From: an uncultured cyanobacterium
GTDB taxonomy: Bacteria; Cyanobacteriota; Cyanobacteriia; Cyanobacteriales; Cyanobacteriaceae
DNA: 64,000 nucleotides
Direction of reading: 5' to 3'
NCBI GenBank assembly: GCA_963749915.1
Contig: CAVVOP010000022.1
Location: forward strand, 160,001-224,000
The position numbers and the translations under genes were made by a program. The notes beneath the pieces were generated by a model, which ran no database searches, was not told the DNA's origin, and worked only from the letters and a program-made list of their open reading frames with translations. This document shows, piece after piece, positions 1 through 64,000 of this stretch (positions are counted from its first letter, which is position 1; each line of letters starts with the position of its first letter).

Positions 1-525
1 TCCTGACAAATTAATAGGCATATTAACAACTTCTACCTCTTTATTTTGACGGTAAATTTCTACTTGTTTTTCTTGAGGATTAATCAACCAGCCCAGTCTT
101 AAACCTGAATCTAAATATTCAAGCATTTTTTCTTGTAATGGTTTTAATCTGTCGCTTTTTGACCTTAATTCAATCACAAAATCAGGACAAATAGGCGGAA
201 ATCCTTCCTTTTCTTCTGAGGTTAATTTTTCCCATTTTTCTAAAGATACCCATGCCACATCAGGAGAGCGATCTCCACCATTCGGTAAACTGAAAATAGT
301 TGATGAGCTAAAAACTGCACCTAATTTAGTTTCTTCATTCCACAAACTAATTTGAAAATTTAAACGAGACTCTTTTCTACCACTTTCACCACCGACTGGT
401 GACATAATTATTAATTCTCCTTGAGGATTTCTCTCTAATTGTAATTCGGGATTGTTGAGACAAAGTTGATAGAATTGTTCTCTCCTTAGAGAGGTAATAG
501 ACTCAAGATTTAAAACTGTAGTCAT
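1..525 (-). CDS. Uma2 (DUF820) family putative endonuclease, 3' end runs off the window
   Basis: Manual translation from ATG at 525: MTTVLNLESITSLRREQFYQLCLNNPELQLERNPQGELIIMSPVGGESG..., later RSPDVAW and CPDFVIELRS motifs. Confidence 0.85.
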   Translation of the reverse strand, partial: MTTVLNLESITSLRREQFYQLCLNNPELQLERNPQGELIIMSPVGGESGRKESRLNFQISLWNEETKLGAVFSSSTIFSLPNGGDRSPDVAWVSLEKWEKLTSEEKEGFPPICPDFVIELRSKSDRLKPLQEKMLEYLDSGLRLGWLINPQEKQVEIYRQNKEVEVVNMPINLSG

Positions 526-610
526 GGACTTAATTTAGTTCCTCTAGTTGTCAATTAATTGTAACAACTCCCATAGCCTCTTACTAACTTGAAAATAGAT
601 TTTCATGTTA

Positions 611-697
611 ATGAGAAGTGTGGGGAGTGTGGGGAGTGTGGGAAGTATGGGATTTTTCTTCCCCATCTTCCCCATCTTCCCCCTCTTCCCTATCCTT
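611..697. repeat. Dispersed G-rich/C-rich 9-mer tandem repeat element, copy 1
   Basis: (AGTGTGGGG/A)n followed by (CTTCCCCAT/CT)n; related copy at 28546-28707. Confidence 0.8.
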
Positions 698-959
698 GTC
701 ACAACACATAATTATTCAAATCCCTCGCAGTATTGATTGGGGGTGTTAGGTTCTATAGAAGCACAACTGAAAACTCAAACTGAAGCGAAGGAGAATCCAG
801 CCGTGGACTTGAGCTTAGAAGCAGCCCGTCAAATAGAACATCAGGATTAGGACAGAGCAAAAAGTTTTTTCCGTTGCCATAATTTAATCAAATGACGGTT
901 AGCGTTATTATAACGCGAATCAATTCCCTTTTTTAGTATAGCAATGGCCAATATTATTA

Positions 960-996
960 GGCGATCCGCGAGCGGATCTGGCGAAGCCAGTGCGCC
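960..996. repeat. GC-rich double-hairpin (REP-like) palindrome
   Basis: GGCG-ATCCGCGAGCGGAT-CTGGCGAAGCCAG-TG-CGCC in an AT-rich intergenic region. Confidence 0.5.
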
Positions 997-1104
997 CTCT
1001 TTGTAAAACCAAGAGCAATTAAGGATTTATACTCAAGTCAACTTCAATTTCCTAATTACTGAATCGGTGTTCTAGTTCCCTGGTCTTTCCCCGAAATCTA
1101 AACC

Positions 1105-1890
1105 CTAATTACCATCGGGACTAGCTTCAATTTGATTCGTTAAAGTTCCAATACTTTCAATTTCAACATTCACCGTATCCCCTACGGTCAAGGGTTCAAC
1201 ACCTTCGGGAGTACCTGTTAAAATGACGTCCCCCGGTAATAATGTCATAATCTGGGAAATATAAGCCACTAATTGTTCAGGAGAAAATACCATATTTGAT
1301 AATAGTGTGGATTGTTTTGGTGGTTGTTCTTCATTGACAATCGTCGTTAATCTCGCCCCTGAAGTCAGTTCTCTCACGATCCAAGGACCCAATGGGCAAA
1401 AAGTATCAAATCCCTTCGACCTGGTCCACTGACCATCTTTGTTTTGTAAATCTCTGGCGGTTACGTCATTAGCGATCGTATAACCCCAAATTTTATTTTT
1501 TGCTCCCTCTACAGTACAATTTTTTGTGCGATCGCCTATTACTAGGGCTAATTCTCCCTCAAAATCAACCCTTTGAGACTGTTTTGGATAGATAATTTTT
1601 TGTTTGTGAGCAATAACTGCTGAAGAAGGCTTCAGGAAAATCAAAGGCTCTTTTGGCACATCTCCTCCCATTTCCGCCGCATGAGCCACATAATTCTTTC
1701 CTACCGCTACAATCTTAGAAGGTGCACAAGGTGCTAATAAATGATATTCAGATTCCCTTAAAATCTGATCCGTCACCTTACCCTTTAACCAAGGGGGTGC
1801 ATCTAAAACTTCGACTGTGCCATTGAGCTGTAATTTACCATAGTAGATTTGACCACTGGTAGTTCTTACCCTCACATAACGTTGTGCCAT
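1105..1890 (-). CDS. Fumarylacetoacetate hydrolase family protein
   Basis: KIVAVGKNY, DFEGEL, NDVTARD, KGFDTFCPLGP, GDVILTGTP motifs. Confidence 0.9.
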   Translation of the reverse strand: MAQRYVRVRTTSGQIYYGKLQLNGTVEVLDAPPWLKGKVTDQILRESEYHLLAPCAPSKIVAVGKNYVAHAAEMGGDVPKEPLIFLKPSSAVIAHKQKIIYPKQSQRVDFEGELALVIGDRTKNCTVEGAKNKIWGYTIANDVTARDLQNKDGQWTRSKGFDTFCPLGPWIVRELTSGARLTTIVNEEQPPKQSTLLSNMVFSPEQLVAYISQIMTLLPGDVILTGTPEGVEPLTVGDTVNVEIESIGTLTNQIEASPDGN

Positions 1891-2024
1891 AATAACAAAT
1901 TTTGAATTTGAGATTGATTATAAAAAATTTTGCAATAATTTCTTTTTCTGTTATAAATATATAAGCAATATTGCTAAAAAGTATCAATCAATTTGTTTCT
2001 GAAGATACCGTAAAGCATAAAAAA

Positions 2025-2067
2025 CCTTGCTTCTCAGGTTGTGGGAAGCCATTTTAGTCCAAAAGGA
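2025..2067 (+). promoter_or_regulatory. Candidate rpsF (S6:S18) ribosomal protein leader
   Basis: CCTT at 2025 can pair with AAGG of the Shine-Dalgarno at 2063; inner hairpin GCTTCTC/GGGAAGC is followed by CCA. Confidence 0.45.
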
Positions 2068-2078
2068 AAAAAATACAG

Positions 2079-2564
2079 ATGTCCAATACTTACGAAATGA
2101 TGTTTATTTTGCGTCCTGATTTAACTCATGATCAAGTAAACAAACAATTACACAAATATCGTGACTTACTTAAACAAAATGGAGCAGAAAAAGTCTCTAT
2201 TGAAATTTGGGGTAAACGTCGTTTAGCATATCAAATTCTGAAATTTCAAGACGGTATCTACGTTTTAACTCATTACACCGGAGACGGTAGTCAAGTAGCC
2301 ATCATCGAAAGGGATATGCGCTTAAGTGAAACCGTAATTCGCTATCTCACAATGAAAGTAGATAAAAATTTTGAATTTGAAGAAAAAGATATTCCTGAAT
2401 TGCAAGCAATACCTGTAACTACTCCTGTGGGAGCACCTATTCCACAAGCAGAAGCGAAAGTTGAAATCAAAACCGAAGCCCCAATGGTAGAAGAATCGAC
2501 TCCTAAAGATGATCTCCCAGGGGAAGAAGTCCAAACAAAAGAAATCATAGAGCTGGAAGCCTAA
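2079..2564 (+). CDS. rpsF: 30S ribosomal protein S6 with acidic C-terminal extension
   Basis: YEMMFILRPDL, WGKRRLAY, VIRYL motifs. Confidence 0.95.
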   Translation: MSNTYEMMFILRPDLTHDQVNKQLHKYRDLLKQNGAEKVSIEIWGKRRLAYQILKFQDGIYVLTHYTGDGSQVAIIERDMRLSETVIRYLTMKVDKNFEFEEKDIPELQAIPVTTPVGAPIPQAEAKVEIKTEAPMVEESTPKDDLPGEEVQTKEIIELEA

Positions 2565-2592
2565 ATTCCCTGTTGATGGAGGATAAAATAGC

Positions 2593-2949
2593 TTGATCAA
2601 AAAAGGTGAGGGTTGGCGGGTTGGATGGCAAGAAAAAGTAAAGACTTATCAAGGCTTAATCGGTGCTGAACATTGGGCGATGGAATTAACGGCGGCTGAA
2701 ATGGTTGATTTTCGTCGTCTTTTCTCACAAATTCATCAAGGAATGATGGACGTCAGTAAACACCTCATGGAAGGAGAAATTATCCTCTGTGAGGCGGAAA
2801 GTGATTTGATGTGGCTGGGTGCGGAAGGATACCCCCATAACTATTCTCTCCGCATTATTCTTCATCATCATCGAGGCTGTGAAGGTACTTGGTCAGGAAA
2901 TGTAACTCAAGATCTGATTCAAGCTATTCAATCTTTAGAACTTTTTTAA
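2593..2949 (+). CDS. Conserved cyanobacterial protein (DUF1818-like)
   Basis: GEGWRVGW...LIGAEHWAMELT...RGCEGTW pattern. Confidence 0.7.
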   Translation: MIKKGEGWRVGWQEKVKTYQGLIGAEHWAMELTAAEMVDFRRLFSQIHQGMMDVSKHLMEGEIILCEAESDLMWLGAEGYPHNYSLRIILHHHRGCEGTWSGNVTQDLIQAIQSLELF

Positions 2950-2950
2950 C

Positions 2951-2979
2951 TTGACAAGGATAAAGATTATTGTTACAAT
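2951..2979 (+). promoter_or_regulatory. Sigma70 promoter of tRNA-Pro
   Basis: TTGACA (2951-2956)-N17-TACAAT (2974-2979) with extended -10 TG. Confidence 0.75.
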
Positions 2980-2996
2980 GGGGAGTCATTGGTAAA

Positions 2997-3070
2997 CGGG
3001 GCGTAGCGCAGCTTGGTAGCGCACCACTTTGGGGTAGTGGGGGTCGTGGGTTCAAATCCCGCCGCTCCGA
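2997..3070 (+). tRNA. trnP: tRNA-Pro(GGG), attachment site of the CAST
   Basis: Cloverleaf; anticodon arm CCACT-TTGGGGT-AGTGG; T arm GGTTCAAATCC; CCA not encoded. Confidence 0.97.
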
Positions 3071-3079
3071 TTTATGTTT

Positions 3080-3146
3080 TGTACATTCAATAATTAATTG
3101 TCGTTGTTCACACATTATTGTCGCTGTTTAACAAAATAATTTCGTT
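3080..3146 (+). mobile_element. CAST left end (tRNA-proximal) with three tandem TnsB-binding sites
   Basis: TGTACA terminus, then ...AATTGTCGTT, ...TATTGTCGCT, ...AATTTCGTT; inverted match to 18092-18137. Confidence 0.9.
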
Positions 3147-3256
3147 AAGTAATTTTTTTGTTGAACTTAGCATGTTCTTTATATTACGTCACATAGAAAT
3201 TCTGCAATACCTTGTTTGTTCGCAGGATTTCATAACTGTGTTAAAAGAGGATACAA

Positions 3257-3283
3257 ACCCCAAAGTCGTGCGCCTTTCAATCT
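3257..3283 (-). CRISPR. Delocalized truncated repeat plus 17-nt homing spacer against tRNA-Pro
   Basis: Minus strand AGATTGAAAG + GCGCACGACTTTGGGGT; 16/17 match to 3019-3035, which follows PAM GGTA. Confidence 0.92.
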
Positions 3284-3473
3284 TACTCACACTTTAAATC
3301 ATATCATTTTCTGAAGATAGATGTGAAATAAAATATGTCTATTCCCAATTTTCCTTTTTTCCACAAGCTACTTTTCTCGCTTTCAATACTCTATCCATAT
3401 CTATCAATCTACACAAAATACGAACAAGAATGTAAGAACACATACAGTTATTGTTTTATGCTTGAAGCATCCC

Positions 3474-3728
3474 CTCTCAATCTACAAAACACTAATTAGA
3501 GCATTTAAACCTTATTGGAGCAATTAGAAACAAGTATTCTGAACACTTTCAATCTACCAAACACTAATCAGAGTATTGAAACGAAAAGGTATCTGAATTT
3601 ATTTATCGAAGGGTCGCTCTTTCAATCTACCAAACACTAATCAGAGTATTGAAACCAAATAAAGATTTAGTTAAAAAAGCGGTAGAAAAAACTTTCAATC
3701 TACCAAACACTAATCAGAGTATTGAAAC
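3474..3728 (-). CRISPR. Type V-K CRISPR array, 37-nt repeat GTTTCAATACTCTGATTAGTGTTTGGTAGATTGAAAG
   Basis: Perfect repeats at 3692-3728, 3619-3655, 3546-3582; 5-mismatch repeat at 3474-3510; spacers 36, 36, 35 nt; further relic repeat at 3401-3437. Confidence 0.95.
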
Positions 3729-3929
3729 TTTACACGCTCAAAGCAACTCACTGAAGGCTTCTCTAACTCAATTTTGACGAACCTATTAAAATTCGGGACA
3801 AAATCAACTTGATTGACCTAAGTTTTTTTAAGTAACACTAAAATAAGTGCCACTCTGTATGATTTTGGCGTTTTTGACGAACCTCCTAGGGAATTTAACC
3901 TCGCTATAGGTTGGTCAAAATTAGTGTGA

Positions 3930-4246
3930 AGTAAGATTCCTTCGGTGAAGAAGGTGATTCAGTAACCATCTCTGTAGTCATCCACATCCTCATTAGAGGA
4001 CTAAGCTCAGAAATAACCTTATTCTTTGCTTTACTTCTTATTGCTGGGAGCGTACCTAACCGATAGAATATAGATAGCATTATCATTTTCTGTCAATATT
4101 TCCTTTCTCTGAGCAAGGTTCAGAGATCGCAGCCTCAGAAGTGGACAGTTACTAGGGTCAGAAAGAATAACTATTGCTTAATAGTCAAACTAACCCACTT
4201 TTTTCACAGTGCAGAGGTTTTGTCTAAACATGGACTGCGACGCTAA
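3930..4246 (-). ncRNA. Cas12k tracrRNA (boundaries approximate)
   Basis: V-K tracr-like blocks on the minus strand: GGGTTAGTTTGACT, CTTTCTGACCCTAGTAACTG, TAGGTACGCTCCCAGCAATAAG, TACTGAATCACC; lies between cas12k and the array. Confidence 0.85.
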
Positions 4247-4251
4247 CTCTT

Positions 4252-4281
4252 ATGTTAATAGTTATGTACTGATTTTGTCAA
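4252..4281 (-). promoter_or_regulatory. Putative tracrRNA promoter
   Basis: TTGACA (4281-4276)-N18-TAACAT (4257-4252) directly upstream of the tracr 5' block. Confidence 0.6.
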
Positions 4282-4296
4282 GGTACTCGGAAAAAT

Positions 4297-6186
4297 TTAG
4301 GCAGATTTTTCCAAGCGACAATTATAACTATTGAGTGCTGTGGTTTTGGCTTTTTCTTGAGGTGTTCCCGATTTAGGTTGGCTGCCAAACTCGATTGCGA
4401 TTCCTTCTTGAGAAGCTAACTGACTAATATATTCGGTTAGTCGGCTATAACTCCACTGGTGTATGTTTTTGCGGTATTCTTTGGCATATTTTTTCTGTGC
4501 TTTCTTGTAACCCATGATTTTAGTTTCTGCTTTGGCTTGAACTTCGCTCAGGATACTTTCTTTGATGTTAGTTAACTTTGGTAAAACAATACTTTGTGCT
4601 TGATAAAATTTAGCCGTTTGTACGATCGCCCTAGCGATTAATCGATCGATGTATTCTCCAAGGTTAGACTCCCCTTTGTTGCTGAATTTGTCTTGTTTTT
4701 GGGGGTGATGTCTTTGCTTAGAAAGTTTGATTTTTTGTTGCCGTTGACGATTGAGAAGTGAATAGTTGTCGCCTAAAAGTTGCTTGATACTTCGATAGAC
4801 GATCGCATCTTGAGTTATTACATTGACAACAGCTACAGTAGCAGGTTTTTGTAATCCAAAACTGACTCCCAGAATAATATTTGGATTTCCCTGATAAACT
4901 TTTTTGTGTGGGCGTGGATAAGAGGTATTAATTCTAGCTAAACTAGATTCTTTTCGTTTTTGATCTGCTAACTGATTGGGAGTAAGTTCTGATTTTTCTT
5001 GATGTTTATCGATTTTTTCTTTTGTCTTTTGGCTTTTTTCTTGTGCTATTTGGTTTGTGCCTTCGGCAGTCCAAAAACGGGTATCAATGGAACATTGTAA
5101 ATATAGTTTGTGAACTTCCCAAGGATTTCCCTTTCCTTGTTCTTCACGCCATAATATTCTGGCAGAACGAAGAGTAAATAAAGCACTACTATATTTACTG
5201 GAATCTTGTTTATAAGTTTGTTGATCTTCCCAAAAACGTTGAAACCAATGAAGCTGACGACGATCGCATCTTAGTTCAAATTGATGTTTACTTAGACCAT
5301 TGAATTTGACTAATAAATGTCCTCGTTGATCTTGTATCCAAGTTAAATCGATATTAGTTTCATAGGCGATAGGATAGGGAATAACTGGAGATTTTTTCAA
5401 AAGACGACTTTGCCACTCAGATGCTTCTTCTTCTGTTTCGGGAACTTTGTCAGATGTGATCGTCAAGGTTTCTAACCATTTGTCTTGGGTTAAATCTCTG
5501 CCTTGGGGAAGTCTATTTTCCAGTTGTTGTTGATGTCTTTCGATTTCAATTTCCTTTTTTCTACGATATTGTTGGAATTGCTTTATGTCTTCAATTTCAT
5601 CGGGTATTTGACATTGATTTTTAAGTAGGTAGGCAATGGCACATCGATCAAGAATGTCTGTTCGTAACTCGTATTCATTCATAAAATGTTGGAACAAATC
5701 ATTGTCTTTTTTTTGTTTCTTCTTTTTTCCTTGTTTGTCTGACTTTAGGTTATTTTGAGCTTCTTTGAGTATTTTGTGGGCTTGATCGACAATTTTTTCA
5801 ATATTACTCCCTGATATTGCTTCTAACTCAGCATCACTTTTGAGAATATTAAGCCATCTCTGTTTACCTTCTATTTTTCTTTGTAGTCTAGCTTGAACGG
5901 CAAACCATGATTTGTATATGTAATGGGTAAGAGCGATCGCACTGGTAAAAAAACGTCCTGGTTGATTTTGATACTGGGGTAAATCCCTTAAAGGTTGGCA
6001 TATATCCTTAATTGGTTTTTGAGATATTTTTTTTGTCTTGAACCATTCTTCAAATTCTTCATGATGAGAGACTCTATAGAGTAATTCGTTAACAAGGGGG
6101 GTATTTTTTTCGCTCATCAGTTTCCAAAGATAACGCAGTGAGTCTGACGGAGCATATAAGCGACATTCAATAGTTTTCTGGCTCAT
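4297..6186 (-). CDS. cas12k: Type V-K effector Cas12k (C2c5); likely start ATG 6186, ORF track extends to 6204
   Basis: MSQKTIECRL N-terminus, KNTPLVNELL, QPGRF, RRQLHWFQRF; inactive RuvC (GVSFG, IVLPK); HQWSYSRL; GAGG SD at 6196-6199. Confidence 0.96.
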   Translation of the reverse strand: MSQKTIECRLYAPSDSLRYLWKLMSEKNTPLVNELLYRVSHHEEFEEWFKTKKISQKPIKDICQPLRDLPQYQNQPGRFFTSAIALTHYIYKSWFAVQARLQRKIEGKQRWLNILKSDAELEAISGSNIEKIVDQAHKILKEAQNNLKSDKQGKKKKQKKDNDLFQHFMNEYELRTDILDRCAIAYLLKNQCQIPDEIEDIKQFQQYRRKKEIEIERHQQQLENRLPQGRDLTQDKWLETLTITSDKVPETEEEASEWQSRLLKKSPVIPYPIAYETNIDLTWIQDQRGHLLVKFNGLSKHQFELRCDRRQLHWFQRFWEDQQTYKQDSSKYSSALFTLRSARILWREEQGKGNPWEVHKLYLQCSIDTRFWTAEGTNQIAQEKSQKTKEKIDKHQEKSELTPNQLADQKRKESSLARINTSYPRPHKKVYQGNPNIILGVSFGLQKPATVAVVNVITQDAIVYRSIKQLLGDNYSLLNRQRQQKIKLSKQRHHPQKQDKFSNKGESNLGEYIDRLIARAIVQTAKFYQAQSIVLPKLTNIKESILSEVQAKAETKIMGYKKAQKKYAKEYRKNIHQWSYSRLTEYISQLASQEGIAIEFGSQPKSGTPQEKAKTTALNSYNCRLEKSA

Positions 6187-6327
6187 AATTTTTATCCTCA
6201 ACAAGAGACTAAATCTAATATAGCATGACCAAAGATGTTAATTAGTGGCTAATAAGTGGCAATAACTAGAATCAGATCTTTTCGTTATAGGATCGATAAA
6301 GTATAAAGAAAAACTAATGAGAGAGTA

Positions 6328-6495
6328 ATGACAAAGAGAGTGTATTTAACACTAGCGGATAAGGTTTATGATGCGTTGGAAAGGTGGGCAAATGATCAGG
6401 GGCGCCCCGTTGCCAATTTAGCCGCCTATTTGGTGGAAAGGGCGATCGAAGATGCTGAAAATGAGGGGAAAATACCTCCCTTGACTAAAAAATAA
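6328..6495 (+). CDS. 55-aa Arc/CopG-like ribbon-helix-helix regulator divergent from cas12k (absent from ORF track)
   Basis: MTKRVYLTLADKVYDALERWANDQGRPVANLAAYLVERAIEDAENEGKIPPLTKK; beta-strand-helix-helix pattern. Confidence 0.85.
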   Translation: MTKRVYLTLADKVYDALERWANDQGRPVANLAAYLVERAIEDAENEGKIPPLTKK

Positions 6496-6589
6496 GGAAA
6501 TTTTTGTTTTCAGATGGGAAAAATGCTTTGTATCTTTGGTAAAATTCTATTTCTACGGTTGTTAGGCACAAACATAAAAAGTCTTTAAA

Positions 6590-8182
6590 ATGGCAAAAAA
6601 CAAAGAAAATAATAACAATACAACTGACAATAAAAGTTTAGAAAGTTGGATTTGGGATGCGGCTTGTAGCATTCGAGGGGTTCAGGAAGCGTCTAAGTAT
6701 AAAGATTTTATATTACCTTTAATTTTTACGAAACGTCTTTGTGATGTTTTTGATGATGAGTTAAATCGTATTGCTAAGAAGATTAAAACTCGTGCTAAAG
6801 CCTTTGAGTTTGTTGAAAATGATCATGAGTTAGTCAGATTTTATTTACCTCTGAAACCGAAAAATCCTGATGATGATGTTTGGAAAGTGATAAGAACTTT
6901 AAGCGATGCCAACACAGAAAAGAGCGATTCTTCTGTAAGCTACGGTGAAAGGGTGACTAATTATTTAAGAGATATTGCCAAAGAGAATCCATTATTAAAG
7001 GGAATTTTAGATAGAGTTGATTTTAATGCGACAACTCACGGCGAAAGGGATTTAGATGACGATCGCCTGTCAAATTTGATTGAGAAAATTTCTGAGAAAA
7101 GATTAGGGTTAAATGATGTTGAACCTGATATTATCGGACGTAGCTATGAGTATTTAATTCGCAAGTTTGCTGAAAGTGGTGGGCAGTCGGCAGGGGAGTT
7201 TTATACGCCGATGGAAGTGGGGATGATAATGGCGAAAATTATGCAACCTAAGCCAAGTATGGAAATTTATGATCCTTGTTGTGGTTCGGCAGGTTTATTA
7301 ATTAAGTGTCAATTGGTTTTACAGGAAGAACAGGGAGATAATCAATACGCACCATTGCAGTTATATGGACAGGAATATACTGCTAATACTTGGGCAATGG
7401 CGAATATGAATATGATTATTCATGATATGGAGGGAAAAATTGAAATAGGTGATTCTTTTAAAAATCCCAAGTTTAAGTATAAAGGGAAGTTGAGACAATT
7501 TGATCTAGTTGTGGCTAATCCGATGTGGAATCAAAACTGGTTCACTGAAAAGGATTATGATAACGATGAATGGGGGCGTTTTCCAAAGGGGGCAGGTTTC
7601 CCCGGTTCAAAAGCTGATTGGGGTTGGGTTCAACATATTAATGCTTCTTTGAAAGATGATGGTAAAGCGGCGATCGTTCTTGATACGGGGGCGGTTTCGA
7701 GGGGTTCTGGGAATGCTAACAGGGATAAGGAAAAGGATGTGAGAAAGTGGTTTATTGAACAAGATTTAATTGAAGGGGTGATTTATTTGCCTGAAAATCT
7801 TTTTTATAACACTTCTGCACCGGGTATCATTTTAATCTTAAATAAGGCTAAATCCGCAGAAAAAAAAGATAAGTTATTTTTTATTAATGCCAGTTTAGAG
7901 TTTGCTAAGGGCGATCCGAAAAACTATATTCCTGATGAGGGTATTAATCGCATTGCTGAGACTTTTTTAAGTTGGCAAGAAATCGATAAGTTTAGTTGTA
8001 TTGTTGATAAGGCTAAAATTGTTGAGAATGATTATAATATCTCTCCTTCTCGTTATATTCATGTAGCTGAGGCTGAAGAATTTAGACCAATTAGTGAGAT
8101 TTTGCTAGAGTTGGATGAGTTGGAGAAGGAAGCAGAAACAACAAATAAGAATTTAATGCAGGTTTTAAGTAAGTTTAGGTAA
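6590..8182 (+). CDS. hsdM: Type I restriction-modification methyltransferase subunit
   Basis: LESWIWDAACSIRG, GEFYTP, YDPCCGSAG, motif IV NPMW. Confidence 0.93.
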   Translation: MAKNKENNNNTTDNKSLESWIWDAACSIRGVQEASKYKDFILPLIFTKRLCDVFDDELNRIAKKIKTRAKAFEFVENDHELVRFYLPLKPKNPDDDVWKVIRTLSDANTEKSDSSVSYGERVTNYLRDIAKENPLLKGILDRVDFNATTHGERDLDDDRLSNLIEKISEKRLGLNDVEPDIIGRSYEYLIRKFAESGGQSAGEFYTPMEVGMIMAKIMQPKPSMEIYDPCCGSAGLLIKCQLVLQEEQGDNQYAPLQLYGQEYTANTWAMANMNMIIHDMEGKIEIGDSFKNPKFKYKGKLRQFDLVVANPMWNQNWFTEKDYDNDEWGRFPKGAGFPGSKADWGWVQHINASLKDDGKAAIVLDTGAVSRGSGNANRDKEKDVRKWFIEQDLIEGVIYLPENLFYNTSAPGIILILNKAKSAEKKDKLFFINASLEFAKGDPKNYIPDEGINRIAETFLSWQEIDKFSCIVDKAKIVENDYNISPSRYIHVAEAEEFRPISEILLELDELEKEAETTNKNLMQVLSKFR

Positions 8183-8222
8183 TTTTCATTAGGCAACAAA
8201 TAGACAATTAAAGAAAATTTAT

Positions 8223-9518
8223 ATGCTTTTATCTCCAATAAAAAATATCCCCAAAGACTGGAAAATAGTTGAACTACAGAATGCAGGTGAAGTTATTTAT
8301 GGAATTCAAGCATCTGTTGCTAATAACATTGAGCCAATCGGAACAAAAATATTAACTAACAAAAATATTACTCTTGATGGTGGTTTTGATTTAGAAAAAA
8401 TTAACTATTTTGAATTGAAAACAAAGCGACATAAAGAAACCATTTTAAAACAAGGTGATATTCTTTTTAATTGGCGTAGTGGTAGTAAAGATCATGTAGG
8501 AAAAACAGCTTATTTTAACTTAGATGGTCAATATACTCATTCTTCCTTTATTCTTAGAATACGTTGCAACACTAATACCATTTATGGTAAGTATTGTTAC
8601 TATTATTTGCTATGGTTGCATAAATCAAAGTATTTTCTAAAACTTCAAACTTATGCTATCAATGCAAAATTCAATAAGAGTGCAGTTAATTTATTACCAA
8701 TTATTCTTCCCCCAATTGAAGAACAAATAAAAATAGTCAATGTTTTAAGTTTAGTACAAAAAGCAATTAGTGAACAAGAAAAGGCGATCGCTTTAACAAC
8801 AGAATTAAAAAAGGCGTTAATGCAAAAACTATTTACCGAAGGGCTAAATAATGAACCTCAAAAAATGACTGAAATAGGTCTTATTCCTGAAAGTTGGGAG
8901 GTTAAAGAATTAAAATATTTTATTGAAATACCTCAATATGGTTTTACTGATAGTGCAAGTGATAAAGGAAATACCAAATTTTTAAGAATTACAGATATTA
9001 CAGAATTTGGAGTAAATTGGAATACAGTACCATTTTGCAATTGTCCAATTGAGAAAATCGATCAATATTTATTAAAAGACAATGACATTGTTTTTGCTCG
9101 AATTGGTGCAACAACTGGAAAAAGTTATATTATTAAAAATCCTCCTTTTTCGGTATTTGCCTCATATTTAATTAGAGTTAGAGCAATAAAAATAGATCCC
9201 GATTATTTATTTCAATTTTTTCAAACACAAATTTATTGGCAACAAATTAATGCTAGAAAAGACGACAGTTTGAAGAAAGGTGTCAACGGTTCTGTATTAA
9301 AAAATATTCTGATTCCAATTCCATTAGAAAAAGAGCAAAAAGAAATTGCAAAAATATTTCAAACTTTTGAGCAAGAAACTAATTTATTAATGATAAAAAA
9401 ATCACAATTACAAGAGTTATTTAAAACTTTATTACATCAATTAATGACTGCTCAAATAAGAGTAGATGAATTAGATTTAAGTGTATTAGAGACTCAAATA
9501 GAGGAGGTTAGAAATTAA
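8223..9518 (+). CDS. hsdS: Type I R-M specificity subunit with two TRDs
   Basis: IPKDW/IPESW repeats, LPPIEEQ and IPLEKEQ, LKKALMQKLFT. Confidence 0.92.
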   Translation: MLLSPIKNIPKDWKIVELQNAGEVIYGIQASVANNIEPIGTKILTNKNITLDGGFDLEKINYFELKTKRHKETILKQGDILFNWRSGSKDHVGKTAYFNLDGQYTHSSFILRIRCNTNTIYGKYCYYYLLWLHKSKYFLKLQTYAINAKFNKSAVNLLPIILPPIEEQIKIVNVLSLVQKAISEQEKAIALTTELKKALMQKLFTEGLNNEPQKMTEIGLIPESWEVKELKYFIEIPQYGFTDSASDKGNTKFLRITDITEFGVNWNTVPFCNCPIEKIDQYLLKDNDIVFARIGATTGKSYIIKNPPFSVFASYLIRVRAIKIDPDYLFQFFQTQIYWQQINARKDDSLKKGVNGSVLKNILIPIPLEKEQKEIAKIFQTFEQETNLLMIKKSQLQELFKTLLHQLMTAQIRVDELDLSVLETQIEEVRN

Positions 9519-11462
9519 ATGCTAACCTTTGATGAAATTTGGGAAATGTTAACTACCCAAGATGAAAGTACAGAAATAGAAGCGAAAAAAGCCTCTGATA
9601 TGGGTAAAAGCATTTTGGAAACTATTAGTGCTTTTTCCAATGAATCAGGTTTAGGTGGCGGTTATTTATTATTAGGAATAAAATCAGCAGAAGATAGTCA
9701 AAATAATATTTATGAGATTGAAGGTTTAGCAGAACCTGATAAAATTCAAAGAGATTTAGCTTGTCAATGTCGAGAAGTTTTTAACATTCCCATTCGCCCT
9801 CAAATAGAAACTATTACAAAAGAAGGGAAAACGGTTATTGTCGCTTTTATTCCCGAAGCTCAACCCTCAGAGAAACCAGTTTATATTACTAAAAGAGGAC
9901 TACCCAAAGGAGCATTTAGACGTATAGGCTCAACGGATCAAAAATGCACAGAACGAGATTTAGAATTATTCTATCAAGAAAGAAGTAATCAAACTTTTGA
10001 CCAAACTCCCGTTAAAGATGCAAGTTTAGATGATTTTGAGTCACAGGCTATTGATGCTTATCGCCGTATTAGAAAACAAGTAAACCCCAATGCTAGTGAA
10101 CTTAACTATAGCGATCGTGATTTATTAGATTCTTTATATGCCATAACCAAACATCCCAATCAAAAAGGAGAATATTGCCCTACTGTAGCAGGATTAATTT
10201 TATTTGGTAAAGAAATAGCCTTAAGAAAGCATTTTCCTTTACAGCGTGTTGATTATATTGTAGTTGAAGGAAAGGAATGGGTAGAGAATCCAGATAAACG
10301 TTATCAAAGTGTGATTGAAATTCGTCAGCCTTTATTATTGGCTATTCCTCGACTAACAGCTTTAGTTTTAAACGATTTACCTAAAGCCTTTAATCTTCCT
10401 GAAGATCAGATAAATCGGCAAGATATTCCTTTAATTCCTAGTGCGGTTATTAGAGAAGCTATTGTTAACGCTGTTATGCACAGGGATTATCGTATTCGTA
10501 GCCCAATTCAGATTATTCGATATTCAGATCGTTTAGAACTTCGTAACGCTGGTTATTCTTTAAAATCAATAGACGAATTAGATCAACCAAGTTCAAAAAC
10601 TCGTAATGAAAAAATAGCTGAAACTCTCCATGAGTTAAATATAGCCGAAACTAAAGGATTTGGTATTAGAACCATGTTAGAAAATATGCGACAAGCAAAT
10701 CTAACTATTCCTTTATTTGAATCAAGTAGAGAAAAAGACTCTTTTTGTCTTACTTTATTTACTCATCATTTTTTAGAGCAAGAAGATATTGACTGGTTAA
10801 CTCAATTTAAAGATCTTAACTTAAGTAAAGAAGAAACAAATGCTTTAGTTGTAATTAAAAAAACAGGTAAAATAAATAATTCAATTTATCGTTATGTTAA
10901 TGATGTTGATATAAATAAAGCAAGTAAGCAATTAATAAAATTAAGGGATTTAGGTTTAATTAATCAAAATGGTAAAAGCATAGCCACTTATTACACCATC
11001 AAGCCTGAATTTTTATCGGGACAGTTAGAAAAACCTTATCAAGATAGTAGTACAGATAATCAAGACACCTTATCAGGACAGTCAGAAAAACCTTATCAGG
11101 AAGACAATACAGGCAATCAAGACACTTTATCAGGACAGTTAGAAAAACCTTATCAAGACAGTAGTACAAGTCAACAGGGACAGTTAACTCTTGATTTATT
11201 TCCGCCTCTAAGCAAAAAAAAACTTGAAGAAAGATTAAATAAAATTGGTAAACGAACCGAACCAGAGGAAATGAAAAGCCTAATATTGGAATTGTGCAGA
11301 ATAAAGCCTTATTCATCTAGTGAATTAGAAAAATTGTTAAAACGAAAGCGAAAATATTTATTAGAACAATATCTTAAGCCTTTAATTGATGACAAGTTAC
11401 TAGAATACACTAACCCCAATAGTCCTAACGATCCTCATCAAACTTATCGCACAAAACAATAA
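9519..11462 (+). CDS. Schlafen/AlbA_2 + HATPase_c_4 (RecG C-terminal-like) + HTH protein
   Basis: ESTEIEAK, ETISAFSN.GGGYLLLGI, REAIVNAVMHRDY, ETKGFGI, C-terminal PNDPHQTY. Confidence 0.8.
   Translation: MLTFDEIWEMLTTQDESTEIEAKKASDMGKSILETISAFSNESGLGGGYLLLGIKSAEDSQNNIYEIEGLAEPDKIQRDLACQCREVFNIPIRPQIETITKEGKTVIVAFIPEAQPSEKPVYITKRGLPKGAFRRIGSTDQKCTERDLELFYQERSNQTFDQTPVKDASLDDFESQAIDAYRRIRKQVNPNASELNYSDRDLLDSLYAITKHPNQKGEYCPTVAGLILFGKEIALRKHFPLQRVDYIVVEGKEWVENPDKRYQSVIEIRQPLLLAIPRLTALVLNDLPKAFNLPEDQINRQDIPLIPSAVIREAIVNAVMHRDYRIRSPIQIIRYSDRLELRNAGYSLKSIDELDQPSSKTRNEKIAETLHELNIAETKGFGIRTMLENMRQANLTIPLFESSREKDSFCLTLFTHHFLEQEDIDWLTQFKDLNLSKEETNALVVIKKTGKINNSIYRYVNDVDINKASKQLIKLRDLGLINQNGKSIATYYTIKPEFLSGQLEKPYQDSSTDNQDTLSGQSEKPYQEDNTGNQDTLSGQLEKPYQDSSTSQQGQLTLDLFPPLSKKKLEERLNKIGKRTEPEEMKSLILELCRIKPYSSSELEKLLKRKRKYLLEQYLKPLIDDKLLEYTNPNSPNDPHQTYRTKQ
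11013..11168 (+). repeat. In-frame 57-bp tandem repeat (about 2.7 copies; LSGQLEKPYQDSSTDNQDT)
   Basis: Units start at 11013, 11070 and 11127. Confidence 0.9.
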
Positions 11463-11485
11463 ATTATCTTTTTCTTCTCTCAAAT

Positions 11486-14428
11486 ATGCCTAAACCAACT
11501 GAACATAAAACCGTCCAAGATCGCATCTTAACCTATGCCCAAGAAATAGGTTGGACATTTGTACCTCGTAAAGAAGCCGAAGCTAAAAGGGGTTTTAACG
11601 CCCCTTTACCCACGAGTTTGGGAAAACAAAAGGGCGTTGAAATTCAACACAAAGCCCAACAAGGATCATTATATTTTGATGATACTTTGTACCAAAAAGT
11701 CAAAGAATTTAATCCTCATTACAACGAAACCAAAGGGGATTTAATTAAACGCCTCAATAACTTATCCCTCGACATTTACGGTAATCGAGATTTTCTGAAC
11801 CTTCTACAAAATCAAGGTAAATACTTTTATCAAGCTGAGAATAGAGAACTAGATTTAATTTTAGTGGATTACGATCGCTCTGAAAATAATATTTATGAAG
11901 TTACAGAAGAATATTATACCCATAACGGGAAATACGGCACAAGGGAAGATGTGGTATTTTTAATTAATGGTATTTCAGTATTGGTCATTGAATGTAAAAA
12001 CGCCAATAAGAATGAGGCGATCGCATTAGGAATTGATCAAATTAGACGTTATCACCGAGAAACCCCAGAGTTATTTATTCCCCAAATGTTATTTACAGCT
12101 ACAGAGGCGATCGGTTTTGCCTATGGCGTAACTTGGAATATCGTCAGACGCAATATTTTTAACTGGAAAGATGAAGAAATTGGGCAACTAGAAAACAAAA
12201 TTAAGACTTTTTGCCATCCCCAAATAATCTTAAAATTTCTGAAAAATTATATTATCTTTGCGGAAAAAGACGAAACTTTACAAAAATATATTCTAAAACA
12301 ACATCAAACCTTAGCTATCGAACAAGTAATTAACCGTTGTCACGATGAAACTAAATTTAGGGGATTAGTGTGGCACACTCAGGGAAGCGGAAAAACCTTC
12401 ACCATGATTAAAACTGCCGAAATGCTCTTTAAAGCCCCAGAAAGCGAAAAACCCACTATTATTCTAATGATCGATCGCAACGAATTAGAAGATCAAATGT
12501 TACGCAACCTGAATAACTTAGGGGTTAACAATATTCGCCATGCCGATCGCATAAAAACCCTTGTGGAATTACTCGAAAACGATTATCGAGGTATTATTAT
12601 CACCATGATTCATAAATTCCGAGAAATGCCTCCTAACATCAACACAAGAAAAAATATTTATATTTTGATAGATGAGGCACACCGCACCACAGGAGGAGAT
12701 TTAGGCACATTTTTAATGGCAGGTTTGCCCAATAGCACAATTATTGGCTTTACTGGTACACCCATTGACAAAACCAATCAAGGAAAAGGTACTTTCAAGG
12801 TTTTTGGGGTTGATGATGAAAAAGGTTATTTACATAAATACTCGATCGCTGAAAGTATTGAAGATGGTACAACTCTACCCCTTTACTATAACATCGCTCC
12901 TAATCAATTATTAGTCCCTGCGGAAATAATGGAGCAAGAATTTCTTGATTTAGTAGAAACAGAAGGGATAAACGATATAAGTGAACTCAATAAAATTTTA
13001 GATCGAGCAGTTAATTTAAAGAATTTTCTCAAAGCAGATCAAAGAATTGATCAAGTAGCAAAATATGTTGCTGAACATTATACAACCAATGTCGAACCGT
13101 TAGGATATAAAGCCTTTTTAGTAGCCGTCGATCGCCCTGCTTGTGCTAAATATAAAGAAGCCTTAGATCGTTATTTACCCCCTGAATATTCGGCGGTAGT
13201 CTATACAGGTAATAACAACGATAGTGAAGAACTAAAGGCTTACCATCTCGATGATAAAACAGAGAAGCAAATCCGCAAAAACTTCGCTCGTTTTGGAGAA
13301 TATCCGAAAATTTTAATAGTAACGGAAAAACTATTAACAGGTTATGACGCACCATTACTATATGCCATGTATCTGGATAAACCAATGCGAGATCATACCC
13401 TCTTACAAGCGATCGCCCGTGTTAATCGCCCTTATGAGAATGAAACAGAGGAGATGCTTAAACCTCATGGCTTTGTCTTAGATTTTGTGGGTATTTTTGA
13501 TAAATTGGAAAAAGCCTTAGCCTTTGATAGTGAAGAAGTTAACGCTATTGTTAAAGATTTACAATTACTTAAAAATTTATTCAAAATCAAAATTGAGCAA
13601 TTAGTTCCCACTTACTTGCCCCTAATTAAACATAACTTTAACGATCAAGATGTCGATAATTTAATTGAATTTTTCAGGGAAAAAGAACAACGCAAAGGAT
13701 TTATTAAAGGCTATAAAGAGTTAGAAATGCTTTATGAAGTTATATCACCAGATGCTTTTTTACGCCCTTATATTGACGATTATACTAGCCTCTGTGGCAT
13801 TTATCAGGTGGTTCGTAATGCTTATACTCGCAGAATTTATCTCGATCGAGAAGTGAAACGCAAAACTGATGAAATAGTACAACAAAATATTGGGACAACG
13901 GCGATCGCCTCTATTAATGAATTTATCGAAATTAATGCAGAGACAATTGAAACCATTAAAAACAAAAAAAATGGTAACACAACCAAAGTAATTAACTTGG
14001 TAAAAAGTATTGAAAAAATAGCAGAAGAAAATAAAGATGATCCCTTTTTAATCGCTATGGCACAAAGAGCAAAGGCGATCGAAGAAAGATTTGAAACAAG
14101 ACAAGTTGATACTCAAGAAACTTTAGATTTATTATTTCAAGAAATCAAAAATAATGAACAAAGGAAAAAGGAACAATCCGCCCAAGGCTTTGATAATTTA
14201 AGCTATTTTGTTTATAAAATCTTAAAAGATGCTGGAATAGAAAGCCCAGAAGAAGTAAGTCATCAGATAAAACAAGCATTTGTTGATTATCCTAACTGGA
14301 AGAAAAGTGAAAGAGAATTAAGAGAATTACGAAAAGAAGTTACTTTTTCTATCTATGAAAAAATAGATGATTTAGATCAAGTTACTGATATTGTTAATCA
14401 GTTATTCAACCTCTTAAATCAAAATTAA
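11486..14428 (+). CDS. hsdR: Type I R-M restriction/motor subunit
   Basis: D...IECK nuclease motif, TQGSGKT Walker A, DEAH, FTGTP, LLTGYDAP, QAIARVNR. Confidence 0.94.
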   Translation: MPKPTEHKTVQDRILTYAQEIGWTFVPRKEAEAKRGFNAPLPTSLGKQKGVEIQHKAQQGSLYFDDTLYQKVKEFNPHYNETKGDLIKRLNNLSLDIYGNRDFLNLLQNQGKYFYQAENRELDLILVDYDRSENNIYEVTEEYYTHNGKYGTREDVVFLINGISVLVIECKNANKNEAIALGIDQIRRYHRETPELFIPQMLFTATEAIGFAYGVTWNIVRRNIFNWKDEEIGQLENKIKTFCHPQIILKFLKNYIIFAEKDETLQKYILKQHQTLAIEQVINRCHDETKFRGLVWHTQGSGKTFTMIKTAEMLFKAPESEKPTIILMIDRNELEDQMLRNLNNLGVNNIRHADRIKTLVELLENDYRGIIITMIHKFREMPPNINTRKNIYILIDEAHRTTGGDLGTFLMAGLPNSTIIGFTGTPIDKTNQGKGTFKVFGVDDEKGYLHKYSIAESIEDGTTLPLYYNIAPNQLLVPAEIMEQEFLDLVETEGINDISELNKILDRAVNLKNFLKADQRIDQVAKYVAEHYTTNVEPLGYKAFLVAVDRPACAKYKEALDRYLPPEYSAVVYTGNNNDSEELKAYHLDDKTEKQIRKNFARFGEYPKILIVTEKLLTGYDAPLLYAMYLDKPMRDHTLLQAIARVNRPYENETEEMLKPHGFVLDFVGIFDKLEKALAFDSEEVNAIVKDLQLLKNLFKIKIEQLVPTYLPLIKHNFNDQDVDNLIEFFREKEQRKGFIKGYKELEMLYEVISPDAFLRPYIDDYTSLCGIYQVVRNAYTRRIYLDREVKRKTDEIVQQNIGTTAIASINEFIEINAETIETIKNKKNGNTTKVINLVKSIEKIAEENKDDPFLIAMAQRAKAIEERFETRQVDTQETLDLLFQEIKNNEQRKKEQSAQGFDNLSYFVYKILKDAGIESPEEVSHQIKQAFVDYPNWKKSERELRELRKEVTFSIYEKIDDLDQVTDIVNQLFNLLNQN

Positions 14429-14430
14429 TT

Positions 14431-14766
14431 ATGCTTTCAATCGATAAACAAAAAACGTGGAAAAATACTGAAGACTTGAAAAATACAGTTTGGACATGGA
14501 GCGATCGCATTAATGTGCAAGTCAAAGAGATTCAACTACGTCAAATGAAAAATAAATGGGCTTCTATCTCTACGACAGGTAGATTAACTTTAAATAAAGA
14601 ATTGATGGATTTACCTCAAGAATTAGGAGAATTTGTAATTGTACATGAATTAATTCATCTACTCGTACCTAATCACAGCAAATTGTTTAAATGTTATATG
14701 TCAGTCTATTTACCAGATTGGCAAGATCGAGAAAAACGCTTAAAAAAGTTATCTTCTCAAAAATAA
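14431..14766 (+). CDS. Short YgjP/DUF45 (M48-like) HExxH metallohydrolase
   Basis: KWASIS...VIVHELIHLLVPNH; this family often follows hsdR. Confidence 0.8.
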   Translation: MLSIDKQKTWKNTEDLKNTVWTWSDRINVQVKEIQLRQMKNKWASISTTGRLTLNKELMDLPQELGEFVIVHELIHLLVPNHSKLFKCYMSVYLPDWQDREKRLKKLSSQK

Positions 14767-14788
14767 ACAATGTAAATCAAATCAGGAT

Positions 14789-15295
14789 TTATTTTTGCTT
14801 TTTACTCATCTTCGTAAATGATAAATGACAGCGATCGCATCTACCATCTTTCCATAGAGAAGGAACAGAAAAAGAAGTTCCACAGTTAGGACATTTAGAA
14901 AGTAATTTCACCTTATGAAGATCGCATCCTCTTTTCTTCTTATCTTGCCATTGTAAACGATGATAGGGAGCTTCTTGATAACACATTCCACACAGCATAA
15001 TCGGTTTAATTTGCGTCACCATACCCTGATAAGGAAACATTTCCCGAAGGCGATCGACATCCAACATCACGACTGTTGCTAATTTTTCTAATTCTTGTGG
15101 CGTAGGAAAGGGAGAAAAATAAAACTTTTCCCATCGAGCCAAAATAGCCCCCAATCCTGCCACTTCACCCAATCCACTTGGTGCGGAGAAACGATTTCCT
15201 TTCGCACGGCGAAATCTGCCCAAGAAATGACTAATACTTTCCCCTTCAAATGGCTCAACTTTGGTTAACCACAACTCACTTTCTCTTTCTTTCAT
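14789..15295 (-). CDS. tniQ: TniQ family protein
   Basis: EPFEGESISHFLGRFRR, multiple CxxC/CxxH zinc ligands. Confidence 0.95.
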   Translation of the reverse strand: MKERESELWLTKVEPFEGESISHFLGRFRRAKGNRFSAPSGLGEVAGLGAILARWEKFYFSPFPTPQELEKLATVVMLDVDRLREMFPYQGMVTQIKPIMLCGMCYQEAPYHRLQWQDKKKRGCDLHKVKLLSKCPNCGTSFSVPSLWKDGRCDRCHLSFTKMSKKQK

Positions 15296-16136
15296 AAGAC
15301 CATTTTGTTGATGCTATAACTTGTTTTAATATCTCAGGAGTAATGTGTGTTTCTCCCCTCGAAAGGGAACGAATTGCCGCCTTGCGTAAAATCATGTCTA
15401 AACGTCCAATCAATTTACGAGTAGCAGTTTTGAGTAGTTTTAAATTGTCTGCTTCCGCTAAATTTGAAGGTTCAGGTAATCTCAGGACATTTTTCTCCCA
15501 AACTTGCACAATCATTTTAAACTCCTTATCATCAAGGCGATCTAGTTCGTATTCTTCTAAGAAACGATTAGCAACCTGTTCATCTCTTTTGACAACGGCT
15601 TCTAAACGACTGGTTGTACCCACCAACAAAACAGATATATTCAACTCATCTTCATCGTAAACGTGCCTGACATCAGCAAAAGTTTCTTGCTTTAAATGAT
15701 TAGCCTCATCCACAATCAACATCTCGCAACCATGAATCGCTAAACCATCGAGAGTCCTTTCCCTCAAATCCGATATTGTTCCTTTGGTGGGCTTATTCAA
15801 TGCCTTGAGTATCTTGATGAAAAAATCTCTTGAGCCACATTTTTCAGGTACTTGAATATAAACCACTGGCTTAATCCGTTGCTTTTGCCCTTGTTTTGAC
15901 TTATTGTATCTGGCGGCAAAAGATTTACAAGTAACTGTTTTCCCACAACGAGATTCCCCCACTAATAACCCTGTCATCCTAGAAAGAATCAACTCATACA
16001 TCCAACCGTGACACTGTTTTACCTGTTCAAACTCAATATATGGATCTTTCCTTAATCGCTCAATTTCGGCTTGAATTTCAGCAGTGATAGTAGGAAAGTT
16101 ACCAAACTGGTGTGCGATCGTCTCTACATTTGTCAT
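15276..16136 (-). CDS. tnsC: TnsC AAA+ ATPase
   Basis: Walker A GESRCGKT, Walker B LIVDEA, IGRLDMILR. Confidence 0.95.
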   Translation of the reverse strand: MTNVETIAHQFGNFPTITAEIQAEIERLRKDPYIEFEQVKQCHGWMYELILSRMTGLLVGESRCGKTVTCKSFAARYNKSKQGQKQRIKPVVYIQVPEKCGSRDFFIKILKALNKPTKGTISDLRERTLDGLAIHGCEMLIVDEANHLKQETFADVRHVYDEDELNISVLLVGTTSRLEAVVKRDEQVANRFLEEYELDRLDDKEFKMIVQVWEKNVLRLPEPSNLAEADNLKLLKTATRKLIGRLDMILRKAAIRSLSRGETHITPEILKQVIASTKWSYERKRK

Positions 16137-16159
16137 TTTTTTGTCCTCAACAAACTGAA

Positions 16160-17851
16160 TTAATGATCATCAAAAAGGTCATCCATGTATGACACTTCGT
16201 AAGTAGGTATTTCTTCATCTAAGTCCTCATCATTTTCATCTTCAACTATTTCAGGTTCAGGAATTGTCAATTTTTCCGCCATAGTTTTAGTTGGATTAAC
16301 CTCTTTGTGAGCTACCTGACGGCGTTCTTGTCGATCCTTTTTCGTGAGAGTTTCCAACAAAACTTCCCTTTCTAACATGGCATCAAGTACCGCATCATTA
16401 TTGATTTTTTCCTGTTCTCGATTGAGATTTTTATTAATCGCCTTCAGTTCACGCAATGACAGACTTTCGGCTTCTAATCCTTGAGCATGGGCATAATCAA
16501 GGAATTTTTCTGTACCGTCATTCAAACGCTCATAAACCAATATTGTCGTTATATCTTCAGGATCATAGCGAATTGAGACGATTTCCCCTGCCATTCCCCG
16601 CAAATGTTCACTTTTATAGGTGATATTTTCAAACTGCAACGTGCCAAACTTCTGAATAGTCCTTCGAGTCTGCCTCATCAAACAAATGTCTAGTTCCCTT
16701 TCTTCATAGGGTTCAGGCTCAACTACTAACCCATTTTCCCACAGTTGTATGCGAGCTTGGTCTTTTCTCCTGCCATCTGGTTTTTGATTATATTCATCAA
16801 CAATATACTTCACCAAGATAAGTTCGAGATCTCTCAGGGTAAGACTAGCATTTTGATCAACATTGTTAGGTCTTTCCTGAACATTTGCACCTGTATAGCC
16901 TGGTAATTCCCTCAACACATTATCATTTAGTGTCCGAAAAAACCTTTCAACAATACCACCATCCGATGGTCTTCTTCTTAAAGAACAAGTAAACCCCAAT
17001 CCCACTGCTATGTGTTCTGTTAGATGAATCGAACGAAAATCCTTGCCACCATCTGTATAAAAATATGTGGGAGTACCATAAGCAGTCCATTCGTTACGCA
17101 AAGAATATTCTGAGCCATAATATTTAGGTAAAATAGCATGACGTAATGCTAAAGCGTCTATTTGAGAACTAGGACTCTCAAAGCCTAAATAAAATCCCAT
17201 TAAACAACGAGAATATGAGTCAATAATGATTGTTAACCAAGGACGATCTAACACCCCAAACTCATCGACCAATCTCACATCGAGACGAGTATGATCGCAT
17301 TGCCAAACATCATTACTAGCTTCTACTTCAAGTTCTCTACCATCACGAGTCATGTGGGTTAATTTCGAGCCTGAATATCCTGGACTTCTAGCTTTGCGTT
17401 TTTTGTCTTGTTCTTGTACATATTGATCGATAATTCTATAGACTGTTTGATGACTGGGATAATCTTTTTTTTCTAAACCTAATTGTTTAGCACGTCCTTT
17501 GACTTTCAAAAAAACTTGATGGCGAGTAATGCGTTTACCATTTTGATTTCCTTTCTTGTAGGCATCTAAAATGAAATCAAACCACTCTTGATCAATACGG
17601 ATTGTACCTTTATCTGCCCTAGTTTTGATTATGCCCACAAAACCTTCTTCTCGGTATTTTTTCATCAATCTTTCGATGGAACGAATTGATACACCCAACT
17701 TTTCAGCCGCTTGTTGTTTTCTTTCACGATACAAGGTGCGATCGCATGGTTCAATCAGACTTTCAACGACTTCCATTCTCAATTTTACCTCATCGGTAAT
17801 CTGTTCTTCAGAAGGAAGCCTATATACTTTTGGTTGCTTCGATAATGCCAT
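16160..17851 (-). CDS. tnsB: TnsB Mu-like DDE transposase; likely start ATG 17851 (the ORF-track start 17914 lies in the right end)
   Basis: HTH AAEKLGVSIRSIERL; intact DDE residues in WQCDHT, YTDGGKDF, GGIVERFF. Confidence 0.95.
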   Translation of the reverse strand: MALSKQPKVYRLPSEEQITDEVKLRMEVVESLIEPCDRTLYRERKQQAAEKLGVSIRSIERLMKKYREEGFVGIIKTRADKGTIRIDQEWFDFILDAYKKGNQNGKRITRHQVFLKVKGRAKQLGLEKKDYPSHQTVYRIIDQYVQEQDKKRKARSPGYSGSKLTHMTRDGRELEVEASNDVWQCDHTRLDVRLVDEFGVLDRPWLTIIIDSYSRCLMGFYLGFESPSSQIDALALRHAILPKYYGSEYSLRNEWTAYGTPTYFYTDGGKDFRSIHLTEHIAVGLGFTCSLRRRPSDGGIVERFFRTLNDNVLRELPGYTGANVQERPNNVDQNASLTLRDLELILVKYIVDEYNQKPDGRRKDQARIQLWENGLVVEPEPYEERELDICLMRQTRRTIQKFGTLQFENITYKSEHLRGMAGEIVSIRYDPEDITTILVYERLNDGTEKFLDYAHAQGLEAESLSLRELKAINKNLNREQEKINNDAVLDAMLEREVLLETLTKKDRQERRQVAHKEVNPTKTMAEKLTIPEPEIVEDENDEDLDEEIPTYEVSYMDDLFDDH

Positions 17852-17904
17852 TACCCAAACTAATTTACTATTTAACTCTTTTTTTAGAATAGCATTTAGC
17901 CCAA

Positions 17905-18137
17905 GAAACGACAACTAAAATATTAAATTATTCTGCAATGGTCAATTGATCTGATCAAAAAATAAGCGACATTTAAAACTTTAAAAACAATAATAAACGA
18001 CATTTAACTGTTGAAATAAGTTGTCCGATTCCACAAGAACATAAAAAGCACTCTAATCCATATATAATGGCATTTATAGAGATTTTTAATGGCGACAATA
18101 ATGTGTTAAACAGCGACACTTAATTATTGAATGTATA
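17905..18137 (-). mobile_element. CAST right end with about five TnsB sites
   Basis: CGACA cores near 17909, 17967, 17998, 18093, 18114; ends ...TAATTATTGAATGTATA at 18137. Confidence 0.85.
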
Positions 18138-18301
18138 CTTGTTTTAAAAGGGTTTTAGAGATTCTACATATTTCCAGAACTCTTTTCTATTGTCAATAAG
18201 CCGGGCGAAAATAGTTCATTTTAGATAGTTTTAGTTCTATAATTGGTAGATAAAATGAAAGAATCATAAATTTTTGGAGATGTCTATTGCAGAAGGTGTG
18301 C

Positions 18302-18460
18302 GACGATGGTAACTTAGTTTACTGGAGTACAAGAATGGGTAAACATCCCGAAATGCCCCTAAAAACAGCAACACTTCTCAAAAAACAATCTGGGAAATGT
18401 CAGCTATGCGGAAATATTTAGGGATGGAGATAACTTAAACATCGACCACATAATTCCAAA
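18302..18460 (+). pseudogene. Fragment of group II intron-encoded protein (C-terminal HNH region), frameshifted
   Basis: DDGNLVYWSTRMGKHPEMPLKTATLLKKQSGKCQLCG, then in another frame FRDGDNLNIDHIIP. Confidence 0.75.
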
Positions 18461-18476
18461 TCTTTATACTTCCCAC

Positions 18477-19478
18477 CTAAAATTTCACCTTTTTGAATAC
18501 GTTATGTAAAACATTAGCTGATTCTTGTAATAATCTTTCTTCTTCCTCGCTAAGGTTAAGATTGACGGTTTTTAAGATTCCTTTTTCATTGATAACCCTA
18601 GGAATGCTCAGACAAACATCTTCAATACCATATAAACCACTCATCAAACCGCTAACGGTTAAAATCCGTTCTTGTGAGTTTAAAATGGCCTTGACAATAT
18701 CTGTGGTAGCTAAACCAATGGCATAGGAAGTATAACCTTTTCGTCGAATGATCTCGTAAGCGGCATTTTGTACCTGATAAAATATCTTAGATAGTTTACT
18801 TTGTTCATTCTCCTCCAAGTTTGACCATTTATTCGGTATAATTTTCATACCGCCAACGTTAGCGGTACTCCACACAGGCACTTCACTGTCTCCATGTTCA
18901 CCGATAATGTAGGCGTGAACGCTACGGGCATCAATACCCATTTCCTGGGCAATTAATAAACGAAAACGAGCACTATCTAAAACAGTACCAGAACCAATGA
19001 CTCTTGAGTTGGGAAAACCAGTGATTCTTAAGGTGGCATAAGTCATAATATCCACTGGATTGCTAACCACTAAAATAATGGCATCAGGACAATATTTCAC
19101 TACACCTTTTAAAATGTTTTTGTAAATAGCGATATTCCTCTCAACTAAACTAAGACGACTTTCCCCCTCTTTTTGTGCGACTCCGGCGGTGATGATAACT
19201 ATATCAGCATTTTTGCCGACATCGGCAACAGTTCCGGCTTTCAAATCCGTTGGCGGCAGAAAAGACATCCCGTGAGATAAATCCATTATTTCCCCTTCGA
19301 GTTTATCCGTGGCTATATCTTGCAAAATTAATTCATCAAAACAGTCTTGAATTAACAGAGAATAGGCACAGGCTAAACCCACTTGTCCTAAACCGATTAT
19401 CACTCCTTTACGGGGACGAAGAGATGAAGGTTTTTCGGCACAGGGATTAGGTATTAAAATTTTTTCAAACATATTCAA
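18477..19478 (-). CDS. ldh: L-lactate dehydrogenase
   Basis: GLGQVG, TAGVAQKEGESRL, GTVLDSAR, GEHGDS, KGYTSYAIG. Confidence 0.9.
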   Translation of the reverse strand: MNMFEKILIPNPCAEKPSSLRPRKGVIIGLGQVGLACAYSLLIQDCFDELILQDIATDKLEGEIMDLSHGMSFLPPTDLKAGTVADVGKNADIVIITAGVAQKEGESRLSLVERNIAIYKNILKGVVKYCPDAIILVVSNPVDIMTYATLRITGFPNSRVIGSGTVLDSARFRLLIAQEMGIDARSVHAYIIGEHGDSEVPVWSTANVGGMKIIPNKWSNLEENEQSKLSKIFYQVQNAAYEIIRRKGYTSYAIGLATTDIVKAILNSQERILTVSGLMSGLYGIEDVCLSIPRVINEKGILKTVNLNLSEEEERLLQESANVLHNVFKKVKF

Positions 19479-19554
19479 AGATTTTTTTAAAGAGTTTAAA
19501 CCATTTTAGTATAAACACAAAAACCATTTTTTCGAGGTTAATTTAAGGTTAAAA

Positions 19555-19962
19555 TTATAAATTTTCCTTAATGATAAGGGGAATTTCTTGAGTTTTTCTC
19601 GTTTGAGCATCGAGGCAAATATGCCTAGTTAAGGCAGTGGCAATTAAAATGTTATCTTTATTAAGATAATAGCTAATTTCAAATATTTTGTTACTAATTA
19701 ATTTTGTATCGATATCGATAATAATTAAATCACCACAAAAAAGAGGTTTAAAGAAGTCTATTTCTGCGTGAATAATGGGGATAGCAATTAAATTACTGCT
19801 AAAAAATTCTTGTAAATTAATTGTTAATGTGGTTAAATATTCTTCATAAGTTTCATGACAAATTGACAATAAATTAGAAAAATAAACGACTCCTGCCGCA
19901 TCAGTATCAGCAAAATATATTTTTCTTTTATAGGTAAATTTATTCATTATTTTATGATTCAA
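19555..19962 (-). CDS. Hot-dog thioesterase (DHNA-CoA hydrolase-like)
   Basis: FADTDAAGVVYF, PIIHAEIDF. Confidence 0.8.
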   Translation of the reverse strand: MNHKIMNKFTYKRKIYFADTDAAGVVYFSNLLSICHETYEEYLTTLTINLQEFFSSNLIAIPIIHAEIDFFKPLFCGDLIIIDIDTKLISNKIFEISYYLNKDNILIATALTRHICLDAQTRKTQEIPLIIKENL

Positions 19963-20063
19963 ATAGGATGACTAGTGTTAACCTCTTCCGATTATTAATT
20001 AGAATAGGCAATTGATTTTAAGGTAAATTAGTTTTAACGTTCAGATTTTATTGAGTTAATCCG

Positions 20064-22019
20064 GTGCAAGTATTTAAGGAAATTATCGCAGGTTGGTGGT
20101 CAGAATTCACCCTCCAAACTAAATTAATGGCGATCGCCACTCTAGTGGTATCGTTAGTGATGAGTAGTTTGACTTTTTGGGCGGTTAACTCGATTCAACA
20201 AGATGCTCAAGTCAATGATACTCGTTTCGGACGGGACTTAGGCTTACTTTTAGCCAGTAATGTGGCACCTCTGGTTGCCGAAGATGACTTAACACAAGTC
20301 GCACAGTTTTCCGGACGTTTTTTCAAAAGTACATCAAGTGTTAGATATATTATTTATGCCAATAAGGAAGGGGATATTTTTTTCGGGATTCCCTTTTCTC
20401 AAGATGAGGTCAAAAATTCCCTGACTATTCAAAGAAAATTAGAGTTACCTGAAGACTATCAACCTGATGTCAAAACCCCCGTAATTAGACAACATTTAAC
20501 CCCAGACGGGAAGGTAACAGATGTTTTTGTGCCTTTATCTTTAAATAATCAGTATTTGGGGGTGTTAGCTATTGGCATTAACCCAAATCCCACCGTTGTC
20601 GCTTCCTCTAACCTTACCAGAGATGTTACCATTGCGGTTTTTATCTCCATTTGGGCAATGGTGATTTTAGGAGGTGTATTCAATGCTTTAACTATCACTC
20701 AACCCATCAAAGAATTATTGTTAGGAGTGAAAAATATCGCCACAGGAAACTTTAAGCAAAGAATTGATTTACCCCTTGGCGGTGAATTGGGAGAACTGAT
20801 TTTAAGTTTTAATGATATGGCGGAAAGATTAGAGAAATTTGAAGAACAAAATATCGAAGAATTAACGGCAGAAAAAGCTAAACTTGAAACTCTTGTTTCT
20901 ACTATCGCCGATGGTGCAATTTTATTGGATTCACAACTCAAATTAATATTAGTAAATCCTGCTGCTAGGAGAATGTTTAATTGGGAAGAAACCCATATTG
21001 TCGGTGAGGATTTACTGGAATATTTACCCCCAGAAGTAACGAAACAATTGCAACAACCTCTTACCCACATTTCTCAGGGGGAACATACGGAAGACGAAAA
21101 ATATCATCATAGTATTTTAGCCACAAGGGGCGAATTTACTATTAGTTTAAATCCACCCCATCAACATACTTTTAGAATTTTGTTGACTCAGGTATTAGAC
21201 CAAAATCGAGAAAACATAAAAGGAATTGTGATGACTGTACAAGATATCACAAAAGAAGCAGAATTAAATGAGGCGAAAAGTCAATTTATTAGTAATGTTT
21301 CCCATGAATTAAGGACACCTTTATTTAACATTAAATCTTTTATTGAAACTCTTCTTGAATATGGTGATGACTTAACGGAAGCAGAAAAATTAGAGTTTTT
21401 ACAAACGGCTAATAATGAAACCGATCGCCTAACTCGCTTAGTAAACGATGTATTGGATTTATCTCGTTTAGAATCCTCCCGCAGTTATGAATTTACCCCC
21501 TTAGATTTGGCACAACCTATAGAACAAACTTTAAGAACTTATCAGTTGAATGCTAAAGATAAAAATATTCGATTAATCCAAGATATAGAGCCTTTTTTAC
21601 CGCCCATTTGGGGACATTATGATCTACTTTTGCAGGTATTTACTAATTTAGTTGGTAACGCTCTTAAATTTACCTTAGAAGAAGGCACTGTAACCATTAA
21701 GGCTTATGCTGTAAGAGCCAATCCCGAAAACCCCTCGGAATATTCTCATGTCAGGGTAGAAATCACTGATACAGGAATAGGTATTGCCCCAGAAGACCAA
21801 GAAGCTATATTTGATCGCTTTTTCCGAGTAGAAAACAGAGTACATACCCTAGAAGGCACGGGCTTGGGCTTATCTATTGTGAAAAATATTGCCGATAAAC
21901 ATAATAGTCGAATCCATTTAGTTAGTGAAGAAGGAGTCGGTACAACTTTTTGGTTCGACTTACAAATATATCAAGAAAAAAAAGTGGGCTATCAACTTAA
22001 GGCGGGACAAACTGGTTGA
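20064..22019 (+). CDS. nblS: Sensor histidine kinase NblS/Hik33
   Basis: WWSEFTLQTKLM, NDTRFGRDLGLLLA, HAMP-PAS, SHELRTPL, ENRVHTLEGTGLGL. Confidence 0.93.
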   Translation: MQVFKEIIAGWWSEFTLQTKLMAIATLVVSLVMSSLTFWAVNSIQQDAQVNDTRFGRDLGLLLASNVAPLVAEDDLTQVAQFSGRFFKSTSSVRYIIYANKEGDIFFGIPFSQDEVKNSLTIQRKLELPEDYQPDVKTPVIRQHLTPDGKVTDVFVPLSLNNQYLGVLAIGINPNPTVVASSNLTRDVTIAVFISIWAMVILGGVFNALTITQPIKELLLGVKNIATGNFKQRIDLPLGGELGELILSFNDMAERLEKFEEQNIEELTAEKAKLETLVSTIADGAILLDSQLKLILVNPAARRMFNWEETHIVGEDLLEYLPPEVTKQLQQPLTHISQGEHTEDEKYHHSILATRGEFTISLNPPHQHTFRILLTQVLDQNRENIKGIVMTVQDITKEAELNEAKSQFISNVSHELRTPLFNIKSFIETLLEYGDDLTEAEKLEFLQTANNETDRLTRLVNDVLDLSRLESSRSYEFTPLDLAQPIEQTLRTYQLNAKDKNIRLIQDIEPFLPPIWGHYDLLLQVFTNLVGNALKFTLEEGTVTIKAYAVRANPENPSEYSHVRVEITDTGIGIAPEDQEAIFDRFFRVENRVHTLEGTGLGLSIVKNIADKHNSRIHLVSEEGVGTTFWFDLQIYQEKKVGYQLKAGQTG

Positions 22020-22023
22020 GACA

Positions 22024-22050
22024 AGGTATTAGGTATTAGGTATTAGGTAT
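22024..22050. repeat. STRR-like heptamer tandem repeat (AGGTATT) about 4 copies
   Basis: Read directly downstream of nblS. Confidence 0.75.
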
Positions 22051-22186
22051 ACCGAAAATGTCCCGGTTTAAATCAGTAGCCAAAAAGTGAAAACAAGGGA
22101 TTATGAATTGCACAAGTAAATTTTTTTTATTCTGAAGCCTTTATTATTTTGTTGCTTTATTGTTAATTGCTCATTTTTAAATGATT

Positions 22187-22215
22187 TGAACCTTTTTTGT
22201 CTATTAGTCGTCTAA
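22187..22215 (+). promoter_or_regulatory. ECF-type promoter upstream of the ECF sigma gene
   Basis: TGAACC-N16-CGTCTAA. Confidence 0.6.
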
Positions 22216-22248
22216 AGACATTACTACAGCAAAAGATAAAGATGATGA

Positions 22249-22842
22249 ATGTCAAGAGCAAATAGTAATGTCGAGATTGCTGATTTGGAGTTAGTACGAA
22301 AATGCCAAAAAGGCGACGGAAATTCATTTCGTTTACTTTACCAACGTTATCAACACAAAGTTAGGGCTACTTTATATAAATTATGCGGTAGCGAATTACT
22401 AGATGATTTACAACAGGAGGTATTTTTAAAAATATGGAAAGCATTGCCTAAATTACGGGAACCACAATATTTTTCTACTTGGCTTTATCGTATCTGTTGG
22501 AATGTGGCTTCAGATCATAGTTTGGCTCGAAAGCGCGATCACCATCGCCAAAAAGTGCAAATAGATCAAATGAAACAATCTTTAAGAACAGATTTAGCTA
22601 AATCAACAAATCATGGTCAAACGGGTTTATTGCAGTTGCATTATCAAGAATTGATACAGTCGGCATTGCAAAACCTTAATCTTGAACATCGTGCCGTAAT
22701 CGTCTTGCATGATTTACAGGATATGCAACACAAGGATGTAGCCGAAATTTTGTCTATTCCTGTGGGTACGGTTAAATCGAGATTATTCAACGCACGAAAA
22801 AGTTTACGTCAATTTCTCGAACAAAAAGGAGTTAATTTATGA
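22249..22842 (+). CDS. ECF-family RNA polymerase sigma factor
   Basis: DDLQQEVFLKIW, FSTWLYRI, IPVGTVKSRL. Confidence 0.9.
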   Translation: MSRANSNVEIADLELVRKCQKGDGNSFRLLYQRYQHKVRATLYKLCGSELLDDLQQEVFLKIWKALPKLREPQYFSTWLYRICWNVASDHSLARKRDHHRQKVQIDQMKQSLRTDLAKSTNHGQTGLLQLHYQELIQSALQNLNLEHRAVIVLHDLQDMQHKDVAEILSIPVGTVKSRLFNARKSLRQFLEQKGVNL

Positions 22843-23246
22843 GCAAAACTACTTCCAATAATCGATTTGACGATGAATTAGTAGGTTTTTTAAAAACTTA
22901 TTGCCCAGAAACTCCCCCAGAAACCAAACCTTGCGAGGAGTTGGTTATGAGGGCGATCTCCCAGGGATCTGCTATGGAGTCTGCACCGTGCCACTGTGTG
23001 ATCACCCCTGGGTCAAATCATTGGCGAAAAACGTTTCCTAAAATTGGTGTTGGTTGGTTATTACCCGGTACTCTAATAACGACGTTGTTGATTATCGGCA
23101 GTTATTTTTTCAACATGAATAGCAAACCTGTCCCCCAAATCGCTTCCGAAACCGAAGACTTAGAACCCTTTTTGGTTAACAGTTGGTATGGTTCGATGGC
23201 ACAAGAGTCAGAATTTAATTTAGTCACCGTCAATGATGAATTTTAA
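22839..23246 (+). CDS. Putative membrane anti-sigma factor
   Basis: ATGA overlap with the sigma gene; single TM segment. Confidence 0.6.
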   Translation: MSKTTSNNRFDDELVGFLKTYCPETPPETKPCEELVMRAISQGSAMESAPCHCVITPGSNHWRKTFPKIGVGWLLPGTLITTLLIIGSYFFNMNSKPVPQIASETEDLEPFLVNSWYGSMAQESEFNLVTVNDEF

Positions 23247-23300
23247 AAATTATTCTGTCTTTTTTTATCAATTTCTAAAATCTTAGGAGAAAATCACATT

Positions 23301-23786
23301 ATGAAACATACAATTAATTACGCTTTGATTTTTGCAACTATAACCACTATGGGTATTAGTTTCCATGCCGTAGCTTTGCCCAATCCCGTCATCAATTCCA
23401 CCATCAAAATCACTCAAAATACCCCTTCTCTGAAACAAAGATGGGAAAATAAAGGTGATAAATTAATGGAAAAACTTAATCTTAGTGCTGAACAACAACA
23501 ACAAATAGAATCAATTCGCAGTAAATATCAGCCAGAAATTGACAATGTGAAAGAACAAATGCAATCAGAAAGAGAGAAAATGTCGGCAATGATGAAAAAT
23601 AATGAATCTCAAGATAACTTGCGATCGCAACATCAAGAAATAGTAGCTTTACAGCAAAAAATGAATAACTTGCGCTTTGAGAGTCTGTTAGAGACAAGAG
23701 AAGTGTTAACCTTAGAACAACGTCAACAATTTTCACAGATGATGAGTGAAAGAAGCTCTAACTGGAGAGGAAAAAAGAAAGAATAA
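23301..23786 (+). CDS. Spy/CpxP family periplasmic chaperone
   Basis: Signal peptide; LSAEQ and LTLEQ (LTxxQ) motifs. Confidence 0.85.
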   Translation: MKHTINYALIFATITTMGISFHAVALPNPVINSTIKITQNTPSLKQRWENKGDKLMEKLNLSAEQQQQIESIRSKYQPEIDNVKEQMQSEREKMSAMMKNNESQDNLRSQHQEIVALQQKMNNLRFESLLETREVLTLEQRQQFSQMMSERSSNWRGKKKE

Positions 23787-23888
23787 ACACTAATGATAAA
23801 AAATATCCCAATATTGAACCATAATGAGTTAAGATTCTTAACAAAGAAAATTTTAAATTAAATAAAAAAAAGATAGAGGAGGATATTT

Positions 23889-24968
23889 ATGGCTTTAGTC
23901 CCCATGAGGCTATTATTAGACCACGCAGCAGAACACGATTATGGTATTCCTGCATTTAACGTTAACAACTTAGAGCAAATTCTGTCCATTATGGGTGCGG
24001 CTAACGAAACCGATAGCCCTGTTATCTTACAAGCATCTCGTGGTGCTCGTAGTTACGCGGGAGAAAATTTCCTCCGTCACCTTATCTTAGCGGCGGCTGA
24101 AACTTACCCCCATATCCCCATCGCTATGCACCAAGATCATGGTAATAGTCCTGCAACCTGTTATTCCGCCATTCGTAACGGTTTTACCAGCGTTATGATG
24201 GATGGTTCTTTACAAGAAGACGCAAAAACCCCAGCAACTTTTGAATATAACGTTAACGTTACCGCAGAAGTAGTTAAAGTAGCTCACTCTGTAGGTGCTA
24301 GTGTGGAAGGTGAACTGGGCTGTTTAGGTTCTCTCGAAACTGGTATGGGTGAAGCAGAAGACGGTCACGGTTTTGAAGGCAAACTCGATCATTCTCAGCT
24401 TTTAACTGATCCTGATGAAGCAGTAGAATTTGTCGAAAGAACTCAAGTTGACGCTTTAGCGGTTGCCATCGGTACCAGTCACGGTGCTTATAAATTTACC
24501 CGTAAACCTACTGGCGAAATTCTTGCTATTAGTCGCATTGAAGAAATCCACGCTAAATTACCTAATACTCATTTAGTAATGCACGGGTCTTCTTCTGTAC
24601 CTCAAGAATGGTTGGATATGATCAACAAATATGGTGGTAACATTCCTGAAACCTACGGAGTACCAGTGGAAGAAATTCAAAAGGGTATTAAGAGTGGTGT
24701 TCGTAAAGTTAACATTGACACCGACAACCGTTTAGCCATTACTGCTGCCATCCGTGAAGCGGCGTTCAAAGATCCTTCTAACTTCGATCCTCGTCACTTC
24801 TTGAAACCCTCTATCAAATACATGAAGCAAGTATGTTTAGAGCGTTATCAACAATTTTGGACTGCTGGAAATGCAAGTAAAATTAAACAAGTAAGTCTTG
24901 ATGATTTTGCCGCTAAATATGCTAAAGGTGAATTAAGTTCTACCAGCAGAAAAACCGTAGCTGTATAG
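23889..24968 (+). CDS. fbaA: Class II fructose-bisphosphate aldolase
   Basis: [35 protein letters not shown]. Confidence 0.96.
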
Positions 24969-24990
24969 TTCATAAATTTTCTACGTCCTA

Positions 24991-25022
24991 AAGCCCTACC
25001 TCTAAAAAGGTAGGGTTGTTTT
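24991..25022. terminator. Intrinsic terminator between convergent fba and queE
   Basis: CCCTACCT-CTAAAA-AGGTAGGG then TTGTTTT. Confidence 0.7.
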
Positions 25023-25659
25023 ATCTAATTCCCATAAATTTATGAGTTTGTAGACTCAAACGCCATTGAGGATGATGGAGAATATAATTAAAAATTAACT
25101 CTTGACTATCAGGATTTTCCCACTGGGGTTGTAAATATTTAGGGATGTGAATAGGGATTTTTTCTGCTTCAGATTCTGCCCAAATTAAATCATTTTGATC
25201 ATCAATTACTACTTTTAATTCACTGGCATGATCATAAATACTTTCGTGGGGTTTTTTATAGGGTTTAGGGGAAAAAGTTACCCAATCAAACTCTCCAGAA
25301 AAAACATGAGACCCGGAAGTTTCTAAATGAGTTTTATAACTCAAATTTTTCAGGATTTTTGTTAGGGGAAAAAGATCATGTAATAAAGGTTCACCACCGG
25401 TGATAATAATATGTTTAGTATTAATATTAGTTAGCTCATTCTTAATATTTTCTAATGTGAACAAAGGATATTTTTTCATTGACCAAGTTTCTTTTTGATC
25501 ACACCAAGGGCAAAACACATTACAGCCCGCCAAACGAATAAAAAAGGAATTCTCGCCGCTCCAAAAACCCTCCCCTTGTATAGAATGAAACATTTCAACA
25601 ATGGGATACTTATAATCTGAATCTACTTTATCCTCGGTTTTATTATTAACTAATAACAT
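25021..25659 (-). CDS. queE: 7-carboxy-7-deazaguanine synthase (radical SAM)
   Basis: FHSIQGEG, CNVFCPWCD, TGGEP, SLQTHK. Confidence 0.9.
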   Translation of the reverse strand: MLLVNNKTEDKVDSDYKYPIVEMFHSIQGEGFWSGENSFFIRLAGCNVFCPWCDQKETWSMKKYPLFTLENIKNELTNINTKHIIITGGEPLLHDLFPLTKILKNLSYKTHLETSGSHVFSGEFDWVTFSPKPYKKPHESIYDHASELKVVIDDQNDLIWAESEAEKIPIHIPKYLQPQWENPDSQELIFNYILHHPQWRLSLQTHKFMGIR

Positions 25660-25773
25660 TTATATTTAAATTTCCTGTGTTCTCATTATAGGCTAGACTA
25701 TGGCTCTTCGAGAGTAGTTATCTTCTCATTGTCTTAATTAAAAAGGTGAGCATTTAGCCCACCCTAAAGTTAA

Positions 25774-28386
25774 TTATTTAGCACCCACGGGCATACCTAA
25801 AATATCCTCAATTTTCGGCATATCTTCTAACGCTATAACTCTACCCTCATCTTCAAAATTGTCAATTTCATTGAAGTTCAAGTAACGGTATAACTCGCCT
25901 TTAAATGGATCGATTTTCTCTTTGACGATGGTCATATACTCTTCCACAGTAGGTATTTTACCTAGTAAAGCACATACTGCCGCTAACTCAGCCGAACCAA
26001 GATAAACCCTCGCACCTTTACCCATGCGGTTATTAAAGTTACGGGTAGAAGTAGAGAATACCGTGGCATTATCTTCTACACGGGCTTGATTACCCATACA
26101 GAGCGAACATCCCGGCATTTCAGTTCTCGCACCAGAAGCGGCAAAGATACCATATACTCCTTCTTCTCGTAATTGTCGTTCATCCATGCGAGTGGGAGGA
26201 CAAACCCATAAACGCCCTTTGACAGTACCTGCACCCTCAAGGATTTTCGCCGCCGCACGGTAATGTCCGATATTAGTCATACAAGAACCGATAAAAACTT
26301 CATCTACCTTATCACCAGCACATTCACTCATAAGTTTAACATTATCTGGATCGTTAGGTGCGGCTACAATAGGTTCTTTGATTTCACTTAAGTTAACTTC
26401 GATCCTATCTACATATTCCGCATCTTCATCCGCAGACATTAGAGAAGGATTTGCTAACCATTCTTCCATCTTAGCAATACGACGCAAGAGAGTACGAGCG
26501 TCTTGATAACCTCTAGCAATCATATTCTTCATCAAGACAACATTAGAGCGAAGATACTCAGCCACGGTTTCCTCACTTAACTTAATAGTACTACCAGAAC
26601 AAGATCTTTCTGCAGTAGCGTCAGTTAATTCAAATGCCTGTTCGACTTTTAAATCAGGTAAACCTTCCATCTCCATGATACGACCATTGAAGACATTGAT
26701 TTTATCCCCTTCACCGTAAGTCAACTTACCTTCTTGCATCGCTACCCAGGGAATGGCATTGACAATATCTCTCAAGGTTACACCAGGCTGTAATTTACCA
26801 GTGAACTTAACTAACACCGACTCAGGCATATCTAAAGGCATCGCCCCTAAAGCCGCCGCAAAAGCCACTAATCCAGAACCTGCGGGGAAGGAAATACCGA
26901 GGGGGAAACGGGTATGAGAGTCACCACCTGTACCTACTGTATCAGGTAATAACATTCTATTGAGCCATGAGTGGATAATACCATCACCAGGACGTAAAGC
27001 CACACCGCCACGGGTAGAGAAAAAATCAGGTAATTCGTGATGAGTTTTGATGTCTACTGGTTTGGGATAAGCAGCGGTATGACAGAAAGTTTGTAAGGTT
27101 AAGTCGGCATGGAAACCTAAACAAGCTAATTCTTTTAATTCATCACGAGTCATTGGTCCTGTGGTATCCTGAGAACCAACGGTAGTCATGATCGGTTCAC
27201 AAGAAGTACCAGGACGAATACCTTCCACACCACAAGCTTTACCGACCATTTTTTGAGCTAAGGTAAACCCTTTACCCGTATCTTCACCAGTACCTGGACG
27301 GACAAATAGTTCACTAGGAGGTAAGTTCAATGCTTGACGAGTTTTATCGGTTAAAGCACGTCCAATTAACAGAGGAATTCTTCCCCCTGCTCTAACTTCG
27401 TCTAAAACGGTGTCGGGTTTTAGCTCAAAGGTAGAAATGGTTTCACCACTTTCGTTAGTGATTTTTCCTTCGTAGGGATAGATAGTTATAACATCTCCTG
27501 TGTTCATTTGATTGACATCACATTCGATGGGTAACGCACCAGAATCTTCGGCTGTATTGAAGAAGATAGGAGCGATTTTACCGCCTAAAACGTATCCGCC
27601 AGCTTTTTTATTAGGAACATAAGGAATTTCTTCTCCTAGATGCCATAAAACGGAGTTGATAGCGGATTTACGAGAGGATCCAGTCCCGACAACATCCCCA
27701 ACGTAAGCTACGGGATATCCTTTTTCTTTTAATTTAGCGATCGTCTCTAAGCCTTCAGGCATTCTAGATTCTAGCATTGCTAGAGCGTGGAGAGGAATAT
27801 CAGGGCGAGTCGTGGCATGAGGAGCGGGAGATAAGTCGTCGGTGTTGGTTTCTCCTTCCACTTTAAATACTGTTACTGTAATAGTTTCAGGGACTTTAGG
27901 TTTACTGATAAACCAGGTTGCATTTGCCCAAGCATCGATAACTTGTTTAGCGTAGGGATTAGTCTCTGATAGCTCTAAGACATTGTTGAAAGCATCAAAG
28001 ACTAATAAGGTTTTACTTAAGGCTATCGCTGCTTCTGAGGCAACATTACTGTCTTTTGATTTGAGTAATTTAACTAATGATTGAACATTATAACCACCCA
28101 TCATCGTACCAAGTAAGCTTACTGCACCTTGACGAGAAATCAGCGGGCATTCAATTTCACCCTTAGCTACACCTGTTAAAAACCCTGCCTTAACATAGGA
28201 TGCTTCGTCAACTCCGGGGGGTATTCTATCCCGAAGTAACATCATTAATTCTTCTTTCAATGCTTCAGGAGGATTCTTTAACATTTCGCATAGATGCGAT
28301 GTTTGCTCGGCATTTAAGGGCAAGGGGGGAATACCTAATTTTGCTCTTTCTTCTACGTGCTGATGATATTCGTCTAACCAAGTCAT
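25774..28386 (-). CDS. acnB: Aconitate hydratase B
   Basis: [40 protein letters not shown]. Confidence 0.97.
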
Positions 28387-28545
28387 ATTGTATTTCCTGC
28401 TATATCTTTACATTTATTTAACTATTTTAAGCATATCAAGGTGATTCAGTTTTGTATCATTTGTATCGACTTTATTAGGGGCGATCGCTTTTTGAGAGGT
28501 GGTGGAGTTGCAATACTGCGAGGGATAGCGGTCAAACTTTATGAG

Positions 28546-28707
28546 ATGAGAAGTGTGGGGAGTATGGTCGGTGTGGGAAGTGTGGGAAGTATGGGATTTT
28601 TCTTCCCTCTCTTCCCCCTCTTCCCTTTCTTCCCCCTCTTGCAAGTCTCACCTTCGCCCAAATATTAAAAACCTACACCCGAAAGCTTCCCCCTCTTCCC
28701 TATCCTT
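28546..28707. repeat. Dispersed G-rich/C-rich repeat element, copy 2 (interrupted)
   Basis: Shares ATGAGAAGTGTGGGGAG and GGGAAGTATGGGATTTTTCTTCCC with 611-697; 28686-28707 is identical to 676-697. Confidence 0.8.
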
Positions 28708-28740
28708 TCCCTCTGCTTTTGCCTGTTCCCTGTTCTCTAT

Positions 28741-31029
28741 TTAACCATTAACAGAATTAGTCTTTTCGACATCCAGTTTGAGCATTAAAACCCCTAACGG
28801 TGGTAAACACAAATCAAGGGAGTCGGCATAGTTATGGAAAAACCATTTCTCTGTCCATTTTCCGCCTAAGTTGCCCATGTTACTACCGCCATACTCGCGA
28901 GAGTCACTATTAAAGATTTCGTTATAAAATCCGGCTTGAGGTACACCAATGCGATAGTGACTATGGGGTTGAGGGGTAAAGTTACAGACGATGACGATAA
29001 ATTCATCAGTATTTTTAGCACGGCGAATAAAAGCAACCACGCTATGACGATTATCGCTACAATCAATCCACTGGAAGCCTTCTTCTTCAAAATCTAACTC
29101 ATATAAAGCAGGTTCATCTTTATATAAGCTATTGATGTCACTGAAGAATTTTTTTAGTTCTTTATGTTTTTCGTATTGTAGTAAATGCCACTCTAAATCA
29201 TTCCAGACATTCCACTCACTCCATTGTCCAAATTCCATGCTCATAAACATGGTTTTTTTGCCCGGATGTGCGAACATATAACCAAATAAACTGCGGATAT
29301 TTGCAAATTTCTGCCATTCATCCCCAGGCATTTTACCGATCATATTACTCTTGCCGTGGACAATTTCGTCATGGGATAGGGCTAACATATAATTTTCGCT
29401 GTGGTGATACCACATACTAAAAGTAATGCTATTTTGATGGAATTGACGAAACCAAGGATCCATGCTGAAGTAGTCTAACATATCGTGCATCCAGCCCATA
29501 TTCCACTTCATATTGAAGCCCAAACCCCCCATATAAGGAGGACGAGACACCATCGCCCAAGAGGTTGATTCCTCTGCAATGGATAAAATACCAGGGAAAT
29601 AGTTAAAGATAGTACCGTTGACTTGACGTAAAAATTCTACGGCACTAATATTTTCTCTACCACCATATTCATTTGTTACCCATTCCCCATCTTCCCGATC
29701 GTAGTCGAGGTAAAGCATAGAGGCTACGGCGTCAACCCGAATCCCATCAATGTGGTATTTATCAAACCAAAATAAGGCATTGGCGACGAGGAAATTGCGG
29801 ACTTCGTTACGTCCATAATCAAATACTAATGTACCCCAACCTTTATGTTCTCCTTTGCGGGGATCTCCATGTTCATATAAGTGTGTACCATCAAAGAAGG
29901 CTAAACCATGACCATCTTTAGGAAAATGTCCGGGTACCCAATCTACGATAACGCCGATGCCGTTTTGATGACAGACATCGATAAAATACATTAAATCTTC
30001 TGGGCTACCATAACGAGAAGTTGCTGCGTAGTAGCCTGTAACCTGATACCCCCAGGATCCATCGAAAGGATGTTCAGCAACGGGTAATAATTCAATATGA
30101 GTATAGCCTAATTCTTTGAGGTAGGGAACCAATTTTTCTGCAAATTCATAGTAATTTAAAAAACGGGCGGTGGGTTTTAACTCTGATACCTGTACTACTT
30201 CAGCGTTTTTACCATATTGTTTCAGGGGATCTTCGATAGATGTGTGCAACCATGATCCTAAGTGTAATTCATAAACAGAAACAGGCTGAGTTAGAGGATC
30301 TGTATTACGACGTTTTTCGAGCCAATCTTGATCATTCCACTGATAGGAGTCTAAATCGGCAACGATGGAAGCAGTTTTGGGACGTACTTCTTGATAAAAT
30401 CCGAAAGGATCTGATTTCTCGTAAATATGCCCTTCCCAGTTTTTAACCTCATATTTATAGTGTGTACCATAATCAAGATCGGGGATGAATAACTCCCAAA
30501 TCATATTCTGGCGCTTTCTCATTTGATGTTCTCGTCCATCCCAGGAGTTAAAATCCCCTAAAACAGAAACATTACGGGCATTTGGAGCCCAGACAGCAAA
30601 ATACACACCTTTTACGCCGTTTTGTTGGATTACGTGAGCACCTAGTTTTTCGTAAATACGGTGATGATTACCTTCCCCAAACAAATGTATATCATAATCT
30701 GTTAATTGTACTTCTTTGAATTGATAAGGATCATAAATTACTTTTTCGTGATCTCCTTCTTTTATCCGTAATTGATAGCTATTTAATTCTTCTATCTCGA
30801 TTTCACATTCAAAAAAGTTAGGGTGATGTTGCGATCGCATTTCGTATTCTTGACGACTATCGGGAATAACCACAGAAGCGCTGGTGGCCTTAGGTAAATA
30901 AGCTCTAATTATCCATTGTTTGTGATTATCTTTTTCTGACAGTAAATGACAGCCGAGTATTTCAAAAGGATCATTATGTAAATTATGGACTATTTGATTA
31001 ACTTGCTCAGAGGTTATTGTTGTAGGCAT
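28741..31029 (-). CDS. glgB: 1,4-alpha-glucan branching enzyme
   Basis: FAVWAPNA, SWGYQVT, GIRVDAVASM, AEEST, LSHDE. Confidence 0.96.
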   Translation of the reverse strand: MPTTITSEQVNQIVHNLHNDPFEILGCHLLSEKDNHKQWIIRAYLPKATSASVVIPDSRQEYEMRSQHHPNFFECEIEIEELNSYQLRIKEGDHEKVIYDPYQFKEVQLTDYDIHLFGEGNHHRIYEKLGAHVIQQNGVKGVYFAVWAPNARNVSVLGDFNSWDGREHQMRKRQNMIWELFIPDLDYGTHYKYEVKNWEGHIYEKSDPFGFYQEVRPKTASIVADLDSYQWNDQDWLEKRRNTDPLTQPVSVYELHLGSWLHTSIEDPLKQYGKNAEVVQVSELKPTARFLNYYEFAEKLVPYLKELGYTHIELLPVAEHPFDGSWGYQVTGYYAATSRYGSPEDLMYFIDVCHQNGIGVIVDWVPGHFPKDGHGLAFFDGTHLYEHGDPRKGEHKGWGTLVFDYGRNEVRNFLVANALFWFDKYHIDGIRVDAVASMLYLDYDREDGEWVTNEYGGRENISAVEFLRQVNGTIFNYFPGILSIAEESTSWAMVSRPPYMGGLGFNMKWNMGWMHDMLDYFSMDPWFRQFHQNSITFSMWYHHSENYMLALSHDEIVHGKSNMIGKMPGDEWQKFANIRSLFGYMFAHPGKKTMFMSMEFGQWSEWNVWNDLEWHLLQYEKHKELKKFFSDINSLYKDEPALYELDFEEEGFQWIDCSDNRHSVVAFIRRAKNTDEFIVIVCNFTPQPHSHYRIGVPQAGFYNEIFNSDSREYGGSNMGNLGGKWTEKWFFHNYADSLDLCLPPLGVLMLKLDVEKTNSVNG

Positions 31030-31216
31030 TTAATTAAAGAGACTTAAATGTTTTTCATATTGTTTTAATCATAATAGCTAGTCTTGCTTTTAGGATAATT
31101 AGTTTTTTGCCTAACAACACCTTCGCCAGAAAAAAGACAATTTTGCTAAATTATATACACATTGATTATATTATTAATTTGACAAATTTATCGAACTTTT
31201 ATATCAACTCTAACAT

Positions 31217-31573
31217 TTATTTACTTCTAGCAATGTCAATGGTAATTCTACCACCAAAATCGGGAATGGGTGCAGCGGGTTTAGATAGTCTGACTCTCAC
31301 TTTATGGATGGGCTCAATTTTTAAAATATCTTCCGCAATCACATCGGCCAATTTTTCCACTAGGGCGAATTTGGCAGTTTTGATAATATGTTGAACCATC
31401 GCAATGGTATTCCTATAATCCACCGTATCATTCAAATCATCACTTTTTGCTGATGGTTGCAAATCCACCCACAATGTTAAATCTACCTCAAACCATTGAC
31501 CTAATGTTCTTTCTTCGGGAAGAAAACCCGTATAACCATAACTGCGAATACCCGTAACTTCTATACAATCCAT
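31217..31573 (-). CDS. folB: Dihydroneopterin aldolase
   Basis: YGYTG..PEERTLGQWF, TVDY, LVEKLA, KPAAPI. Confidence 0.92.
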   Translation of the reverse strand: MDCIEVTGIRSYGYTGFLPEERTLGQWFEVDLTLWVDLQPSAKSDDLNDTVDYRNTIAMVQHIIKTAKFALVEKLADVIAEDILKIEPIHKVRVRLSKPAAPIPDFGGRITIDIARSK

Positions 31574-31712
31574 AACTGATTATTGACTTAAATTTAATAC
31601 TTAAATAATACTTCTTAGGAAAACACAAACACAAAAAGGAATTAAAATTATTGCAAGAGCTCGTATTCCTCATTCCTTACCTTCACCGAAACACTTTTTC
31701 AACAAACCCTAT

Positions 31713-32012
31713 TTATATTAAATTATGTCTGATAGCTAAAGTAAGAATACCTTGTTGACCTAATAAAACTTCTCGTAGCAAGGTAAAAATCCCTAACCAA
31801 ACAATGGGAGTAATGTCTATACCTCCTAAAGGGGGTATAATTTTGCGGGTGGGTACTAAGAATGGTTCTGTGGGCAAATAAGCTAATTTATAAGGAAATT
31901 CTGAGAGGTTAACATTGGGATACCATGTTAAAACGATGCGAAAAATGAATAGTAATGTCATGATAAAAAACAAAATACCAAGAGTAACACTACTGATAAT
32001 AGCTATGTTCAT
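31713..32012 (-). CDS. YggT family membrane protein
   Basis: RIVLTWYP, PTEPFL, IPPLGGIDITP. Confidence 0.88.
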   Translation of the reverse strand: MNIAIISSVTLGILFFIMTLLFIFRIVLTWYPNVNLSEFPYKLAYLPTEPFLVPTRKIIPPLGGIDITPIVWLGIFTLLREVLLGQQGILTLAIRHNLI

Positions 32013-32104
32013 AAATTAGTCGCTTTTGTTAGCCTTAAATAAGTATCTATTCTAATGTAAAATGATAGTGATAATTTTTAGTAAGCATAAGGTATAAAAA
32101 ATAT

Positions 32105-32221
32105 ATGACTCCTTCTTTAGCCAATTTTCTCTGGAGCTTAGTCTGGGGTGCTGCCATCGTCGTTATTCCCGCAACTATTGGTTTAATTCTCGTTAGTCAA
32201 GCTGATAAAATTCGTCGCTAA
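32105..32221 (+). CDS. psbX: Photosystem II protein PsbX (38 aa, absent from ORF track)
   Basis: [38 protein letters not shown]; lies between yggT and ycf66. Confidence 0.93.
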
Positions 32222-32374
32222 GAAGTAACATTCTTTAAATGCGTCTTAGCTTCTCATCCAAAGGGCGACACTTTCGCCCCTAACTATTGATTGCGTATTA
32301 CTTTTGAGCAAAATTTTTAGATTCGACTCATGTTCGTTAAGATAGAAAAAAATATCATCCTTTAGGTTTTAGTA

Positions 32375-33196
32375 ATGGTTAATTTTGGTTTTAACTCAGC
32401 AAGTATTTTAGGCATTTTTTTAGCTTTAGCTGGTGCTGGTTTATATTTACTGCGTTCTTTACGTCCTGAAGTTTCGAGAGATCATGATATATTTTTCGCC
32501 GCGGTAGGATTACTTTGCGGTGGAATTTTACTTTGGCATGGTTGGCGCTTAGATCCTATTCTTCAGTTTAGTCAATTATTGTTGGCGGTCTCGGCAGTTT
32601 TTTTTGCGGTGGAAAGTGTGCGTTTAAGAGGTGTTACCACCGAGCGAATGAAAGGACGTTCTTCCTATGTGGATGACGATCGCCCCAGTAGACGAGTTTA
32701 TCGAGCAGAACTAGCACAAATGGATGGTTATGAGGATGATTATGAGGATGAAGAAGAAATGCCTCCCCGTCGTCGTTTACAAGGTACTCCTGTAAAATCA
32801 ACGTCCTCTCGCCGTAGTGGTTATGAAGAAGAAGCTCCCACCTCTCGTTCTCGTCGTCCCCGTCCTTCTGGTTACACTCAAGAACCTCCTGTAAATCCTC
32901 GTCGTGGCAATCCCTCTTCTCGTGTTCGTCATCAATATGATGATTGGCAAGAAACCCCTGATCATTGGGAAGAAAGTTCAACCCCTGTCCGTCGTAGTTC
33001 TCCTCGAGTGTCTCCTGATTCATCGGATATTCCACCTTCGAGAAGATCGAAAAAACGTCGTCCTAAATCGGCTGATGATATAGTTTCTAGTGTTGGCACG
33101 GAATATGTTGATTATCAACCTTTAGATAATAACGTAAATAACGACAGCCCTGATAATCCTCGGCCCCCTCAAAATCCTGATAATTTCGATTATTAA
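32375..33196 (+). CDS. ycf66: Ycf66 family protein
   Basis: RPEVSRDHDIFFAAVGLL..WRLDPILQF plus low-complexity tail. Confidence 0.9.
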   Translation: MVNFGFNSASILGIFLALAGAGLYLLRSLRPEVSRDHDIFFAAVGLLCGGILLWHGWRLDPILQFSQLLLAVSAVFFAVESVRLRGVTTERMKGRSSYVDDDRPSRRVYRAELAQMDGYEDDYEDEEEMPPRRRLQGTPVKSTSSRRSGYEEEAPTSRSRRPRPSGYTQEPPVNPRRGNPSSRVRHQYDDWQETPDHWEESSTPVRRSSPRVSPDSSDIPPSRRSKKRRPKSADDIVSSVGTEYVDYQPLDNNVNNDSPDNPRPPQNPDNFDY

Positions 33197-33210
33197 AATG
33201 CCATGGTTTT

Positions 33211-33792
33211 TTGATTAGTTTATTGCGACCTTTTTTAATTCTTCATTTTGTAGTTTTGAAGCTATTTTTTGCTCTACTTCTTTTTGCCTCTGGTTTAATT
33301 GTCGGTGGTTGTACCTCCAACAATTTATCTCTCTCCCCTAATTTTCTTAACAGCAGATATAATGATGAACAACCTGTGCTGAGTGGAGATGGTCGCTGGT
33401 TAGCAATGGTATCAAATCGTTATGGTCGTAGAGAAGTTTTATTGTATGATTTACAGCAACAATCTTTTGTTGATTTACCCGGCCTAAATTTACCTAATGC
33501 GATTACTGATAGTCCGAGTCTTAGTCGTGCTGGTAGATATATAGTTTATATTTCCAGTATTCAAGGGCGACCTGATATTTTTTTATATGATCGAGCGACA
33601 AAACAAAATCAGTTATTAACTCAAGGTTATCGCAGTTGGTTGAGAAACCCCCGTGTGAGTCCTGATGGTCGTTATATAGTCTTTGAAACTGCCCGTCGTG
33701 GACAATGGGATATAGAGGTGATGGATTTGGGTCGTAATATGGAATTAGATCAAGTTGATGGCGTTGTTGAAAGTAAGGTTTCTCGACCATAA
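33211..33792 (+). CDS. TolB-like (PD40 repeat) lipoprotein
   Basis: LIVGGC lipobox; repeated PxLSxDGRY/W. Confidence 0.75.
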   Translation: MISLLRPFLILHFVVLKLFFALLLFASGLIVGGCTSNNLSLSPNFLNSRYNDEQPVLSGDGRWLAMVSNRYGRREVLLYDLQQQSFVDLPGLNLPNAITDSPSLSRAGRYIVYISSIQGRPDIFLYDRATKQNQLLTQGYRSWLRNPRVSPDGRYIVFETARRGQWDIEVMDLGRNMELDQVDGVVESKVSRP

Positions 33793-33815
33793 AGACGATC
33801 CCAGGAAAGAGGAAA

Positions 33816-34262
33816 TTAGATATAGTAGTGGAGAAAAGATTGTCCGGGATTGACCAAAAAACGGTTCTTGACGGCTTGTCTGCCCAATAACATTCTAAAA
33901 CCCATTACGTCACGATTAGTCAGGGTTAACTCAATATCCCACTGATAACTACCTAATTTTACCTTTGTGAGAATCACCGGTCTAAGTTGGCTATGTCCTC
34001 CTGAATTGGTAATGTGCCTATATTCAAGTAAGGGGGCGATACAATTAACCGTCATGTGGGTTTCTCGTTGGATTGGATGTACTTGAAACTCGACCATTTC
34101 TCGATCTTCCACTTTATAAGTATGAATATGAAAAGCGTGTAGTGACGAAGTTCGAGCACCAGTATCGATTTTAACTTTAATTTTGTCAACCCCCAATATT
34201 GGTAATGCTAGATATTCTCGCCAACCAATTAGGGGTAATTCTTTTTTTTGATGTTTCTTCAT
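33816..34262 (-). CDS. RimK-associated retropepsin-like protease (RimB-like)
   Basis: IGWRE, KIDTGARTSSLHA, MLLGR. Confidence 0.8.
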   Translation of the reverse strand: MKKHQKKELPLIGWREYLALPILGVDKIKVKIDTGARTSSLHAFHIHTYKVEDREMVEFQVHPIQRETHMTVNCIAPLLEYRHITNSGGHSQLRPVILTKVKLGSYQWDIELTLTNRDVMGFRMLLGRQAVKNRFLVNPGQSFLHYYI

Positions 34263-34337
34263 TTATCGAATCTAAGTCCCCAAGTTCGGAGACTTTTTTG
34301 AGATGCTGATTACTAATTACTGATTATTCCACGAAAC

Positions 34338-36638
34338 TTAATTCGCACAGGCGGTACATTCTTCTTTAAAAGAATCCCGTTGCACGACGCGCACATAATA
34401 AACTGCTTTACAGCCTTCTTCCCATGCCATGACCAACGTATTATAAATATCCTTGGCTTTTAGAGCTCTTTTTGGTTCATTGGCGAAATATACCCCCTCA
34501 TTGAGATTGAATAGTAGCTCCATTGAAATCCCTGTATCGATCCATTGCTGAATTACAGCGATCGCTTTTACTACTTCTTCTTGATTGAGGTGTTTATTTT
34601 CCTGATAAAACCAGTTTTTATCGTTAATAAAAGGAGGCGCAATGGGCACTGTACCTTTTGCCCATTTATCATAAAAAAAGCGACTATAAACTGGTAAAAC
34701 ACTAGCCGTACAACCTTGTACTAAGGATGAAGATGTGTTGGGTGCGATGGCTGTAATATGTGAGTTACGGATACCGAATAGTTGAATATCATCGGCCAAT
34801 TGTCGCCAACGGGGCTTATTATAGGCGTTTTCCTCAAACCATTCTACAGGCCGGCAACCAATTAATAAGCCCTTACTCCAATCGCTGCCCTCAAAGGCGG
34901 GATAGGCACCTCTTTCTTTAGCTAATGTCATGGATGCAGCGGTGCAATAATAACCTATATCCTCAAATAAATTGCTAATTTGGGGGAGGTCACTATATCT
35001 TAAATTTCGTTTTGCTAACCAATCCGCTAAACCCATGGCACCTACTCCAATAGTACGATAGCGATCATTATGAGCCTTGGCATCACCAAAGGGTGGTAAG
35101 GTGATCTCAATGGTGTTGTCTAAAATTCTGACTGCCAAGCTACAAATAGACGACTTTTCAGAATCTTCTAAATTGGCAAGGTTTAGGGATACTAAATTAC
35201 AGCAGTGGGCATATCTACCAGGAGTAACATTGCTAAAACTCTCAGTGCATAAATTTACCCCAGGAATATAACCCTCATGTTTATTCGGATTTCCTTTGTT
35301 AATGGTATCTTTAAAGGCTAAGTAAGGCATTCCCGTTTCTACTTGTGCCCTCATGATCTGTTTAAATAATTCTCTGGCGTTTACCTTTTTATAGATTTTT
35401 ATTTTTGTGCCAAGGTTTGATTCTATAATGCTATATGCCTTTTCAAATTCTGCTCCCCATAAAGTCGGTAAGTCAATATCTAAAGCATTTTTGACTTCAA
35501 AAGGATCAACTAAAGTCCATTCTTGCTTATTTTTGATTCTACGCATAAATTCATCGGGGAGAATAAGCTGAGGGAAAACATCGTAAGCCTTACGACGTTG
35601 ATCGCCATTTTCTGTTTGCATCTCTAAAAATTCTGGTACATCGAGATGCCATATATCCAAACCTACAGTTACAGCACCGGCCCGTCTTCCTCCCTGATTC
35701 ACTGCTATGGCCGTATCATTGAGTAATTTAATCCAAGGTATTACCCCTCCTGACGCATTTTTCTTGCCCATTACAGAGCTTCCTGTAGCCCTAATTCTGG
35801 ATACATTTACCCCCACTCCACCGCCGTTTTTGGAAATTCTAGCAGTATTGGTGATTTCTTGAAAAATACTTTCTAAGTTATCATCAATACTAACGATAAA
35901 ACAGCTAGTTAATGAACCGTTAGGAACCCTTAAGTTAGCCAAAATAGGGGTAGCTAAGGAAATACGACGAGATGCGATCGCCTCATAAAACTTACGAGCA
36001 TAATTCAATCTAACTTCAGGTGCTTCCACCATAGCGAGGAATAATGAACAAGTCAAATAGGCTTCTTGAGGTAATTCTTGAGGCAGAAGATAACGATTAC
36101 GTAACAACACGACTCCAGCATAGTCATAATCCAAATCCCAGTCAGGATTAATCCAACTATTAGCTTCTTCTAATTCCTGTGGGGAGTAGGCCAAAATCCT
36201 TTGATCATATTTACCCTGTTTAACAAACCTAGCAACAGTTTGGGCATAATTACCATAATTATAGCCTCGTTTGGCAAGAGTGTCTTTCCATAAACTCCAA
36301 ATATGTAGTCTACCTGCTACATATCGCCAGTCTGGTTCTTCGAGATTACACATTTCCAAGGCACAATTAATTAAATTGTCCTGAATTTCCCTGGTAGTAA
36401 TGCCATGACGTAGACGAGTTTTTAAACCAGATTCTAAGGCGATAGAATTGGCATCTTTACCGTTGCAAGCCCAATCTACGACTTTTCTAATTTTACTAAT
36501 ATCAAGGGGGGCTGATTTTCCGTTTCTTTTAATTACTTCGATACTTTTAGTCTGATGATTTAAATGGTGATTCTGACTACCAATATGAACCGTTGATGAG
36601 TGGCTAGAGATCGTATTTTCTTGTGTATCCAATAACAT
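34338..36638 (-). CDS. nrdA: Class I ribonucleotide reductase alpha subunit with ATP cone
   Basis: VIKRNG cone, TSCF, NLCTE, APNTSSS, VYY, C-terminal CTAC. Confidence 0.9.
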   Translation of the reverse strand: MLLDTQENTISSHSSTVHIGSQNHHLNHQTKSIEVIKRNGKSAPLDISKIRKVVDWACNGKDANSIALESGLKTRLRHGITTREIQDNLINCALEMCNLEEPDWRYVAGRLHIWSLWKDTLAKRGYNYGNYAQTVARFVKQGKYDQRILAYSPQELEEANSWINPDWDLDYDYAGVVLLRNRYLLPQELPQEAYLTCSLFLAMVEAPEVRLNYARKFYEAIASRRISLATPILANLRVPNGSLTSCFIVSIDDNLESIFQEITNTARISKNGGGVGVNVSRIRATGSSVMGKKNASGGVIPWIKLLNDTAIAVNQGGRRAGAVTVGLDIWHLDVPEFLEMQTENGDQRRKAYDVFPQLILPDEFMRRIKNKQEWTLVDPFEVKNALDIDLPTLWGAEFEKAYSIIESNLGTKIKIYKKVNARELFKQIMRAQVETGMPYLAFKDTINKGNPNKHEGYIPGVNLCTESFSNVTPGRYAHCCNLVSLNLANLEDSEKSSICSLAVRILDNTIEITLPPFGDAKAHNDRYRTIGVGAMGLADWLAKRNLRYSDLPQISNLFEDIGYYCTAASMTLAKERGAYPAFEGSDWSKGLLIGCRPVEWFEENAYNKPRWRQLADDIQLFGIRNSHITAIAPNTSSSLVQGCTASVLPVYSRFFYDKWAKGTVPIAPPFINDKNWFYQENKHLNQEEVVKAIAVIQQWIDTGISMELLFNLNEGVYFANEPKRALKAKDIYNTLVMAWEEGCKAVYYVRVVQRDSFKEECTACAN

Positions 36639-36710
36639 TGCTTCTGCCTCGCTTACTTTAAGTATTTCTACTCAAAAAAAATTTAATGCTGTTTAATCTT
36701 TTTCTTTTAT

Positions 36711-36758
36711 ACCATACATATGGGGTACTCTGCTCTCTACATACACCATATGTAAAAT
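36711..36758. promoter_or_regulatory. Tandem NrdR-box-like sites upstream of nrdA
   Basis: ACCATACATATGGGGT (36711) and ACACCATATGTAAAAT (36743), 32 bp apart. Confidence 0.55.
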
Positions 36759-37066
36759 TTAGTCAATAAAATTAAATACCTATTTTTGGGAAGGAGCAAT
36801 AGAGAATAAACAATGGATAGTTTATAATGAATAGTTAATAATGAATAACGAAAGTTGCTTTGTAATACTAGTTACTTTGCTTATATATCATTACATTAAG
36901 ACTTTTTATGTCAATTTAGACGATCTGCGCATCGCTAATGATAACAGAATTTTTCTGAACTAAATCTTAAGATTAACCTCGGTGAAAAACTCTCTGTTTT
37001 CCGACTTCTGCAAAAAGTCTATTAAAATAAAAAACAGCTATAGAGAAAAAATCAGAAAAAATAACC

Positions 37067-37831
37067 ATGGGTAACGAAAATATAGTACTTTTATCCGCTA
37101 GAGAAATCGAGAAAATGCGACAGGTGGGAAAATTGGCCGCACAATTGTTAGAGTATTTAGGGAAAATGGTAACACCTGGAATTAGTACTCACGACTTAGA
37201 TCAAGCGGCAGAAAAATGGACAAAAGAACATGGGGCAAAAAGTGCTCCATTGGGTTATCATGGTTTCCCTCGCTCAATTTGTACCAGTGTTAATGAGGTA
37301 ATTTGTCATGGTATCCCTAGCAAAGACCAAATTTTAAAAGATGGAGATATTATTAATATTGATGTCACCCCTATTTTAGAAGGCTATCACGGGGATACGT
37401 CTAAGACTTTTTTTGTGGGTACACCTTCTGATGAGGCGAAAAAATTGGTAGAAGTGACCGAAGAATGTTTATATAGAGGCATAAATGCGGTACGCTCTGG
37501 GGGTAGAATTGGGGATATTGGAGCAGCAATTCAAGAATATGCGGAAAGTCATGGTTATTCGGTGGTGAGAAATTTTGTGGGTCATGGTATCGGACGCACC
37601 TTTCATACACCCCCTCAAGTGCCTCACTATGGTAAAAAGGGTACAGGGAAGAAATTGCGACCCGGAATGGTATTTACCATTGAACCGATGATTAATATAG
37701 GCACATGGGAAGCTGATGTCTTAGAGGATGGTTGGACTGCTTTAACGAAAGATCGTCAATTATCTGCTCAATTTGAACATACCATCGCTATCACCCATGG
37801 AGGAGTGGAGATTTTAACGGTGGATAAGTAA
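37067..37831 (+). CDS. map: Methionine aminopeptidase type I
   Basis: ICTSVNEVICHGIP, GHGIG, FTIEPM, AQFEHT. Confidence 0.95.
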   Translation: MGNENIVLLSAREIEKMRQVGKLAAQLLEYLGKMVTPGISTHDLDQAAEKWTKEHGAKSAPLGYHGFPRSICTSVNEVICHGIPSKDQILKDGDIINIDVTPILEGYHGDTSKTFFVGTPSDEAKKLVEVTEECLYRGINAVRSGGRIGDIGAAIQEYAESHGYSVVRNFVGHGIGRTFHTPPQVPHYGKKGTGKKLRPGMVFTIEPMINIGTWEADVLEDGWTALTKDRQLSAQFEHTIAITHGGVEILTVDK

Positions 37832-37906
37832 TGTATGTAAATAAAATTTATCCCTTTGAAGTATTTATTTCAAAATATAAACTATATCAATTATTTCAAG
37901 TTTGCT

Positions 37907-39118
37907 ATGAAAAAAATCTGTTTAGGTTTCGCAATTATTCTATTTATTTTATGTTCAAATTTAATTTACACTCCCAACGCTTACGCCTATAGTGAAGAAG
38001 AAAAAGTTTTATTACAATCTTGGCGTTTAGTCAACGAGGCTTATGTGGATAATTCTTTTAATAATCAAAATTGGTGGCAAATTCGGCAAAAATTCCTCAA
38101 AAAACCTTTACATAATCGGGAAGAAACTTATACTACCATTAAGGAAATGTTAGTACTTCTCGATGATCCTTATACTCGTTTATTACCCCCAGAAAACTAT
38201 CATAATCTACAAATTACCACTTCTGGCGAATTATCAGGCATTGGCTTACAAATTAGTATCAATGGTGAAAATAATCAATTAGAAGTTGTAACACCTTTAC
38301 CCAGTTCTCCGGCGGAATTAGCGGGGATTCAACCACGAGATCAGATTGTCACCATTGATGGTATTGATACGAACGCCTTGACCTTAGATGAAGCGGCTAA
38401 TAAAATTAGAGGAGAAATTGGCACAAAAGTAACCCTTGAAGTTAAACCCAGAAATGAATCGAAGATCAAAACCTATACCTTAAAACGTGATCGTCTTTCT
38501 TTAAGTGCCGTCAATTCTCGTTTAGATAAAACTAACCCCGATTACCCCATCGGTTACTTAGGCCTAACCCAGTTTAGCGCCAATGCCACCAAAGATTTAG
38601 CCCATGCTTTAGGAAAATTAGAACAAGAAGGGGCAAAAGGCTATATTTTAGACTTAAGAAATAATCCGGGGGGTTTGTTACAAGCAGGAATAGAAATCGC
38701 CCGTTTATGGTTACAACCGAGTACCATCGTTTATACTGTCAACCGTCAAGGAATTTTAGGCAGTTATGATGCGGATGGAGACGCTTTAACCGATAAACCT
38801 TTAGTAATATTAGTAAATCAAGGTTCAGCCAGTGCCAGTGAAATTCTTGCAGGGGCATTAAAAGATAACCATAGAGGAGTTTTAATCGGCGAAAAAACCT
38901 TCGGCAAAGGCTTGATTCAGTCTTTATTTGAATTACCCGATGGTGCAGGAATTGCTATTACTGTCGCTAAATATGAGACTCCTAGCCATAAGGATATTAA
39001 TAAACTAGGTATCACACCCGATTATATTGTAACCCAAGATCCCATCAGTTACTTTGAAATTGGCACAGAAAAAGATCTTCAATATCAAACTGCTGTTAGT
39101 TATTTAGCTCAAAAGTAA
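37907..39118 (+). CDS. ctpA: C-terminal processing protease (S41); likely start 37907
   Basis: PDZ domain, LDLRNNPGG, SASASEI, FGKG. Confidence 0.85.
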   Translation: MKKICLGFAIILFILCSNLIYTPNAYAYSEEEKVLLQSWRLVNEAYVDNSFNNQNWWQIRQKFLKKPLHNREETYTTIKEMLVLLDDPYTRLLPPENYHNLQITTSGELSGIGLQISINGENNQLEVVTPLPSSPAELAGIQPRDQIVTIDGIDTNALTLDEAANKIRGEIGTKVTLEVKPRNESKIKTYTLKRDRLSLSAVNSRLDKTNPDYPIGYLGLTQFSANATKDLAHALGKLEQEGAKGYILDLRNNPGGLLQAGIEIARLWLQPSTIVYTVNRQGILGSYDADGDALTDKPLVILVNQGSASASEILAGALKDNHRGVLIGEKTFGKGLIQSLFELPDGAGIAITVAKYETPSHKDINKLGITPDYIVTQDPISYFEIGTEKDLQYQTAVSYLAQK

Positions 39119-39282
39119 AACTTCCCTTAAATTTTTAGCAAATATAATATGAAAACAAAAATATATTTATGCTTTCATATTGCATCTGAAGTTTATCCAT
39201 AAAAAAATCTCCCAAGAATTACTTAATTGTAAGGGAGAAAAATAAGGTTATTTTCAAAAGCTAATAGCTGAGAATTCTTTTA

Positions 39283-40107
39283 TTAATTAGTTTTTAAAAC
39301 GGGAGCTAATTTTATATTTTTCGCCAAACCTAAAAACTCTAAAATTTTGATGGTAAACCAAGTTAAATCAATTTCCCACCATTGTAAACCATGACGGGCA
39401 GAATATTGAAAAGCATGATGATTATTATGCCAACCTTCCCCGAAAGTTAGTACGGCAACCCACCAACAATTGCGAGATTGATCATTCGATTCATGACTTT
39501 TATAGCCAAATTTATGGGTTGCACTGTTAACAAACCAAGTTACATGAAATACTAATACTAAACGGAGGAAAATACCCCATATTACTAATGGCCATCCGCC
39601 CCACCAAAACAGTAATAAGCCTAATACAACTTGAATGGGGATAAAGTATTTTTCACAAAATAAATAAAACGGATCATTTTGGATATCTTTTGTATATTTA
39701 GGTACATCCTTATTAGCTGGATTTTTAATCAACATCCAACCCATGTGACTCCACCAAAAACCTTTATTAGAATCATGGGGATCACCTTGATGATCAGAGT
39801 ATTTATGATGAATACGGTGTAACCCTATCCACGAAATAGGACCACCTTCACAGGCTAAAGTACCACAGAAAATGAGAAGGTACTCTAACCATTTTGGGGT
39901 TTCAAAGCTACGGTGACACACAAGTCGATGATAACCTAACGTAATTCCCACACAAGCAGTAAGCCAATAAAGCAGTAGGGTTACCCCTACCGCACGCCAA
40001 CTAAAATTACTGGGCAAAAACGCTAATAAGGCCACTAAATGAATAGTAGACATGTAAATAATAATATGCCATGCGGGAGCAAGTTTTTCGGAAGTTGAAA
40101 CTGTCAT
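39283..40107 (-). CDS. desC: Delta-9 acyl-lipid desaturase
   Basis: His boxes HRLVCH, HRIHH, HNNHH. Confidence 0.9.
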   Translation of the reverse strand: MTVSTSEKLAPAWHIIIYMSTIHLVALLAFLPSNFSWRAVGVTLLLYWLTACVGITLGYHRLVCHRSFETPKWLEYLLIFCGTLACEGGPISWIGLHRIHHKYSDHQGDPHDSNKGFWWSHMGWMLIKNPANKDVPKYTKDIQNDPFYLFCEKYFIPIQVVLGLLLFWWGGWPLVIWGIFLRLVLVFHVTWFVNSATHKFGYKSHESNDQSRNCWWVAVLTFGEGWHNNHHAFQYSARHGLQWWEIDLTWFTIKILEFLGLAKNIKLAPVLKTN

Positions 40108-40438
40108 TTTTATGAGTGAATTCTAGTATATTCGAATTTTATTATTTTCTATTGTTAAACAAGCCGAAACTTACTTATTTTTTAAGATTCTAAGTTATGG
40201 TAGAAACTGGGAAACATATACAAAGTCGGTGTTAATATTGATCATGTTAAGACCAAGTCAAATGGTTTATAACCAGACCCTTAAATCACGACCCTATAGA
40301 TTATAAACTATAAATCGAGATTAAGATATGATACTTTGCCTTTAAAATTTAAAACAGCCGTTCAATTTATATTAACTAAATTTAAGATACTTGAAGTTAT
40401 CAAATTATTGATCAAAATTTAATTGAGAGAACCTAAAA

Positions 40439-41746
40439 ATGAACAAGAATAATCTCGCCGCTTTTTTAGAAGAAATTAAAAAAAAACTTAGTAATATTAA
40501 TGCTGATTCCTTAGAAATCCTTGAATGGGATCGAGTTTCTGATGGCAAAAACAGGATTAATCAAGTAGCCATGAGTAAATATCCCCCCTCTTATTTAGTT
40601 ATTCCCAATTCCAAAGTTATCCTATCACAGTTTTTAAATGTTTGTTGTGAACATGAGTGGGTAATTTTACCCATTGGCAATGGCACGAAAATTCATTGGG
40701 GAAAACTGCCTGATAATTACGATGTTATGGTTAGTACCAGTAAAATCAATCATATTATTGAACATGCGGCAGAGGATTTAACGGTAACGGTGGAAGCAGG
40801 AATGAAAATAAAAGATTTACAGCAATTTTTGGCCTTAAAAGGCCAATTTTTACCCATTGATCCCTGTTATCCTGAATCTGCTACCATTGGGGGGATTGTG
40901 GCAACGGCGAATACAGGTAGTTGGCGACAACGTTACGGGGGGGTGAGGGATTTATTGTTAGGCATCTCTTTCTTCCGAGGAGACGGTAAGGAAGCCAAAG
41001 CTGGAGGAAGAGTCGTTAAAAATGTAGCTGGTTATGATTTGATGAAGTTGTTTACGGGATCTTACGGTAATTTAGGGATTATTACCGATGTTACTTTTCG
41101 TTTATTTCCGCTACCGGAAAATTCTCTAACTTTGGTTGTAATAGGAGATCAAGAATCTATTTATCAGTTACAAAAAACTGTTTCCGCCTCGGGTTTAACA
41201 CCGACGGCGGCGGATTTATTGTCAGAGTCTTTAGTGAAAACCCTTGATTTAGTCTCAGGATTAGGCTTATTATTCCGTTTTCAGGGCATAACTGAAAGTG
41301 TTAAAGAACAGTCTTCCCAAATACAAGCATGGGGTAAACAGCTAAATTTGTCTATTCGAACCTATGAAAATCAAGCAGAATTCCAGCTATGGAAAGATTT
41401 ATCTGAAAAAACTTATGTGATCGATTCGGAAGATACAGTTACTTGTAAGGTAGGTATTTTGCCTAGTGAAGGAGTTAATTTTATGTCCTCTTTCGATGGA
41501 TATGGTTTAATAAATATTAGTAGTGGTATTGGAAAATTATCTTTTAACCCAGGGTCTAAAAGTCATCAAGTTATGAAATTACGCCAATTCTGTGAGAAAA
41601 GGGGCGGTTTTTTGTCAATTTTAACGGGTTATACTTTTCTCAAAGGAAAAATTGAACCTTGGGGTTACATTGGTAATGGATTAGAAATGATGCGTACTAT
41701 TAAACAAAATTTTGATCCGAAAGGGGTTTTTGTTGATCGTCTTTAA
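40439..41746 (+). CDS. glcE: FAD-binding oxidoreductase, glycolate oxidase GlcE-like
   Basis: ATIGG, GGRVVKNVAGYDL, FDPKG. Confidence 0.75.
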   Translation: MNKNNLAAFLEEIKKKLSNINADSLEILEWDRVSDGKNRINQVAMSKYPPSYLVIPNSKVILSQFLNVCCEHEWVILPIGNGTKIHWGKLPDNYDVMVSTSKINHIIEHAAEDLTVTVEAGMKIKDLQQFLALKGQFLPIDPCYPESATIGGIVATANTGSWRQRYGGVRDLLLGISFFRGDGKEAKAGGRVVKNVAGYDLMKLFTGSYGNLGIITDVTFRLFPLPENSLTLVVIGDQESIYQLQKTVSASGLTPTAADLLSESLVKTLDLVSGLGLLFRFQGITESVKEQSSQIQAWGKQLNLSIRTYENQAEFQLWKDLSEKTYVIDSEDTVTCKVGILPSEGVNFMSSFDGYGLINISSGIGKLSFNPGSKSHQVMKLRQFCEKRGGFLSILTGYTFLKGKIEPWGYIGNGLEMMRTIKQNFDPKGVFVDRL

Positions 41747-41790
41747 CCGTAGAGTGAGTAAAAAGAGGTGCAAGGTAGGATAGAGATTAA

Positions 41791-41816
41791 GAGAATAGAA
41801 TAGAATAGAATAGAAT
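41791..41816. repeat. (AGAAT)5 microsatellite
   Basis: Read directly. Confidence 0.8.
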
Positions 41817-41865
41817 ATAAATATATTATATTTTGTTAATCCTGATTTAATTATTACTCATTATT

Positions 41866-42375
41866 ATGTTATCTATCATCTCAATTTTTAGCATCTTTAT
41901 TGTTTCTTTTTCGGTATTAATTTCTCCCATTCATCTTGTTACATCTCAAAATTTACCATTGTTAGGTGCTATTTTTCATTTTGAAGGAAATATGCCTACT
42001 AATTTAGGTGTAACCGATGGAAAACTCCCTAATTGTCCTCCTTCTCCCAATTGTGTAGTTAGTCAAAATGGTGATGAGACTCATTACATCAAACCGTTAA
42101 CCTACAAAGGCGATCGCACTGAAGCATATAATAGTTTTGTGAAAATTTTATCCGTAGTACCAGAGACAAAAATTGTGGAACAAAAAGAGGATTATATTCG
42201 TACAGAATCCCGCAGCAAAATCATGGGTTTTGTCGATGATGCTGAATTTTATTTTCCCTCAGATGAGAACATAATACATTGGAGGTCGGCTTCTCGTTTA
42301 GGGGAATCAGATTTGGGAGTAAATCGTCGTCGTTTAGAGCAAATTCGCCTTGCCTTTGAAGACTTTAATAGTTAA
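41866..42375 (+). CDS. DUF1499 family protein
   Basis: CPPSPNCV, FVDDAEF, RSASRLGESDLGVNR. Confidence 0.85.
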   Translation: MLSIISIFSIFIVSFSVLISPIHLVTSQNLPLLGAIFHFEGNMPTNLGVTDGKLPNCPPSPNCVVSQNGDETHYIKPLTYKGDRTEAYNSFVKILSVVPETKIVEQKEDYIRTESRSKIMGFVDDAEFYFPSDENIIHWRSASRLGESDLGVNRRRLEQIRLAFEDFNS

Positions 42376-42414
42376 AAAAAGAATGCTATTTTCCCAATTA
42401 AGAAGATGAAAGAA

Positions 42415-43674
42415 TTAGTTTTTTACTATATTTTCACTTACTCCAGAAATAGCGGCTAAAATCACCCATCCTAAAAGATTTAACTTTAAATCAAAAATGC
42501 TTATATCAAATAAATTAAAGATAATAAAACCGCTAAAAACTACTAAATAACTAAATAAAATAATTGCCTCAGATTTTTGATCTTTGAATGTGTTTAATGC
42601 CAAAACTCCTCCCCATAAAATTCTGCCGATGAGAAACATTATCACACCTAAAGTTATTAATCCTGTTTCGGCACCAAACATCAAAAATAAGTTGTGAGGA
42701 TGTCCTAAATAAATCGAGGTTTTTTCCTCATATAAAATGCTAAAATTTCTTAAACCCCAACCGAAAAAAGGACGATCCGTAATTAAATCCCAACAAAAAC
42801 GCCACTGACTAGTCCTTAAAGTGGGTAAAGGACGATCGGGATACATCTGATCTGATAATCGTTGCCATAAAAAACTAGGGACAATTTTCCGTAACCAATT
42901 TTGTTCCGGTAAATTACCAAAAGAAGCCCAACTTACTATTACCCCGCCAAAGGCTAATAATTGTAAAATAAAGTACCAATTGAGATAAATAGCAAAGGCA
43001 GTAAAACTTAAAAAAGTAATAATCCAACCATTACGAGAACTGGTTAAAACTAGGCCAATAAGGTTAATGATAATAGTAAAAATTAGTAGTAAGTTTATTG
43101 GATTAATATTATTTTTTTTCCATCGATAAATCAATAAGCCTAATGTGAAAATTAACGCAGTAGTTAAATATAAAGTTAAGGGATTGGCATGGGGAAAAAC
43201 TGAGGACATTCGCCCCTCTGGCATTCCATAAGCTGTTAATTTCCATCCTAAAAATTTTGAAAAAATATCCCCAGTTGCCCAACCAAATTTTACTTCCCCA
43301 ATGCCTAACAAAACGACAATAATTGAGTTGAAAATAATTGGTGAAATAACAAAAAATAGTTGATTATAATTATTAATTGAAGTTCTTAAACCTAAAAACA
43401 TCAAGAAAAAAGGCACAAAATGAAATAATCCTAACCATGCCTCCCCAGAATTATAAGCAGAAAGGCAGGATATTATCATCAAACAAGTTAAGCCGAAAAG
43501 ACTATAACTAAGATGATGACAAATAATCCTTTTATAGTTATTTTGCCATGATTTATAACTGATAAACAATAAAATAAGAATACTTAAAAAAGTTTGAAAA
43601 GGTAAAATTAAAAGACTTAAAAATAATAGTTTTAAATTAATATATTCGGGATTATTATAAGTTTTAAACACCAT
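42415..43674 (-). CDS. O-antigen ligase/Wzy_C family membrane protein
   Basis: Many TM segments; TSSRNGW, RPFFGWG, HPHN. Confidence 0.8.
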   Translation of the reverse strand: MVFKTYNNPEYINLKLLFLSLLILPFQTFLSILILLFISYKSWQNNYKRIICHHLSYSLFGLTCLMIISCLSAYNSGEAWLGLFHFVPFFLMFLGLRTSINNYNQLFFVISPIIFNSIIVVLLGIGEVKFGWATGDIFSKFLGWKLTAYGMPEGRMSSVFPHANPLTLYLTTALIFTLGLLIYRWKKNNINPINLLLIFTIIINLIGLVLTSSRNGWIITFLSFTAFAIYLNWYFILQLLAFGGVIVSWASFGNLPEQNWLRKIVPSFLWQRLSDQMYPDRPLPTLRTSQWRFCWDLITDRPFFGWGLRNFSILYEEKTSIYLGHPHNLFLMFGAETGLITLGVIMFLIGRILWGGVLALNTFKDQKSEAIILFSYLVVFSGFIIFNLFDISIFDLKLNLLGWVILAAISGVSENIVKN

Positions 43675-43696
43675 TATATTCTTGATTAAAAATTAA

Positions 43697-44311
43697 TTAA
43701 TTAATATGCTTTGCTATATCAAAGTTTAAAAGGATAATCTCAGAAGAAGAAGAAGAATTATTATTTAAGCTGGGATTTTTGTTTTTTTCTAGATATTTTA
43801 CTACTTGATTAAATACAAAAATTCCCATAAGAGAAAGTAAAATAATACTGACTAAACTTTTTATAAAATTATTACTTGTAAAAGGATTTCTTTGCCTTTT
43901 TGATAATATTTTACTAGGAGTTATTTCAGTATTTTTAGAAATAGTTTGTTCAAAAAAAAATTTGGCTTTTTCTTTATTTCTTCTACCAGTGATGATAAAA
44001 TCTAGAGTATTACCTTGTGCATCTAAGGCTCTATATAGGTATTTTCTCCTTCCTCTTAATTTAAAAGGAATTTGTACCACCCTCCAGCCTTTTTTACGCC
44101 TTCTTTCCGTTTCCCGAAACCTTTTCATCGCCCTAGGAGTATATTCTTGTACTAAAGAATTAATAGTACGAGGATCAATTTTAAAACCCCGTTGTTGCAT
44201 GACCATTTTTAATTGAGAGTAGCTTAATCTTTCTGTAACATACCACTGAATACAGAGTAAAATGATCTCTTCTCTAATTTGATCCCAAGAATTATAACTA
44301 ACACTCCTCAT
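43697..44311 (-). CDS. IS6 transposase-derived protein lacking catalytic residues, with a C-terminal TM helix
   Basis: IILLCIQWY, LSY, RGFKID..TI, YLYRALDAQGNTLDF; WRVDE replaced by WRVVQ; hydrophobic SLVSIILLSLMGIFVF. Confidence 0.7.
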   Translation of the reverse strand: MRSVSYNSWDQIREEIILLCIQWYVTERLSYSQLKMVMQQRGFKIDPRTINSLVQEYTPRAMKRFRETERRRKKGWRVVQIPFKLRGRRKYLYRALDAQGNTLDFIITGRRNKEKAKFFFEQTISKNTEITPSKILSKRQRNPFTSNNFIKSLVSIILLSLMGIFVFNQVVKYLEKNKNPSLNNNSSSSSEIILLNFDIAKHIN

Positions 44312-44597
44312 GTTTTATCTACCTCATTAAGCGGCCTTTATTTCTCATTACTTTAAGTTTAATGATACCATCATTTTATACTTAAAGCTCTTATTAAAAT
44401 TAAAATTACTAATTTATTTATTGATCATTAATAATGAATCTCATAATTTTTTCTTTTTCATTATTTAATCTTATCAATACTGATTTAATAATATATTTTA
44501 GTTGATTTTGAGGCCTAATGTTATAATAAAAAACAATAAAATTAATTAAAATATTTTGATTTAATCTTAATTAACTCTGAAAAATTATCAAAAATAT

Positions 44598-45320
44598 ATG
44601 AAAGCGATTAACATTAACAACCTTTATTTTCAATATAATAACTATACATTATTTGAGAAGTTATCTCTAACCATTGAATCTCATAAAAAAGTTGGTTTAA
44701 TTGGTGCCAATGGTTCTGGTAAAACCACTCTTTTTTTATCTATTTGTGGAATTTTAGCTCCGAAAAAGGGAGAAATTAAACTTTTTGATAAAGTAGTAAA
44801 ACCTAATAATTTTTACCCTGAAATTGGCTTAGTTTTTCAAAATCCCGATGATCAACTATTTTGTCCAACAGTTAAAGATGATATTATTTTCGGGGCAGAA
44901 AATTTAGGTTTATCACCTCGAGAAATTGATGTGAGAATGATGCAAGTTTTACAGGCGACAGGTATTGAGCATTTACAAAATCGAGTAACTCATGAGTTAT
45001 CAGGAGGGGAAAAATGTATGGTAGCCATTGCTTCGGTTTTAATTATGAATCCGCAAATTATTCTTTATGATGAACCTAGTGCTAATTTAGATCTGAAAGC
45101 GAGAAGAAGACTGATAAATTTTTTAGAATCTTCTTCTCAAACTATTTTAATTTCTGCCCATGATTTAGAGTTAATTTTAGAGGTTTGTCATCGAGTAATT
45201 GTCTTAAACCAAGGAAAAATTGTGGCAGATGGCAATCCTAAAGATATTATGAGTAATGCTGATTTAATGACTGAAAATAATTTAGAAATACCACCTTCAT
45301 TATCGAATTATCGACTATGA
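44598..45320 (+). CDS. ECF/CbiO-type ABC transporter ATPase
   Basis: GANGSGKT, FQNPDDQ, LSGGE, DEP. Confidence 0.85.
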   Translation: MKAININNLYFQYNNYTLFEKLSLTIESHKKVGLIGANGSGKTTLFLSICGILAPKKGEIKLFDKVVKPNNFYPEIGLVFQNPDDQLFCPTVKDDIIFGAENLGLSPREIDVRMMQVLQATGIEHLQNRVTHELSGGEKCMVAIASVLIMNPQIILYDEPSANLDLKARRRLINFLESSSQTILISAHDLELILEVCHRVIVLNQGKIVADGNPKDIMSNADLMTENNLEIPPSLSNYRL

Positions 45321-45997
45321 TCGCCAAAAATAATAGTACCTAAACGAATCATAGTTGCACCAGCCTCAATGGCTAAAAGATAATCCCTGGACATTCCCAT
45401 GGATAATTGATCAAAATCTGGGGGAAAATAGTTATCTTGACGTAAACTCGAAGCCAAATCTGTTACCCGTTGAAAAGCCGATAAAATCCCCGCTGAAGAT
45501 AAGCCTAACGGTAAAATAGTCATTAAACCCCGAAAATGCAAAAATTCAAGCTGTTGTAAACTTGACAAATCTTTGTACAAATCACCAACACTCCAACCAT
45601 ATTTATTCTCATCACGCAAAATTTTTACCTGTAAACAAACTTGAGGTAACGTGACAATAACTTCATTTTCTAAGGCCTGTTGAGCAAAAAAATCCAACTT
45701 CTGAGCAAGTTTTAGACTATCTACAGAATGAATCCAAGAAAAAGATTCCACCACCTTTTTAGCCTTATTGGTTTGCAAATGCCCGATAAAATGCCAACAA
45801 ATATCTCTAAAATCTCGAAATTCCTCTTGTTTACTAATCGCCTCTTGTAATTTATTTTCCGCAAAATCCCTTATTCCAGCTTTGTAAACTGCCCTCATTA
45901 TTTCTACCGAAACGCTTTTTGTCACCACTATTAAACGCACATGATCAGGAATAGTCTCTTGAATTTTCCGTAAATGGTTGACTATGTAACTACTCAT
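45308..45997 (-). CDS. pipY: PLP-binding YggS/PipY protein
   Basis: VVTK, WHFIGHLQTNK, LSMGMS.DY; overlaps the pipX stop. Confidence 0.9.
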   Translation of the reverse strand: MSSYIVNHLRKIQETIPDHVRLIVVTKSVSVEIMRAVYKAGIRDFAENKLQEAISKQEEFRDFRDICWHFIGHLQTNKAKKVVESFSWIHSVDSLKLAQKLDFFAQQALENEVIVTLPQVCLQVKILRDENKYGWSVGDLYKDLSSLQQLEFLHFRGLMTILPLGLSSAGILSAFQRVTDLASSLRQDNYFPPDFDQLSMGMSRDYLLAIEAGATMIRLGTIIFGDHSR

Positions 45998-46263
45998 TGA
46001 AATGTACGTTGGTAAAGTTCATTAACTTGTTTATAGGCATCCCATTCTCCGTTGCCTCTGAGACCACGCAATTTTCTTTCTACCAATATACGTGCCTGTG
46101 TACGACTCAAAGGCTCAAAAACTATTTCTGTGGATTGAATTATAACTTTAAAAAAAAGACGTTGAGCGTATAGTGTCGTAAATAATTCTTCATTTTTTTC
46201 GATGATACATAAACGATAAAGAAGACCAAAACTGGGATGATTTATATATATTTCTGTACTCAT
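45994..46263 (-). CDS. pipX: PII/NtcA-interacting protein X
   Basis: YINHPSFGLLY, LFTTLYAQRLFF. Confidence 0.95.
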   Translation of the reverse strand: MSTEIYINHPSFGLLYRLCIIEKNEELFTTLYAQRLFFKVIIQSTEIVFEPLSRTQARILVERKLRGLRGNGEWDAYKQVNELYQRTFQ

Positions 46264-46457
46264 TAAACTGGGGAATAATGCTAATGGTTTAGTTTTGGCA
46301 TGTATGGTATTCGATTGTACCGTTTATTCGCCAATAATTCCATATTTTTATGAAAAATTATTTGACTTAGAACCAAGATTAACAGTTGCATTTAGAAAAA
46401 GTAAAGGTTATGATAGTTTTAGACATGAAAAAAGTTTTATAGGAGTCTTCTTTATTA

Positions 46458-46592
46458 ATGGATCAGATAGAGAAAGTGATAGAAAAACTCAGAGAGTGGA
46501 CTCAAAAATTAATTGAGGCTTTACTAGGACCACAATCAGAACCTGAACCCGAATTAATTCCTATTCCAGTGAGGGATCGTGGTCATTATTAA
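46458..46592 (+). CDS. 44-aa small protein (absent from ORF track)
   Basis: MDQIEKVIEKLREWTQKLIEALLGPQSEPEPELIPIPVRDRGHY; SD AGGAG at 46441; TTGCAT-N17-TATGAT at 46386-46414. Confidence 0.7.
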   Translation: MDQIEKVIEKLREWTQKLIEALLGPQSEPEPELIPIPVRDRGHY

Positions 46593-46635
46593 ACCCCTAC
46601 TCATATTTATTTGAATTTGATTTGAATAAAGAGTC

Positions 46636-47097
46636 TTGTCCTTGTCAAAATTTAGCATATTAGTATTAAACGGTCCTAATCTGAATCTTTTGGGTAAAAG
46701 AGAACCGGCTATCTACGGACGTCTGACCCTTGAAGATATTAACACAATGTTGGATCAAGAGGCTATTACCTTAAATGTTGAGATATCTTGCTTGCAGTCT
46801 AATCATGAAGGTGTCTTAGTTGATTACATTCATCAAGCATTGAATAATCATCAGGGTATCCTTGTTAATGCTGGTGCTTATACTCATACAAGTGTAGCCA
46901 TCCGAGATGCCTTGGTAGGGGTGGCTATTCCTTTGGTGGAGGTGCATCTGAGTAATATTTATAAACGAGAAGATTTCCGTCATCATTCCTACATAGCACC
47001 CATCGCCATCGGACAGATTAGCGGTTTTGGGGCAGACAGTTACCGTTTAGGTTTACAAGCATTAGTTAATTATCTGCAATCATCCTCAAAACCTTAG
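46636..47097 (+). CDS. aroQ: Type II 3-dehydroquinate dehydratase
   Basis: [25 protein letters not shown]. Confidence 0.95.
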
Positions 47098-47103
47098 GGT
47101 CGG

Positions 47104-47976
47104 TTAATTTCCTATGGTTAGTCGCCCCAACCAAAATAATAATAGGAATAAAAGAGCTAAAAAATCATATATACTTAATTTTAATTGGTGCCATTGTACC
47201 TGATGTTTATTAGGACTTGTAAATCCTCTTACTTCCATGGCGATAGCAATTTGTTCTGCTCTTAATAGAATGTTTTCTAATAATCTTTCGGCAACAATTA
47301 ACCAAATTTTTAAACTTTTTTTGATGCCTAGTTTCTTCCAATTTATGGCTCTGGTAAGAATCGAGCGAATTAAATTTTGGATTTCTTCTAATACTAAAGG
47401 AATGAATCTTAAGGCTAAAGTTAAGGTTAAAACTATCTCTGTAATAGGTAATTTAAACTTTCTTAAAGGTAACAATAATTCTTCAATACCGGCAGTAATT
47501 TGTTCGGGTGCAGTGGTTAATAAATATAAATTACTGCTATAAATTAACGTAAAAAATAGGGTACTAATTCTAATGGCTAAATCGATGGATCGCCTAGTAA
47601 CTTTAAAGTTACCAATTTGATATAAAGTGTATTGATAATCCGTAGGTTGCGTAATGGAAATATCGCTAGTGGGCAATCTCGGTTGGTAGCTGACAGTTAA
47701 ACCATCGGGTGCCAAGGATGCCATGATGAAAATCAGACACGAGAAAAATAATAGCCAACTCATCTGTTTTTTTTGCACTCGCCAGGGAATTAAGGCTAAA
47801 CTGGTAAGAATTATTAAAAATAATACTAAAAAAATACGCCAGTAAGGATTAGCTAATAAAGGAGTAAGAATAAGGCTCATCAGCCATGCCAATTTTACTC
47901 TTGGGTCAAGTTGGTGTAACCATGTTAGGGGTTTCTCTAAGTATAATCCAATGGGAAGCGATCGTAATAAATCCAT
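47104..47976 (-). CDS. ECF transporter T component (Ycf92/CbiQ-like)
   Basis: LDPRVKL, LRFIP, AMEVRG. Confidence 0.85.
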   Translation of the reverse strand: MDLLRSLPIGLYLEKPLTWLHQLDPRVKLAWLMSLILTPLLANPYWRIFLVLFLIILTSLALIPWRVQKKQMSWLLFFSCLIFIMASLAPDGLTVSYQPRLPTSDISITQPTDYQYTLYQIGNFKVTRRSIDLAIRISTLFFTLIYSSNLYLLTTAPEQITAGIEELLLPLRKFKLPITEIVLTLTLALRFIPLVLEEIQNLIRSILTRAINWKKLGIKKSLKIWLIVAERLLENILLRAEQIAIAMEVRGFTSPNKHQVQWHQLKLSIYDFLALLFLLLFWLGRLTIGN

Positions 47977-48288
47977 AATTAATTAATTGACAGTTGATAT
48001 TGGTTCGTTGGTAGGAGTCGAATAAGATTCAACCCTTGGGATAATTGATAGTTATTCACTGTACACTGTTCATTGCCCTATCATACTTTGGGACTTTTTA
48101 GTAATTAAAGCAACACTTTCAAACAGAATTGGCAAAAATAGAAAAGAATAAAAAAGAACGGATTGAGTCAGTGGAATTAGTTTTTTAAGAGGAAAAAATG
48201 TTCCTCTCCCTATTCTATTTAATTTGTCTCACACAAAAAAGCCCTTCCCACCCAGAGAAAGGCTTATTTGAAGTCAATTTTTAAGAGA

Positions 48289-49236
48289 TTAACCCAAAGC
48301 ATTCGCACCGGAAACAACCTCAAGAATTTGTTGGGTAATAGATGATTGACGGGCTTTATTATAAGAAAGAGTCAAGGTTTTCATCAATTCCTTCGCATTT
48401 TCACTGGCGTTACTCATGGCAGTCATCCGTGCAGCTAATTCACTAGCGGCGGATTCTTGTAACCCTCTCAATAATTGATTATTGATGTATAAAGGTAAAA
48501 GAGAATCAAGAATTTGAATTGGGTCTTGTTCAAAAATCATCTCTCTAGGAAAGTTATCCATCACATTCGTGACCGTTTCTCTCTCTACTTGAAAAGTACC
48601 ACCGCGCACCGTTAAACGGAAGATCTCATCGTCTTTTACTTCCAAACCCTGGGGAGTCAAGGGTAATAGGGTTTGAATAACTGGTTCAGAACTGATTAAA
48701 GAGACAAAACGAGTGTAAATTAATTCTACTCGATCGACATTATTAGAGAAAAAGAAGGATAACAACTCATCTGCCATCGCCCCTGATTCTTTTGCCGTGG
48801 GAATTTGTTCCAAACCGAAATATTTTTGAATAATTGGTTCGTTTCTGCGTTTGAAATATTGATTCGCTTTTCTACCTACAGTTACATAGGTGTAATTAAT
48901 ACCTTGGGACTTTAATTCTGCCGCTCTTTGTTCGGCTTTTTTTATCACGTTAGTATTATAACCACCGCATAAACCACGATCCCCTGTAACCACAAATAAA
49001 GCGACAGTTTGTACTTCTCTTTGTTTAAGTAAAGGTAAACCAGTTTCTTCCATGCGGAGACGATTTTGTAAACCGAAGAGAACTTGAGCTAAAGTATCAG
49101 CAAAAGGGCGAGTTGCGGTAACCTGCTCTTGAGCTCTTCTAACTTTCGCTGCCGCTACTAAACGCATGGCTTCAGTAATTTTTTTGGTATTTTTTACTGA
49201 GTCAATACGATCTCGTATCGCTTTTAAATTAGACAT
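48289..49236 (-). CDS. atpG: ATP synthase gamma subunit (cyanobacterial atpC)
   Basis: [28 protein letters not shown]. Confidence 0.97.
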
Positions 49237-49330
49237 GATGTTAATTGATAATTAATAATTGATAATCATAATACTGTTCAATAGGTTAAAGTAGGGAGGA
49301 CAAATGCCCCCCAAGAAAATAATTAATCAA

Positions 49331-50842
<1,512 letters not shown>

Positions 50843-50967
50843 TTATTTTTAGCGACTTATATTTATAAAGTTTGCTTGTTAATACAACTGATCGTTTGTA
50901 GTAAACCCTTTGGGGTTAATAATTTTTGAATAAAACGACTAAAGTCGATAGGACGAACTCTAGTTCG

Positions 50968-51522
50968 TTAACTAGAACCAAGTACATTAAGACTAATACG
51001 ACGCAATTGTCCCTTGAGACTAGCATCGTAAACTTGGGAACCGACTTTGATGATTACACCACCAATAATATCAGGATCAATTTTAGTCTGAATTTCAACC
51101 TGATCCGCCCCAGTAAGATTTTTGATTTTAGCGACTAATTTTTCAGCTTCACCCTCATACAGTCTGACTGCGGAGGTAACCTCAGCTAAAACGACGTTAT
51201 TTAACTTGCGGAGGATTTCCAGATATTTACTACAAACGCCCTCAACAAAGCCAATACGTTTTTTATCCACTAATAACAACAAAAAGTTGAGAAAAAAGGG
51301 ATTTATTTGCTCTCCTGCGGCTTGTCTGATAATCGCTTTTTTATCCTCAGCTTTTACCAATGGACTACTCAAAAAAGTTTTTAATTCCGATGATTCTTGG
51401 ATTAGTGTCAACAATGTGCGGACATCTTCACCAATAGCGTCAGTAATATTTTTTTGTTGAGCTAGTGACATTAGGGCTTCAGCATAAGGTTCTACTATTT
51501 CGGCGGTAATAGCACTTTGCAT
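50968..51522 (-). CDS. atpH: ATP synthase delta subunit (cyanobacterial atpD)
   Basis: PYAEAL, IIGGVIIKVGSQVYDAS. Confidence 0.95.
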   Translation of the reverse strand: MQSAITAEIVEPYAEALMSLAQQKNITDAIGEDVRTLLTLIQESSELKTFLSSPLVKAEDKKAIIRQAAGEQINPFFLNFLLLLVDKKRIGFVEGVCSKYLEILRKLNNVVLAEVTSAVRLYEGEAEKLVAKIKNLTGADQVEIQTKIDPDIIGGVIIKVGSQVYDASLKGQLRRISLNVLGSS

Positions 51523-51526
51523 AAAT

Positions 51527-52051
51527 TTAACCTCCTAATTGCTCTACAGCACGACTAATGAGCTTACCTTGAATATCGTCATTCAGAGTTTCTTTTAACT
51601 GCTGCTCTGCTTTTTCAAGTGCTAATTCAGCAATTCTTTGTTTTAAACCTGCTACTACTTTAGCTCTTTCGGAGGCTAATTCTTGTACGGCAACAGATCT
51701 CATTCTTTCAATGTCTTTTTGTCCTTGTGCCAAAATTTCCGCCCGTAGTTTTTCAGCGGTAGATTCTGCATCAGATTTGATTTGTTTCGCCTTAACTTGA
51801 GCCTGATTAAGATTTTCTTTCCCCTCAGCTAAAGCCTTAGCGGCAATGGCGGCAAGATTTTCCGCTTCTTGGATTTCCTCAGCAATTCTATTGCGTCTTT
51901 CCGTGAGTATGTTACCCACAAATTTCCCACCATAGACTACTAACAACCCAATAATGATAATTAAGTTAATTAAGTTGGAGCCGAGAATATCTAAACTTAT
52001 ACCAAATCCGCCGGCAGTTTCTTCAGTGGCTAGATAAAATAAAGTCACCAT
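51527..52051 (-). CDS. atpF: ATP synthase subunit b
   Basis: NLINL TM plus coiled coil; operon position. Confidence 0.93.
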   Translation of the reverse strand: MVTLFYLATEETAGGFGISLDILGSNLINLIIIIGLLVVYGGKFVGNILTERRNRIAEEIQEAENLAAIAAKALAEGKENLNQAQVKAKQIKSDAESTAEKLRAEILAQGQKDIERMRSVAVQELASERAKVVAGLKQRIAELALEKAEQQLKETLNDDIQGKLISRAVEQLGG

Positions 52052-52129
52052 AAATTAATCTTTAGTGGAATTAGGCTTATTTCATACAGGAAAACAAAAG
52101 AGATGAAAAACACTCCTTGTTAACCCTGG

Positions 52130-52609
52130 TTATTTTACAAATTCAAGTCCGATAACTTTCTCAAGAATTTGCCGGCTTAAAGCAGTGACTTCTTGTTCTA
52201 GGGAATTTAAAGCATCTACTCTTTCCGCCTCAATTTGTTCTGATGCTTTTTGACGTTCAGCAATTACTTCTTGCTGTGCCTGTTGTACCTGTTCAGATAG
52301 AATTTTTTGAGCTTCAGATTGAGCCGTGGCGATAATTCCTTGAGATTGCTTACGAACTTCTTTTAATTCTTGTTCATATTGTTGAGCAAGGGCGATGGCC
52401 TGTTCTTTCTGTGTCTTAGCTTGTGCTAACTGACCCTGAACATAACTAGCGCGATCGTCAATTGTCTTACCTAGGGGTTTGTACAAGAGGGCGTTGAGTA
52501 TTGCTGCTAACAGTAAAAACTGGATTGCCATTAAAGGCAAAGTAGCGTCAAAATCAAATAACCCTCCCTCTGCGGTTTCGGCCGCGAATAAAATCCATTG
52601 TGTCATCAT
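52130..52609 (-). CDS. atpF2: ATP synthase subunit b' (cyanobacterial atpG)
   Basis: [16 protein letters not shown]. Confidence 0.93.
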
Positions 52610-52797
52610 AATTTGACTTAGTGGCAGAATTTATGTGTTCCGTTTTTCTAATCTACAATTATGCTTAGAACTATTACTGCAATTTTTTATTTTGTTCAGT
52701 TCTTAGGCTTTAGGACTAGGTTTTCCGAAGAAAAAACCTAAAACCTAATACCTGAATTTTTTGCTTTAGGTTATCCTAGTTCTAATTAACTTAATTA

Positions 52798-53064
<267 letters not shown>

Positions 53065-53335
53065 TTAATTAATTTAGTACGACAAAAAAATGTAGTTTGT
53101 TGAGGGAATGAGCTTAATTATCGTTCCCCTATGTTAGTTAATCACACAATGGTCATTAATTTGATCCCAAAAAGTATTTAACTATATTTTGGGTTTTTAT
53201 GATAGCCAGTTTTATGAAATTCTGACCCTTAAATTTGATTTAAGTTAATTAGCCCTGGAATATTTTTCACAACCGCACTTGTGTAACCTATAGCTAGTAA
53301 ACAGCATAACTGTTCCTATAGGTTTAGATTACAGT

Positions 53336-54091
53336 TTAGTCGTGATGTTCTTCTCCATGACTTTCCATAGCTTCCCCAATATAGGATGCGGCTAAGGTGG
53401 CAAAAATTAATGCTTGGATAGCACTAGTAAATAAACCTAACATCATTAAAGGTAGGGGAACAATTAAAGGCACTAATAAAACCAATACCCCTACAGCCAA
53501 TTCATCCGCTAAGATGTTACCGAATAAACGGAAACTTAGGGAAAGAGGACGAGTAAAGTCTTCAATGGCACGGAAAGGCACCATGATGGGGGAGGGTTGG
53601 GCGTAATCGGCAAAGTAACCTAAGCCTTTCTTACTAATCCCTGCATAAAAATAAGCTAAGGATGTTAATAACGAAAATGCTACGGTGGTGTTGATGTCAA
53701 CAGTGGGAGCGGACAATTCTCCTCCGGGGATTTCGATCAACTTCCAAGGAATCAAAGCCCCTGACCAGTTAGACACAAATATAAATAAGAATAATGTGCC
53801 GATAAAAGGTACCCAGGGGCGATATTCTTTTTCACCGATTTGATCTTTAGCTAAACCACGTAAGAAATCAAGGACGTGTTCCATGAAATTCTGGAAACCC
53901 GACGGGATTCTTTGGACATTTCTAGTAGCGGCAATGGAAGCAATAATGAGAACACCGATTACGAACCAAGAGACGAGAAATACTTGTCCGTGTACTTTGT
54001 ATTTACCGATCTCCCAGTAAAAGTGTTCTCCTACTTCGATGGCTGCTAGGTTAAGAGAGTTGAATAAATTTATTGTGTTTGCAAGTTCCAT
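53336..54091 (-). CDS. atpB: ATP synthase subunit a (cyanobacterial atpI)
   Basis: [21 protein letters not shown]. Confidence 0.96.
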
Positions 54092-54141
54092 TGAACAAGA
54101 TTTTTCCTGATTTTAGGAATCTTTGACAATTTATCATAAAA

Positions 54142-54600
54142 TTAGCCTTTTTTTTCTGATTTATTTAGATTGCCCAATAAACTACCGGGTAAAATATAAA
54201 AAAGAATAGCGGCTTTGTAAGTCATGAAACCGAGAAAAATCGGAATCACTTGTAGTTGTTGCCGTTGGGTAGCAACGATAATTAAACCAACAAAAATAGC
54301 AAGTCTTGTGGCACCAATGCGTTTTTTAAACGTTCCCACTTTTTCTACTTCCCGTGCCAACATATTCACATAAACTAAGCTGAAACAAGCTCCTAATAAG
54401 TAGTTTAGGCTAGTATTTAAACTATAAAAACACCAAACTAGGATAAAGCTAACAATAGCTATGGAAATAGTTCCGAAGAGAAGATTGTTACGGAGTTGAT
54501 AAAACTCTTTCATGAAATCCTCCTTTTTTTCTGGTGCACTACTCTCAACTTCAGCTGGTTGAGTGACAGTGGTCATGGGGGTAGAGTCGGAATTGATCAC
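54142..54600 (-). CDS. atpI: ATP synthase protein I (Atp1)
   Basis: Four TM segments, FLGFMTYKA; first gene of the atp operon. Confidence 0.85.
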   Translation of the reverse strand: MINSDSTPMTTVTQPAEVESSAPEKKEDFMKEFYQLRNNLLFGTISIAIVSFILVWCFYSLNTSLNYLLGACFSLVYVNMLAREVEKVGTFKKRIGATRLAIFVGLIIVATQRQQLQVIPIFLGFMTYKAAILFYILPGSLLGNLNKSEKKG

Positions 54601-54792
54601 TTTGACGGAGAGATTCTTTGAGAATCGCTTTTTTGGTTTGCTTATAAGAAGTTAAGGGTAATATACAAAATGACACTACTTTAACTCACACGCCCATAAT
54701 TTTATCATGAGAGTGATCCTTGATGTTAATTTTTATGAATTTCAACCTTGTCAACTCTGTCTTGATACTTTCCCTGAAACTGCGATCGCAAC

Positions 54793-57312
54793 TTAAAAAG
54801 ATAACTTCTGTTGAGAAACGGATTTAATGAAATTGGTAGCATCTTCTGCGGGTAAGGGATGACTGAAAAAATTTCCCTGCATCATCTCACACTGTAACTG
54901 TCTCAATAACTGTAATTGTTCAAGGGTTTCAATCCCCTCGGCAACTACTTGTAAATTAAAGCCTTTGCCCAAGGTAATAACAGCTGAAATAATAGCGATA
55001 TCTTCAGACTCATTTTTAAGTTCTTTGACAAAACTTTGATCTATTTTGATTTTATTAAAAGGAAACTTTTTCAGATATCCTAAAGAAGAATAACCGGAAC
55101 CAAAATCATCCATAGAAATAGAAATTCCTAAATCCGTTAATTGATTAAGAATAACTTGTGTCAAGTCGGGATGCTCGATGATAGTGCTTTCGGTTATTTC
55201 TAATTCCAAATATTTTGGATCTAATTCTGTCTGTTTTAAGATCTCCCCGAAATGGGAGACTAAATTTCGTTCTTGTAACTGTTTGGGAGATAAATTAACG
55301 GCTACTTTGAAAGGTGCTAAACCTAAATTTTGCCATCTCTTGTTTTGTTGACAAGCGGTAAATAACACCCATTCTCCGATGGATTTAATTAAGCCCGTTT
55401 GTTCAGCTATAGGGATAAACTGCACAGGTGGCACTATCCCTAAAACGGGGTGTTGCCAACGAATTAAGGCTTCCATTCCCGTAATTTTTCCCGTTTTAAC
55501 ATTAATTTGTGGTTGATAATGTAATTCGAATTGATTGTGTTCGATGGCTTCATATAAGTATCCTTCCATACGCAGTAATTCACTTTTTTTCTGATTCATG
55601 GAAGAATTATAATATTGATAATTATTACCTCCTTGATCTTTCATTCGATATAAGGCAGTATCAGCATTTTTTAGTAAAGTATCTAAGTTGTCTCCGTCTT
55701 GAGGATAAATGGCAATACCTATACTTAAATAGGCATATAGTTCATATTCCATCACTTGAAAGGGTTTTTTCAGGGAGTCTAAAATTCTCTGGGCGACGAG
55801 GGAGGCATCTTCACAGTGTTTGATTTCTGATAACAAAATCGTAAATTCATCCCCCCCCCAACGTGCCATTAAATCGGCATTTCGTAGAACTTCTTGTATT
55901 CTGTGTGCTACTGCTTGCAAAAACTTATCTCCGATACAATGTCCTAATGTATCGTTAATGTTCTTAAATCTATCTAAATCTATAAACATAATACCAAATT
56001 GATGCTTATATCTTTGAGCACGGGCGATCGCCTTGTCTAATTGTTCATTAAATAGATTACGATTCCCTAATTCTGTTAATAAATCATGACAGGCTTGATA
56101 ACGTAACTTCTCCTCCGTCAATTTTCTTTTTGTAATATTGCGTACTGCATAACAAATAAATTCTTTGGCACCATAATAGATAGTGCTAATATTAACCTCT
56201 ACATCAATGAGTGATCCGTTCTGATGAAGGTGGATAGATTCTTTAATTAAATTGAGGCGATCTTTTTGCACCCTTCTGATGATACTATCGACAATATCAG
56301 GATCTGCCGCCACTAAATCATATAATTTCAGAAGGGTAATTTCTTGACTAGAATGGCCTGTTAAACTGCAATAGGCCTGATTAGCTTCCATAACTTGTTT
56401 AGAAATAGGATCAACTAAAAGAATTCCTTCTGAGATTTGTCTGACAACGGCACGATATTTTTCCTCATTTTCCCTTAAGGCTTTTTCAAAACTATCTCGC
56501 TGACTAAAGGAAAAAATATAACTTTTAATGTGAGTCTTATCTTTAATAAAATGAGCGTATTGGGTAAAATGGTTATCTTTATATTTTATTTCTCTGATAC
56601 AAAAATCTTTGCCGGTACCTTGTAAATCCTTCCAGAGATTATTGATAAAAGGGTTAGATGGAAAATCATGATAAAAATCAGGAAATTTATCCATTAAAGA
56701 ACTATTCGTATAATCAATTTTTCCCTCTAAATCAGTGGTGAGAATAGGACAATCTAGTATGGCGTCTTGATTGTGTAAAATAAAGAGTATTTCTTGAATA
56801 AAAAAGTTTTCTTGTTCTTCTTTTGTTTTTAACGTAATCTTTGATTGAAAATCTTCAGATTCTGGATACTTTATATATTTTGTATTGTAATTGTTGCTGT
56901 ATCCAGTTTTCTTTCTTATATTTGGTTCAGCAACTGTGCTTTCTTTATAATTATCAGAGTAACAAATAGAATAGATAAATTCAACTTCATTCCCTCCGAT
57001 GGTAATTATATCTCCCGATTTTAATTCGTGGGATAGAAACTTATCACCATTGATAAATAAACCATTGGCACTACGATTTCCCTTTAAGTCCCCATCGATA
57101 ATCCAAAATAATTCTTGTTGATTTTCCTCTTTATATTTAACAGGTAATATTGAGCAATGATAACGAGAGATAGTGGGATGATAGATAACGATATTATTGC
57201 TAGAATGACGACCTATAGAATAAACTTCATTATTTAAAACGATATTTTGTTCGACATGAGCATATTTGATTTTTAATAGGTGTTTAACTTCTACCTCATA
57301 ATTCATCCTCAA
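54793..57312 (-). CDS. FHA-PAS-GGDEF-EAL c-di-GMP signalling protein
   Basis: IGRH..SRYH..SANG (FHA), GGDEF, EAL, DDFGSGYSS. Confidence 0.9.
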   Translation of the reverse strand: MRMNYEVEVKHLLKIKYAHVEQNIVLNNEVYSIGRHSSNNIVIYHPTISRYHCSILPVKYKEENQQELFWIIDGDLKGNRSANGLFINGDKFLSHELKSGDIITIGGNEVEFIYSICYSDNYKESTVAEPNIRKKTGYSNNYNTKYIKYPESEDFQSKITLKTKEEQENFFIQEILFILHNQDAILDCPILTTDLEGKIDYTNSSLMDKFPDFYHDFPSNPFINNLWKDLQGTGKDFCIREIKYKDNHFTQYAHFIKDKTHIKSYIFSFSQRDSFEKALRENEEKYRAVVRQISEGILLVDPISKQVMEANQAYCSLTGHSSQEITLLKLYDLVAADPDIVDSIIRRVQKDRLNLIKESIHLHQNGSLIDVEVNISTIYYGAKEFICYAVRNITKRKLTEEKLRYQACHDLLTELGNRNLFNEQLDKAIARAQRYKHQFGIMFIDLDRFKNINDTLGHCIGDKFLQAVAHRIQEVLRNADLMARWGGDEFTILLSEIKHCEDASLVAQRILDSLKKPFQVMEYELYAYLSIGIAIYPQDGDNLDTLLKNADTALYRMKDQGGNNYQYYNSSMNQKKSELLRMEGYLYEAIEHNQFELHYQPQINVKTGKITGMEALIRWQHPVLGIVPPVQFIPIAEQTGLIKSIGEWVLFTACQQNKRWQNLGLAPFKVAVNLSPKQLQERNLVSHFGEILKQTELDPKYLELEITESTIIEHPDLTQVILNQLTDLGISISMDDFGSGYSSLGYLKKFPFNKIKIDQSFVKELKNESEDIAIISAVITLGKGFNLQVVAEGIETLEQLQLLRQLQCEMMQGNFFSHPLPAEDATNFIKSVSQQKLSF

Positions 57313-57418
57313 TGACCCCTCGAATAAACTTAAACTTTAAGTCAAGATATATTTATTGATTTATATCAATTCATATCAATATCATACAACTCTTTTTCTC
57401 AGGTATTCAGAATTGTAA

Positions 57419-58639
57419 CTAGCAATTTATCAGACTGAAACTAGACCCAGATAAATCAGAAAAACCTCGTAAAGAAAACTGAGTTTGTGTTGAGGAGAGA
57501 TTTTTACTTTGCAACAAAACACCGAAATTACCTAGGCCTTCGGGATTAATTAAACTATGTAATTCCTGTCGCCGTTGCAATATTTCCGTTAAGGATATTT
57601 TCCCATTGGCGGCTAATTTATCTAAGCGATCGCCTAATCCTAAACTAATTAAAAATAAGGCTTGTTTTGTGTATCTTAGAATACTTAAACCGAAAAATTC
57701 TCCATATTTTTCCAAAGCGGTAAAATTAACATGAGAAGTAATATCCTGAGCACCAATATTAACATAAAGGTTATCATGGTGACGATGTTGATAATAACAT
57801 TTTAATGTACCTTGACTGCGTTGAGGGTGATAATATTTTTTGGCGTTATAACCATAGTCAATGGTCAATAAATAACCTTGTTTTAATTTACTAGACACTT
57901 GCCGAAGCCAATCAATAACGTCTAAATTTACTTCCGTTTGATAATTGTCAGGGTAAATATCTGCTGAAAAATTAACGCCTATTACCTCAAAATAACTGTT
58001 AATGTCTTGACAGGAGAGAGAATCATATTTTGTCAGCAATTTATTCCCATTTTTCGTGAGATAAATTTCCTCTAATTTTTGTCGGGAATACCTAATTAAA
58101 TGAACGGGCATGGCATCGATTAATTCATTACTAAAAAAACAACCAATAATCGAATTATCAGGAATCGAATCCCAATCCTGCCATTTTATCCGAATAGTAC
58201 TAGCAAAATTATCTAATAATAGCTGTTGTTGTTTAAGTTTTAGTGTCTGAGATTTTTCGATAATAATGTATTCAATATTAAGAGCAAAATTGGGATAATT
58301 ATTCAAAATATAATTAATAATTGTCAAGGCTAAATTACCATTTCCTGCACCTATTTCTAGCAATTTAAAGTTAGATGGTTTACCTAAAACTTGCCAAAAT
58401 TCTTCAAATTGAATAGCTAATAATTCACCAAAGTCTGAGGATAAACAAGGGGATGTAAAAAAATCACCCTGATTGCCTATAATAATTTTATTTGAGTTAT
58501 AATAACCATGATCCGGATCATATAAACACAAATTCATATATTCAGCAAAAGTTATTTTTTGATCAGGAGAATTATTAATAGTTTTAAATATTTTCTCTAA
58601 TAATGGGTTATAGTTATCAACTATATTTTTTTTAACCAT
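57419..58639 (-). CDS. MidA/NDUFAF7-family SAM-dependent methyltransferase
   Basis: GYY..GDFFTSP, EIGAGNG, NELIDA, IDYG, QDITSHVNF. Confidence 0.85.
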   Translation of the reverse strand: MVKKNIVDNYNPLLEKIFKTINNSPDQKITFAEYMNLCLYDPDHGYYNSNKIIIGNQGDFFTSPCLSSDFGELLAIQFEEFWQVLGKPSNFKLLEIGAGNGNLALTIINYILNNYPNFALNIEYIIIEKSQTLKLKQQQLLLDNFASTIRIKWQDWDSIPDNSIIGCFFSNELIDAMPVHLIRYSRQKLEEIYLTKNGNKLLTKYDSLSCQDINSYFEVIGVNFSADIYPDNYQTEVNLDVIDWLRQVSSKLKQGYLLTIDYGYNAKKYYHPQRSQGTLKCYYQHRHHDNLYVNIGAQDITSHVNFTALEKYGEFFGLSILRYTKQALFLISLGLGDRLDKLAANGKISLTEILQRRQELHSLINPEGLGNFGVLLQSKNLSSTQTQFSLRGFSDLSGSSFSLINC

Positions 58640-58712
58640 TTTTAGTTATATGCATTTACTTAATTTATTTGTATTAAGGTGGGGAATGGTAAAAGTCCCA
58701 ATTGTTCGCTGG

Positions 58713-59297
58713 TTAAACTTCATCAGCAAAACTATTTATTCTCTTAAAATTAAAAGGTCCTGCAACTGAACCCCATAATAATTCATCAGTAAAAGGATCT
58801 CGTCCTCTGTCAAAACTTACTAATTTTTCTTTGCTAATTTCAAAACTATTATCTAAATAAGATTCCTTCCCTTTTCTGACAACAATACAGGCTTTTCCTG
58901 GTTTAATAGAACCTTTAAAATGATTATCATGCCACCTAGCTATCATATCACAACCGTTCATTTTTTCGAGATGATCGATGGTTAATTGTTTAAGTTTTTC
59001 AAGATTTCTGGAAGCACCATAAAATGCTGTTTCCTCTTTTAGTTTGTAATGTTCTAATTCTAGATGATCATCAACTATGAGAATTTTAAATACTCTTAAA
59101 CGATAGGGTTGATTGAGTAAAAAATCGTAGGCTTGTTCTAAAAATAAAGTTGTACCACCTAATAAAGATTCTGGTAAAGGGCGCATACAAACTCGAATAT
59201 GGGCAAAAAAAGGTGGGTTTTCAAATGCTTGTTCTTGGTTGCTAAAATCTGCCGCCATTAATCTTGCTAAGGCTTTTACATCTGTAGAATGGGTCAT
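58713..59297 (-). CDS. cpcT: Phycobiliprotein chromophore lyase CpcT
   Basis: DFSNQEQAFENPPFFAHI, EQAY, PYRLR, DRG.D...WGS. Confidence 0.9.
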   Translation of the reverse strand: MTHSTDVKALARLMAADFSNQEQAFENPPFFAHIRVCMRPLPESLLGGTTLFLEQAYDFLLNQPYRLRVFKILIVDDHLELEHYKLKEETAFYGASRNLEKLKQLTIDHLEKMNGCDMIARWHDNHFKGSIKPGKACIVVRKGKESYLDNSFEISKEKLVSFDRGRDPFTDELLWGSVAGPFNFKRINSFADEV

Positions 59298-59959
59298 TTT
59301 AAATACGATTTATTATCAATTTTTTTCAATGCTAGTTTAACACGACTTCGGATGGCAATTTCGGCATCTTCACCCATGATTTGTGCTAATTTTTTCTCAA
59401 TTTTATTCGTTAAGTTATTATTACTAAAATCAATGGCTTGATATAAATTTTCTAAAGAAACCACAGAGGCATAACGCACCACCCATTCACCATCATTGAT
59501 GGTAATAAAAAGATTGTCTAAAATTTGAGTTTGAGTAGAAATAATTTTATCTGGGGGTAATTGATGCCATTGCAAACTACCTAAACCTTTTGTCGCCGCA
59601 CGTCTAACACTTAAGGAAAAATCATTAACAGCGGCCTTTATCAGTAAATCTAAAGTGCGAATATCCCCAATTCCAGCAAATACTCTAACTGCCCAAGCTC
59701 TTGCACCATAATTGTATTGATCTAAACTATGCAATAAGGGCTCAATAACAGATGTTCCTAAAGCGATTAAACCTTCCGTAGCGGCAACGGCGGCACCCGG
59801 ATTGTTATAACCTAATACTTGGATTAAAGTCGGTATAGCTTCAGTTGATTCACTTTCAGCTAATTTGCTGACGGCTTGAAATAATTCAGGTGCGGAGTCA
59901 GCTTTTTCTACGGCAGAAATGAGTTGATTTACAGGTTGAATAGTCCTTTCTGTATTCAT
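59294..59959 (-). CDS. cpcF: Phycocyanin alpha lyase subunit CpcF (HEAT repeat); likely start 59959
   Basis: VLGYNNPGAAVAA, YNYGARAWA, SVRRAA, EWVVRYA. Confidence 0.85.
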   Translation of the reverse strand: MNTERTIQPVNQLISAVEKADSAPELFQAVSKLAESESTEAIPTLIQVLGYNNPGAAVAATEGLIALGTSVIEPLLHSLDQYNYGARAWAVRVFAGIGDIRTLDLLIKAAVNDFSLSVRRAATKGLGSLQWHQLPPDKIISTQTQILDNLFITINDGEWVVRYASVVSLENLYQAIDFSNNNLTNKIEKKLAQIMGEDAEIAIRSRVKLALKKIDNKSYLK

Positions 59960-60042
59960 AATATCTGTATTGCAATAATAAGTTAGAACTTGTAATATTG
60001 TGGAGGAATGATAACCTTTGCATCTTTTACACCGAGACAAAA

Positions 60043-60327
60043 CTAAAAGTTTAATAATTGCAAAAATTCTGATGCTGTCAATCCACATTGAATATAATTG
60101 GGACGAATAGGGTTATAAGGGCTAACTAGGCGATCGATGGTAATAATCTGGGCAGTAGGTGATAACATGGGTAAATCCGGATCAAATTCCGTAGCACCGC
60201 TTAAATTACTAGAAAAACCTTTAAAAATCATAATCTCGACTTCTTCCTCATTATCTCTGGCTTTAACAATTAAAACCTCTTGAGGATGTAGTTGACTATA
60301 AGTTTCTAGTTGTTTAATAGTAATCAT
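60043..60327 (-). CDS. Conserved hypothetical protein
   Basis: IFKGFSS.L...T.FDPD..IDRL.SPYNP pattern. Confidence 0.7.
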   Translation of the reverse strand: MITIKQLETYSQLHPQEVLIVKARDNEEEVEIMIFKGFSSNLSGATEFDPDLPMLSPTAQIITIDRLVSPYNPIRPNYIQCGLTASEFLQLLNF

Positions 60328-60402
60328 TACAATAAGTTAAAACTCACAAAAATTAATTAAATAACTCTAGTGTAGTATTTTACTCTTCTGACCTCAAGGG
60401 TG

Positions 60403-60996
60403 TTACTGTTGCAAGGCAATTCTACCTTGTTTGATTAGTCGAAAGGCTAAAAAATAGAAGAAGTAAATACAATAAATGATCAACCCTGTCATGGCTAAAA
60501 AGCCTAAAAATCCTGTGGTTGCATTGGGATGAAACCAACTTTTGAAATGCCAAGGTGCTTCTAACCACACTCTACAAACAATTTCGACACTGGCATCGGG
60601 GGAGAATGTACAAGGCAAGAAAGGAATAAAAGCCATCGCACTAATAATACCATAAAAAGTAATTGCCCAACGCCATGTAGTAACACTCAATCTTAGAGGA
60701 CTTTTCGGCAAGTCTCTGATTTCGTCGTTAATATCAACCCAAAACCATAAACTAATGACGACAAAAATATGAGCCAAAAACCATACTAAATATCCCACTT
60801 GCCAAACGGGAATAAATAGATAAATAGCAATGGCCATTAAACTAGCGACACGCCAAAAAATAACCAATAAACGCTGAATGGAGGGAATTTGGGCTAATAA
60901 CCCCCAAATAGAAAGAATTAAGGGCAAAATTAAACATAATAAAACAAATAGCTTATAGTTAGTCCAGACTAATGATTTTAGTAACGTTTCTTCCAT
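60403..60996 (-). CDS. DUF3177-like membrane protein
   Basis: LVWT.Y, WRVASL, LWFW.D.N.EI. Confidence 0.7.
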   Translation of the reverse strand: MEETLLKSLVWTNYKLFVLLCLILPLILSIWGLLAQIPSIQRLLVIFWRVASLMAIAIYLFIPVWQVGYLVWFLAHIFVVISLWFWVDINDEIRDLPKSPLRLSVTTWRWAITFYGIISAMAFIPFLPCTFSPDASVEIVCRVWLEAPWHFKSWFHPNATTGFLGFLAMTGLIIYCIYFFYFLAFRLIKQGRIALQQ

Positions 60997-61065
60997 AAAA
61001 AATAATTAGATACTTAAACAAACTTAATTGTATCTCTTCTGGTCAAATTGCCGGTAGAAACACAT

Positions 61066-61092
61066 AAAAAGAGGTGGGAAAACCCCACCTAC
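61066..61092 (-). terminator. Intrinsic terminator after cp12
   Basis: AGGTGGG-AAAAC-CCCACCT with a T tract on the minus strand. Confidence 0.7.
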
Positions 61093-61121
61093 TGAATTTA
61101 CATCATGAAGATATTCAGAAA

Positions 61122-61346
61122 TTAGTCTTCGTAAAGACGACATTCAGCCGCATCGGGGTTATCATCACAATATTGCTCTAAAGATGTTTTATGAGGTTCA
61201 TTGTCTTTTCGATGAGAGGCTTCGGCTTGTAATTCTTCTACTGCATCCCAGGCGGCAGCACATTCGGGAGAGGTTTTCCCGCTAATATCACAAACTTCCC
61301 TAGCTTGTTTTAGTTCTTCTTGAATTTTTTCTTGTATATTGCTCAT
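61122..61346 (-). CDS. cp12: Calvin cycle protein CP12
   Basis: C..ECAAAWDAVEEL, YCDDNPDAAECRLYED. Confidence 0.96.
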   Translation of the reverse strand: MSNIQEKIQEELKQAREVCDISGKTSPECAAAWDAVEELQAEASHRKDNEPHKTSLEQYCDDNPDAAECRLYED

Positions 61347-61569
61347 AATTTCGAGATTCCTTTGAATATTTTTTGGTCCTCTTATAGCTTATAACAGAAT
61401 TTCACTATTTGTTGTCGTGATAGATGCCATTGCTATGGGGAAAATTATATCTTAATCTCAGTGAAATATGATAATTTTTCGTTAGGATCACATATAATTG
61501 ACGGAATACATGAAACAGCAAAGAGAATAACTTTGTAGATTTGTCTGTAGAATTATAAACTGTTAAATC

Positions 61570-62622
61570 ATGAGTAGTGAGTTTCGAGAATTATTAAAAA
61601 AAATCGGCAGTGGCACACATACCCATAAAAATTTAAGCCGTCAAGAAGCTAGTTTAGCCTTGGAGATGATGTTGACAGGAATTGCTACTCCCGCCCAAAT
61701 TGGAGCTTTTTTAATGGCCCATCGCATTAAACGCCCCACAGGGGAAGAATTGGCGGGAATGTTAGACACTTATACTAAGTTGAGCACAACTTTACCTGTT
61801 ATTAATAACTCTCAGTATCCCCTCACGATTCTCGGTATTCCTTACGATGGTAGAACAAGAAGTACTCCTATTTCCCCTATTACCACTTTAATTTTATCGA
61901 TGATGGGTGTTCCCGTGTTAATGCACGGCGGCACAAAAATGCCCACAAAATATGGCTTAACTTTGGCGGAAATTTGGGCAGGTTTAGGCATAAATGTGAC
62001 AAATTCATCATTAATTGGGGTAGAAAATCTCTTAAACAAGAGTAACTTTGGTTTTCTTTATTTACCGCAACATTTCCCCCTTGCTAATAAATTAGTACAA
62101 TATCGGGAAGAAATCGGCAAACGTCCTCCCATTGCCACTTTAGAGTTAATTTGGCAACCCTATGAAGGTAAAAGTCACCTCATGGCTGGTTATGTGCATC
62201 CTCCCACCGAAAAGATAATTAGAGAGGCTTTGAATTTAAGAGGAGTTGAAAAATTTACTTTAATTAAGGGTTTAGAAGGTAGTGGAGATTTAAAATTAGG
62301 GCAAACTAATATTATCGTTATTGACAGTGAAGAAAATGAACAAGGATACCAATACCTCAAAGTAAACCCCTACCATTATGAGTTAAAAGGCGATGATCCT
62401 GTGTTGTCTAATTATCAAGAATATTTTGCACAATTAGCCAAAACTATTAGGGGAGAAAAATCAACTTTAACTATTAGTAGTATTTTGAACGGTGGTTTTT
62501 ATCTTTGGCGCTGTGGCGTTACGGATTCTATGGAAAAAGGTTTAACTATCGCTGAAAACTTGATTATTCACGGCAAATTACAGAATCAGTTGGATAATAT
62601 TAAAAGTGTAAATAATTGTTAA
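61570..62622 (+). CDS. Anthranilate phosphoribosyltransferase-like (YbiB-type) protein
   Basis: PAQIGAFLMAHRIKRP, PYDGR, GYVHPP. Confidence 0.8.
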   Translation: MSSEFRELLKKIGSGTHTHKNLSRQEASLALEMMLTGIATPAQIGAFLMAHRIKRPTGEELAGMLDTYTKLSTTLPVINNSQYPLTILGIPYDGRTRSTPISPITTLILSMMGVPVLMHGGTKMPTKYGLTLAEIWAGLGINVTNSSLIGVENLLNKSNFGFLYLPQHFPLANKLVQYREEIGKRPPIATLELIWQPYEGKSHLMAGYVHPPTEKIIREALNLRGVEKFTLIKGLEGSGDLKLGQTNIIVIDSEENEQGYQYLKVNPYHYELKGDDPVLSNYQEYFAQLAKTIRGEKSTLTISSILNGGFYLWRCGVTDSMEKGLTIAENLIIHGKLQNQLDNIKSVNNC

Positions 62623-62626
62623 TTAT

Positions 62627-63556
62627 TTAACTTACTTTTAGACACATATTAAAAGAACAATAATTAAGGTTATTATTAAGTTCAGAGTTGATTATTCGGT
62701 GTAAAGTTTCTGGTAAAACAGTGCGATCTAAAAAAGAATTATTAAGGTTAGTATGAGCTAAATTTGCACCACTCAAATTGGCTTGGGATAAGTTTGTGTC
62801 ATCTAAAATTGCCCCTGTTAAGTTTGCCATTTCTAAATCTGCATTCTGTAAATTTGCACCTCTTAAATCTGCACCCTGTAAATTAACTCGACATAAACGT
62901 GCTTCTCGGAAATTCGCGTCCTGTAAATTCGCGTCCTGTAAATTTGCACCGCTCAACCTTGCACCATAAAAGTTAGCTTCGACTAAGCAACTATTAGTTA
63001 AATTAACGTCCTTCATGAAGGATCGAGTAAAGTTGGCCTGATATGCAGAACATTCTCTCATATTCGCACCACTTAATCTTGCTTCCTGAAAAATACTCCA
63101 ATTTAAGTTACTTTTTACCATATTTGCACCTCCTAAGTTAATACGATAAAGAGATGCACCACATAAATTTACTTCCGTTAAATCACCCTTCGCTAAATTA
63201 GCATGACTGAGATTTGCACCGCTTAATTGACTGTGGACAAATTGCGATCGCACCATAAAAGCACCAGTCAAATTAGCTTTGGTCAAGTCTGCCCAGTTGA
63301 AAATAGCTTCACTTAACTTAGCATAGGTGAAATCTGACCAATTAAGTTGAGTTTGGGTAAAATTAGATTTAGTCAAAAAAGCACGATTAAAGTTAACCCC
63401 AATTAATTTTGAGCCTTCTAAATTTAATGCAACTAAAACCGATTGTGCTAAATCTGCACTTTGTAGCTTAATTTCTTGAAATTCACGAATACCTTGTTCA
63501 TATTGACGCAAAAACTGGGACACTTTCATCTTTTTTACCTCTGTTGACCTCATCAA
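62627..63556 (-). CDS. Pentapeptide repeat protein
   Basis: Many A(N/D)Lxx repeats. Confidence 0.92.
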   Translation of the reverse strand: MMRSTEVKKMKVSQFLRQYEQGIREFQEIKLQSADLAQSVLVALNLEGSKLIGVNFNRAFLTKSNFTQTQLNWSDFTYAKLSEAIFNWADLTKANLTGAFMVRSQFVHSQLSGANLSHANLAKGDLTEVNLCGASLYRINLGGANMVKSNLNWSIFQEARLSGANMRECSAYQANFTRSFMKDVNLTNSCLVEANFYGARLSGANLQDANLQDANFREARLCRVNLQGADLRGANLQNADLEMANLTGAILDDTNLSQANLSGANLAHTNLNNSFLDRTVLPETLHRIINSELNNNLNYCSFNMCLKVS

Positions 63557-63868
63557 TATTTACAACAACATCATTTCAGTTTCTGTAAGAAAAAATACGA
63601 ATTAACTTTTCGTTAACCCAATTCTTTATTTAATTCTAATATCTGATGACTAGAGAAAGAGTAGATACCGTAATTACTCTTAATAAATATTTAATAATCT
63701 TCATTAAACCTCTTATTGCAAGGATCTGGGTATAGCAAGTGGATCCTTCTTTGTCAATTCTCCTCCATCATGGTTTAATGATTTAGCATTGGCAAATAAC
63801 TAATATATAATGTAGGTAACGGAATTTAAAGAAACTTAAAGAAAGTAAATATTATAGACACTGAGGGC

Positions 63869-64000
63869 ATGGAAAGAAAAAAATTAGTGGCGGTAATTAC
63901 GGGGATAATTTCAGTTTTATTAGGAGTTATCTATTTAGTGTTAGTACAGTTACTTGACTCCAGAGGTGCGATGATTCCCGCCCCCGTTACTGACTTATCT
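63869..64000 (+). CDS. Small membrane protein, 3' end runs off the window
   Basis: MERKKLVAVITGIISVLLGVIYLVLVQLLDSRGAMIPAP...; GAGG SD. Confidence 0.6.
   Translation, partial: MERKKLVAVITGIISVLLGVIYLVLVQLLDSRGAMIPAPVTDLS

Follow-up and report, generated by a model that had tools for sequence, protein, structure and literature searches.

Organization of the element

The window, a stretch of 64,000 nucleotides of cyanobacterial DNA, contains a type V-K CAST of 15,058 bp (3080-18137) beside a tRNA-Pro gene. Its anatomy is read directly from the sequence:

2997..3070, +, host tRNA-Pro(GGG), the attachment site, outside the element (ARAGORN, Rfam)
3016..3035, +, GTA PAM at 3016-3018, homing protospacer of 17 nt at 3019-3035; the left end lies 61 bp from the PAM
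3080..3146, +, left end; terminal TGTACA, three TnsB sites at ~3092, 3112 and 3133
3257..3290, -, homing unit: truncated repeat (3290-3274) and 17-nt spacer (3273-3257)
3380..3414, -, two orphan repeat-tail fragments
3474..3728, -, CRISPR array; repeats 3728-3692, 3655-3619 and 3582-3546, degenerate repeat 3510-3474
3921..4245, -, tracrRNA, ~315-325 nt (inferred limits); V1-type core with two insertions
4297..6186, -, cas12k, 629 aa, RuvC-dead
6328..6495, +, ribbon-helix-helix regulator, 55 aa, RHH_5 (PF07878), divergent from cas12k
6590..8182, +, hsdM, type I methyltransferase
8223..9518, +, hsdS, specificity subunit
9519..11462, +, Schlafen AlbA_2 / HATPase_c_4 / Fic-like_C protein, within the restriction-modification operon
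11486..14428, +, hsdR, type I restriction subunit
14431..14766, +, short YgjP-like metallopeptidase gene, with a Pfam match restricted to the C-terminal half of the model
14789..15295, -, tniQ, 168 aa
15276..16136, -, tnsC, 286 aa
16160..17851, -, tnsB, 563 aa from ATG, DDE intact
17907..18137, -, right end; five TnsB sites, terminal TG changed to TA (base 18136)

The reading frames of cas12k, tnsB, tnsC and tniQ are all open. The tnsB-tnsC-tniQ operon lies at the right end without tnsA, and no ORF of at least 60 aa occupies the interval from tnsB to that end; the tracrRNA sits between cas12k and an array of 37-nt repeats; and the Tn7-like ends carry repeated TnsB sites, three on the left and five on the right. 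The homing spacer is 17 nt long and its PAM is GTN, while the 61 bp to the left end fall within the published PAM-to-left-end range of 46-82 nt. Layout, 17-nt anchor, PAM and distance thus agree with published V-K systems, of which 128-282 examples are catalogued. The initial annotation had named the ends, genes, tracrRNA, array, homing spacer and regulator, and each is present where it placed them; its limits were exact (TGTACA starts at 3080, TGTATA finishes at 18137), and its assignment to V-K is borne out by family matches and residue alignments.

Cas12k and the transposition proteins

Cas12k scores 864 bits against the NCBIfam model V_Cas12k (NF038191; cut-off 150). Its S442, P536 and P609 align to the dead RuvC triad of ShCas12k (S452, P546, P619), leaving a degenerate RuvC domain with no D-E-D, and the PAM-reading arginines R78 and R411 are conserved (R78 and R421 in ShCas12k). 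TnsB D186, D267 and E302 align to D205, D287 and E321 of ShCAST, and its C-terminal hook resembles that of its own subclade. TnsC has Walker A and Walker B motifs, and TniQ has its zinc ligands. These aligned residues agree with the earlier description of an intact DDE transposase, tnsC and tniQ and a RuvC-dead cas12k. The regulator matches Pfam RHH_5 with 64 bits.

Judged from the sequences, the proteins look maintained, because synonymous changes exceed non-synonymous ones in comparison with the close relative G006 (changed codons 133/43 in tnsB, 57/18 in tnsC and 11/9 in tniQ) and because radical changes at conserved columns (five in Cas12k, three in TnsB) are within the range of relatives. 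Private substitutions at nearly invariant columns of Cas12k (L218H and A495P, position 495 being alanine in 111 of 118 homologues) and in TnsB (Q280H, glutamine in 37/37 subclade homologues) could nevertheless cripple the proteins. There is a sizeable minority chance that Cas12k or TnsB lost its function after long stranding, with only the restriction-modification cargo still maintained, in which case the element would not provide a tool. Just these genes are damaged in the nearest relatives (G006 is without cas12k; in G007 cas12k and tnsB are interrupted) and, as far as the available account of one published screen goes, only two of 13 predicted-complete V-K systems worked, the other 11 being inactive as native sets. 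The absence of any stop or frameshift, a count of radical changes not above that of relatives, and intact catalytic and PAM-reading residues argue against such a loss, which is a matter of the proteins alone and partly coincides with the preferred reading given below of an element decaying in its DNA sites.

CRISPR array and tracrRNA

The array consists of three identical 37-nt repeats and one degenerate repeat, enclosing spacers of 36, 36 and 35 nt. Searches of plasmids, phages and the genome identified no target for any of them: plasmids are matched only weakly (best listed E value 0.02), and matches to phages are likewise weak; spacer 1 has low-complexity near-matches in its own genome. The two orphan repeat-tail fragments are probably products of array decay; they have no other genomic match at two or fewer mismatches behind a GTN PAM.

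A promoter-like site for the tracrRNA lies at 4281-4252 and anti-repeat 2 at ~3938-3921. The predicted fold has a z-score of -2.9, and 14 of its 56 predicted pairs are changed on both sides among six sequences. A guide for this system is best modelled on the homing repeat, whose pairing with the tracrRNA is better than that of the array repeat.

Homing to tRNA-Pro(GGG)

The homing spacer matches tRNA-Pro(GGG) at 16 of 17 positions, with a mismatch at position 7. Across the entire 4.69-Mb genome, its single GTN-preceded match at three or fewer mismatches is the tRNA next to the element, which upholds the target that was initially proposed. A match to the spacer in C21 lies in an ordinary gene without a PAM and was rejected. 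Neither the mismatch nor the target is unique: the former recurs in row 111 of a published table, and a related spacer occurs in three of 400 other genomes, one of them at tRNA-Pro(GGG). The tRNA-Pro(GGG) and tRNA-Pro(TGG) target strings are absent from the published table of 128 systems. Scans with the homing repeat gave 26 metagenome and three viral matches; no CAST gene lies next to any of them, and all were attributed to chance. A search of genome contigs for related loci returned the G007 element, one chance match and nothing else.

Arrival by mis-targeting or by an RNA-independent TnsB-TnsC-TniQ route, with later conversion of the spacer, is very improbable. The PAM and the first 4-6 protospacer bases are common to all three tRNA-Pro genes, the homing spacer is imperfect, and V-K systems are described, in the part of the report available, as having a strong untargeted route (10.1101/2023.07.14.548620). 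However, the observed orientation and 61-bp distance fit guided insertion, and the spacer is one mismatch from tRNA-Pro(GGG) and five and seven from the other two.

Of what was to be read from the element's own site, the PAM stands, GTN being indicated by the site itself and by R78 and R411; the insertion distance cannot be read reliably from this one site, because distances from the PAM range over 54-70 bp in subclade relatives with the same D-loop register and the junction lacks a duplication to confirm it.

The two nearest relatives have the same ends and spacers that match their own, different tRNAs: tRNA-Pro(CGG) in G006 (17/17) and tRNA-Pro(TGG) in G007 (16/17). The G007 spacer, including its mismatch, is identical to that of a relic with a different end type in the genome studied here. 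Isoacceptor switching was rejected as a novelty, attachment-site switching having been published already, with sites that do not track Cas12k phylogeny; the truncated repeat-spacer units or anchor spacers of those studies are like the homing unit here (a repeat remnant of ~13 nt, a 17-nt tRNA spacer and a GTN PAM) (10.1101/2021.02.06.429022; PMC9938897).

Element ends and mobility

The inverted repeat of 27 nt (3082-3108 and 18109-18135) is 93% complementary. The right-end defect at which the initial annotation hinted is present in the assembly, where the element terminates in TGTATA, whereas the terminal TG of a TGTACA start is kept in 7/7 readable right ends of relatives. At the left end, the third TnsB site reads TTTCG, versus TGTCG in G006 and G007. 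The left flank is not repeated after the right end, and the flanks differ. The missing duplication is a weak sign of decay, because it is also missing in three of the five relatives in which a single contig shows both ends. Terminal TG at both ends together with a 5-bp target duplication, as expected of a mobile copy, is therefore not present, which lowers the case for mobility and leaves the V-K class untouched.

The element is probably immobile in place, owing to its damaged right end, since the TG is invariant in relatives, terminal positions 1-3 are critical in VchCAST, and V-K TnsB reads the terminal TG base-specifically, the latter two points resting on a type I-F element and a structure rather than a V-K end mutant, as given in the accessible part of the source (PMC10201428). 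That the element works fully and still moves, its odd base being either tolerated or an artefact of assembly, is improbable: the four open genes with their apparent purifying selection, the five remaining right-end TnsB sites and the frequency of missing duplications among relatives are compatible with this, but the invariance of the TG and its importance in VchCAST are not easily reconciled with it, and left-end site 3 and the homing spacer are altered as well. Among the short sequencing-run pieces listed, none linked the tRNA with the right flank and none verified base 18136; the highest share of sampled words in any run was 0.22, short of one half.

In a search for empty sites, none of the 19 other tRNA-Pro(GGG) loci listed matched the right flank in BLAST. 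Visual comparison shows ~12 nt ahead of a CTTGTTTT-like motif at four loci of the same genus versus nine in this genome, so the right junction may have lost a few bases.

Relationship to known systems

In a quick tree search TnsB falls in a well-supported subclade whose members have a ~315-nt tracrRNA and often an RHH_5 (Arc_2-type) regulator; two are labelled V1 in a published table (Dataset 3 of PMC12416283). The element has a V1-type tracrRNA core and V1-like Cas12k and TnsB. With V-K_V2 (PMC12416283) it shares an enlarged tracrRNA and the RHH_5/Arc_2-family regulator, which the published catalogue lists with subgroup V2 only. In contrast, V2 systems have tracrRNAs of 416-447 nt with four extra stems and a shifted anti-repeat 2, a TnsC of ~306 aa, a 54-nt distance and Nostocales hosts, whereas here the tracrRNA is ~315 nt with a terminal anti-repeat 2, TnsC has 286 aa and the distance is 61 bp; filing the element as V2 was rejected on its V1-type core, TnsC length and distance. 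With a probability of roughly 0.8, it is a V-K CAST of the V1 group that homed, guided by RNA, beside tRNA-Pro(GGG), and whose DNA sites have since been decaying while its genes remain open.

ShCAST of Scytonema hofmanni (PDB 7N3O, 7SVW, 7M99, 7N6I) is alike in gene set and order, end architecture, dead RuvC triad, DDE, PAM-reading arginines, GTN PAM and ~60 bp distance. The element differs in its separate TnsB/TnsC subclade, in a ~315-nt tracrRNA that has two insertions and is longer than that of ShCAST, in an array repeat that ends GTAGATTGAAAG and not in the quoted consensus GNNGGNNTGAAAG, in having an RHH_5 regulator in place of the MerR-type CvkR, and in its damaged right end. Its proteins are of the same size as those of ShCAST, so that the system is no more compact than ShCAST and the compactness noted in the initial annotation is nothing special. 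MG64-1 and MG64-6 are alike as V-K orthologs with GTN / rGTN PAMs and insertion at 57-67 bp in the portion of the report available (PMC11906591), and the MG64 supplements contain no signature string of this element, with a working positive control. The element is thus not identical to the characterized systems compared, namely ShCAST (PDB alignment) and those in the MG64 tables.

Rippkaea orientalis PCC 8801_(2) and Allocoleopsis franciscana PCC 7113_(2), the two V1-labelled members of the TnsB subclade (Dataset 3 of PMC12416283), have tracrRNAs of 311 and 317 nt and the same D-loop homing register; proteins named for these organisms share 69% (P0129) and 63% (P0158) TnsB identity with the element. 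They differ in homing to tRNA-Pro(CGG), in a regulator listed as NA and in a Cas12k that is only about half identical (P0007, 53%). No report of their functional testing was found in the accessible parts of the sources, nor was one found for any member of this V-K branch.

Cargo and proposed mechanism

The hsdM, hsdS and hsdR genes together predict a type I restriction-modification system. This cargo, the missing duplication, the position-7 mismatch and the altered third left-end site are features beyond those on which the initial annotation was based. The cargo would provide anti-phage defence and may hold the stranded element in place.

By analogy with ShCAST, Cas12k with the tracrRNA and a 17-nt homing crRNA would bind the D-loop/anticodon arm of the tRNA gene behind the GTA PAM, TniQ and host S15 would nucleate a TnsC filament, and TnsB would join the ends ~60 bp downstream, left end first. 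Transposition would be replicative, since there is no TnsA, and array guides would send the element to plasmid or phage targets. For the RHH_5 protein, the probable role is repression of cas12k from the divergent promoter.

Hundreds of V-K orthologs are catalogued and several already serve as tools, which leaves this further one of small value as such. Calling it a usable ortholog, as the initial annotation did, goes too far: it is a candidate at most, given the decay in its DNA sites and the two working systems among 13 in the published screen. It is also an entry to a divergent branch, whose transposase may be orthogonal to that of ShCAST and whose tracrRNA and repeat are different. A bolder proposal, tentative and rather unlikely, is that an unnamed third V-K subgroup lies inside V1, distinguished by a separate TnsB/TnsC clade, by a ~315-nt tracrRNA with an anti-repeat fitted to the homing crRNA and not to the array, by independent recruitment of an RHH_5 repressor, and by homing cassettes swapped whole between co-resident elements, and that consensus ends would yield a working CAST orthogonal to ShCAST. 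Whole-cassette swapping is suggested by the identical tRNA-Pro(TGG) spacer and mismatch in G007 and in the relic. Three close elements at three tRNA-Pro genes form a natural series for asking how homing guides are replaced and, if the third subgroup is real, would allow a direct test of home-site change in elements that lack Cas1 and Cas2.

Anatomy and class

The element beside the host tRNA-Pro(GGG) gene is, with a probability of about 0.97, a genuine and nearly complete type V-K CAST. Its gene and RNA order is that of the V-K layout in PMC9938897:

2997..3070, plus strand: host tRNA-Pro(GGG), whose 3' side lies 9 bp from the element's first base
3080..18137: the element, 15,058 bp, with a 27-nt inverted repeat at its limits
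Left-end side, minus strand, in order: homing unit (3257..3290), array, tracrRNA, cas12k
Next: regulator gene (55 aa), divergent from cas12k, then five cargo genes
Right-end side: tniQ, tnsC, tnsB, transcribed away from the right end

Besides this layout, the V-K class given in the initial annotation is borne out by the Cas12k family score (NCBIfam V_Cas12k, 864 bits) and by alignment of all four proteins to ShCAST, the Scytonema hofmanni reference (Cas12k along its length, E 1.5e-189; TnsB, E 1.6e-174; TnsC and TniQ also alignable). The element was also described as compact, but its Cas12k, TnsB, TnsC and TniQ (629, 563, 286 and 168 aa) match those of ShCAST (639, 584, 276 and 167 aa) in size. 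Each of the four genes is single-copy in the source genome, except for a distant TnsB-like transposase (28% identity, G000:C15:25516-26610). The closest named TnsB among the best 120 of 988 matches is that of Geminocystis herdmanii (91% identical), in keeping with the cyanobacterial host.

Besides hsdM, hsdS and hsdR, the cargo includes an AlbA_2/HATPase gene lying among them and a short YgjP-like gene behind; the hsdR of G006, one of the two nearest relatives, is 96-98% identical and split in two pieces. The AlbA_2/HATPase gene contains three tandem 57-nt repeats (11013-11183), encoding 19-residue units. A frameshifted fragment at 18260-18480, which resembles the HNH-containing C-terminus of group II intron proteins from cyanobacteria, includes a 36-39 bp piece found at 11 further places in the genome.

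Protein integrity

Alignment to ShCas12k places S442, P536 and P609 at the dead RuvC positions and R78 and R411 at the PAM-reading positions given in 10.1101/2021.07.06.451292, and alignment to ShTnsB places D186, D267 and E302 at the catalytic positions taken from PMC9371665; the RuvC-dead Cas12k and intact DDE residues reported earlier are thus confirmed. Measured against columns conserved among 10 homologues of the subclade, the element's TnsB branch within V1, TnsC has no deviation in 144 and TniQ has one in 85. Codons changed relative to G006 are 133 synonymous versus 43 non-synonymous in tnsB and 57 versus 18 in tnsC, and about even in tniQ (11 versus 9). Counting against integrity are the private Cas12k substitutions L218H and A495P, and TnsB Q280H, at a position that is Q in 37 of 37 subclade homologues. 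Radical changes (Cas12k, 5, median 3, n=126 rows; TnsB, 3, median 2, n=38 rows) are near the medians and under the 90th percentiles, which is compatible with either intact or decayed proteins. Taking into account that 2 of 13 systems worked in the MG64 screen of V-K orthologs (PMC11906591), these proteins are given somewhat less than an even chance of working in a standard assay when supplied with consensus ends.

Ends and mobility

Both ends are present as originally described, with the inverted repeat and five right-end TnsB sites kept, but the right terminus reads TGTATA and the third left-end site is TTTCG versus TGTCG in G006 and G007, the other nearest relative. TGTACA begins all 7 readable right ends of relatives, 3 more having no end in the stretch examined. 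Because terminal positions 1-3 are critical in VchCAST and V-K TnsB reads the terminal TG by base-specific contact (both PMC10201428), the element is probably stranded, by analogy across systems, and is likely to be unable to move with its present right end. The right-end base could not be confirmed from sequencing reads.

No target-site duplication was found at the element; of five relatives whose two ends can be read on a single contig, only G630 shows a clean duplication of 5 bp, G007 has 18 bp and three have none. The G007 element, 70 bp from its own PAM, is flanked by 18-bp direct repeats rather than 5 bp (L022:600-640, L023:1890-1920), which could have arisen if two insertions, made independently on different copies of the chromosome, recombined.

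Homing and home-site switching

The homing unit consists of a truncated repeat (3290-3274) and a 17-nt spacer that differs at a single position (16/17 match) from its target in tRNA-Pro(GGG), which is preceded by GTA; the PAM-to-left-end distance is 61 bp. This is the sole PAM-flanked match within 3 mismatches genome-wide (the other two tRNA-Pro genes mismatch at 5 and 7 positions), in agreement with the homing first proposed. In the loci examined, 17 of 26 distinct anchor-target pairs are perfect and in 2, one of them the element's own, a mismatch falls at position 7 or closer to the PAM; a published table in PMC12416283 holds a further position-7 case. The portions of PMC12455611, PMC9798831 and related V-K literature consulted contained no measurement of Cas12k tolerance of PAM-proximal mismatches. 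No targets of the three array spacers were found; Nostoc phage N1 matches the array repeat exactly over 19 nt (E = 9, not significant alone).

The G006 element (TnsB 93%, TnsC 94% and TniQ 95% identical), which no longer has cas12k, lies at tRNA-Pro(CGG) and its spacer matches perfectly; the G007 element (TnsB 83%, Cas12k 71%) lies at tRNA-Pro(TGG), which its spacer matches at 16 of 17 positions. Three relatives have Pro(CGG) spacers (G250, G630, G519) and four have Phe(GAA) spacers (G650, G688, G609, G500), all at the D-loop register of the present element; where it could be read, the distance from PAM to end is 54-70 bp. A second V-K relic in the source genome, at tRNA-Pro(TGG), has ends of a different type but shares its spacer with G007 down to the mismatch; this one pair of sequences suggests that homing cassettes may pass between elements. 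In that relic (L138, G000:C5:1-1400) the left end of the other type has several TnsB sites, the shared mismatch is at position 10, and the homing unit is followed by a repeat-like unit and then, judged by eye, an apparent IS transposase.

Independence of attachment sites from phylogeny was already stated in 10.1101/2021.02.06.429022, and V2 rows of PMC12416283 include Ala isoacceptor switching. A search of the PMC12416283 supplements, with long cells compared to 400 characters, yielded neither the GGG nor the TGG target string; the bioRxiv 282-element table may hold relatives.

Other remnants were observed. A short TGTACA-type end remnant directly after tRNA-Ala(CGC) (L139, G000:C5, tRNA at 15113-15187) is possibly a third V-K scar in the source genome, and a V-K-like end remnant lies behind tRNA-Pro(GGG) in G017 (L012:1971-2010), a locus with no matching homing spacer. 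In G250 a second, distant tnsB/tnsC pair begins directly behind the homing spacer, at the place expected for the left end and tRNA (L131, G250:C1:3089500-3096500); a further Tn7-like element seems to have inserted into the left end of that CAST or at it.

tracrRNA and regulator

The tracrRNA (about 315 nt) has a V1 core plus two insertions, and resembles in length those of two subclade members (311 and 317 nt) catalogued in PMC12416283 as V1, regulator NA. Covariation is seen at 14 of 56 consensus pairs (6 sequences). Computed energies favour pairing of anti-repeat 2 with the homing repeat over pairing with the array repeat (-19.4 versus -15.3 kcal/mol; over 12 nt, -9.7 versus -3.8); in related sequences the same preference is computed at 15 of 20 distinct loci, and the opposite at 5.

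The regulator belongs to RHH_5, the family named Arc_2 in PMC9938897. The text of PMC12416283 links V2 with Arc_2, and the 16 of 20 Arc_2 rows compared in its Dataset 3 are every one V2 by label or tracrRNA. In 4 of the 9 subclade relatives with a readable cas12k region (G007, G250, G688, and G519 at 2.9 kb), close regulator homologues adjoin cas12k or lie near it, as also in G443. As 26 of the top 30 homologue loci are without cas12k within 1.5 kb, the family occurs mostly on its own, and its recruitment was probably a separate event. G556 has a TnsB of the subclade together with a tracrRNA of the short standard kind; thus, the modules do reassort.

Lineage

Among the best 120 of 988 TnsB matches, about 44 are 60-91% identical and the remainder mostly 49-55%. 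A quick maximum-likelihood tree (74 rows, midpoint-rooted, ShTnsB left out; 39 full-length upper-group members including the query, 9 locus-derived rows and lower-group rows sampled at one in three) resolves the groups from each other with an SH-aLRT of 100. Of 401 genomes in the order, 11, the source genome among them, were found to have TnsC of the element's type. Cas12k forms a singleton cluster (best full-length match 62%; named matches 49-53%). No match turned up to the element's repeat or TnsB in the PMC12416283 supplements (long cells compared to 400 characters), to its repeat in the readable supplementary files of PMC9938897, or to its signature strings in the supplements of PMC11906591. 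The element is a new member of a known V-K kind, to which the features of its subclade add modestly.
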